In this document: positions 1 through 1,949 of the stretch, one piece after another
Layout: each line of letters begins with the position of its first letter
Position numbering within the stretch: the stretch's first letter is position 1
Source of the DNA: Escherichia phage vB_EcoP-CC2
Reading direction: 5' to 3' (one strand)
Sequence record: OX638291.1
Length of the DNA: 1,949 bases
The notes under the pieces: model-generated
The model's input: only the letters and a program-made list of their open reading frames with translations
The model's database searches: none
What the model was told of the DNA's origin: nothing
Made by a program: the position numbers and the translations under genes

Positions 1-127
1 ATTGGATCGTCCTTAAACTAACACCGAAATAATCAGCTAAGAATTTTTGGTCACATACAACAGCCCCACACGATTTATCTATATTTTGAGCAAAAAAAGA
101 ATATAGCCTAAATGCTCTGGGAACCTT
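1..127. repeat. Terminal direct repeat, left copy (identical to 1823..1949); consistent with a circular molecule or tandem multimer of period 1,822 bp
   Basis: Base-by-base comparison: 1..127 and 1823..1949 are identical over all 127 bp and both run to the window edges. A minus-strand reading frame continues in phase across the implied junction. Confidence 0.95.
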
Positions 128-289
128 CTCAGATATAGAGTCCAACATATTCCAGCCCGCCTTAGTAACCTGCGACCAGTCAGGTGGATTCAACCGATCT
201 CGTTTTTGCTTAGCACTTTTGGATTGATCTTGTGCCTGATGATCTCGCCGTTTTTGCTGTTCGAAATCTTCAAATTGCTGTTCCAGCAT
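1..289 (-). CDS. N-terminal part of the same junction-spanning gene (window-start copy); likely start ATG at 287..289; 1..127 duplicates 1823..1949
   Basis: Minus-strand frame with codons 287..289 down to 2..4 is open and in phase with 1947..1949 across the 1,822-bp period. ATG at 287..289 is preceded on the minus strand by 'AGGTAAGGATGCAAGT' (AAGGA Shine-Dalgarno-like, about 7 nt spacing). Unique part 128..289 encodes MLEQQFEDFEQQKRRDHQAQDQSKSAKQKRDRLNPPDWSQVTKAGWNMLDSISE. Joined product is about 177 aa. An alternative start at ATG 146..148 would give about 131 aa. Confidence 0.5.
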   Translation of the reverse strand, partial: MLEQQFEDFEQQKRRDHQAQDQSKSAKQKRDRLNPPDWSQVTKAGWNMLDSISEKVPRAFRLYSFFAQNIDKSCGAVVCDQKFLADYFGVSLRTIQ

Positions 290-307
290 ACTTGCATCCT
301 TACCTGC

Positions 308-403
308 AACGTTGTTTCGTACCTTACGAAATTTATATCGTACATTACGAAACAACACACGCAAACATGTTTGCGTATACACATGCAAATAACGTTTCGT
401 ATG
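308..403 (-). promoter_or_regulatory. Putative promoter/operator (possibly iteron-type oriV) region upstream of the Rep-like gene
   Basis: Seen directly: two 13-bp palindromic sites 'tcgtaccttacga' (317..329) and 'tcgtacattacga' (338..350), each embedded in a 15-bp direct repeat (317..331 and 338..352, one mismatch) spaced 21 bp apart; perfect 14-bp palindrome 'gcaaacatgtttgc' (361..374); inverted repeat 311..321 with 346..356; 'aacgtttcgta' (391..401) echoing 308..321; 8/9 match to DnaA box TTATNCACA at 375..383 ('gtatacaca'). Minus strand has a 'TATAAAT' -10-like element (complement of about 332..338). No convincing -35 found. Confidence 0.45.
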
Positions 404-409
404 TTGGTG

Positions 410-510
410 TCATAATGCTTTGATTTTTAAGAGAATGTCGATTTTTGCTCTAAAGATCTATCAAAGCACTTTTTTGCTACACAAGATTTAATTAGTTCAT
501 CGAACATTTG
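410..510. other. AT-rich intergenic tract, possible DNA-unwinding element of a vegetative origin
   Basis: Visibly AT-rich non-coding stretch between the repeat/operator cluster and the GC-rich module; contains two of four copies of the octamer 'tttttgct' (443..450, 471..478; others at 203..210 and 251..258). Functional role is inference only. Confidence 0.3.
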
Positions 511-600
511 GGGTGTCGGGGCGAAGCCCTGACCCAGTCACGTAGCGATAGCGGAGTGTATACTGGCTTACTCTTCTGCAAGCCTCTTCAGCCGTGATTT
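511..600. other. ColE1/pMB1-type bom (oriT)-like region with a candidate nic motif
   Basis: 'gggtgtcggggcgaagccctgacccagtcacgtagcgatagcggagtgtatactggcttact' closely resembles, from memory, the pBR322/ColE1 bom segment '...gggtgtcggggcgcagccatgacccagtcacgtagcgatagcggagtgtatactggcttaact...'. By analogy the nick would fall in 'ctgg/ctta' (about 566/567). Not verified by alignment. Confidence 0.5.
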
Positions 601-705
601 TGCCCGATTTCGCGCTCTCCACGTTCAACAGCTCGATCATGTTTTTGCAGTCCGTTCACCGCTAAAACGCCCCGCATCAGTGCGTACGTGCTCAATGTGG
701 TTTCC

Positions 706-772
706 GGTTCTCTTCCGCTTCCTCGCCCACTCGCTCACTAACGTTCGGTCGCTGGGGCTGCGGCGAGCGGTG
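706..772. other. Segment resembling the ColE1 primosome assembly site (pas/ssi) downstream of the ColE1 origin
   Basis: 'tctcttccgcttcctcgcccactcgctcactaacgttcggtcgctggggctgcggcgagcgg' parallels the pBR322/pUC backbone motif 'ctcttccgcttcctcgctcactgactcgctgcgctcggtcgttcggctgcggcgagcgg' (recalled). Functional assignment as a pas site is from general knowledge of ColE1 and is uncertain here. Confidence 0.35.
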
Positions 773-833
773 CCACCTCTCGCATGTTATCGGTGATTCC
801 GCTGTTGTTCTTTCGGGGATGAGTCGCCAGATA

Positions 834-864
834 GCTCTTCAAACGCTCTCAGAAGCTCTCAGAC
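834..864. repeat. Three tandem imperfect copies of a 10-11 bp unit (gctcttcaaac / gctctcagaa / gctctcagac)
   Basis: Read directly from the sequence; unit length is near one helical turn. Function unknown. Confidence 0.4.
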
Positions 865-1075
865 GCACGAAACGGGTTTTAAATGCCCATCAGGGCATGG
901 AAGGCGCGAAAAACGCTTACAGAGGGTTTTAGGAGGTCAGGCGCGCCGATACCCCTAACCAGGGGATTTCAGGTCGCCAGGAACCGCGTCAGCCCCCTGC
1001 AAAGCCCATTTGCACGGAATAGGCAGCCATGCGGTTGGTAGGTGGTCGTAGACCGTCGATGTTACAGCGACGGGG

Positions 1076-1130
1076 GTCTGGGGTTCTCCCCAGACGGTTT
1101 CCGGTTGCGCTCAAGGCGCTGCCGGAACCG
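1076..1130. other. Two adjacent GC-rich stem-loops (possible ssDNA or RNA structural element)
   Basis: Perfect 8-bp stem 'gtctgggg' (1076..1083) / 'ccccagac' (1088..1095) with loop 'ttct'; then an imperfect extended hairpin with arms 'cggtttccgg' (1095..1104) / 'ccggaaccg' (1122..1130) and inner 'gcgc'/'gcgc' stem. No U-tract follows on either strand, so not a canonical intrinsic terminator. Confidence 0.35.
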
Positions 1131-1277
1131 TGGCGGCTCGGTCGTTCTGGAAAACGGGGAGCAAAAAGACGCAAGGGATTTTGAGGCGGCAAAAGAGCAA
1201 TGCAGGATAGACAATCAACTAGAAATTGCATGCAATGTTCTGTGGATTGTCCGCCTACCGCTGGCTCTGTATGGCCA

Positions 1278-1565
1278 TCACTTTTTTCGATATTTATCTA
1301 ACTCAATTACAGGTGCAGGAATTTTTTTCTTCACACTTTTTTTTGGTTTTTGTATTTTTTCATTGTTGCTAACGACAAACATAATTTTCTTTCCATCTTC
1401 ATTGACAATATCAACGGGATTAAACTCCTTATCTTCACAATTCATATATAGATTTATTCCCATTGCATATTCGATATGATATTCATCAATTAACGAATCT
1501 ATTGATCTACATATTTCTAATTTTAGTTCTTCTAATTTCCAACGTGATTCATATTTAACTCTCAT
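1278..1565 (-). CDS. Hypothetical small protein (95 aa), function unknown; immediately downstream of the Rep-like gene on the same strand
   Basis: ORF track 1278..1565 (-), ATG start, TGA stop. Only 12 nt (1566..1577) separate it from the upstream stop, suggesting co-transcription or translational coupling. Weak SD-like 'TAGGT' about 9 nt upstream. Mixed acidic N-terminal half and Lys-rich C-terminal tail (KIQKPKKSVKKK...KYRKK). AT-rich like the upstream gene. I do not recognise the sequence. Confidence 0.5.
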   Translation of the reverse strand: MRVKYESRWKLEELKLEICRSIDSLIDEYHIEYAMGINLYMNCEDKEFNPVDIVNEDGKKIMFVVSNNEKIQKPKKSVKKKIPAPVIELDKYRKK

Positions 1566-1577
1566 AGCGCATCATAC

Positions 1578-1949
1578 CTAGTCCAAGTCATGATTAGATG
1601 TCTTAAGCGAGCCTTCAAACTCTTCTCTCCTAGAGAGCATGAGCCGCAACTTGCGATCAATAACGCCATCTTTTTGAGTTAATGTTTTTGCGTTAAACGC
1701 TGCATATTTTTTAGATTTATTATATCCGCGCCATACCTGATACGGATCTAACGCATAAGCATAATAGATACCTACTGGTATTTTCACGATGGCACCAATA
1801 CTTTCTAAATCTCCAATCCAATATTGGATCGTCCTTAAACTAACACCGAAATAATCAGCTAAGAATTTTTGGTCACATACAACAGCCCCACACGATTTAT
1901 CTATATTTTGAGCAAAAAAAGAATATAGCCTAAATGCTCTGGGAACCTT
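1578..1949 (-). CDS. C-terminal part of a junction-spanning gene for a putative replication-initiator-like HTH protein; 5' end truncated by the window edge and continues in 128..289
   Basis: The listed ORF 1578..1787 begins at an internal GTG; the same frame stays open upstream to the window end (manual translation ...KVPRAFRLYSFFAQNIDKSCGAVVCDQKFLADYFGVSLRTIQYWIGDLESIGAI-VKIPVGIYY...HDLD, stop TAG at 1578..1580). The motif 'QKFLADYFGVSLRTIQYWIGDLESIGAI' has the pattern of a (winged) helix-turn-helix as found in small plasmid/phage Rep proteins. Family assignment is inference; no search was run. Confidence 0.6.
   Translation of the reverse strand, partial: KVPRAFRLYSFFAQNIDKSCGAVVCDQKFLADYFGVSLRTIQYWIGDLESIGAIVKIPVGIYYAYALDPYQVWRGYNKSKKYAAFNAKTLTQKDGVIDRKLRLMLSRREEFEGSLKTSNHDLD
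1823..1949. repeat. Terminal direct repeat, right copy (identical to 1..127)
   Basis: Same comparison as for the left copy; offset between copies is exactly 1,822 bp. Confidence 0.95.

What the first reader, a model, noticed from the sequence alone, without database searches (positions are those of the whole stretch)
1..1949. Window is a complete small circular replicon of about 1.8 kb, read through its junction
A 127-bp exact terminal redundancy (1..127 = 1823..1949) reaches both window edges, and a minus-strand ORF is in phase across the implied junction, reconstituting one intact gene. This points to a 1,822-bp circle (or head-to-tail multimer) rather than a linear locus with flanking repeats. 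Replicons this small with a protein initiator plus ColE1-like cis sites are worth classifying.
Basis: seen in the sequence. Interest (0 to 1): 0.6.

Follow-up and report, generated by a model that had tools for sequence, protein, structure and literature searches.

The report
Known 1.8-kb E. coli cryptic plasmid

Summary
In detail: 1-127 equals 1823-1949 exactly, and a minus-strand ORF closes in frame across the junction. The 1,822-bp unit matches at least 18 complete circular plasmid records of exactly 1,822 bp at 99.2-100% identity, all typed Col(MG828). Three independent assemblies give the identical circle with a 30-nt overlap at other break points. No chromosomal copy exists in 5,426 complete E. 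coli genomes. The redundancy is therefore an assembler artefact of a circle.

The plasmid has two parts.

- **Rep module:** a 177-aa winged-helix initiator annotated RepL, which is 42% identical to the studied RepA of pKL1. Upstream lie its own inverted-repeat sites, and downstream a conserved 95-aa gene of unknown function.
- **Non-coding block (507-1275):** GC-rich and shared at 90-95% identity with pKL1, pKST21-like and hundreds of other mini-plasmids. It carries a ColE1-type bom/nic site, a ColE1-type primosome-assembly-like site and an almost invariant triple hairpin.

There is no RNAI/RNAII, rop or mob gene, so this is not a ColE1 replicon.

Mechanism (inferred): Rep-dependent initiation upstream of repL. 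The block supplies lagging-strand priming and mobilisation in trans.

Novelty: already known. Interest: low.

The parts
1..127 (.). Left copy of the terminal redundancy. This is an assembler overlap of a circular path, not a biological repeat. It lies inside repL.
   Evidence: Exact identity with 1823-1949. Other assemblies of the identical circle have 30-nt overlaps at other break points.
1823..1949 (.). Right copy of the terminal redundancy, identical to 1-127.
1..289 (-). repL, 5' part: ATG at 289-287, covering codons 1-96 plus one base. An AAGGA Shine-Dalgarno sequence sits at 301-297.
   Evidence: Circular ORF search. PGAP annotates the same 177-aa protein, WP_000893324.1, in the identical record. 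The Shine-Dalgarno sequence was read from the sequence.
1578..1822 (-). repL, 3' part, running through to the stop codon at 1580-1578. Within the window the contiguous reading 1949->1578 gives residues 55-177. It includes the winged-HTH core.
   Evidence: Pfam RepL PF05732 scores 22.6 bits against a cutoff of 20.3. The protein is 42% identical to pKL1 RepA with E = 4e-41. The AlphaFold core has pLDDT 87-94, and Foldseek finds MarR/ArsR-type wHTH folds. dN/dS against pMG828-1 is 0.017.
1278..1565 (-). orf95: a conserved 95-aa protein of unknown function with a Lys-rich C-terminal tail. It starts 12 nt after the repL stop. At 27-29% GC it is the most AT-rich part of the plasmid.
   Evidence: ORF list. 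56 homologues, mostly 95 aa and 69-96% identical. dN/dS is 0.28. No match in Pfam, NCBIfam, PHROGs or PADLOC. Only 17 hits among 1.84 billion representatives. GC content.
290..506 (-). repL upstream control region and presumptive Rep-dependent origin. It holds two palindromic units TTTCGTAnnnTACGAAA 21 bp apart (312-352), a perfect 18-nt palindrome (359-376), an extra half-site (394-401), a promoter-like -10 (417-412) and -35 (441-436), one exact IHF consensus (413-425) and an AT-rich stretch (about 415-500, 35% GC).
   Evidence: pKL1 has the same layout, and its oriV, IHF box and Rep-binding sites are reported upstream of rep (PMC3832669). The repeat motif changes with the Rep variant. The function here is inferred.
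507..585 (+). ColE1-type bom/oriT-like site. It contains the nic-region core GTGTATACTGGCTTA and the left arm GGGTGTCGGGGCGAAGCCCTGACCC.
   Evidence: The 511-570 stretch matches at 95-100% in roughly 2,000 plasmid records, most typed mobilizable. It is 88% identical to the segment just downstream of rop in the ColE1-type plasmid L010.
659..671 (.). Deletion scar and indel hot spot. All relatives carry about 80 extra bp here, including an inverted copy of the 25-nt bom left arm. One copy in a dimer-length record lacks 659-671.
   Evidence: Alignment. BLAST break points.
682..775 (+). ColE1-type primosome-assembly-site-like (pas) segment, CTCTTCCGCTTCCTCGCCCACTCGC...GCGGCGAGCGG.
   Evidence: 88% identity over 92 nt to the ColE1-type plasmid L010, in the same order rop-bom-pas. 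The 710-772 stretch is 98% identical in other ColE1-type plasmids. The identification as the pBR322/ColE1 n'-pas comes from my own knowledge. The ssDNA fold is not unusually stable (z = 0.7 and -0.4).
776..1209 (+). Rest of the conserved GC-rich (55-64%) non-coding block. It has no similarity to ColE1 RNAII/ori. The sub-segment 792-930 also occurs in IncX4 and IncX1 plasmids.
   Evidence: 815 plasmid records carry it, 410 of them over at least 80% of its length. There are no RNAI/RNAII matches. IncX context. ORFs across it are not conserved between relatives. GC content.
1053..1129 (+). Three tandem hairpins (1053-1073, 1076-1095, 1096-1129). This is the most conserved part of the block and a candidate single-strand initiation signal.
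   Evidence: ssDNA fold z = -4.8 on either strand, with 0 of 200 shuffles as stable. 643 plasmid records carry it. 22 of 28 pairs are invariant and 97.9% of cells are paired, but covariation is not informative. The inner part of hairpin 3 is exactly flipped in L018.
1210..1251 (.). Palindrome at the end of the block. It has a conserved outer stem GACAATC/GATTGTC and an inner palindrome (here ATTGCATGCAAT) that differs between plasmids independently of Rep type.
   Evidence: Fold z = -2.3.
1262..1277 (+). Terminator-like hairpin followed by a T-run, next to the orf95 stop codon. Positions 1267-1274 are where a 6.7-kb strA/strB transposon sits in pER24y-8ksm.

Best explanation
The window is a short-read contig of an E. 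coli isolate that spells out one complete 1,822-bp circular cryptic plasmid plus a 127-nt overlap left by the assembler (127 is a common largest k-mer). The plasmid belongs to the already described Col(MG828) group (pMG828-1, pKL1, pKST21 relatives).

It is built from two modules.

Module 1 (1278-1822 plus 1-506) is the replicon proper. It holds a 177-aa winged-helix initiator of the pKL1-RepA / peripheral RepL family, its promoter, and Rep-specific inverted repeats next to an AT-rich stretch. A small co-transcribed gene, orf95, follows.

Module 2 (507-1275) is a portable non-coding cassette shared with hundreds of other mini-plasmids. It contains a ColE1-type bom/nic site, a ColE1-type pas-like site and a triple hairpin.

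Proposed mechanism:
- Rep dimers or oligomers bind the TTTCGTAnnnTACGAAA units. This represses repL and, with IHF, opens the adjacent AT-rich DNA to start replication.
- Host primosome factors then prime the other strand at the pas and hairpin signals of the cassette.
- The bom site lets a co-resident ColE1-type relaxase together with a conjugative plasmid mobilise the plasmid in trans.

Shown here: the circle, the family membership, the homologies, the conservation and the architecture.

Inferred: Rep binding to the repeats, the position of the origin, the priming role of the block, and mobilisation. I put theta-type initiation at about 0.5 and rolling-circle at about 0.35. The function of orf95 is unknown; a Rep-accessory or copy-control role is a guess.
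For: Circle:
- Exact 127-nt redundancy and an in-frame junction ORF.
- At least 18 circular records of exactly 1,822 bp at 99.2-100% identity, with other linearisation points.
- Logan contigs of 1,852 bp with 30-nt overlaps and zero mismatches, and scaffolds with an exact period of 1822.
- 37 of 37 places on plasmids in complete E. coli genomes.
- The window's own partial proteins map to a 1,949-bp NCBI E. coli contig.

Family:
- MOB-suite typing is Col(MG828).
- 88.7% identity to pMG828-1 over the full length.
- pKL1 shares the block at 90-92% and is also typed Col(MG828).

Initiator:
- Pfam RepL 22.6 bits against a 20.3 cutoff.
- 42% identity and E = 4e-41 to pKL1 RepA WP_000469298.1.
- Confident wHTH core and MarR/ArsR-like fold matches.
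- dN/dS 0.017.

Origin/operator:
- Repeats, promoter-like site and IHF consensus.
- Each Rep variant has its own repeat motif at the same place.
- pKL1's oriV with an IHF box and Rep sites is reported upstream of rep (PMC3832669).

Cassette:
- bom and pas-like alignments to ColE1-type plasmids in the native order.
- The block is present in 815 records.
- Triple hairpin z = -4.8 and near-invariance.
- In the related pHW126 family an ssi element is dispensable but stabilising (preprint 10.1101/2022.12.05.519187).
- A 6.7-kb transposon is tolerated between the modules.
Against: - The Pfam RepL match is marginal and partial (profile positions 57-136 of 164). pKL1 RepA itself scores below the cutoff at 17.7 bits.
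- The pas-like segment does not fold more stably than shuffles.
- Hairpin covariation is uninformative: 224 of 500 shuffles do as well.
- No exact DnaA box is present.
- A single IHF consensus is weak evidence, since 29 of 200 shuffles have one.
- MOB-suite calls the 1,822- and 1,902-bp forms non-mobilizable. The 1,822 form has also lost the inverted partner of the bom left arm, so mobilisation may be impaired.
- The replication mode (theta or rolling circle) cannot be decided from sequence.
Confidence: 0.9

Rival explanations
1. The two 127-nt copies are separate direct repeats of a linear locus, for example a duplication or an element integrated in a chromosome or larger plasmid, and the circle is an illusion.
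For: Within the window alone the repeat reaches both edges, so outer flanks cannot be seen. The backbone does occur inside larger records such as the 8,531-bp pER24y-8ksm and a 7,475-bp plasmid.
Against: Many closed 1,822-bp circular records are linearised elsewhere. Other assemblers give a 30-nt overlap instead of 127, at different break points, with zero mismatches. No chromosomal place was found in 5,426 genomes. The larger records are the same circle with a transposon inserted at 1267-1274, not a flanked integration.
Confidence: 0.01
2. In the cell the molecule is mainly a head-to-tail multimer (dimer or higher) of the 1,822-bp unit rather than a monomer.
For: A 3,631-bp circular record is a dimer whose two copies differ by 12 substitutions and a 13-bp deletion, so it is not a simple assembly duplication. 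Metagenome scaffolds read through more than one unit. No cer-like XerCD site was recognised by eye. Loss of ssi causes multimerisation in the pHW126 family.
Against: Most closed records are monomer length. Read-through scaffolds are what assemblers produce from any circle. A short-read contig cannot distinguish a monomer from a multimer.
Confidence: 0.1
3. The plasmid replicates by a rolling circle. Rep nicks at or near the upstream repeats, the repL-sense strand is displaced, and the 507-1275 block acts as the single-strand origin on which PriA or primase converts ssDNA to dsDNA.
For: The Rep matches Pfam RepL, the initiator family of the pSN2 group, which is classed as rolling-circle (PMC5703833). 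The distantly related pHW126-type Reps nick DNA and give sigma intermediates. A large, orientation-fixed, highly structured non-coding block is what a single-strand origin looks like. The block has the same orientation relative to rep in every relative examined.
Against: No HUH or other nuclease fold or motif was found, only a wHTH. The closest studied homologue, pKL1 RepA, is described with an IHF box and multiple Rep-binding sites in oriV, and with hexamerisation, which reads like a theta-type initiator. pIGMS31 shows both modes. Nothing here tests for ssDNA intermediates.
Confidence: 0.35
4. The GC-rich block is the true origin, either a diverged ColE1-like RNA-primed origin or another host-factor-driven origin. 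The wHTH protein would then be only a regulator or accessory factor.
For: The block is the only part common to plasmids with at least two unrelated-looking wHTH Reps. Replicon typing as Col(MG828) follows the block rather than the rep gene. In ColE1 the origin lies about 120 nt beyond pas on the same side as the 776-1275 segment (my own knowledge of the pBR322 map). The block makes up 42% of the plasmid.
Against: There is no RNAI match in Rfam even at E <= 1. No similarity exists beyond bom and pas to a ColE1-type plasmid. No promoter-like sites fall in the block. A distant BLAST finds 815 records, not the many thousands of ColE1-type origins. Every carrier examined also has a wHTH rep gene with its own cognate repeats. 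repL is under very strong purifying selection.
Confidence: 0.07

Closest known systems
pMG828-1 (NC_008486.1, 1,902 bp), reference of the PlasmidFinder/MOB-suite replicon type Col(MG828)
   Same: Colinear over 100% of the unit at 88.7% identity. It has the same repL and orf95 genes, the same upstream repeats and the same block.
   Different: The window's form lacks about 80 bp between 665 and 671, including the inverted copy of the bom left arm. It also has a different inner palindrome at the end of the block.
pKL1 (NC_002145.1, 1,549 bp), with RepA studied by Burian and co-workers
   Same: The Rep proteins are homologous: 42% identity over 156 aa, E = 4e-41. The block is shared at 90-92% in the same orientation relative to rep. 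Both have inverted-repeat Rep sites between promoter and start codon. It is also typed Col(MG828).
   Different: pKL1 has no orf95. Its repeat motif is different (TGTCGCATCCAGGATGCGACA). pKL1 RepA scores below the Pfam RepL cutoff.
pKST21-like plasmids (about 1,459 bp, e.g. NZ_CP008721.1); pKST21 was described as a mosaic plasmid with two rep genes
   Same: They share 507-1271 at about 95%, including the same inner palindrome at the block end. They carry the same Col(MG828) typing.
   Different: The Rep is a different 146-aa MarR-like wHTH protein, and there is no orf95. The pKST21 paper could not be read.
ColE1 / pBR322-type plasmids
   Same: The bom/nic region and pas-like segment are present in the same order and orientation as downstream of rop.
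   Different: There is no RNAII/RNAI, no rop and no mbe/mob genes. Replication depends on a plasmid-encoded protein instead.
pSN2-family RepL plasmids of Firmicutes (Pfam PF05732)
   Same: The initiator is a small (about 18-20 kDa) HTH protein on very small cryptic plasmids, with a second small basic ORF often present (PMC5703833).
   Different: The HMM match is marginal and partial, the hosts are enterobacteria, and no dso or ssoA similarity was tested.
pHW126-like plasmids (pHW126, pIGRK, pIGMS31)
   Same: They are small gammaproteobacterial plasmids with a wHTH Rep said to be distantly related to RepL, an autoregulated rep, iterons or inverted repeats, and an ssi element.
   Different: No direct sequence comparison was made here. 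Those plasmids carry their own MOB modules.

Membership tests
Col(MG828) replicon group (pMG828-1-like plasmids) | Nucleotide similarity to the reference plasmid or probe, and typing as Col(MG828) | tested here: met
   The unit is 88.7% identical over 100% of its length to NC_008486.1. The 100%-identical record NZ_CP090002.1 and pH1519-2 are typed Col(MG828) by MOB-suite.
Col(MG828) replicon group (pMG828-1-like plasmids) | Same gene content and order (repL, orf95, non-coding block) | tested here: met
   The orf95 orthologue in pMG828-1 is 82% identical.
pKL1 RepA-type initiator plasmids | Rep protein homologous to pKL1 RepA | tested here: met
   BLASTP gives 42% identity over 156 aa with E = 4e-41 against WP_000469298.1, which is the CDS of pKL1 NC_002145.1.
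pKL1 RepA-type initiator plasmids | oriV/operator with Rep-binding inverted repeats and an IHF box upstream of rep | tested here: inconclusive
   Inverted repeats lie at the analogous position and co-vary with the Rep type. There is one exact IHF consensus at 413-425, where 0.15 is expected by chance. Binding was not tested.
pKL1 RepA-type initiator plasmids | RepA oligomerises (hexamer) and autoregulates | not testable with these tools
   This needs biochemistry. It is known for pKL1 only from the literature cited in PMC3832669.
Pfam RepL (PF05732; pSN2-type initiators) | HMM score at or above the gathering threshold | tested here: met
   22.6 bits against a 20.3 cutoff, E = 8e-5, but only profile positions 57-136 of 164 are matched. 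Relatives score 15.8-26.9 bits, so the family straddles the cutoff.
Pfam RepL (PF05732; pSN2-type initiators) | Rolling-circle replication with a dso and ssoA | not testable with these tools
No comparison with the pSN2 dso or ssoA was made.
ColE1-type replicon | RNAII primer with RNAI antisense control | tested here: not met
   Rfam at E <= 1 gives no RNAI or related match. There is no similarity to the RNAII/ori region of the ColE1-type plasmid L010.
ColE1-type replicon | rop gene and mbe/mob genes | tested here: not met
   Only repL and orf95 are conserved ORFs.
ColE1-type replicon | bom (oriT/nic) site and primosome assembly site | tested here: met
   The similarity is at the sequence level only. 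Positions 511-585 and 682-772 align at 88% in the native order, and 511-570 matches about 2,000 plasmids at 95-100%. Function was not tested.
Phage P1 RepL (lytic replicon) | Protein similarity to P1 RepL | tested here: not met
   tblastn against 50,697 phage records at E <= 0.01 gives 4 hits, none of them P1-like.

The most novel reading that the evidence does not exclude
The 770-bp non-coding block (507-1275) may be an uncharacterised, portable maintenance cassette that mini-plasmids with different winged-helix initiators exchange by recombination. Its almost invariant triple hairpin (1053-1129) would be a new type of single-strand initiation or priming signal rather than a copy of the known ColE1, phiX174 or G4 signals. 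The orf95 family, which recurs directly behind small wHTH rep genes, would be a new Rep-accessory or copy-control protein.
Probability: 0.25. Interest if true: 0.4.

Novelty: already known. Interest (0 to 1): 0.15.

Why it matters
It matters little for discovery. The plasmid has been deposited dozens of times and belongs to a named replicon type with described relatives.

The practical value is threefold:
- It shows that a terminal redundancy equal to the assembler's k, together with an ORF that closes in frame, is a reliable signature of a complete circular replicon.
- It shows that the label Col(MG828) follows a shared non-coding block rather than the initiator gene. Typing therefore lumps together plasmids with different Rep proteins, which may be compatible with one another.
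- These 1.5-1.9-kb plasmids are minimal natural replicons. About 40% of each is a conserved non-coding cassette whose function has not, as far as I could find, been dissected, and this could be tested cheaply.

Tried and rejected
- **Rfam, all families at E <= 1.** Only chance-level hits appeared (RAGATH-7 at 19 bits against a gathering score of 112, and REN-SRE). No RNAI was found.
- **Sensitive BLAST of the block against a ColE1-type plasmid.** Nothing aligned beyond bom and pas. A few 11-14-mers, such as GCCAGGAAC, are chance-level.
- **AlphaFold of orf95.** The model has pLDDT 48 and is unusable, so no fold search was run on it.
- **Family scans for orf95.** Pfam, NCBIfam, PHROGs and PADLOC found nothing.
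- **PDB profile search with the Rep alignment.** It returned only generic HTH fragments (terminase small subunit) at E about 0.01.
- **Covariation test of the triple hairpin.** Uninformative, because the pairs hardly vary.
- **DnaA-box scan.** No exact box, and one-mismatch hits are at the chance level.
- **ssDNA folding of the bom, pas-like and 790-935 segments.** None is more stable than shuffled sequence.
- **cer-like XerCD site.** I looked for one by eye around 680-700 and rejected it, because the XerD arm does not match.
- **Long ORFs in the GC-rich block** (80 aa on the minus strand at 989-1231, 145 aa on the plus strand at 1042-1479). Rejected as genes: they have no family and their frames are not conserved in relatives.
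- **Papers on pKST21 and pKST23.** Not held in the library.

Full report
**1. Observation**

The window is 1,949 nt, and positions 1-127 are identical to 1823-1949 with a spacing of 1,822. Joining the ends gives one uninterrupted minus-strand ORF. It runs from ATG 289 down through position 1 and continues from 1822 to a stop at 1578. It is 177 aa from that ATG, or 210 aa from an upstream TTG.

**2. Is it a circle?**

The 1,822-bp unit was compared with 72,556 plasmid records.
- At least 18 complete circular records are exactly 1,822 bp long and 99.2-100% identical. They come from E. coli, Shigella and, in one case, a record labelled S. aureus.
- These records are linearised at other positions, so the window's junction lies in their interior and repL is annotated there as one contiguous 534-nt gene.

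Looking up contigs that encode exactly the window's 95-aa protein gave further independent support.
- Three independent Logan contigs are each 1,852 bp, broken at different points and ending in a 30-nt overlap. Their 1,822-bp units have zero mismatches to the window unit.
- Two metagenome scaffolds read on for 1,301 and 2,065 nt with an exact period of 1822.

The length of the redundancy therefore follows the assembler: 127 is a usual largest k of short-read assemblers, and 30 is k-1 for k = 31 (my own knowledge of assemblers). It is not a feature of the DNA.

In 5,426 complete E. coli genomes the rep module occurs in 31 genomes at 37 places, all on plasmids and none on a chromosome. The window's own truncated proteins are on record from a 1,949-bp NCBI E. 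coli contig, which is evidently this window.

The alternative of a linear locus with flanking repeats is refuted. A multimeric physical state cannot be excluded from a contig. One 3,631-bp record is a true heterodimer, with 12 substitutions and a 13-bp deletion between its copies.

**3. What it is**

The identical and near-identical records are typed Col(MG828). The type plasmid pMG828-1 (1,902 bp) is colinear at 88.7%.

[quoted passage not shown] The primary papers on pKST21 and pKST23 were not available.

Composition splits the plasmid in two. An AT-rich part (27-47% GC) holds the genes, and a GC-rich part (55-64%) runs from about 507 to 1275.

**4. The rep module**

*The initiator.*
- The junction ORF matches Pfam RepL (PF05732) just above threshold: 22.6 bits against 20.3, covering profile positions 57-136 of 164. 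NCBI annotates it 'replication/maintenance protein RepL'.
- More informative is its homology to the only protein of pKL1: 42% identity over 156 aa, E = 4e-41. I verified that this protein, WP_000469298.1, is the CDS of the original pKL1 record NC_002145.1.
- An AlphaFold model has a confident core (pLDDT 87-94 for residues about 80-150) and floppy termini. Foldseek finds MarR/ArsR-type winged-helix proteins at weak E-values (5e-3 and above) and no nuclease fold.
- Against pMG828-1, dN/dS is 0.017.
- tblastn finds relatives in 626 plasmid records. Of these, 586 are below 60% identity, mostly the 1.5-kb pKL1 type.
- No phage P1 record matches, so the shared name with P1 RepL does not reflect detectable homology.

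*The upstream region (290-506, read on the minus strand).* In order, it contains:
- an AT-rich stretch;
- a promoter-like site (-35 at 441-436, -10 at 417-412), overlapped by the only exact IHF consensus in the window (413-425);
- a half-site TACGAAAC;
- a perfect 18-nt palindrome;
- two palindromic units TTTCGTAnnnTACGAAA spaced 21 bp apart;
- a good Shine-Dalgarno sequence (AAGGA, 7 nt before the ATG).

pKL1 has the same layout with a different motif, TGTCGCATCC-AGGATGCGACA. Two other RepL-type plasmids have their own motifs: GGTCTATCA five times, and GGTACCTTGNANGCTCA twice. This co-variation of repeat and protein is what cognate binding sites look like. For pKL1 the origin, an IHF box and Rep-binding sites are reported upstream of rep (PMC3832669). 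That Rep binds these repeats and that the origin lies here is an inference for this plasmid.

*orf95 (1565-1278).* It starts 12 nt after the repL stop.
- It is conserved as a 95-aa protein at 69-96% identity in 56 database clusters, nearly all on contigs of about 2 kb. Its dN/dS is 0.28.
- No family library recognises it, and its structure prediction failed (pLDDT 48).
- A profile search of 1.84 billion representatives found only 17 proteins. The remote ones share an N-terminal MR[IV]KFEGRW...G[IV]NLY motif and a Lys-rich tail.
- Of four contexts examined, two place the homologue directly behind a small wHTH rep-like gene (L016, overlapping, and L017). One lies beside traM, oriT and a lytic transglycosylase of a conjugative plasmid, and one lies near parA and an HU gene.
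- A Rep-linked role is therefore a reasonable guess, but nothing more.

**5. The non-coding block (507-1275)**

*Distribution.*
- An alignment with pMG828-1, a pKL1-type plasmid, a 1,603-bp plasmid and a pKST21-like plasmid shows the block is shared at 88-95% identity. The original pKL1 record shares it at 90-92%.
- The rep genes of these plasmids differ. They are pKL1/RepL-type in three cases and a different 146-aa MarR-like wHTH in the pKST21-like plasmid.
- All of them, pKL1 included, are typed Col(MG828). The typing marker evidently lies in the block and not in the initiator.
- Parts of the block occur in 815 plasmid records.
- ORFs that cross it are not conserved between relatives, and no promoter-like site falls in it.

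*Elements within it.*
- **(a) 511-585** is a ColE1-type bom/nic region. The 60-nt core is 95-100% identical in about 2,000 plasmids, most typed mobilizable. In ColE1-type plasmids it lies just downstream of rop, next to the mob genes.
- **(b) 659-671** is an indel hot spot. All relatives carry about 80 more bp here, including an inverted copy of the 25-nt left arm of bom. This accounts for the difference between 1,822 and 1,902 bp.
- **(c) 682-772** aligns at 88% to the segment that follows bom in a ColE1-type plasmid. From my knowledge of pBR322 this is the primosome assembly (n'/PriA) site region. It does not fold unusually well as ssDNA.
- **(d) 776-1209** has no ColE1 similarity. The sub-segment 792-930 also occurs in IncX4 and IncX1 plasmids, in non-coding DNA near a RelE/ParE toxin-antitoxin pair. 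In the IncX4 record it lies about 735 bp upstream of the pir-like rep gene.
- **(e) 1053-1129** forms three adjacent hairpins with z = -4.8 on either strand; 0 of 200 shuffles are as stable. The element is present in 643 records and is almost invariant. For that reason the pair-count test has no power: 22 of 28 pairs never vary, there is one compensatory change, and 224 of 500 shuffles do as well. One plasmid (CP122658.1) has the inner 17 nt of hairpin 3 replaced by its exact reverse complement, which keeps the hairpin.
- **(f) 1210-1251** is a palindrome whose outer stem is conserved and whose inner palindrome differs between plasmids, with no relation to the Rep type.

*Arrangement.* The block has the same orientation relative to rep in every relative examined. 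In two RepL-type plasmids that lack bom, the pas-like element lies about 200 bp upstream of rep.

**6. How it most likely works**

*Shown:* a complete circular plasmid; a strongly constrained wHTH initiator homologous to pKL1 RepA; Rep-variant-specific repeats next to an AT-rich stretch; and a conserved portable cassette with bom-like, pas-like and hairpin elements.

*Inferred:*
- Rep binds the repeats. This autoregulates repL and, with IHF, opens the AT-rich DNA to initiate replication.
- The cassette provides host-dependent priming of the other strand (pas, and possibly the hairpins) and mobilisation in trans through bom. This would make the plasmid comparable to pBR322, which has bom but no mob genes (my own knowledge).

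*Theta or rolling circle?* Sequence cannot decide this.
- The RepL family of pSN2 is classed as rolling-circle but is poorly studied (PMC5703833).
- The distantly related pHW126-type plasmids show both kinds of intermediate, and their ssi is dispensable but stabilising.
- pKL1's description reads like a theta initiator.
- I put theta at about 0.5 and rolling circle at about 0.35.

*Evidence against mobilisation.* MOB-suite calls the 1,822- and 1,902-bp forms non-mobilizable, and the 1,822-bp form has lost the inverted partner of the bom arm.

*Tolerated insertion.* A 6.7-kb strA/strB transposon sits at 1267-1274, between the two modules, in pER24y-8ksm. That position is therefore dispensable, and the backbone can carry resistance genes.

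**7. Comparison with known systems and verdict**

The plasmid is a member of the Col(MG828) group, with colinearity and typing both met. It is a relative of pKL1, with homologous Rep and a shared block. It is a marginal member of Pfam RepL. It is not a ColE1 replicon, because RNAI/RNAII, rop and mob were tested and not found; it only borrows two ColE1-type cis sites.

The finding is correct and well reasoned, but the object is already known, so interest is low.

The least explored aspects are the function of the shared 770-bp cassette, especially its triple hairpin, and of the orf95 family. These form the most novel reading that the evidence leaves open.

Noticed in passing
whole unit; PLSDB record NZ_CP090002.1 (L001): The only 100%-identical database record is labelled 'Staphylococcus aureus strain RN6390 plasmid unnamed'. 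Every other carrier is an enterobacterium, and the plasmid has enterobacterial cis sites. The record is most likely a contaminant or a mislabelled contig in that assembly.
   Followed up: partly
window 507-1275; L005, L006, L007, L035: MOB-suite types pKL1, pKST21-like plasmids and this plasmid all as Col(MG828), although their Rep proteins differ (42% identity, or a different wHTH type). The typing marker evidently lies in the shared non-coding block. The type is therefore not a proxy for initiator identity or incompatibility.
   Followed up: partly
window 659-671: This is an indel hot spot. The 1,822-bp form lacks about 80 bp that pMG828-1, pKL1 and pKST21-like plasmids carry, including an inverted copy of the 25-nt bom left arm. 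One copy in the dimer-length record NZ_CP146569.1 has a further 13-bp deletion (659-671) at the same place.
   Followed up: partly
window 1102-1118; L018 (CP122658.1): In a 2,810-bp colicin-M-like plasmid the inner 17 nt of hairpin 3 (TTGCGCTCAAGGCGCTG) are replaced by their exact reverse complement (CAGCGCCTTGAGCGCAA). This is a hairpin flip between the CCGG arms that preserves the structure.
   Followed up: no
window 1210-1251: The palindrome at the block end has a conserved outer stem (GACAATC/GATTGTC). Its inner palindrome differs between plasmids: ATTGCATGCAAT here and in the pKST21-like plasmid, a GTTAAC-centred one in pMG828-1 and the pKL1-type plasmid, and TCAAATGTTAACATTTGA in the 1,603-bp plasmid. 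The variant is uncorrelated with Rep type, and its function is unknown.
   Followed up: no
window 792-930; L011 (IncX4), L013 (IncX1), L012 (IncF): A segment of about 140 nt of the block also occurs at 75-86% identity in large IncX4 and IncX1 plasmids. In both it lies in non-coding DNA near a RelE/ParE toxin-antitoxin pair; in the IncX4 record it lies between that pair and the pir-like rep gene, about 735 bp upstream of rep. An overlapping stretch occurs in an IncF plasmid. It may be a shared single-strand initiation or other cis signal.
   Followed up: partly
window 1278-1565; L014, L015, L016, L017: Remote homologues of orf95 (88-137 aa, with an MR[IV]KFEGRW...GxNLY motif and a Lys-rich tail) lie directly behind small wHTH rep-like genes in two of the four contexts examined. 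In one case the homologue sits next to traM, oriT and a lytic transglycosylase of a conjugative plasmid. This is a small orphan plasmid protein family.
   Followed up: partly
window 1267-1274; L004 (NC_024968.1, pER24y-8ksm): An 8,531-bp plasmid is this same backbone (99.1-99.4% identity) with a 6.7-kb Tn3-family/IS1133 transposon carrying aph(3'')-Ib and aph(6)-Id. The insertion lies between the end of the block and the orf95 stop, and 8 nt of backbone are duplicated at the joints.
   Followed up: partly
phage collection records OR844798.1 (1,626 bp) and OR844749.1 (1,423 bp): Two records deposited as 'Escherichia phage' are only 1.4-1.6 kb long and encode a pKL1-type Rep (50-57% identity to this RepL). 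They look like mini-plasmids filed as phages.
   Followed up: no
L006 612-737 and several 1,902-bp records: PGAP annotates a 41-aa 'replication protein' inside the pas-like part of the non-coding block in some relatives. The ORF is not conserved across the family and is probably an annotation artefact.
   Followed up: no

What the first reader, a model, noticed from the sequence alone, without database searches (positions are those of the whole stretch)
308..403. Highly ordered palindrome and direct-repeat array upstream of the Rep-like gene (operator/iteron candidate)
Two 13-bp palindromic sites (TCGTA-N3-TACGA) sit exactly 21 bp (two helical turns) apart on the same face of the helix, flanked by a perfect 14-bp palindrome, further inverted repeats and an 8/9 DnaA-box-like nonamer. 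This arrangement is expected for cooperative binding of a dimeric HTH protein (autoregulatory operator and/or origin iterons). It lies between the SD-supported start codon and an AT-rich tract, so it is a strong candidate for oriV plus rep promoter. The frame is also open through this region, so an N-terminally extended protein from a non-ATG start cannot be excluded.
Basis: seen in the sequence. Interest (0 to 1): 0.6.

Follow-up and report, generated by a model that had tools for sequence, protein, structure and literature searches.

The report
Rep-binding operator/origin array of small plasmid
The repeats are real and are most likely the sites where this 1.8-kb E. coli plasmid's own replication protein binds to repress its gene and start replication, as in the studied plasmid pKL1, so it is an ordinary member of a known kind.

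Summary
The window is a circular 1822-bp Col(MG828)-type E. coli plasmid read with a 127-bp overlap. The array at 315-401 is real and non-random. It holds eight TTKCGT/ACGMAA half-sites forming four dyads, centred 21, 23.5 and 24 bp apart, directly 5' of the minus-strand rep gene (ATG at 289).

The 177-aa product is a winged-helix protein, 42% identical to RepA of pKL1. pKL1 shares about 90-94% identical backbone DNA but carries a different rep/array cassette. [quoted passage not shown]

About 20 relatives show the same layout: AT-rich tract, IHF-like box, two distal dyads, two proximal dyads, rep. The half-site changes with the recognition helix (RTIQY/NW with TTTCGT, RTIQRW with TGTCGT, TRTIRxW with GGAAG). 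In the 73%-identical Salmonella relative the half-sites are conserved and the spacers are not.

The core interpretation (Rep operator and/or origin sites) is supported. The DnaA box is at chance level, the exact 21-bp phasing is not conserved, and the N-terminal coding extension and an RNA-structure role are unlikely. Binding and origin function are inferred, not shown. Verdict: new member of a known kind, modest interest.

The parts
315..331 (.). Dyad A (proximal): TTTCGTA-CCT-TACGAAA, a perfect 7-N3-7 palindrome centred at 323, lying -42 to -26 relative to the rep ATG.
   Evidence: The half-sites are conserved and the spacer varies in the Salmonella relative.
336..352 (.). Dyad B (proximal): TATCGTA-CAT-TACGAAA, centred at 344, 21 bp from dyad A. 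One arm is degenerate.
   Evidence: (D9).
359..376 (.). Dyad C (distal): the 18-bp perfect palindrome ACGCAA-ACATGT-TTGCGT, which uses the variant half-site TTGCGT. Centred at 367.5.
   Evidence: 0 of 300 shuffles. It is degenerate at the same position in the Salmonella relative, where dyad D is the strong one.
383..400 (.). Dyad D (distal, degenerate here): ATGCAA-ATAACG-TTTCGT, centred at 391.5. The aligned site in L030 is the good palindrome ACGAAACgtttGTTTCGT.
413..425 (-). IHF-box candidate AATCAAAGCATTA, an exact match to WATCAANNNNTTR and the only exact match in the plasmid.
   Evidence: Aligned positions in variants and in L030 have 0-1 mismatches. An IHF-like box of the type AATCAATAACTTA is seen in other family members. 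pKL1 oriV is reported to contain an IHF box.
404..505 (.). AT-rich tract (30% GC) between the array and the GC-rich backbone. Candidate unwinding region of oriV.
   Evidence: The same placement is seen across the family.
440..466 (.). 27-nt block ATTTTTGCTCTAAAGATCTATCAAAGC within the AT-rich tract. It contains a GATC site. All but one of its bases are identical in Salmonella plasmids that are only about 69% identical overall. Function unknown.
412..441 (-). Distal promoter-like site, TCGACA-N18-CATTAT. If used, the whole array lies in the transcribed leader.
   Evidence: 9 of 12 matches. The -35 element reads TTGACA in pMG828-1. The -10 element is poorly conserved.
332..364 (-). Proximal promoter candidate, TTGCGT(364-359)-N16-TACGAT(342-337), or TATAAA at 337-332. 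It overlaps dyads B and C. It is a weak match, at the position where relatives carry near-consensus promoters.
   Evidence: Read directly from the sequence. Relatives: L026 TTTACA-17-TATAAT, L024 TTGAAA-17-TAGAAT, L019 and L022 TTGAAC-17-TATACT/TAGTAT.
287..301 (-). Shine-Dalgarno sequence AAGGA (301-297) and the rep ATG start codon (289-287).
   Evidence: The RefSeq annotation of a 99.8% identical plasmid gives a 534-bp repL gene with the same start.
1..289 (-). 5' part of the rep gene, encoding a 177-aa winged-helix protein of the pKL1 RepA / 'RepL' type. The gene continues across the circular junction.
1578..1949 (-). 3' part of the rep gene, with its stop codon at 1580-1578. Positions 1823-1949 repeat 1-127 because the circle was read with an overlap.
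   Evidence: (D1).

Best explanation
The array at 315-401 is the DNA-binding target of the plasmid's own replication protein, a single winged-helix protein homologous to pKL1 RepA.

Inferred mechanism: Rep dimers, or higher oligomers, read eight alternately oriented TTKCGT half-sites arranged as four dyads. Occupancy of the two rep-proximal dyads (A and B) represses rep transcription, either by overlapping the proximal promoter or by acting as a roadblock to the distal one. This is autoregulation. The same array, together with the adjacent IHF box (413-425) and the AT-rich tract (404-505), forms the Rep-dependent origin. Rep binding plus IHF bending would open the AT-rich DNA for host helicase loading. 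Excess Rep would limit further initiation, as in the 'Rep-only' copy control reported for pKL1.

Shown here: the sequence anatomy, the homology, the family-wide architecture, and the co-variation of half-site with recognition helix. Inferred: binding itself, repression, origin activity and oligomeric state.
For: 1. The anatomy is real and non-random.

2. The protein has a confident winged-helix core (pLDDT 86-94). Its structural matches are dimeric wHTH repressors that bind palindromes, of the MarR/ArsR type.

3. It is 42% identical to pKL1 RepA (E = 4e-41). The comparison protein is WP_000469298.1, the pKL1 product.

4. [quoted passage not shown] Copy control is by Rep autoregulation and non-productive Rep binding at the origin (PMC12361487, citing Burian 1999).

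5. About 20 relatives carry 4-7 copies of a lineage-specific hexamer, in alternating orientation, within about 150 nt upstream of rep. They span 1.2-kb plasmids, Pseudomonas, Haemophilus, Zooshikella, Bartonella and a Vibrio phage. The copies are arranged as two distal tandem dyads plus proximal dyads.

6. In several relatives the proximal dyads sit in the spacer of near-consensus promoters, for example TTTACA-17-TATAAT.

7. The hexamer tracks the recognition helix. RTIQ(Y/N)W goes with TTTCGT in the window, Salmonella L030 and Haemophilus L034. RTIQRW goes with TGTCGT in L019, L022 and the distant L035. TRT(I/V)RxW goes with GGAAG or TAGGAA in five lineages.

8. Window versus Salmonella plasmids (Rep 73% identical, DNA about 69%): the arrays align with only single-base gaps, the half-sites are invariant, and the N5/N6 spacers and inter-site DNA differ.

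9. An exact IHF consensus and an AT-rich tract flank the array.

10. The array DNA occurs only in plasmids that carry this rep gene (40 PLSDB records).
Against: - There are no binding, transcript or origin-mapping data for this plasmid. The primary pKL1 papers could not be read, so the pKL1 facts are second-hand.
- No convincing sigma-70 promoter could be placed. The distal candidate scores 9/12 and its -10 is poorly conserved. The proximal candidate scores about 7/12.
- pKL1-type plasmids L010 and L011 have nearly identical wHTH regions but different distal repeats. In that clade the distal repeats may be read by another part of Rep, or not by Rep at all.
- Tiny relatives also carry other conserved GC-rich hairpins, so the origin cannot be assigned to the array region by elimination.
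- The window also carries a 700-bp backbone containing sequence that resembles ColE1 DNA (bom- and pas-like by my recollection of pBR322). Its role in replication is untested.
Confidence: 0.65

Rival explanations
1. The array is an operator only. It binds Rep and autoregulates rep, but it is not part of the origin. Initiation would occur elsewhere, for example at the conserved 27-nt block in the AT-rich tract or in the GC-rich backbone (506-1260).
For: - In relatives the proximal dyads overlap near-consensus promoters, which is classic operator geometry.
- The most conserved non-coding element is the 27-nt block at 440-466, not the array.
- The backbone 507-1217 is about 90-94% identical to pKL1 and is shared by plasmids with different Rep cassettes.
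- Tiny relatives have other conserved hairpin elements.
Against: - pKL1 oriV is reported to contain the Rep-binding sites upstream of rep.
- Four dyads spread over 86 bp, two of them 50-110 bp upstream of the start codon, are more than a simple operator needs.
- The distal tandem dyads next to the IHF box and AT-rich DNA are conserved family-wide.
- The 667-1217 module is absent from many plasmids of this Rep family.
Confidence: 0.2
2. The palindromes act at the RNA level. If transcription starts at the distal promoter, the roughly 115-nt leader folds into stable hairpins that attenuate transcription or mask the ribosome-binding site.
For: - The leader folds at -42.8 kcal/mol with z = -4.5, and no shuffle folded as well.
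- The 18-bp palindrome followed by a T-rich run scores as terminator-like on the minus strand.
- Part of the AGGTAAGGA region pairs in the MFE structure.
Against: - Any DNA palindrome array folds well as RNA.
- On the five-sequence alignment, 0 of 40 pairs show compensatory change, and many pairs are broken in the Salmonella lineage.
- The outer stem 311-314/353-356 is lost without compensation in pMG828-1-type variants.
- The strong dyad differs between lineages (C in the window, D in L030), which fits binding-site turnover rather than a conserved fold.
- The terminator-like stem has only 3 G-C pairs and a weak T-run.
Confidence: 0.07
3. The region is coding sequence. Rep would start at an upstream GTG or TTG (for example GTG 382, giving 208 aa), and the repeats would be incidental to an N-terminal extension.
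For: - The frame is open to 412 and has in-frame GTG/TTG codons.
- Automatic gene callers report a 208-aa product in a cluster of 443 member sequences (P0001).
- The frame stays open in the close variants.
Against: - No Shine-Dalgarno sequence precedes GTG 382 or the other candidates, whereas AAGGA sits 7 nt before ATG 289.
- All substitutions in this stretch among variants change the hypothetical amino acid.
- In the 73%-identical Salmonella relative the frame closes 19 codons upstream, and in most relatives within 4-25 codons.
- The extension has pLDDT below 50.
- Homologues align only from about residue 8-38 of the 177-aa protein.
- RefSeq annotates the 177-aa form.
Confidence: 0.03
4. The array is a rolling-circle double-strand origin. 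'RepL' would nick a hairpin in the array, as in the pSN2-type Firmicute plasmids that gave the Pfam family its name.
For: - There is a Pfam RepL match just above threshold (22.5 bits against a cut-off of 20.3).
- The palindromes could extrude as hairpins.
Against: - The protein is a small single winged-helix protein. It has no HUH or Rep_1/Rep_2/Rep_trans match and no nuclease-like fold match.
- Multiple dyads that differ by lineage and overlap promoters are not the anatomy of a nick site.
- The sources read here describe pKL1 as having an oriV with an IHF box and Rep-binding sites, not a nick site.
Confidence: 0.03

Closest known systems
pKL1 replicon of E. coli (1549 bp, NC_002145): RepA plus an upstream oriV/operator (Burian et al. 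1997, 1999, 2003)
   Same: - Homologous Rep: 42% identity, E = 4e-41.
- Same order of elements: backbone, AT-rich tract with IHF-type box, inverted and direct repeats, rep.
- Backbone DNA 507-1217 about 90-94% identical, and the same PlasmidFinder type, Col(MG828).
- Reported features of pKL1 that fit this plasmid: oriV upstream of rep with an IHF box and Rep-binding sites, and Rep-only copy control.
   Different: - The rep/array cassette is different. The half-sites are TTKCGT here and TGTCGCATCC- and ATGATGGCT-type repeats in pKL1, and there is no DNA similarity across the array.
- The IHF consensus is on the opposite strand relative to rep.
- This plasmid has an extra 95-aa ORF downstream of rep.
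- Rep has a longer, unrelated N-terminus.
- Nothing has been tested experimentally for this plasmid.
pMG828-1 (NC_008486, 1902 bp), reference of the PlasmidFinder Col(MG828) type
   Same: About 89% identical over the whole plasmid. The array 315-403 is nearly invariant, with 3 variable positions among the 7 variants.
   Different: - The outer inverted-repeat extension (GTTG...CAAC) is absent.
- One arm of dyad A reads TTTCGCA.
- The 18-bp palindrome has one mismatch.
- I found no functional study of it in the searchable library.
Iteron-type theta replicons (pSC101, R6K, pPS10, F)
   Same: A plasmid-encoded winged-helix initiator binds repeated sites next to an AT-rich tract and an IHF site, and represses its own gene at an inverted repeat. 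This comparison rests on general knowledge of those systems, not on a test here.
   Different: - The sites here are dyads with alternating half-site orientation, not three or more same-orientation iterons.
- Rep has a single winged-helix domain and no Rep_3-type match.
- There is no credible DnaA box.
RepL family (Pfam PF05732: pSN2-type Firmicute plasmids)
   Same: A marginal Pfam match over the wHTH core. RefSeq names the protein 'replication/maintenance protein RepL'. Weak tblastn matches to RepL of Staphylococcus hyicus and Aeromonas plasmids (23-30% identity).
   Different: Similarity is confined to about 85 residues and is close to threshold. I read no characterised RepL origin, so no comparison of the cis sites was possible.

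Membership tests
pKL1-type replicon (RepA with an upstream oriV/operator) | Rep protein homologous to pKL1 RepA | tested here: met
   BLASTP gives 42% identity over 156 residues, E = 4e-41. The comparison protein is WP_000469298.1, the product annotated on pKL1 NC_002145.
pKL1-type replicon (RepA with an upstream oriV/operator) | Inverted or direct repeats (Rep-binding sites) immediately upstream of rep | tested here: met
   Four dyads lie at -112 to -26. The same layout is seen in about 20 relatives, including pKL1. Binding itself was not tested.
pKL1-type replicon (RepA with an upstream oriV/operator) | IHF box and AT-rich tract in the origin region | tested here: met
   Exact WATCAANNNNTTR match at 413-425. 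Positions 404-505 are 30% GC. The feature is reported for pKL1 in PMC3832669.
pKL1-type replicon (RepA with an upstream oriV/operator) | Replication depends on Rep acting on this region; Rep autoregulates its gene; Rep forms hexamers | not testable with these tools
   Requires EMSA or footprinting, reporter fusions, minimal-replicon tests and sizing of the purified protein.
Classical iteron replicon | Three or more same-orientation direct repeats (iterons) of 17-22 bp | tested here: not met
   There is only one pair of 20-nt direct repeats (312-331 and 333-352, 85% identical, D9). The half-sites alternate in orientation.
Classical iteron replicon | Initiator of the Rep_3 / RepA-RepE-pi type with two winged-helix domains | tested here: not met
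   Pfam gives only a marginal RepL match and sub-threshold HTH matches. The model shows one winged-helix domain.
Classical iteron replicon | DnaA box in the origin | tested here: not met
   The best site, GTATACACA, matches 7/9 of the strict consensus. Four equally good relaxed matches lie elsewhere. The site is not conserved in L030.
RepL family (PF05732) | Pfam model match at or above the gathering score | tested here: met
   22.5 bits against a cut-off of 20.3, E = 9e-5, residues 59-142. This is marginal. There is no NCBIfam match.
ColE1-type RNA II / RNA I replicon | An RNA I antisense regulator and an RNA II primer region | tested here: not met
   No Rfam RNAI match, even at E <= 1. The resemblance of the backbone to the bom and pas regions of pBR322 rests on my recollection of that sequence and on MOB-suite 'mobilizable' calls for relatives, not on a test here.
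Rolling-circle replicon (double-strand origin) | HUH-type or Rep_trans-type nicking initiator | tested here: not met
   No such Pfam, NCBIfam or PHROG match. The fold is a generic winged helix.

The most novel reading that the evidence does not exclude
This Rep family is a natural set of orthogonal initiator/operator pairs with a simple, readable recognition code. Two residues of the recognition helix (RT-I-X1-X2-W) would set the hexamer half-site: QY/QN gives TTTCGT, QR gives TGTCGT, and RT/RN/RS gives GGAAG or TAGGAA. The same small winged-helix protein would read two dyad geometries. The distal dyads (ACGMAA-N6-TTKCGT) would serve origin activation and the proximal ones (TTTCGT-N5-ACGAAA) would serve repression. 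Whole rep/array cassettes would be swapped onto a conserved pKL1 backbone to escape incompatibility.
Probability: 0.3. Interest if true: 0.5.

Novelty: new member of a known kind. Interest (0 to 1): 0.3.

Why it matters
Col(MG828)/pKL1-type plasmids are among the smallest and most common plasmids in E. coli, Shigella and Salmonella genomes, yet their cis-acting sites are not annotated. Gene callers often swallow half of this array into an artificial 208-aa 'RepL'. Defining the four dyads, the IHF box and the true start codon corrects that annotation and gives a precise target for incompatibility and copy-number experiments. The link seen across the family between recognition helix and half-site could supply orthogonal minimal replicons or repressor/operator pairs. 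It does not change what is understood about plasmid replication.

Tried and rejected
- **Rfam, all families at E <= 1.** No RNAI or other credible RNA. The RAGATH-7 match over the array (19 bits against a gathering score of 112) is only the palindromes.
- **ColE1-type origin as the explanation.** Rejected for the array. Array DNA occurs only with this rep gene. The GC-rich module 667-1217 is missing from many plasmids of the Rep family.
- **DnaA box.** At chance level and not conserved.
- **Exact two-turn phasing as a constraint.** Rejected. Spacing is 21 bp here, 22 bp in the Salmonella relative, 23 bp in the Vibrio phage relative and 25-26 bp in other clades.
- **N-terminal extension.** Rejected as unlikely.
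- **Conserved RNA structure.** No covariation.
- **Assigning the origin by elimination in 1.2-kb relatives.** This failed because they carry other conserved GC-rich hairpins.
- **Solved-structure searches.** No specific relative by sequence or fold, only generic MarR/ArsR winged helices.
- **Structure prediction with the 177-aa protein.** The 208-aa cluster representative was used instead.
- **Primary pKL1 paper.** Burian 1999 is not held in the library.
- **Inverted repeat between the 27-nt block (442-464) and rep codons at 74-96.** Only 78% complementary here and weaker in L030, so probably chance.
- **ORF2.** PHROG and PADLOC searches found nothing.

Full report
**What the window is.** Positions 1-127 are repeated exactly at 1823-1949 (D1). 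The window is therefore a circular 1822-bp molecule read with an overlap. It is 99-100% identical to about 20 complete 1822-bp plasmids of E. coli and Shigella typed Col(MG828), and about 89% identical to pMG828-1.

Two genes lie on the minus strand. The first is a 534-bp rep gene that starts at ATG 289-287, crosses the junction and stops at 1580-1578. This is the same gene RefSeq annotates as 'replication/maintenance protein RepL'. The second is a 95-aa ORF at 1565-1278. The finding at 308-403 therefore lies directly 5' of rep, on the rep-sense (minus) strand.

**Check of the observation.**
- TCGTA-N3-TACGA lies at 317-329 and 338-350, 21 bp apart.
- The first site is a perfect 7-N3-7 dyad, TTTCGTAcctTACGAAA.
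- The '14-bp' palindrome is an 18-bp perfect palindrome at 359-376.
- An outer inverted repeat joins 311-321 to 346-356.
- Further half-sites lie at 383-388 (degenerate) and 395-400.

In 300 dinucleotide-preserving shuffles of the circle, none reached an 18-bp perfect palindrome. Only one had two same-arm 5-N3-5 palindromes within 100 bp. Four of the five TTTCGT/ACGAAA hexamers in the plasmid lie within 315-400.

Read in the rep orientation, the array is eight half-sites of the form TTKCGT/ACGMAA. They form four dyads centred at 323, 344, 367.5 and 391.5. The two proximal dyads are TTTCGT-N5-ACGAWA and the two distal ones are ACGMAA-N6-TTKCGT.

The 'DnaA box' is the weak item. It matches 7/9 of the strict consensus, is one of five equally good relaxed matches in the plasmid, and is not conserved in a relative.

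**The protein.** Pfam gives a marginal RepL match (22.5 bits against a cut-off of 20.3) and sub-threshold HTH matches. NCBIfam gives nothing.

An AlphaFold model built on seven homologues has a confident winged-helix core: helix, helix, strand, helix-turn-helix, two-strand wing, with pLDDT 86-94. The flanks are of low confidence. Foldseek against the PDB finds only generic dimeric winged-helix repressors of the MarR/ArsR type, at E of about 5e-3. Sequence search of the PDB finds nothing.

The informative relative is RepA of pKL1, at 42% identity over 156 residues, E = 4e-41. The protein I compared is WP_000469298.1, the only product annotated on pKL1 (NC_002145, 1549 bp). pKL1 is also typed Col(MG828). 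It shares the window's backbone 507-1217 at about 90-94% identity, but has no DNA similarity across the array and only patchy similarity (about 69%) in rep. This plasmid is therefore a pKL1 backbone carrying a different rep/array cassette plus an extra ORF.

**What is known for pKL1.** I could not read the primary papers. [quoted passage not shown] A review summarises pKL1 copy control as Rep autoregulation, with excess Rep binding non-productively to origin elements (PMC12361487).

In the window, the only exact match to the IHF consensus WATCAANNNNTTR lies at 413-425, next to the array. It is followed by a 30%-GC tract.

**Comparative evidence.** I collected relatives by three routes: tblastn against plasmids and phages, a protein search plus contig look-ups, and a genome-contig scan.

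In about 20 lineages the 150-170 nt upstream of rep has the same plan: an AT-rich tract with an IHF-like box, two distal tandem dyads 23-26 bp apart, then proximal dyads. These lineages include 1224-1291-bp circular plasmids, Klebsiella, Citrobacter, Pseudomonas, Arsenophonus, Haemophilus, Zooshikella and Bartonella plasmids, and a Vibrio phage.

In several relatives the proximal dyads sit inside near-consensus promoters:
- L026: TTTACA-17-TATAAT
- L024: TTGAAA-17-TAGAAT
- L019 and L022: TTGAAC-17-TATACT and TTGAAC-17-TAGTAT

Each lineage has its own hexamer repeated 4-7 times in alternating orientation, and that hexamer tracks the recognition helix:

| Recognition helix | Half-site | Lineages |
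|---|---|---|
| RTIQ(Y/N)W | TTTCGT | window, Salmonella L030, Haemophilus L034 |
| RTIQRW | TGTCGT | L019, L022, and the distant L035 |
| TRT(I/V)R(T/N/S)W | GGAAG / TAGGAA | L024, L026, L015, L036, L041 |
| RTIHTW | GGAAGT | L028 |
| RRTISRW | GAGACA | L016, L037 |

The closest non-identical relative is a pair of Salmonella contigs whose Rep is 73% identical and whose DNA is about 69% identical to the window. It aligns with the window array with only single-base gaps. There the half-sites are the invariant blocks, while the dyad spacers and inter-site DNA differ. The 'strong' distal dyad is D rather than C. This is the footprint of protein-binding sites under turnover.

There is one caveat. 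pKL1-type plasmids L010 and L011 have nearly identical winged-helix regions but different distal repeats, and they share only a proximal ATGATGGCT site. In that clade the distal repeats may be read differently.

**Rivals.**
- *Coding extension.* The frame is open to 412 with in-frame GTG/TTG codons, and gene callers report a 208-aa form. Against this, no Shine-Dalgarno sequence precedes those codons, and all substitutions among variants are non-synonymous in that frame. The frame closes within 4-25 codons in most relatives, and after 19 codons in the closest one. The extension is modelled with pLDDT below 50.
- *RNA structure.* The leader folds well, with z = -4.5, as any palindrome array would. 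On the five-sequence alignment no pair shows compensatory change and many pairs are broken. The outer stem is lost without compensation in pMG828-1-type variants.
- *Rolling-circle origin.* The protein has no HUH-type features.
- *Operator only.* This remains the main rival. I could not place the origin computationally, because small relatives carry other conserved hairpins and the window has a large GC-rich backbone of untested function.

**Promoter.** Two candidates exist on the minus strand. The distal one is TCGACA-18-CATTAT at 441-412. It would put the whole array in the leader. The weak proximal one is TTGCGT-16-TACGAT, overlapping dyads B and C, at the position of the strong promoters in relatives. 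Neither is well conserved in the Salmonella plasmids. Either geometry is compatible with autorepression.

**Verdict.** The DnaA box, the strict helical phasing and the coding extension are not supported. Binding, repression and origin activity remain inferences. This is a new member of a known kind, the pKL1-type replicon, and is of modest interest.

Noticed in passing
window 1-127 = 1823-1949: The window is a complete circular 1822-bp plasmid read with a 127-bp terminal overlap. The rep gene therefore spans the artificial ends and is not listed as an ORF by a linear scan.
   Followed up: yes
window 507-1217 (GC-rich, 57-58% GC): This backbone module is about 90-96% identical to pKL1 and to other 1.45-1.6-kb plasmids that carry quite different rep/array cassettes, including one with an unrelated 146-aa HTH protein (L012). 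Positions 508-575 resemble the pBR322/ColE1 bom (oriT nick) region, and 705-775 resemble the ColE1 'tcttccgcttcctcgc...' region downstream of the origin. Both resemblances rest on my recollection of pBR322. The pattern suggests cassette exchange of rep plus operator on a conserved backbone.
   Followed up: partly
window 440-466: The 27-nt block ATTTTTGCTCTAAAGATCTATCAAAGC, which contains a GATC site, is invariant in all close variants. All but one of its bases are identical in Salmonella plasmids that are only about 69% identical overall. It is the best-conserved non-coding element near rep and its function is unknown. Related AGATAG/ATAGATCT motifs occur at the same place in other family members.
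   Followed up: partly
window 1278-1565, minus strand: A 95-aa ORF (27% GC) starts 12 nt after the rep stop codon. RefSeq annotates it as hypothetical, and it has no Pfam, NCBIfam, PHROG or PADLOC match. It is absent from pKL1-type plasmids.
   Followed up: partly
window 1210-1251: An imperfect palindrome, GACAATCAACTAGAAATTGCATGCAATGTTCTGTGGATTGTC, lies at the junction between the shared backbone and the variable cassette. In pKL1-type plasmids the outer arms (GACAATC...GATTGTC) are kept while the inner sequence differs. It may be a terminator or a module-junction or recombination site.
   Followed up: no
PLSDB record NZ_CP090002.1 (hit H1): A 100% identical 1822-bp plasmid is deposited under Staphylococcus aureus, while nearly all other full-length hits are Escherichia or Shigella (one 1901-bp variant is from Klebsiella). 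This probably reflects contamination or mislabelling of that assembly.
   Followed up: no
protein cluster P0001 versus the RefSeq annotation: Automatic gene calls give a 208-aa Rep starting at GTG 382, inside the array (443 member sequences). Several other 'homologues' (P0002, P0013, P0015, P0004) are frameshifted or chimaeric calls.
   Followed up: yes
L032 (Vibrio phage 1.233.A, MG592597) 556-595 and 665-681: A 36.8-kb Vibrio phage encodes a homologue 40% identical to the window Rep, annotated 'replication protein'. It has two CGACAGAACCTGTCG dyads 23 bp apart upstream and a third at the start codon. The same Rep/dyad module therefore also occurs in a phage genome.
   Followed up: partly
L013, L017, L024, L026 (non-coding regions): Tiny relatives (1224-1488 bp) share a conserved GC-rich hairpin element of the form CGTCAAGGTCAAGCC...GGTCGCCTATGGCGAACCTTGACC. 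It is unrelated to the window backbone and may be a single-strand initiation or transfer site.
   Followed up: no

What the first reader, a model, noticed from the sequence alone, without database searches (positions are those of the whole stretch)
511..600. ColE1-type bom/oriT-like site on a replicon with no mobilization genes
Bases 518..574 are near-identical (from recall) to the ColE1/pBR322 bom region, including the 'gtatactgg/ctta' nic-site context. No relaxase or accessory mob gene fits in the remaining sequence, so the element would be mobilizable only in trans by a co-resident ColE1-type MOB system.
Basis: partly seen in the sequence, partly recalled or inferred. Interest (0 to 1): 0.55.

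Follow-up and report, generated by a model that had tools for sequence, protein, structure and literature searches.

The report
Orphan ColE1-type transfer origin, tiny plasmid
A 1.8-kb cryptic E. coli plasmid carries a near-perfect copy of the ColE1 'bom' transfer origin but no mobilization genes, so it most likely spreads by borrowing the nicking enzyme of a co-resident ColE1-type plasmid; this is a real but already familiar kind of plasmid hitch-hiking.

Summary
Window 511-570 matches the ColE1 bom/oriT (ColE1 1521-1462) at 59/60 bases, and pBR322-type vector sequence at 58/60, including the GTATACTGG/CTTA nick context. The window is a complete 1822-bp circular plasmid of the Col(MG828) type. 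It has two genes, a RepL-like initiator and a family-restricted 95-aa ORF. It has no RNAI/RNAII and no relaxase or recognisable accessory gene. The bom core lies at the left edge of a 765-bp GC-rich non-coding module (507-1271) that tiny plasmids with different rep genes share. The orphan copy keeps 49 of the 52 positions invariant among MbeC-MbeA-linked bom sites. It is also more conserved than the rest of the module (0-2 mismatches in 60, against 9-18% divergence). Host strains commonly carry small MbeA/MbeC plasmids and conjugative plasmids. Best explanation (about 0.75): a functional orphan oriT, nicked in trans by a ColE1-family (MOB-HEN) relaxosome and exported by a conjugative plasmid's secretion system. 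Function is inferred, not shown, and the sequence 5' of the hairpin differs from ColE1. The class (pOriT, relaxase-in-trans) is well described, so this is a new member of a known kind and of low interest.

The parts
511..570 (+). bom/oriT core: 60-nt block homologous to ColE1 bom (ColE1 1521-1462)
   Evidence: 59/60 identity to ColE1 and 58/60 to pBR322-type vector loci. It keeps 49 of 52 columns invariant among MbeC-MbeA-linked sites. It shows 0-2 mismatches in 60 among small-plasmid lineages whose surrounding module differs by 9-18%.
511..535 (+). Imperfect inverted repeat (hairpin) 5' of the nick: GGGTGTCGGGGC-GAA-GCCCTGACCC
   Evidence: Predicted as a stem-loop on the + strand (515-533 in the MFE structure). 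Relaxase-linked sites show the paired change GGGTG..GACCC <-> GGGTT..GAACC. CloDF13 has a positional homologue.
534..566 (+). Second imperfect inverted repeat (CCAGTCAC ... GTG..ACTGG) whose 3' foot abuts the inferred nick
   Evidence: MFE fold of 505-575 on the + strand gives -11.5 kcal/mol, z = -1.8 against shuffles. The thermodynamic support is modest.
566..567 (+). Inferred nick position (CTGG|CTTA) on the + strand
   Evidence: Inferred by homology. Window 563-570 corresponds to ColE1 1469-1462. The ColE1 nick 5'-CTGG/CTTA-3' is recalled from Varsaki et al. 2003 / Bastia 1978 and could not be verified in the held library. [quoted passage not shown]
507..1271 (.). GC-rich (about 57%) non-coding module shared by tiny plasmids with different rep genes; bom sits at its left edge
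   Evidence: About 95% identity over 507-1267/1271 to 1459- and 1552-bp plasmids. Found in hundreds of 1.5-2.8 kb plasmids. GC 0.565-0.60 here against 0.30-0.41 elsewhere in the plasmid.
665..784 (.). ssi / primosome-assembly-like block collinear with ColE1 1410-1295
   Evidence: 70% identity to ColE1 in the same order and orientation as bom. The core 713-775 is nearly identical in pSCU-175-6. The block is also conserved in CloDF13. In ColE1 it lies about 100-210 nt downstream of the origin as inferred from the RNAI position. The function is inferred from recalled literature.
300..470 (-). rep control / probable origin region: repeated TTCGTA/TACGAA motifs, palindromes and a promoter-like site
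   Evidence: Repeats 311-401 and palindrome 359-376. Promoter-like site 441-412 on the - strand.
1..289 (-). 5' part of the RepL-like replication gene (continues across the circle junction into 1578-1822)
   Evidence: 177-aa ORF = complement(join(1578..1822,1..289)). Pfam RepL 22.5 bits against a cutoff of 20.3. Annotated RepL in identical records.
1578..1822 (-). 3' part of the RepL-like replication gene
1278..1565 (-). 95-aa ORF of unknown function, restricted to this plasmid family
   Evidence: 56 homologues, all at least 69% identical and on contigs of about 1-10 kb. No Pfam or NCBIfam family. No similarity to MbeC. AlphaFold model pLDDT 46.
1823..1949 (.). Terminal redundancy of the window (identical to 1-127), showing a closed 1822-bp circle
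   Evidence: 100% direct repeat with spacing 1822. 1822-bp circular records match end to end.

Best explanation
Window 511-570 is an orphan ColE1-family (MOB-HEN / MOBP5) origin of transfer on a Rep-dependent Col(MG828)-type cryptic plasmid.

Proposed mechanism:
- In a cell that also holds a ColE1-type mobilizable plasmid, that plasmid's accessory protein (MbeC-type) and relaxase (MbeA-type) assemble on the hairpin-plus-nick region.
- The relaxase cuts the + strand between G566 and C567 (CTGG|CTTA) and stays attached to the 5' end.
- The coupling protein and type IV secretion system of a co-resident conjugative plasmid (IncF, IncI, IncP and others) export the strand 5'->3', so 567 onward enters the recipient first.
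- The relaxase reseals the strand at the regenerated nick.
- The plasmid's own RepL-like replicon then maintains it.

The plasmid therefore depends on two helpers.

Shown here: sequence identity, conservation pattern, absence of mob genes, and presence of helpers in host strains.

Inferred: the nick position and strand, relaxosome assembly, and actual transfer.
For: - 59/60 identity to the ColE1 bom including the nick core, and 58/60 to pBR322-type bom.
- The orphan copy keeps 49 of 52 positions invariant among seven distinct bom sites that sit next to mbeC-mbeA operons. The three differences are one hairpin-loop base and two bases just outside the hairpin.
- Linked sites vary mainly in the middle (536-555) and 3' of the nick, and the window is ColE1-like in the middle as well.
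- Among small-plasmid lineages the 60-nt core has 0-2 mismatches while the rest of the shared module is 9-18% divergent (one-sided Fisher p 0.001-0.06 per pair). This indicates constraint.
- There are no relaxase or accessory genes and no RNAI.
- Helpers co-reside. pSCU-175-6 encodes MbeA (61% overall, about 90% over the first 140 residues inspected) and MbeC (89%) in the same strain as a 99.8% copy of this plasmid. p32-4_G has an identical MbeD. Small MOBP plasmids occur in AVS0578 and UPEC-455U, and an IncF conjugative plasmid in S9.
- In PMC8703133, 5 of 6 closed genomes with Col(MG828) plasmids also carry Rom/MobC/MbeD plasmids.
- Copies at least 98.9% identical occur in E. coli from several continents and in three Shigella species, consistent with horizontal spread.
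- Precedent exists: orphan ColE-type oriTs transfer when mob is supplied in trans, and pOriT plasmids hijack pMOB relaxases (PMC9282650, PMC10123127, PMC11389934).
Against: - No experiment shows nicking or transfer of this plasmid.
- ColE1-like sequence stops at about 507-511. The two bases just 5' of the hairpin, which are invariant GC in linked sites, are GG or TG in all orphan copies. Annotated ColE-type oriTs span about 83-89 bp (PMC9282650), against 60-64 bp conserved here, so part of an accessory-protein site could be missing.
- MOB-suite (via PLSDB) types the 1822/1902/1906-bp plasmids as non-mobilizable.
- The helper pSCU-175-6 has a somewhat different bom centre (one indel and four substitutions), so cross-recognition is assumed.
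- The co-residence sampling was partial and not controlled for plasmid number.
- The high conservation could also reflect repeated gene conversion from abundant ColE1-type plasmids.
Confidence: 0.75

Rival explanations
1. The segment is a non-functional relic: a piece of a ColE1-type plasmid (bom plus ssi) captured by recombination and carried along passively. It is either too truncated on its 5' side to assemble a relaxosome or is simply not used.
For: ColE1-like sequence ends at 507-511, and the two flanking bases that are invariant in relaxase-linked sites differ in all orphan copies. MOB-suite types the plasmid as non-mobilizable. No transfer data were found in ten literature searches.
Against: The 60-nt core is markedly better conserved than the adjacent module in several diverged lineages. 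It is retained on plasmids with different rep genes. It survived an 84-bp deletion nearby in this lineage. A plasmid of only 1.8 kb would be expected to lose useless DNA.
Confidence: 0.15
2. The hairpin region serves the plasmid's own replication rather than transfer. Together with the downstream primosome-assembly-like block it would act as a single-strand initiation or lagging-strand origin.
For: bom and the ssi-like block travel together as one module in many tiny plasmids. Both strands can form hairpins. A RepL-like initiator could replicate through single-stranded intermediates (the family assignment is weak).
Against: The nick-proximal 15 nt (GTGTATACTGGCTTA) is conserved exactly as in relaxase-linked sites, which a priming signal would not require. 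Folding energies are unremarkable (z -1.8 to +0.7). In ColE1 the priming function maps to the separate downstream block, not to bom (recalled literature).
Confidence: 0.06
3. The site is used by a different relaxase family. A CloDF13-type (MOBC) relaxase would nick in the 5' arm of the hairpin (GGGTG|TCGGGG), either instead of or in addition to MbeA-type nicking at CTGG|CTTA.
For: The published CloDF13 nick 5'-GGGTG/GTCGGG-3' (PMC5935869, citing Nunez & de la Cruz 2001) lies in a CloDF13 hairpin (from 9752, TTTGTGGGTGGTCGGGCGTGAGCCTGAC). That hairpin is a positional homologue of window 505-533, on the same side of the shared ssi block and at a similar distance from it.
Against: The motif differs by one base or indel (GGGTGTCGGGG against GGGTGGTCGGG). 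No other bom similarity to CloDF13 was detectable. No CloDF13-type mob genes were seen in the sampled host plasmids.
Confidence: 0.05

Closest known systems
ColE1 bom / oriT (MOB-HEN, MOBP5 relaxosome MbeA-MbeC)
   Same: 59/60 identical core with the same hairpin, spacing and nick context. It has the same order and orientation relative to the downstream ssi-like block.
   Different: There is no cis-linked mbeC-mbeA operon, no rom and no RNAI/RNAII replicon. Sequence 5' of the hairpin and 3' of CTTA is unrelated to ColE1.
pBR322 bom (a mob-less ColE1-type vector that is mobilizable only when Mob proteins are supplied in trans)
   Same: It also has a cis-acting bom and no functional mob genes. 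58/60 identical.
   Different: pBR322 is an engineered pMB1 replicon that keeps the natural 5' flank and a 29-aa mbeC remnant. This is a natural Rep-dependent plasmid.
Natural oriT-only plasmids (pOriT; relaxase-in-trans), for example pST1030-3 and pSe-Kan (orphan ColE-type oriT), and pBuzz and pCERC7 (captured oriTs of conjugative plasmids)
   Same: A small plasmid with an oriT but no relaxase, dependent on co-resident elements (PMC10123127, PMC9282650, PMC11389934).
   Different: pSe-Kan and pST1030-3 are ColE1-type replicons that probably lost mob. Here the oriT sits on an unrelated AT-rich Rep replicon, which fits capture rather than reduction. pBuzz and pCERC7 mimic conjugative-plasmid oriTs, so they need one helper, whereas this one mimics a mobilizable-plasmid oriT and needs two.
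pKL1-like 1.5-kb cryptic plasmids and pMG828-1 (the PlasmidFinder Col(MG828) group)
   Same: They share the 765-bp GC-rich module with the same bom core. pMG828-1 also shares the RepL-like gene and ORF95 at about 89% identity.
   Different: The 1.5-kb plasmids have a different rep gene. Relatives carry an extra 84 bp or so with an inverted second copy of the hairpin, which this plasmid lacks.

Membership tests
ColE1-type (MOB-HEN) oriT/bom | Sequence homology to the experimentally defined ColE1 bom, including the nick core CTGG/CTTA | tested here: met
   59/60 over window 511-570 against ColE1 1521-1462.
ColE1-type (MOB-HEN) oriT/bom | Inverted repeat (hairpin) 5' of the nick on the nicked strand, at the conserved distance | tested here: met
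   Hairpin 511-535 with the same spacing to the nick as in all linked sites. Predicted stem-loop. A paired change in the stem among linked sites supports its relevance.
ColE1-type (MOB-HEN) oriT/bom | All positions that are invariant among bom sites adjacent to mbeC-mbeA operons | tested here: inconclusive
   49 of 52 are kept. The differences are one loop base and the two bases just 5' of the hairpin. The sample was only seven distinct linked sites, and 14 of the invariant columns were fixed by the search pattern for six of the eight sequences.
ColE1-type (MOB-HEN) oriT/bom | Full annotated oriT span (about 83-89 bp in oriTDB-based annotations), including the 5' flank | tested here: not met
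   Similarity to ColE1-type plasmids is limited to about 60-64 nt (507/511-570). The span figure comes from PMC9282650. Whether the missing flank is needed is unknown.
ColE1-type (MOB-HEN) oriT/bom | Site- and strand-specific cleavage by an MbeA-type relaxase; bom-dependent mobilization | not testable with these tools
   This requires nicking and mating assays.
pOriT (oriT-only, relaxase-in-trans plasmid) | Carries a recognisable oriT | tested here: met
pOriT (oriT-only, relaxase-in-trans plasmid) | Encodes no relaxase, coupling protein or mating-pair genes | tested here: met
   There are only two credible genes. No mobilization family appears in Pfam or NCBIfam for any ORF of at least 47 aa. 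ORF95 is unrelated to MbeC by BLASTP, but its fold is unresolved.
pOriT (oriT-only, relaxase-in-trans plasmid) | Co-occurs with elements that encode the cognate relaxase and a conjugative system | tested here: met
   MbeA/MbeC or MbeD plasmids are present in SCU-175 and 32-4. Small MOBP plasmids are present in AVS0578 and UPEC-455U, and an IncF plasmid in S9. Five of six strains in PMC8703133 show the same. The sampling was partial and had no formal control.
ColE1-type replicon | RNAII primer / RNAI antisense control | tested here: not met
   No RNAI (RF00106) hit in the window even at E <= 1, whereas ColE1 scores 73.8 bits. No similarity to the ColE1 origin region. The plasmid is therefore not a ColE1-family replicon.
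RepL-family replicon (Pfam PF05732) | Rep protein matches the RepL profile above the gathering threshold | tested here: met
   22.5 bits against a cutoff of 20.3, covering 57-136 of 164 profile positions. This is a marginal match and says nothing about the replication mode.

The most novel reading that the evidence does not exclude
The 60-nt segment may be a dual-specificity transfer origin inside a portable mobility-and-priming cassette (507-1271) that unrelated minimal replicons exchange. Its hairpin arm (GGGTG|TCGGGG) would be a positional homologue of the CloDF13 nick used by MOBC relaxases, while CTGG|CTTA serves MbeA-type relaxases. One tiny plasmid could then hitch on two unrelated relaxase families.
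Probability: 0.07. Interest if true: 0.5.

Novelty: new member of a known kind. Interest (0 to 1): 0.2.

Why it matters
If the site is functional, these very common 1.5-2 kb cryptic plasmids are not non-mobilizable, as MOB-suite labels the 1822/1902/1906-bp forms. They would be second-order hitch-hikers that need both a ColE1-type mobilizable plasmid and a conjugative plasmid. That affects plasmid-mobility predictions in surveillance pipelines. It also has some practical relevance, because one member (pER24y-8ksm) has already acquired a strA-strB transposon. Conceptually it adds an example of oriT capture by an unrelated minimal replicon to a class that is already well documented. It does not open a new question.

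Tried and rejected
- **Rfam, whole window, E <= 1:** only chance-level hits and no RNAI.
- **Xer/cer-type core search:** nothing in the window, while the ColE1 positive control was found.
- **CloDF13 as an alternative template:** blastn finds only the ssi-like block and not bom. A short hairpin homologue was found later by motif search.
- **Junction at the nick:** I considered that the end of ColE1 similarity at CTTA marks a relaxase-made recombination junction. I rejected this because all ColE1-type plasmids diverge from each other 3' of CTTA, and pSCU-175-6 still shows residual similarity there.
- **Larger plasmids as bom-junction cointegrates:** rejected. NC_024968 is a transposon insertion at 1267-1274, and NZ_CP019270 is a multimer.
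- **Genome-collection scan with a 14-mer:** most of the 120 loci were chance matches, and only about 21 carried a true bom.
- **AlphaFold2 model of ORF95:** pLDDT 46, so no fold search was run.
- **Literature:** the Ares-Arroyo supplementary tables are not held and Varsaki 2009 is not held. I found no paper stating the ColE1 nick sequence and none describing transfer of Col(MG828) plasmids.

Full report
**What the window is.** The first 127 bases are repeated exactly at 1823-1949, so the window is a closed circle of 1822 bp read slightly past its start. It matches end to end, at 98.9-100% identity, a set of circular plasmid records of about 1822 bp (one is 1812 bp). These come from E. coli and from Shigella dysenteriae, S. 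sonnei and S. flexneri, and are typed Col(MG828). It matches pMG828-1 and other 1902/1906-bp relatives at about 89%.

Two genes lie on the minus strand. One is a 177-aa RepL-like protein that spans the junction, complement(join(1578..1822,1..289)), with Pfam RepL at 22.5 bits against a cutoff of 20.3. The other is a 95-aa ORF (1278-1565) found only in this plasmid family. Upstream of rep there are repeated TTCGTA/TACGAA motifs and palindromes (311-401) and a promoter-like site. Together these look like the replication-control region. Rfam finds no RNAI or any other family, so this is not a ColE1-type replicon.

**Check of the observation.** Aligning the 1822-bp unit with the ColE1 record itself (NC_001371) gives 59/60 identities without gaps between window 511-570 and ColE1 1521-1462 on the complementary strand (E = 2e-19). 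The block ends with GTGTATACTGGCTTA.

Several loci from the genome-collection scan are evidently pBR322-type vector sequence. Two carry the start of bla, and four carry a 29-aa mbeC remnant. They match the window at 58/60. The block is 511-570 rather than 518-574, and 571-600 is not ColE1-like. A 121-nt query around the site finds 4778 PLSDB plasmids, 4392 of them typed mobilizable.

**Anatomy.** The + strand contains an imperfect hairpin, GGGTGTCGGGGC-GAA-GCCCTGACCC (511-535). A second imperfect inverted repeat (CCAGTCAC...GTG..ACTGG, 534-566) follows, with its 3' foot at the inferred nick. The fold is only modestly better than shuffled sequence (-11.5 kcal/mol, z = -1.8).

Window 563-570 (CTGGCTTA) corresponds to ColE1 1469-1462. 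From memory of Varsaki et al. 2003 and Bastia 1978, the ColE1 nick is 5'-CTGG/CTTA-3' on that strand. That places the nick between G566 and C567 on the window's + strand. I could not verify this in the held library, but the strand assignment agrees with PMC9282650.

**Context.** The bom core lies at the left edge of a GC-rich (about 57%) non-coding module, 507-1271. Plasmids of 1459, 1552, 1603, 1902 and 1906 bp share this module at roughly 90-95%, and several of them have different rep genes.

Within the module, 665-784 is collinear with ColE1 1410-1295 at 70% identity. Its core (713-775) is almost identical in the natural ColE1-type plasmid pSCU-175-6, and it is also conserved in CloDF13. 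In ColE1 this block lies 100-210 nt beyond the origin, as inferred from the RNAI position. From recalled literature, that is where the primosome-assembly (n'/PriA) sites map.

The plasmid therefore looks like a chimera: an AT-rich Rep replicon joined to a bom-plus-ssi segment of ColE1-type ancestry, without the RNAII origin.

**Is the orphan site likely to work?** Three lines of evidence bear on this.

1. *Comparison with relaxase-linked sites.* I collected bom sites that sit next to an mbeC-mbeA operon: ColE1, pSCU-175-6 and six sites in five loci from the genome scan, giving seven distinct sequences. Fifty-two alignment columns are invariant among them, and the window keeps 49. It differs only in one hairpin-loop base and in the two bases just 5' of the hairpin, where all orphan copies diverge. 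Linked sites vary mostly in the centre (536-555) and 3' of CTTA. They also show a paired change in the hairpin (GGGTG..GACCC <-> GGGTT..GAACC).
2. *Conservation among the small plasmids.* The 60-nt core has 0-2 mismatches, whereas the rest of the shared module is 9-18% divergent (one-sided Fisher p 0.001-0.06 per pair; the pairs are not independent).
3. *Availability of helpers.*
   - Strain SCU-175 holds a 99.8% copy of this plasmid and also pSCU-175-6. That plasmid encodes an MbeA homologue (61% overall, about 90% over the first 140 residues inspected) and an MbeC homologue (89%).
   - Strain 32-4 has a 3372-bp MOBP plasmid with an identical MbeD.
   - AVS0578 and UPEC-455U have small MOBP plasmids.
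   - S9 has an IncF conjugative plasmid.
   - In SCU-176 the two siblings I sampled were not MOBP.
   - In the closed genomes of PMC8703133, five of six strains with Col(MG828) plasmids also carry Rom/MobC/MbeD plasmids, alongside conjugative plasmids.

**Absence of mob genes.** None of the ORFs matches a relaxase or accessory family in Pfam or NCBIfam. ORF95 shows no similarity to MbeC. Its AlphaFold model is unreliable (pLDDT 46). The model begins with a long helix rather than the strand-helix-helix of RHH accessory proteins, which is only a weak hint.

**Best explanation and rivals.** The most likely reading (about 0.75) is an orphan ColE1-family oriT used in trans. An MbeC/MbeA-type relaxosome from a co-resident mobilizable plasmid would nick at 566|567, and a conjugative plasmid's coupling protein and secretion system would export the strand.

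This matches the documented behaviour of bom-only plasmids and of natural orphan ColE-type oriTs. pSe-Kan is not moved by IncP functions alone, and pST1030-3 co-transfers with a mobC-mobABDE plasmid (PMC9282650). It also matches the pOriT class defined by Ares-Arroyo et al. (PMC10123127, PMC11389934).

Three rivals remain:
- A passive relic (about 0.15). This is supported mainly by the missing 5' flank and by MOB-suite's non-mobilizable call.
- A role in the plasmid's own replication (about 0.06).
- Use by a CloDF13-type relaxase at the hairpin arm (about 0.05). CloDF13 has a positional homologue of the hairpin (from 9752), and the published CloDF13 nick GGGTG/GTCGGG falls within it (PMC5935869).

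**Comparison with what is known, and novelty.** The site passes the sequence and architecture tests for a ColE1-type bom. It fails the test of covering the full annotated span, and it cannot be tested for cleavage here. The plasmid is not a ColE1-type replicon. It fits the pOriT definition.

I found no paper that describes this site in Col(MG828) plasmids or shows their transfer. A widely used typing tool labels the 1822/1902/1906-bp forms non-mobilizable, while calling the 1552- and 1603-bp relatives mobilizable although they have the same 60-nt core. The phenomenon itself is well established, so I rate this a new member of a known kind, with low interest (0.2).

**Limits.**
- The nick position rests on recalled literature.
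- The set of linked sites is small, and six of its eight sequences were selected with the nick core as the search pattern.
- Co-residence was sampled, not enumerated.
- Conservation could partly reflect gene conversion from abundant ColE1-type plasmids.

Noticed in passing
window 1-127 and 1823-1949: The two ends are identical, so the window is a complete 1822-bp circular plasmid read past its start. The rep gene spans the junction.
   Followed up: yes
whole window; record NZ_CP090002.1 (L010): The only 100% identical database record is labelled 'Staphylococcus aureus RN6390 plasmid unnamed'. All other copies are from E. coli or Shigella, and the plasmid carries enterobacterial ColE1-type sequences. 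RN6390 is, from memory, a plasmid-free laboratory strain, so this is probably contamination or mislabelling.
   Followed up: partly
window 665-784: This block is collinear with ColE1 1410-1295 (70%), nearly identical in pSCU-175-6, and conserved in CloDF13. It lies where ColE1 has its primosome-assembly (ssi) sites. The hexamer AAGCGG (from memory, a feature of n' sites) is on the minus strand at 716-721, which is the strand that is NOT transferred under the proposed nick. It therefore more likely serves vegetative replication than recipient-strand priming.
   Followed up: partly
window 507-1271: A 765-bp GC-rich non-coding module is shared at about 90-95% by hundreds of 1.5-2.8 kb plasmids with different rep genes. 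Apart from bom and the ssi-like block, its function (about 785-1271) is unknown. There is no Rfam family and no Xer site.
   Followed up: partly
window 792-929; L008 2501-2637, L009 2501-2627: This stretch also occurs at 75-86% identity in the non-coding region about 730 bp from the replication-initiator gene of IncX4 conjugative plasmids. It contains a strong small hairpin (TGCCCATCAGGGCA, 884-897). It may be another origin-associated or priming element.
   Followed up: no
window about 667/668, compared with L002, L004, L005, L006, L033, L131: Relatives carry about 84 bp that are absent here (1906 against 1822 bp). The extra segment includes an inverted second copy of the bom hairpin (GGGGTGTCGGGGTGAAGCCCTGACC) without a nick core. 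The deletion endpoints lie in short similar repeats (ACGCC / ACACC).
   Followed up: partly
window 1267-1274; L140 (NC_024968, pER24y-8ksm): An 8.5-kb plasmid is this same replicon with a Tn5393-like strA-strB (Tn3-family) transposon inserted at the right edge of the GC-rich module. bom, the ssi-like block and rep remain intact, so the family can carry resistance genes.
   Followed up: yes
window 311-401: Five copies of TTCGTA/TACGAA-type motifs in direct and inverted arrangement, plus a perfect 18-bp palindrome (359-376), lie upstream of rep. These are probably iterons or an operator of the RepL-like protein.
   Followed up: no
window 1278-1565 (minus strand): The 95-aa ORF is conserved (at least 69% identity) only within this plasmid family and has a lysine-rich C-terminal tail. 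It matches no family and gave a low-confidence structure model. Its function is unknown, and it is absent from the 1.5-kb relatives.
   Followed up: partly
L002, L003, L004 against L005, L006 (PLSDB typing): MOB-suite labels the 1552- and 1603-bp relatives 'mobilizable' but the 1822/1902/1906-bp plasmids 'non-mobilizable', although all share the same 60-nt bom core. The typing is inconsistent within one module family.
   Followed up: no
L007 (CloDF13) from 9752, compared with window 505-533: CloDF13 has a hairpin (TTTGTGGGTGGTCGGGCGTGAGCCTGAC) that is homologous in sequence and position to the ColE1-type bom hairpin. The published CloDF13 nick lies in its 5' arm. The two mobilization systems therefore appear to nick different points of a related oriT scaffold.
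   Followed up: partly
L141 (NZ_CP019270, 7475 bp) and NZ_CP146569 (3631 bp): Some records are head-to-tail multimers of the small plasmid. No Xer/cer-type site was detectable in the monomer, so these may be real unresolved multimers or assembly artefacts.
   Followed up: no

What the first reader, a model, noticed from the sequence alone, without database searches (positions are those of the whole stretch)
511..1190. Mosaic architecture: compressed ColE1-backbone-like GC-rich module fused to an AT-rich Rep module
Besides bom, several segments echo pBR322/pUC backbone motifs in the same order (all recalled, unverified): a pas-like segment (706..772), 'aaccaggggatttcagg...ccaggaaccgcg...cagccccctg' (about 958..1000) versus the ColE1 ori-proximal 'aatcaggggataacgcagg...ccaggaaccgtaaaa...ccgcccccctgac', and 'gcaagggattttgagg' (1171..1186) versus 'gttaagggattttggtc'. 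The interval is far too short for a canonical RNA II/RNA I replicon, suggesting a degenerate or minimised ColE1-like backbone whose replication may now depend on the protein initiator. The sharp composition shift at about 510 and about 1200 fits modular recombination between replicons from different backgrounds.
Basis: partly seen in the sequence, partly recalled or inferred. Interest (0 to 1): 0.5.

Follow-up and report, generated by a model that had tools for sequence, protein, structure and literature searches.

The report
Mini-plasmid with borrowed transfer-and-priming cassette

Summary
The window is a circular 1822-bp plasmid of the Col(MG828)/pKL1-pKST21 family, with a 127-nt terminal overlap. 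Identical or 99% identical records are already in PLSDB.

**What holds up**
- The composition shift is real: GC is 0.57 in 510–1276 and 0.35 elsewhere (p = 2e-20).
- Two ColE1 similarities are real: bom (511–570, 59/60 identities) and the n'-pas/ssiA-like segment (672–784, E = 3e-12).

**What does not**
- The other two recalled "echoes" (958–1000 and 1171–1186) are chance-level matches.
- No RNA I, no RNA II-like promoter, and no ColE1 similarity exist beyond position 784.

**What the module is**
- Window 505–1265 is about 92% identical in mini-plasmids whose initiators are only 42% identical or not detectably related.
- It is collinear with origin-side non-coding DNA of IncX1, IncX4 and IncN-type plasmids.
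- It consists of conserved hairpin elements: the pas hairpin, favoured on the (−) strand; an almost invariant 48-nt block; a triple hairpin with z = −7, favoured on the (+) strand; and a boundary palindrome.

**Best reading:** a portable cis-acting cassette of a trans-mobilisable oriT plus single-strand initiation signals, serving a pKL1/RepL-type initiator.

**Verdict:** the mosaic architecture is correct and already known. The "degenerate ColE1 replicon" idea is not supported. Interest is modest.

The parts
1..289 (-). 5' part of the rep gene. The start codon is at 289 and the gene wraps around the circle.
   Evidence: Circular ORF reconstruction gives 177 aa from the ATG. Pfam RepL PF05732 scores 22.5 bits against a cutoff of 20.3. 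The protein is 42% identical (E = 4e-41) to a pKL1-type RepA. It is annotated RepL in identical PLSDB records.
1578..1822 (-). 3' part of the rep gene. Positions 1823-1949 repeat 1-127.
1278..1565 (-). orf95, a small ORF downstream of rep. It is swappable among relatives.
   Evidence: No family match. It is absent or replaced in L035 and L036, which carry the same rep.
290..505 (.). Putative Rep-specific origin and rep promoter region. It contains inverted 22-nt repeats at 311-332/335-356, four TTTCGTA/TACGAAA copies, an 18-bp perfect palindrome at 359-376, a promoter-like site at 441..412 on the (-) strand, and a stretch at 401-500 with GC 0.29.
   Evidence: The placement is analogous to the pKL1 oriV upstream of repA (PMC3832669). 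Function is inferred, not shown.
511..570 (+). ColE1-type bom/oriT core: an inverted repeat at 511-535 plus the nick region. The nick is predicted between 566 and 567, by analogy and from my own knowledge.
   Evidence: 59/60 identity to ColE1. This segment is shared with about 2300 mostly mobilizable plasmids.
672..784 (-). n'-pas/ssiA-like element, with the hairpin core at 712-772.
   Evidence: 81/114 identities to the ColE1 pas, E = 3e-12. The outer stem CCGCT/AGCGG is conserved and the inner stems are lineage-specific. The (-) strand fold is the more stable one in 7 of 9 lineages.
841..872 (.). Tandem 10-nt repeats (GCTCTCAGAA / GCTCTCAGAC) of unknown role.
   Evidence: Conserved in relatives.
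878..925 (+). Nearly invariant 48-nt block: hairpin ATGCCC-ATCA-GGGCAT followed by GGAAGGCGCGAAAAACGCTTACAGAGG.
   Evidence: Covariance model hits of 60-81 bits in all mini-plasmids and in IncX4, IncX1, mini-IncX, Arsenophonus and Sodalis. A variant copy has two compensatory pair flips.
926..1047 (.).
   Evidence: Conserved in the family, and found in the IncN-type plasmid (682-1070, 68%) and in IncX1 (969-999, 84%). Not ColE1-related.
1048..1133 (+). Cluster of three adjacent hairpins.
   Evidence: The ssDNA fold is -30.1 kcal/mol against -14.3 +/- 2.3 in shuffles (z = -7.0). The (-) strand gives z = -6.3. The (+) strand is more stable in all 9 family variants.
1165..1202 (.).
   Evidence: 92% identical to IncX1 origin-side DNA and conserved in the family.
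1204..1255 (.). Boundary palindrome: conserved base GACAATC/GATTGTC with an allelic palindromic interior. It is probably a terminator- or insulator-like hairpin at the 3' end of the rep-orf95 operon.
   Evidence: Four alleles all fold as long hairpins, z = -2.9 to -4.4. The same element lies just 3' of the pir operon in IncX4.
1262..1287 (+). Small hairpin followed by a T-run (terminator-like).

Best explanation
The window is a two-module mini-plasmid.

Module 1 (about 1266..1822 plus 1..505, AT-rich) is the replicon proper. It holds a small winged-helix initiator of the pKL1-RepA/RepL kind, its own repeat-bearing origin and promoter just upstream (290-505), and a dispensable small ORF.

Module 2 (about 505..1265, GC-rich, non-coding) is a portable cis-acting cassette that handles single-stranded DNA.
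- It starts with a ColE1-type bom/oriT. No relaxase is encoded, so a co-resident ColE1-family Mob system would have to nick it in trans and a conjugative plasmid would have to transfer it.
- On the strand predicted to be transferred, and leading into the recipient, a row of conserved hairpin elements follows: the ColE1 ssiA-like PriA-type primosome assembly site (active on the (-) strand, which is the rep-sense strand), a nearly invariant hairpin-GGAAGG block, and a triple hairpin favoured on the (+) strand.
- I infer that these are single-strand initiation signals on both strands. They would prime complementary-strand synthesis on the strand displaced by Rep-driven replication, and on the strand that enters a recipient. 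For the first role the cassette lies immediately 'upstream' of the origin, where rolling-circle plasmids keep their single-strand origin and where pHW126-type plasmids keep their ssi.
- A boundary palindrome insulates the cassette from the rep operon.

The cassette is not a ColE1 replicon remnant.

Shown here: homology, distribution, modular exchange, hairpin conservation, and the absence of RNA I/RNA II features. Inferred: priming function, strand assignments, the nick position, and mobilisation in trans.
For: - Circular 1822-bp plasmid identical to catalogued records.
- Rep matches RepL/pKL1 RepA.
- bom is 59/60 identical to ColE1 and pas gives E = 3e-12.
- No RNA I in the window, with a positive control in ColE1. 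No promoters in the module.
- The module is shared at 91-95% identity with plasmids carrying at least four different rep genes. The rep module occurs in only 40 records, and every relative examined carries the cassette.
- Pieces of the module lie in non-coding DNA beside rep genes of IncX4, IncX1, mini-IncX, IncN-type and Arsenophonus plasmids. IncX1 is collinear over 634-1202.
- The pas hairpin architecture is preserved with different inner stems and is favoured on the (-) strand. The block hairpin shows compensatory flips. The triple hairpin has z = -7 and is favoured on the (+) strand in 9 of 9 variants.
- Frameshifting indels argue against coding.
- In 10 of 10 mini-plasmid architectures the cassette lies upstream of rep with rep on the opposite strand.
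- Literature: ColE1 ssiA recruits PriA (PMC3167613). pHW126, pIGRK and pIGMS31 have RepL-related Reps, and an ssi lies upstream of the origin. That ssi is dispensable, but its loss causes multimers and instability. oriT-only plasmids with ColE1-like oriTs are common hitchers (PMC10123127). The family is described as mosaic (PMC8148099; reference titles).
Against: - No experiment bears on this plasmid's cassette.
- No significant similarity was found to phage G4 oric, to the five reference Frpo/ssi sequences, or to F ssiE by profile or covariance model.
- The strand preference of the hairpins tracks local G/T richness, so it may be compositional.
- Weak copies of the block in IncX4 lie upstream of genes and in the other orientation. 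The block may therefore be a different kind of element, for example regulatory.
- PLSDB/MOB-suite types the 1822-bp plasmids 'non-mobilizable'.
- This plasmid lacks an 88-nt piece present in relatives.
Confidence: 0.55

Rival explanations
1. One reading: the module is a degenerate or minimised ColE1 replicon, with remnants of ori and RNA II/RNA I whose function has been taken over by the protein initiator.
For: bom and pas are ColE1-like and lie in the ColE1 order and orientation. Shared 7-mers with the ColE1 ori region are somewhat enriched: 45 against 22.7 +/- 6.3 in shuffles.
Against: No alignment with E < 1 beyond position 784. The 8-mer chain is not significant. RNA I is absent although it is detectable in ColE1. 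No promoters in the module. The same DNA (about 680-1200) occurs collinearly in IncX1, IncX-like and IncN-type plasmids, which are not ColE1 replicons. The third motif compares to vector DNA that is absent from ColE1.
Confidence: 0.04
2. The cassette, or its 840-1140 core, is an essential host-factor part of the vegetative origin. It would be the place where helicase is loaded or the leading strand is primed for any of these small winged-helix initiators, rather than an accessory element.
For: It is always a few hundred nt upstream of rep, in a fixed orientation, in all mini-plasmids examined. It was never seen missing from this rep module. It is origin-side in IncX and IncN plasmids. Replicon typing (Col(MG828)) evidently keys on it.
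Against: Rep-specific sites cannot lie in DNA that is 92% identical between plasmids with unrelated Reps. The pKL1 oriV and Rep-binding sites are reported directly upstream of repA. In the related pHW126, pIGRK and pIGMS31 plasmids the ssi is dispensable for replication. Different relatives keep different subsets of the cassette.
Confidence: 0.2
3. The cassette serves horizontal transfer only. It would be an oriT plus the 'leading region' of a hitchhiking plasmid, with signals used on the transferred strand in the recipient and no role in vegetative replication.
For: bom is at the cassette's 5' end, and the rest lies on the side predicted to enter first. Two bom alleles occur in the family, each identical to the bom of a different ColE1-like Mob plasmid. 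The triple hairpin favours the predicted T strand. Block variants are repeated upstream of genes in IncX4, much as leading-region elements are (PMC11541004). F ssiE is oriT-proximal and shares a hairpin-GGAAGG motif.
Against: Relatives that lost bom and carry their own MobA keep 682-1142. The pas homolog is on the non-transferred strand, as in ColE1, where it serves lagging-strand synthesis. The F ssiE similarity is not significant.
Confidence: 0.15
4. The cassette is a multimer-resolution or stability site, either cer-like (Xer-dependent) or of another recombination type.
For: In pHW126-type plasmids, loss of the accessory ssi region leads to multimers. Small high-copy plasmids need such functions.
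Against: No XerC/XerD core with up to 7 mismatches, and no XerD arm with up to 2 mismatches, anywhere in the plasmid.
Confidence: 0.05

Closest known systems
pKL1 / pKST21 / Col(MG828) mini-plasmids of E. coli (1.5-2.3 kb)
   Same: Identical and 99% identical 1822-bp records exist. The GC cassette is the same, at about 92% nt identity. Rep is 42% identical to a pKL1-type RepA. The family has been described as mosaic.
   Different: This member has a diverged rep module plus orf95. It lacks an 88-nt piece of the cassette that relatives have, which includes an inverted copy of the bom inverted repeat.
ColE1 / pMB1 basic replicon with bom
   Same: The bom nick region and inverted repeat match at 59/60. 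The ssiA/n'-pas homolog has the same order and orientation.
   Different: No RNA I, no RNA II promoter or preprimer, no ori similarity, and no rop or mob genes. Replication is initiated by an encoded protein.
pHW126 / pIGRK / pIGMS31 family (RepL-related Rep; rolling-circle, or mixed rolling-circle and theta replication)
   Same: A small AT-rich replicon with a RepL-like winged-helix Rep. The origin with repeats lies upstream of rep, and an accessory hairpin ssi lies just beyond the origin.
   Different: Sequence relatedness of the ssi elements could not be tested because those records are not in the collections. Here the accessory region is about 750 nt, GC-rich and composite, and it includes a ColE1 bom.
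Origin-side non-coding DNA of IncX1/IncX4 (R6K-type) and IncN-type plasmids
   Same: IncX1 is collinear with window 634-1202, IncN-type with 682-1070, and mini-IncX with 681-1021. This DNA is adjacent to pir-type or RepA genes.
   Different: Identity is 68-82%, with deletions. There is no ColE1 bom (only an inverted copy of its inverted repeat in IncX1). The function of this DNA in those plasmids is unannotated.
Single-strand origins (sso) of rolling-circle plasmids, and ssi signals of F, R6K, R100 and ColE2 (Nomura et al. 1991)
   Same: Strand-specific, hairpin-rich, non-coding, and placed next to the origin or oriT. They can be exchanged between replicons.
   Different: No demonstrable sequence homology to phage G4 oric, to ColIb-P9 Frpo1-3, or to F ssiD/ssiE. 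Activity is untested.

Membership tests
ColE1-type (RNA II/RNA I) replicon | Antisense RNA I | tested here: not met
   No RF00106 hit at E <= 10 in the window. The same scan finds RNA I in ColE1 at 73.8 bits, E = 3e-13.
ColE1-type (RNA II/RNA I) replicon | RNA II promoter and a preprimer of about 550 nt ending at an ori with sequence similarity to ColE1/pMB1 | tested here: not met
   No sigma-70-like site in 511-1265. No ColE1 alignment with E < 1 beyond position 784. The motif chain is not significant.
ColE1-type (RNA II/RNA I) replicon | Dependence on DNA polymerase I and RNase H | not testable with these tools
   Needs replication tests in polA and rnhA hosts.
ColE1-type bom / oriT | Inverted repeat plus nick-region sequence | tested here: met
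   59/60 identity to ColE1 over 511-570.
ColE1-type bom / oriT | Nicking by an MbeA-type relaxase and mobilisation | not testable with these tools
   No relaxase is encoded, so it would have to act in trans. PLSDB/MOB-suite labels this plasmid non-mobilizable.
PriA-dependent primosome assembly site (n'-pas / ssiA) | Homology to an experimentally defined pas | tested here: met
   81/114 identities to the ColE1 pas region, E = 3e-12. The function of ColE1 ssiA is described in PMC3167613.
PriA-dependent primosome assembly site (n'-pas / ssiA) | Conserved single-strand hairpin architecture | tested here: met
   The outer stem is conserved and at least four different inner stems occur across lineages. 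The (-) strand is more stable in 7 of 9.
PriA-dependent primosome assembly site (n'-pas / ssiA) | PriA binding, ATPase stimulation and primosome assembly | not testable with these tools
   Biochemical assay needed.
pKL1-RepA / RepL-type initiator replicon | Rep homologous to the family | tested here: met
   PF05732 scores 22.5 bits against a cutoff of 20.3. 42% identity, E = 4e-41, to a pKL1-type RepA.
pKL1-RepA / RepL-type initiator replicon | Origin with repeats and an inverted repeat directly upstream of rep | tested here: inconclusive
   Inverted 22-nt repeats, an 18-bp palindrome and an AT-rich stretch lie at 290-505. Rep binding is untested.
Frpo-type single-stranded DNA promoter | -35/-10 hexamers within a long hairpin; similarity to known Frpo | tested here: not met
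   No promoter-like hexamers in the module. No significant match to ColIb-P9 Frpo1-3 or F ssiD.
G4-type primase-dependent priming site | Similarity to phage G4 oric or plasmid G sites; three hairpins | tested here: inconclusive
   A three-hairpin cluster is present, z = -7. No sequence similarity to any phage record at E <= 1.
cer/dif-type Xer site | XerC arm, 6-8 nt spacer, XerD arm | tested here: not met
   No match.

The most novel reading that the evidence does not exclude
The roughly 600-nt unit (pas hairpin, 48-nt hairpin-GGAAGG block, triple hairpin) is a widespread element that has not been described as a unit. It would be orientation-sensitive and carry priming signals on both strands. 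It travels between at least five unrelated initiator families: pKL1/RepL types, IncX pi, IncN-type RepA and Arsenophonus RepA. Under this reading the 'Col(MG828) replicon type' types this cassette, not a replicon. The 48-nt block, which is repeated upstream of genes in IncX4 and resembles the core of F ssiE, would be a new class of ssDNA-active signal.
Probability: 0.3. Interest if true: 0.5.

Novelty: already known. Interest (0 to 1): 0.27.

Why it matters
**Typing.** Plasmids with unrelated rep genes all receive the replicon type Col(MG828), apparently because the marker lies in this shared accessory cassette. Epidemiological replicon calls for these mini-plasmids therefore do not report the replicon.

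**Plasmid biology.** The cassette shows how the smallest plasmids outsource both transfer and priming to cis-acting signals that they swap with ColE1-like and IncX/IncN plasmids in the same hosts.

**Possible experiments.** If the hairpin elements are confirmed as priming signals on both strands, they would give a compact, testable model for how ssDNA intermediates are converted to duplex DNA after rolling-circle or strand-displacement replication and after conjugative entry.

Tried and rejected
1. **ColE1 ori homology beyond pas.** Sensitive blastn and k-mer chain tests were negative.
2. **RNA families.** Nothing was found in the window; RNA I was recovered only in the ColE1 control.
3. **Phage G4-type origin.** There were no phage hits other than stray copies of the mini-plasmid and vector fragments.
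4. **Homology of the 48-nt block to F ssiE.** The two share a hairpin followed by GGCATGGAAGGC, a 12-mer identity. It is not significant: blastn E = 2.9, nhmmer E = 0.14 in 7.7 kb, and no covariance-model hit at E <= 10. I keep it only as a lead.
5. **Frpo-type promoter.** No hexamers, and no similarity to the reference Frpo sequences.
6. **Xer site.** None.
7. **Protein coding in the module.** Relatives carry 1-nt indels inside the longest ORF.
8. **A universal rule that rep lies on the strand opposite the cassette.** It holds for 10 of 10 mini-plasmids, but a variant copy in IncX4 breaks it.
9. **Genome-wide scan for the block.** It mostly returned short contigs in implausible taxa, that is, contamination, so it added no diversity.
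10. **Primary papers.** The pKL1, pKST21 and pKST23 papers, the Nomura 1991 and Tanaka 1994 ssi papers, and the R6K, pIGRK and pBR322 records are not held.
Full report
**What the window is.** The first 127 bases recur at the end, so the window is a circular molecule of 1822 bp. Megablast against PLSDB finds 1822-bp plasmids that are 99-100% identical in E. coli and Shigella. They are typed Col(MG828) and annotated with a 'RepL' replication protein and a hypothetical protein. On the circle, the (-) strand carries a 177-aa rep gene (start at 289, wrapping to 1578), followed by a 95-aa ORF at 1565-1278. Rep passes the Pfam RepL threshold at 22.5 bits against 20.3. It is 42% identical (E = 4e-41) to the RepA of a 1553-bp pKL1-type plasmid. 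Its close relatives are few: 15 clusters among 5.8 billion proteins.

**Checking the observation.** The composition shift is real. The maximum-likelihood two-breakpoint segmentation gives 510..1276, with 510..1190 equally good. GC is 0.57 inside and 0.35 outside (Fisher p = 2e-20).

Against ColE1 (NC_001371), a sensitive blastn finds exactly two significant segments in the same order and orientation. One is bom, 511-570, at 59/60 identities. The other is the pas region, 672-784, at 81/114 identities and E = 3e-12. Nothing else reaches E < 1.

A collinear chain of shared 8-mers between 785-1200 and the ColE1 ori region is 4, against 2.35 +/- 0.9 in dinucleotide shuffles, and 8% of shuffles do as well.

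The third 'echo' (1171-1186) shares an 11-mer with a pBR322 string. About 1.4 such 11-mers are expected by chance. The string does not occur in ColE1 500-1900. From my own knowledge it straddles the Tn3 inverted repeat in pBR322, so it is not ColE1 backbone.

So bom, pas and the GC shift are confirmed, and the other two resemblances are not.

**Is it a ColE1 replicon remnant?** No. Rfam finds no RNA I at E <= 10 in the window, while the same scan recovers RNA I in ColE1 at 73.8 bits. No sigma-70-like promoter lies between 511 and 1265 on either strand. The longest ORF in the module is interrupted by 1-nt indels in close relatives, so the module is non-coding.

**What the module is: comparative evidence.**
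- Distribution among mini-plasmids. The block about 505-1265 is shared at 91-95% identity with 1.46-1.6-kb plasmids that carry other rep genes. These are a pKL1-type RepA, a 146-aa winged-helix protein, and other 'RepL' proteins whose similarity to the window's Rep is not significant. The window's own rep module occurs in only 40 PLSDB records. A relative that has swapped out orf95 still has the whole cassette. High DNA identity of the cassette (92.5% over 603 nt) next to 42% protein identity of the initiators demonstrates modular exchange.
- Distribution in large plasmids. Outside the mini-plasmids, pieces of 634-1265 occur as unannotated DNA beside replication genes:
  - about 0.7 kb upstream of the pir-type gene in IncX4;
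  - in IncX1;
  - 0.4 kb from an IncN-type RepA;
  - between rep and ddp1 in a 5.2-kb mini-IncX plasmid;
  - 0.7 kb upstream of a 'replication initiator protein A' gene in Arsenophonus, and also in Sodalis pSG1.
- Collinearity. IncX1 is collinear with window 634-1202 in five ordered segments, plus an inverted copy of the bom inverted repeat. The IncN-type plasmid aligns over 682-1070, and the mini-IncX plasmid over 681-1021.
- Conclusion. The nearest relatives of most of the cassette are IncX/IncN origin-side sequences. ColE1 contributes only bom and shares pas.

**Anatomy of the cassette.**
1. bom: an inverted repeat at 511-535 plus the nick region.
2. The pas hairpin (core 712-772). The outer stem CCGCT/AGCGG is invariant. 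The inner stem differs by lineage: GCCC/GGGC here, GTCGAT/ATCGAC in pMG828-1, CGAGCC/GGCTCG in L005, and CTTTGGCTG/CAGCCAAAG in Arsenophonus and Sodalis. The fold is more stable on the (-) strand in 7 of 9 lineages. From my memory of the ColE1 literature, that is the strand carrying the AAGCGG motif of ColE1's n' site.
3. A 48-nt block at 878-925: hairpin ATGCCC/GGGCAT followed by GGAAGGCGCGAAAAACGCTTACAGAGG. It is nearly invariant from the mini-plasmids to Arsenophonus. A covariance model recovers it at 60-81 bits in all of them. It also finds weak variants (22-29 bits) in IncX4 and IncN-type plasmids. One variant (ATCCGC/GCGGAT) carries two compensatory pair flips.
4. Three adjacent hairpins at 1048-1133. 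The ssDNA energy is -30.1 kcal/mol against -14.3 +/- 2.3 for shuffles (z = -7.0). The (+) strand is the more stable one in all nine family variants.
5. A boundary palindrome at about 1204-1255. Its base is conserved and its interior exists in at least three unrelated but internally palindromic alleles, all of which fold well. It sits at the 3' end of the rep-orf95 operon here, and just 3' of the pir operon in an IncX4 plasmid.

**Mechanism proposed (inference).** The replicon proper is Rep plus the repeat-bearing, AT-rich region at 290-505. That region holds inverted 22-nt repeats, an 18-bp palindrome and a promoter-like site. This matches the pKL1 oriV, which is reported directly upstream of repA (PMC3832669).

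The cassette lies immediately beyond that origin, with rep on the opposite strand, in all ten mini-plasmid architectures examined. This is the position of the accessory ssi in the RepL-related pHW126, pIGRK and pIGMS31 plasmids. There the ssi is dispensable for replication, but its loss raises copy number and causes multimers and instability. From my own knowledge it is also the position of single-strand origins in rolling-circle plasmids.

If replication proceeds in the direction of rep transcription, the displaced or lagging-template strand is the (-) strand, which carries the pas homolog. In ColE1 that element recruits PriA to assemble the primosome (PMC3167613).

bom has its inverted repeat 5' of the nick region on the (+) strand. 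The (+) strand is therefore predicted to be transferred with 567 onward entering first, and the (+)-favoured triple hairpin would be placed to prime complementary-strand synthesis in a recipient.

No relaxase is encoded, so transfer would depend on co-resident ColE1-type Mob plasmids. About 1900 mobilizable plasmids share this bom. oriT-only 'hitcher' plasmids with ColE1-like oriTs are well documented (PMC10123127).

**Caveats.**
- Nothing here is experimental for this plasmid.
- The strand preferences coincide with local G/T richness.
- The weak block copies in IncX4 lie about 140-190 nt upstream of genes and on the other strand, so the block may have a different role there, such as a leading-region or regulatory one.
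- A tempting resemblance of the block to F plasmid ssiE is not statistically supported. ssiE is an experimentally isolated ssi that lies next to oriT.
- There is no similarity to phage G4 oric or to Frpo elements.
- There is no Xer site.

**Comparison with what is known, and novelty.** The plasmid is already catalogued. Its family (pKL1, pKST21/pKST23, Col(MG828)) is already described as mosaic mini-plasmids (PMC8148099; reference titles in PMC10433428).

Three points may be less appreciated. The 'ColE1-like' part is confined to bom and pas. The rest of the cassette is collinear with IncX/IncN origin-side DNA. The Col(MG828) type apparently tracks this cassette across unrelated rep genes.

**Scores.** Interest is 0.27. 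Novelty is 'already known'. The most novel reading that remains open is a portable priming cassette with signals on both strands that contains a new ssDNA signal. I give it probability 0.3, and interest 0.5 if true.

Noticed in passing
window 1-127 and 1823-1949: The two ends are identical over 127 nt. The window is a circular 1822-bp contig with assembly overlap, and the rep gene runs across the junction.
   Followed up: yes
PLSDB NZ_CP090002.1; loci L021-L034: The only 100% identical record is labelled Staphylococcus aureus. Contigs of 1.3-1.7 kb carrying the same cassette sit in assemblies of Streptomyces, Rhizobium, Clostridium, Micromonospora, Flagellimonas and others. These look like contamination by E. 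coli mini-plasmids rather than true hosts.
   Followed up: partly
window about 794-1138 (inferred): Plasmids with at least four different rep genes are all typed 'Col(MG828)', while relatives with a more diverged or truncated core are not typed. The replicon-typing marker therefore apparently lies in the shared non-coding cassette, not in a rep gene or a Rep-specific origin.
   Followed up: partly
window about 675/676: Relatives (pKL1-type, pMG828-1, the 1506-bp and 1843-bp plasmids, and IncX1) carry about 88 extra nt here, including an inverted copy of the first 25 nt of bom (GGTCAGGGCTTCACCCCGACACCCC). This plasmid has lost that piece.
   Followed up: partly
window 536-570 compared with L003, L006: Two bom alleles exist in the mini-plasmid family. 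The ColE1 allele (..CAGTCACGTAGCGATAGCGGAGTG..) is found here, in pMG828-1, and with one substitution in the 1506-bp plasmid L007. A second allele (..CAGTTCACAGAGCGATAGCGATGTG..) is identical to that of a 3.4-kb ColE1-like Mob plasmid. MOB-suite calls mostly the second kind 'mobilizable'. This suggests bom is swapped to match co-resident helper plasmids.
   Followed up: no
window 1278-1565 (-): orf95 has no family match and a lysine-rich C-terminus. It is replaced by unrelated DNA or by a different small ORF in plasmids with 91-92% identical rep genes.
   Followed up: partly
window 1204-1255; L003, L012, L020: The boundary hairpin keeps its base (GACAATC/GATTGTC), but its interior occurs as three unrelated alleles, each itself palindromic. 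This is replacement of sequence with preservation of hairpin shape.
   Followed up: partly
L008 7193-7240(-) and 9435-9482(-); L020 418-465(+); L019 5529-5576(+): Extra, diverged copies of the 48-nt hairpin-GGAAGG block lie about 140-190 nt upstream of a J-domain protein gene and a hypothetical gene in IncX4 plasmids, antisense to them. Sodalis pSG1 also has a second copy. Their function is unknown. F ssiE has a similar hairpin-GGAAGG core, but homology was not demonstrable.
   Followed up: partly
window 443-462 compared with L003: The otherwise dissimilar origin regions of this plasmid and the pKL1-type plasmid both contain AAAGATCTAT, which includes a GATC Dam site. It lies about 50-60 nt before bom in this plasmid and about 35 nt before it in the pKL1-type plasmid.
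   Followed up: no
PLSDB NC_024968.1 (8531 bp), NZ_CP019270.1 (7475 bp), NZ_CP146569.1 (3631 bp): The whole 1822-bp or 1902-bp plasmid also occurs inside larger small plasmids, and as an apparent dimer record. These are either cointegrates and multimers or assembly artefacts.
   Followed up: no

Follow-up and report, generated by a model that had tools for sequence, protein, structure and literature searches.

The two ends of the window (the whole stretch of 1,949 nucleotides analysed here) each hold part of a minus-strand reading frame, which raises two questions: whether the parts form one gene, and whether its product starts replication of the DNA that carries it. We conclude that the joined frame is very probably repL, encoding a single-winged-helix replication initiator of a 1,822-bp Col(MG828)-type plasmid, with the function carried over from a 42%-identical homologue, pKL1 RepA.

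A plasmid gene split across the ends of a contig

Direct comparison within the window revealed that bases 1-127 are an exact copy of 1823-1949, and since the first 127 bases equal the last 127, the true circle measures 1,822 bp. Circularity rests on complete records besides this terminal overlap. About 20 complete circular Escherichia/Shigella records, each exactly 1,822 bp long, match the circle at 99.2-100% identity. A preliminary description had noted that a linear element would leave the two halves of the gene unjoined; the complete 1,822-bp circular records instead carry repL uninterrupted, for example at 575-1108 of NZ_CP090002.1 and 133-663 of NZ_CP049843.1. Other public assemblies contain this plasmid as contigs 1,899 to 1,949 bp long, in which the gene is split into two terminal partial CDSs. 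The 1,822-bp plasmids are typed Col(MG828) by PlasmidFinder, and the segment comprising repL and the neighbouring orf95 was present, always on a plasmid, in 31 of the 5,426 complete E. coli genomes. The window contains the whole of a circular 1,822-bp E. coli plasmid, one of the Col(MG828)/pKL1 kind; the split gene is laid out as follows.

1..127, no strand: terminal overlap, a copy of 1823-1949; an assembly artefact marking circularity, inside repL
1578..1949, minus strand: 3′ part of repL, aa 55-177 and the TAG stop codon (1580-1578); 1823-1949 repeat 1-127 as an assembler duplicate
128..289, minus strand: 5′ part of repL, aa 1-54, ATG at 289-287; charged N-terminal helix and conserved N-x(3)-F/W-x-Q-V motif
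297..301, minus strand: Shine-Dalgarno sequence AAGGA, 7 nt before the repL ATG; conserved in the 1,902/1,906-bp variants

When 1578..1949 is joined to 128..289, the resulting 534 nt form a continuous minus-strand frame encoding 177 aa and a stop codon. The preliminary description had proposed just such a junction-spanning ORF of ~177 aa, with a Shine-Dalgarno-supported ATG at 287..289; the joined length is 177 aa, the CDS is contiguous in the complete circular records, and AAGGA stands upstream of the start at 301-297. It had also remarked that the ORF track showed only a GTG-initiated tail of 69 aa, which is the frame listed at 1578..1787. Compared with the 1,902/1,906-bp variants, repL has 44.8 synonymous and 12.2 non-synonymous differences (dS 0.60, dN 0.03, dN/dS 0.049). 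The joined ORF is a real gene under purifying selection, and RefSeq names its protein "replication/maintenance protein RepL" (WP_000893324.1). In recognising the contig as circular, rebuilding the gene split at its boundary and inferring its role, the preliminary description was correct and is useful as a check.

Family membership of RepL

An HMM search, the check that had been suggested for the joined ORF, matched Pfam RepL (PF05732) above the gathering threshold, by a narrow margin of ~2 bits and over part of the profile (22.5 bits, cut-off 20.3, E 9e-5; aa 59-142 aligned to positions 57-136 of the 164-position profile). No NCBIfam model was matched by RepL, the scores for HTH_11 (16.5) and HTH_36 (15.4) were both under the 25-bit cut-off, and no family HMM of the stand-alone wHTH regulators (MarR/ArsR/DeoR/Crp-type) reached threshold. 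Exhaustive HMMER searching with a profile built from close relatives collected 474 clusters (50% identity) at E up to 1e-3, indicating a family of modest size. Among 88 diverse members, HTH_36 was matched by 79 and RepL by 64, the best at 3.7e-10. When the 88-sequence profile was aligned by hhalign with the staphylococcal RepL of pKKS966, the probability was 99.6% (E 5.4e-24, 137 aligned columns), and with pIGMS31 RepM it was 59% over 74 columns, confined to the wHTH. A PDB sequence search with RepL returned no meaningful match, and its PHROGs matches were weak (E 0.002, "replication initiation protein"). With 177 aa and a single winged helix on a circle of 1,822 bp, RepL fits the size and architecture of the Pfam RepL family, whose members are proteins of ~18-20 kDa with one HTH on very small plasmids (PMC5703833). 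On these sequence comparisons, RepL belongs to Pfam RepL and, within Col(MG828), to the pKL1 RepA group.

Several other initiator classes were considered and rejected. The Rep_3 double-winged-helix initiators (RepE, pi, pPS10 RepA) do not accommodate a protein with one WH domain and palindromic sites, and RepL gave no Rep_3 Pfam match even at E up to 10. For the HUH and Rep_trans rolling-circle initiators, Pfam yielded no HUH, Rep_trans, Rep_1 or Rep_2 signature in RepL, and the predicted fold consists of a winged helix plus helices with no nuclease domain. Membership of the pHW126-like Reps was set aside on the weak, wHTH-only match to RepM and the lack of four 20-bp iterons.

Predicted structure and conserved residues

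The AlphaFold2 model built on the 88-sequence alignment had a mean pLDDT of 83.9, exceeding 90 in the core. A long helix is predicted at ~aa 1-32, the region that the preliminary description had read as Gln/Lys/Arg-rich and of low complexity. The composition was read correctly, but far from being disordered, this charged region is conserved and is predicted to form a single long helix (pLDDT >90). The winged helix that follows is predicted to comprise helices at 43-55, 57-68, 81-88 and 92-105 and strands at 76-79, 108-113 and 116-121. The central motif FLADYFGVSLRTIQYWIGDLESIGAI, earlier taken as typical of winged-HTH domains, is present at aa 83-108, in keeping with the single winged helix of the model. 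Beyond this domain, a conserved extension runs to ~aa 139, followed by a C-terminal helix of low confidence; neither a nuclease nor a helicase domain was seen in the model.

Conservation across the family involves the charged N-terminal helix, N34, F/W38-x-Q40, A-Y119-A-L-D/N-P, W127, K134 and F139. In the recognition helix, T94, I95 and L102 are fixed and positions 92, 96, 98 and 101 are variable. Y119 is conserved in 80 of the 88 members and is aligned with a Tyr of staphylococcal RepL. The fold resembles that of ArsR/MarR/CodY regulators, a likeness at the generic-fold level only.

Cis elements upstream of repL

Upstream of the repL start, the following elements were annotated.

315..331, no strand: perfect 17-bp palindrome TTTCGTA-CCT-TACGAAA; putative RepL dimer site/operator
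336..352, no strand: 17-bp palindrome TATCGTA-CAT-TACGAAA with 1 mismatch, centred 21 bp from the first
361..374, no strand: palindrome GCAAACATGTTTGC, flanked by the Rep-site palindromes on one side and the lone half-site on the other; also kept in the 1,902-bp variant
395..401, plus strand: lone TTTCGTA half-site, the fourth exact copy in the half-site count
410..499, no strand: AT-rich stretch (23-33% GC) separating the Rep sites from oriT; a candidate for the unwinding region
412..441, minus strand: candidate sigma-70-like repL promoter by pattern match, −35 TCGACA at 441-436, 18-nt spacer, −10 CATTAT at 417-412

Four exact TTTCGTA half-sites lie within 315-401, compared with 0.30 expected in the window, and 0 of 200 shuffles reached four. 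The palindrome at 315..331 is kept with 1-2 changes in the pMG828-1 type. The two Rep-site palindromes, 21 bp apart, constitute the sole direct repeat, and no tandem direct-repeat iterons were found; DnaA boxes, with six one-mismatch matches against 4.6 expected, showed no excess over chance. The palindrome at 361..374 is part of a flagged hairpin.

The promoter candidate is a 9/12 pattern match, of a kind no more frequent than chance. Overlapping it is a perfect IHF consensus, AATCAAAGCATTA at 425-413 on the minus strand (WATCAANNNNTTR at 413-425), likewise a pattern match; this match is lost in the 1,902-bp variant, and pKL1 has no perfect IHF match. Within the AT-rich stretch, a GATC occurs inside ATAGATCTTT, a sequence common to pKL1.

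The repeats upstream of rep vary with the Rep lineage, being GTCGCATCC in pKL1, TAGGAAA in lineage L007 and GAGACA in lineage L006, at the same place and different from TTTCGTA. Repeats that change with the lineage while keeping their place are what would be expected if an initiator co-varies with its origin or operator. The sequence AACGTT beside the Rep sites was tried as a family-wide origin core and rejected: it is present in the window, pKL1, the L006-type and the Arsenophonus lineages and absent from five others.

Backbone and orf95

The remainder of the circle comprises a non-coding backbone and a second gene.

507..1217, no strand: non-coding backbone, 55-64% GC; 89-95% nucleotide identity with pKL1 and plasmids of other Rep lineages
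511..570, no strand: ColE1-type oriT (bom) nick region; 59/60 identical to ColE1 1462-1521
710..771, minus strand: pas-like segment with a minus-strand AAGCGG; matches, at 82% identity, ColE1 1308-1367, which lies downstream of the ColE1 ori
1278..1565, minus strand: orf95, the second rep-operon gene, beginning 12 nt beyond the repL stop codon; pKL1 lacks it

The GC content of the repL-orf95 cassette is 28-37%, against 55-64% in the backbone. The backbones of pKL1 and L007 are 89-95% identical to that of the window, despite Reps only 42-50% identical to RepL, so the replicon is modular. We take ColE1 1462-1521 to be the bom/oriT nick region of ColE1/pBR322, and ColE1 1308-1367 is presumably the primosome-assembly-site region of the same plasmids. 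On ColE1, both matching stretches sit between rom and the RNAII origin, the latter placed near 1198 from the RNAI match at 645-749.

A likeness to the ColE1 ori noticed by eye at window 880-1140 was rejected as a remnant, because local alignment of window 772-1270 against the ColE1 ori/RNAII region (ColE1 640-1310) scored 21, with shuffles at 20.1 +/- 2.2 and the wrong orientation at 20. No credible Rfam match was obtained for the window (best E 0.2, well short of the gathering threshold), and no RNAI was found in the window, in pKL1 or in the 1,902-bp variant (L008), whereas the same tool detected ColE1's own RNAI at 73.8 bits. With no RNAI or RNAII and no homologous ori, the class of ColE1-type RNA-primed replicons was rejected.

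Some GenBank records annotate a "rep protein" ORF in the backbone. We discarded this candidate: the frame is broken in the window, where its longest open stretch is 86 codons, and substitutions are flat over its codon positions (14/12/16, 15/11/12 and 9/10/7). Single-stranded backbone DNA folds better than shuffles, with z about -2.7 on both strands, which suggests many hairpins; as the effect is not strand-specific, it does not discriminate between replication models.

The product of orf95 matched no Pfam, NCBIfam or PHROG family, and its single-sequence AF2 model reached a pLDDT of 44. The gene has a dN/dS of 0.28-0.30. Its other relatives are only ~40% identical and lie on Arsenophonus plasmids, and this distribution, together with its absence from pKL1, marks it as accessory. 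Given a non-coding backbone and an accessory orf95, RepL is the only candidate initiator on the circle.

Proposed mechanism and competing explanations

RepL is most likely an origin-binding initiator and autorepressor. Its gene would be transcribed from the AT-rich region upstream, and RepL dimers would bind the two TTTCGTA-N3-TACGAAA palindromes (315-352) through their winged helices. The promoter-like site lies on one side of these palindromes and the ribosome-binding site on the other, and RepL bound there could thereby repress its own synthesis. The extra half-site at 395-401, with oligomerisation through the long N-terminal helix, may allow a higher-order complex comparable to the pKL1 RepA hexamer. 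This complex would open the adjacent stretch of 23-33% GC (410-499), where the host replisome would then be loaded, and the conserved backbone would contribute an oriT allowing mobilisation in trans and a primosome assembly site of the ColE1 type, at which the other strand would be primed. If RepL is the initiator, theta-type melting of this kind is the course we mildly favour; the rolling-circle classification of the founding RepL plasmids, the pSN2 family, conflicts with this step (PMC5703833).

It is rather unlikely that the same RepL and sites drive rolling-circle replication, with RepL nicking one origin strand, possibly via Tyr119, and the displaced minus strand being made duplex from the pas- and hairpin-rich backbone as a single-strand origin. 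The rolling-circle class of the Pfam RepL founders speaks for this, though they are little studied (PMC5703833), as do the distantly related pHW126-like wHTH Reps, which have relaxase (nicking) activity in vitro and both rolling-circle and theta intermediates (bioRxiv 10.1101/2022.12.05.519187); the similarity to RepM of pIGMS31, however, is weak and limited to the wHTH. The near-invariant Y119, aligned with its staphylococcal counterpart, would suit a nicking residue, but it lies in a beta-strand of the wing and may be purely structural, in a protein in which neither a signature of the known nicking families nor a nuclease domain was found. Read 5′ to 3′ along the minus strand, the pas-like AAGCGG comes shortly before the Rep sites, which would match the usual sso-before-dso layout, and the better-than-shuffled folding of backbone ssDNA is also compatible with a single-strand origin. 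The pKL1 oriV with its IHF box and the RepA hexamer, as described in a secondary source (PMC3832669), fit a melting initiator better. A more far-reaching proposal, which we consider doubtful, is that RepL and pKL1 RepA form a distinct minimal initiator class, in which a single winged helix and an oligomerising helix, without a recognisable nuclease domain, would nevertheless nick DNA (candidate Tyr119 in the wing) and drive rolling-circle or mixed rolling-circle/theta replication; the ColE1-derived pas backbone would then serve swapped rep cassettes as an exchangeable single-strand origin and mobilisation cassette.

The two remaining explanations deny RepL the initiator role. The preliminary description, which favoured an initiator, had allowed that the protein might instead be a DNA-binding regulator; the initiator reading gained from the Pfam RepL threshold, the homology to pKL1 RepA and the want of another candidate on the circle, and the regulator reading lost ground with the failure to find RNAI or similarity to the ColE1 ori/RNAII. 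In its full form, the latter holds that the HTH protein governs only transcription or copy number and that replication starts from a host-driven, ColE1-like RNA-primed origin in the backbone. The ColE1-derived oriT and pas-like islands, in ColE1 order, the grouping of the type under "Col" by PlasmidFinder, and the resemblance of the fold to ArsR/MarR/CodY regulators would all agree with it. We nevertheless regard it as very improbable, considering the chance-level alignment of window 772-1270 and the missing RNAI/RNAII in the window, pKL1 and the 1,902-bp variant. Moreover, at most ~450 bp is available, compared with the ~555 nt plus promoter that RNAII needs; RepL matches initiator and not regulator families at threshold; and this one backbone is found with three Rep lineages, whose cognate repeats differ from one to the next. 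The literature (PMC3832669, PMC3526173) also treats pKL1 RepA as the replication protein. Scarcely credible is the notion that orf95 or a ~150-aa backbone frame is the true initiator and RepL an accessory. Some GenBank records do label the backbone ORF "rep protein" or "replication protein", and orf95 is under selection (dN/dS ~0.29); against this stand the broken backbone frame with its flat substitution pattern, the lack of a family match for orf95, and the pKL1-type plasmids, which have no orf95 and replicate with RepA alone.

Significance

Public databases contain this exact sequence together with its annotation and replicon type, and the locus is therefore already known. With the plasmid, gene, annotation and family name all available and a homologue studied biochemically, it is an ordinary member of its kind. 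Of wider interest is how initiators of 150-180 aa with a single winged helix begin replication, by melting or nicking and with helicase loading without DnaA boxes, which is poorly resolved across the RepL family. The Col(MG828) typing sequence sits in the non-coding oriT-pas backbone common to plasmids whose Reps are only 42-50% identical, so that this type lumps together plasmids that probably differ in incompatibility.

Comparison with known systems

The RepA_N-type single-winged-helix initiators (pSK41, pTZ2162; PDB 4pta/4pt7/5kbj) have no sequence-level match to RepL, which is without RepA_N or a C-terminal host-interaction domain and resembles them in structure no more strongly than it does ordinary wHTH regulators. 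The firmicute RepL proteins (PF05732, pSN2 family; pKKS966) are likewise small single-HTH initiators on very small plasmids, but they are only 24% identical to RepL here, which has a Gram-negative host and a ColE1-related backbone. Plasmids of the pSN2 kind belong to the rolling-circle class, with dso and ssoA (PMC5703833). The pHW126-like Reps (pIGMS31 RepM, pIGRK RepR) are also small wHTH plasmid initiators, in Gammaproteobacteria; they autoregulate, with Rep sites upstream of rep and an ssi element nearby (bioRxiv 10.1101/2022.12.05.519187). Their origins contain four 20-bp direct iterons and a conserved region, in place of the palindromes found here.

The Col(MG828) reference, pMG828-1 (NC_008486.1, 1,902 bp), has the same architecture throughout at ~88% nucleotide identity, with orf95 and the Rep-site palindromes conserved. 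It is ~80 bp longer because it keeps an inverted copy of the oriT arm. Its RepL is ~96% identical to that of the window and differs in the C-terminal tail.

By BLASTP, the nearest characterised relative of RepL is RepA of pKL1 (NC_002145.1, 1,549 bp), the sole CDS of that plasmid (WP_000469298.1), with 42% identity and 62% positives over 156 aa (E 4e-41). This RepA is reportedly the subject of Burian et al. 1997, 1999 and 2003. The likeness spans the charged N-terminal helix, the wHTH and the C-terminal A-Y-A-L-D-P..V-W..K..F motif, whereas RepL has 19 more residues and a different C-terminal tail. Among citing papers, PMC3526173 likewise gives repA as the only gene of pKL1, and PMC3832669 locates the oriV upstream of rep and assigns to it Rep-binding sites, an IHF box and a perfect inverted repeat of 16 bp; the latter paper also reports that RepA forms hexamers. 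Compared with pKL1, the cassette here has the extra gene orf95 and is much more AT-rich, and the 1,822-bp form is without a backbone piece of ~85 bp present in pKL1. The cognate repeats of pKL1, TTGTCGCATCC-T-GGATGCGACAA, differ from the TTTCGTA-N3-TACGAAA found here, as befits a different Rep lineage; like the 1,822-bp plasmid, pKL1 has inverted repeats upstream of rep, the oriT-pas backbone (89-95%) and the type Col(MG828).

Mosaic structure of the plasmid

Comparison with related plasmids revealed a sharp compositional and evolutionary mosaic, with positions 507-1217 on one side and positions 1278-1949 plus 128-506 on the other. The former, a non-coding backbone of 55-64% GC, is 89-95% identical between plasmids whose Rep proteins are just 42-50% identical. 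The latter, the repL-orf95 cassette, has a GC content of 28-37%, and its nearest relatives are found in Pasteurellaceae and Arsenophonus. This pattern implies that rep cassettes have been exchanged between plasmids. It also means that the probe used for Col(MG828) typing is probably directed at the backbone instead of the rep gene. Two features mark the junction between backbone and cassette:

1210-1251: imperfect palindrome with 21-nt arms
1262-1277, plus strand: terminator-like hairpin preceding a T-run

Conservation with pKL1 (NC_002145.1) extends over the flanks of this junction (as far as 1217, and at 1245-1267) but not over its centre.

Within the cassette, repL is followed by a second gene of the rep operon:

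1278-1565, minus strand: orf95 (95 aa), beginning 12 nt past the repL stop codon

The dN/dS of orf95 was about 0.29, and its distribution is limited to this plasmid type, apart from relatives of ~40% identity on Arsenophonus nasoniae plasmids. Searches of the Pfam, NCBIfam and PHROG families returned no match to orf95, and a single-sequence AlphaFold model was unusable (pLDDT 44).

Upstream of repL, a short palindrome lies beside the Rep sites:

311-316 and 394-399: AACGTT

The same palindrome adjoins the lineage-specific Rep sites in four of the ~9 Rep lineages, namely in the upstream regions of the window, pKL1, L006 (a further Rep lineage) and L010 (apparently the Arsenophonus lineage), at a similar distance to the start codon in all four. 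Its occurrence beside Rep sites is commoner than chance but not universal.

Annotation and assembly of related records

Some GenBank and RefSeq records carry a CDS named "rep protein" or "replication protein" inside the GC-rich backbone:

667-1140, plus strand: the corresponding frame in the window (131-583 in L007, another Rep lineage; 1189-1329 in L008, a 1,902-bp variant)

This annotation looks spurious, because the frame is interrupted in the window and substitutions are spread evenly across codon positions.

Positions 1-127 and 1823-1949 of the window form an exact 127-bp terminal repeat, as is characteristic of circular contigs assembled from a graph with k=127. The same plasmid occurs in public assemblies as contigs of 1,949, 1,915 and 1,899 bp, with repL cut into two partial CDSs. 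An 8.5-kb derivative, pER24y-8ksm (NC_024968.1), contains the window plasmid together with a transposon of the Tn3 family bearing aph(6)-Id and aph(3'')-Ib; its repL is annotated in two pieces (130 aa and 43 aa). NZ_CP146569.1 (3,631 bp), with two repL copies, looks like a near-dimer.

The enterobacterial plasmid of the window has a 100% identical counterpart in NZ_CP090002.1, a record titled "Staphylococcus aureus RN6390 plasmid unnamed". Family members or the ColE1-type oriT are also present on very small contigs of Kitasatospora, Nocardia and Micromonospora assemblies (L020, L021; H44). All these records probably reflect contamination or mislabelling.

Resemblance of the backbone to ColE1

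Two backbone segments resemble ColE1:

511-570: nick region of a ColE1-type oriT/bom, matching ColE1 at 59/60 positions
710-771: pas-like segment, 82% identical to the sequence just downstream of the ColE1 ori; its minus strand contains AAGCGG

The former corresponds to the region established as oriT/bom in ColE1 and pBR322. It is carried without any mobilisation gene, and the plasmid could be mobilised in trans only. MOB-suite classified the 1,822- and 1,902-bp forms as "non-mobilizable", yet pKL1-type plasmids with the same oriT sequence as "mobilizable". The latter resembles a PriA-type primosome assembly site, a putative function suggested by sequence likeness. Relative to the Col(MG828) reference plasmid pMG828-1 (NC_008486.1), pKL1 and L007, the 1,822-bp form lacks ~85 bp at about 666/667. 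At the end of the absent segment lies the oriT-proximal arm in inverted copy, GGGGTGTCGGGGCGAAGCCCTGACC, and the nick region of those three plasmids is consequently flanked by an inverted repeat of ~25 bp.
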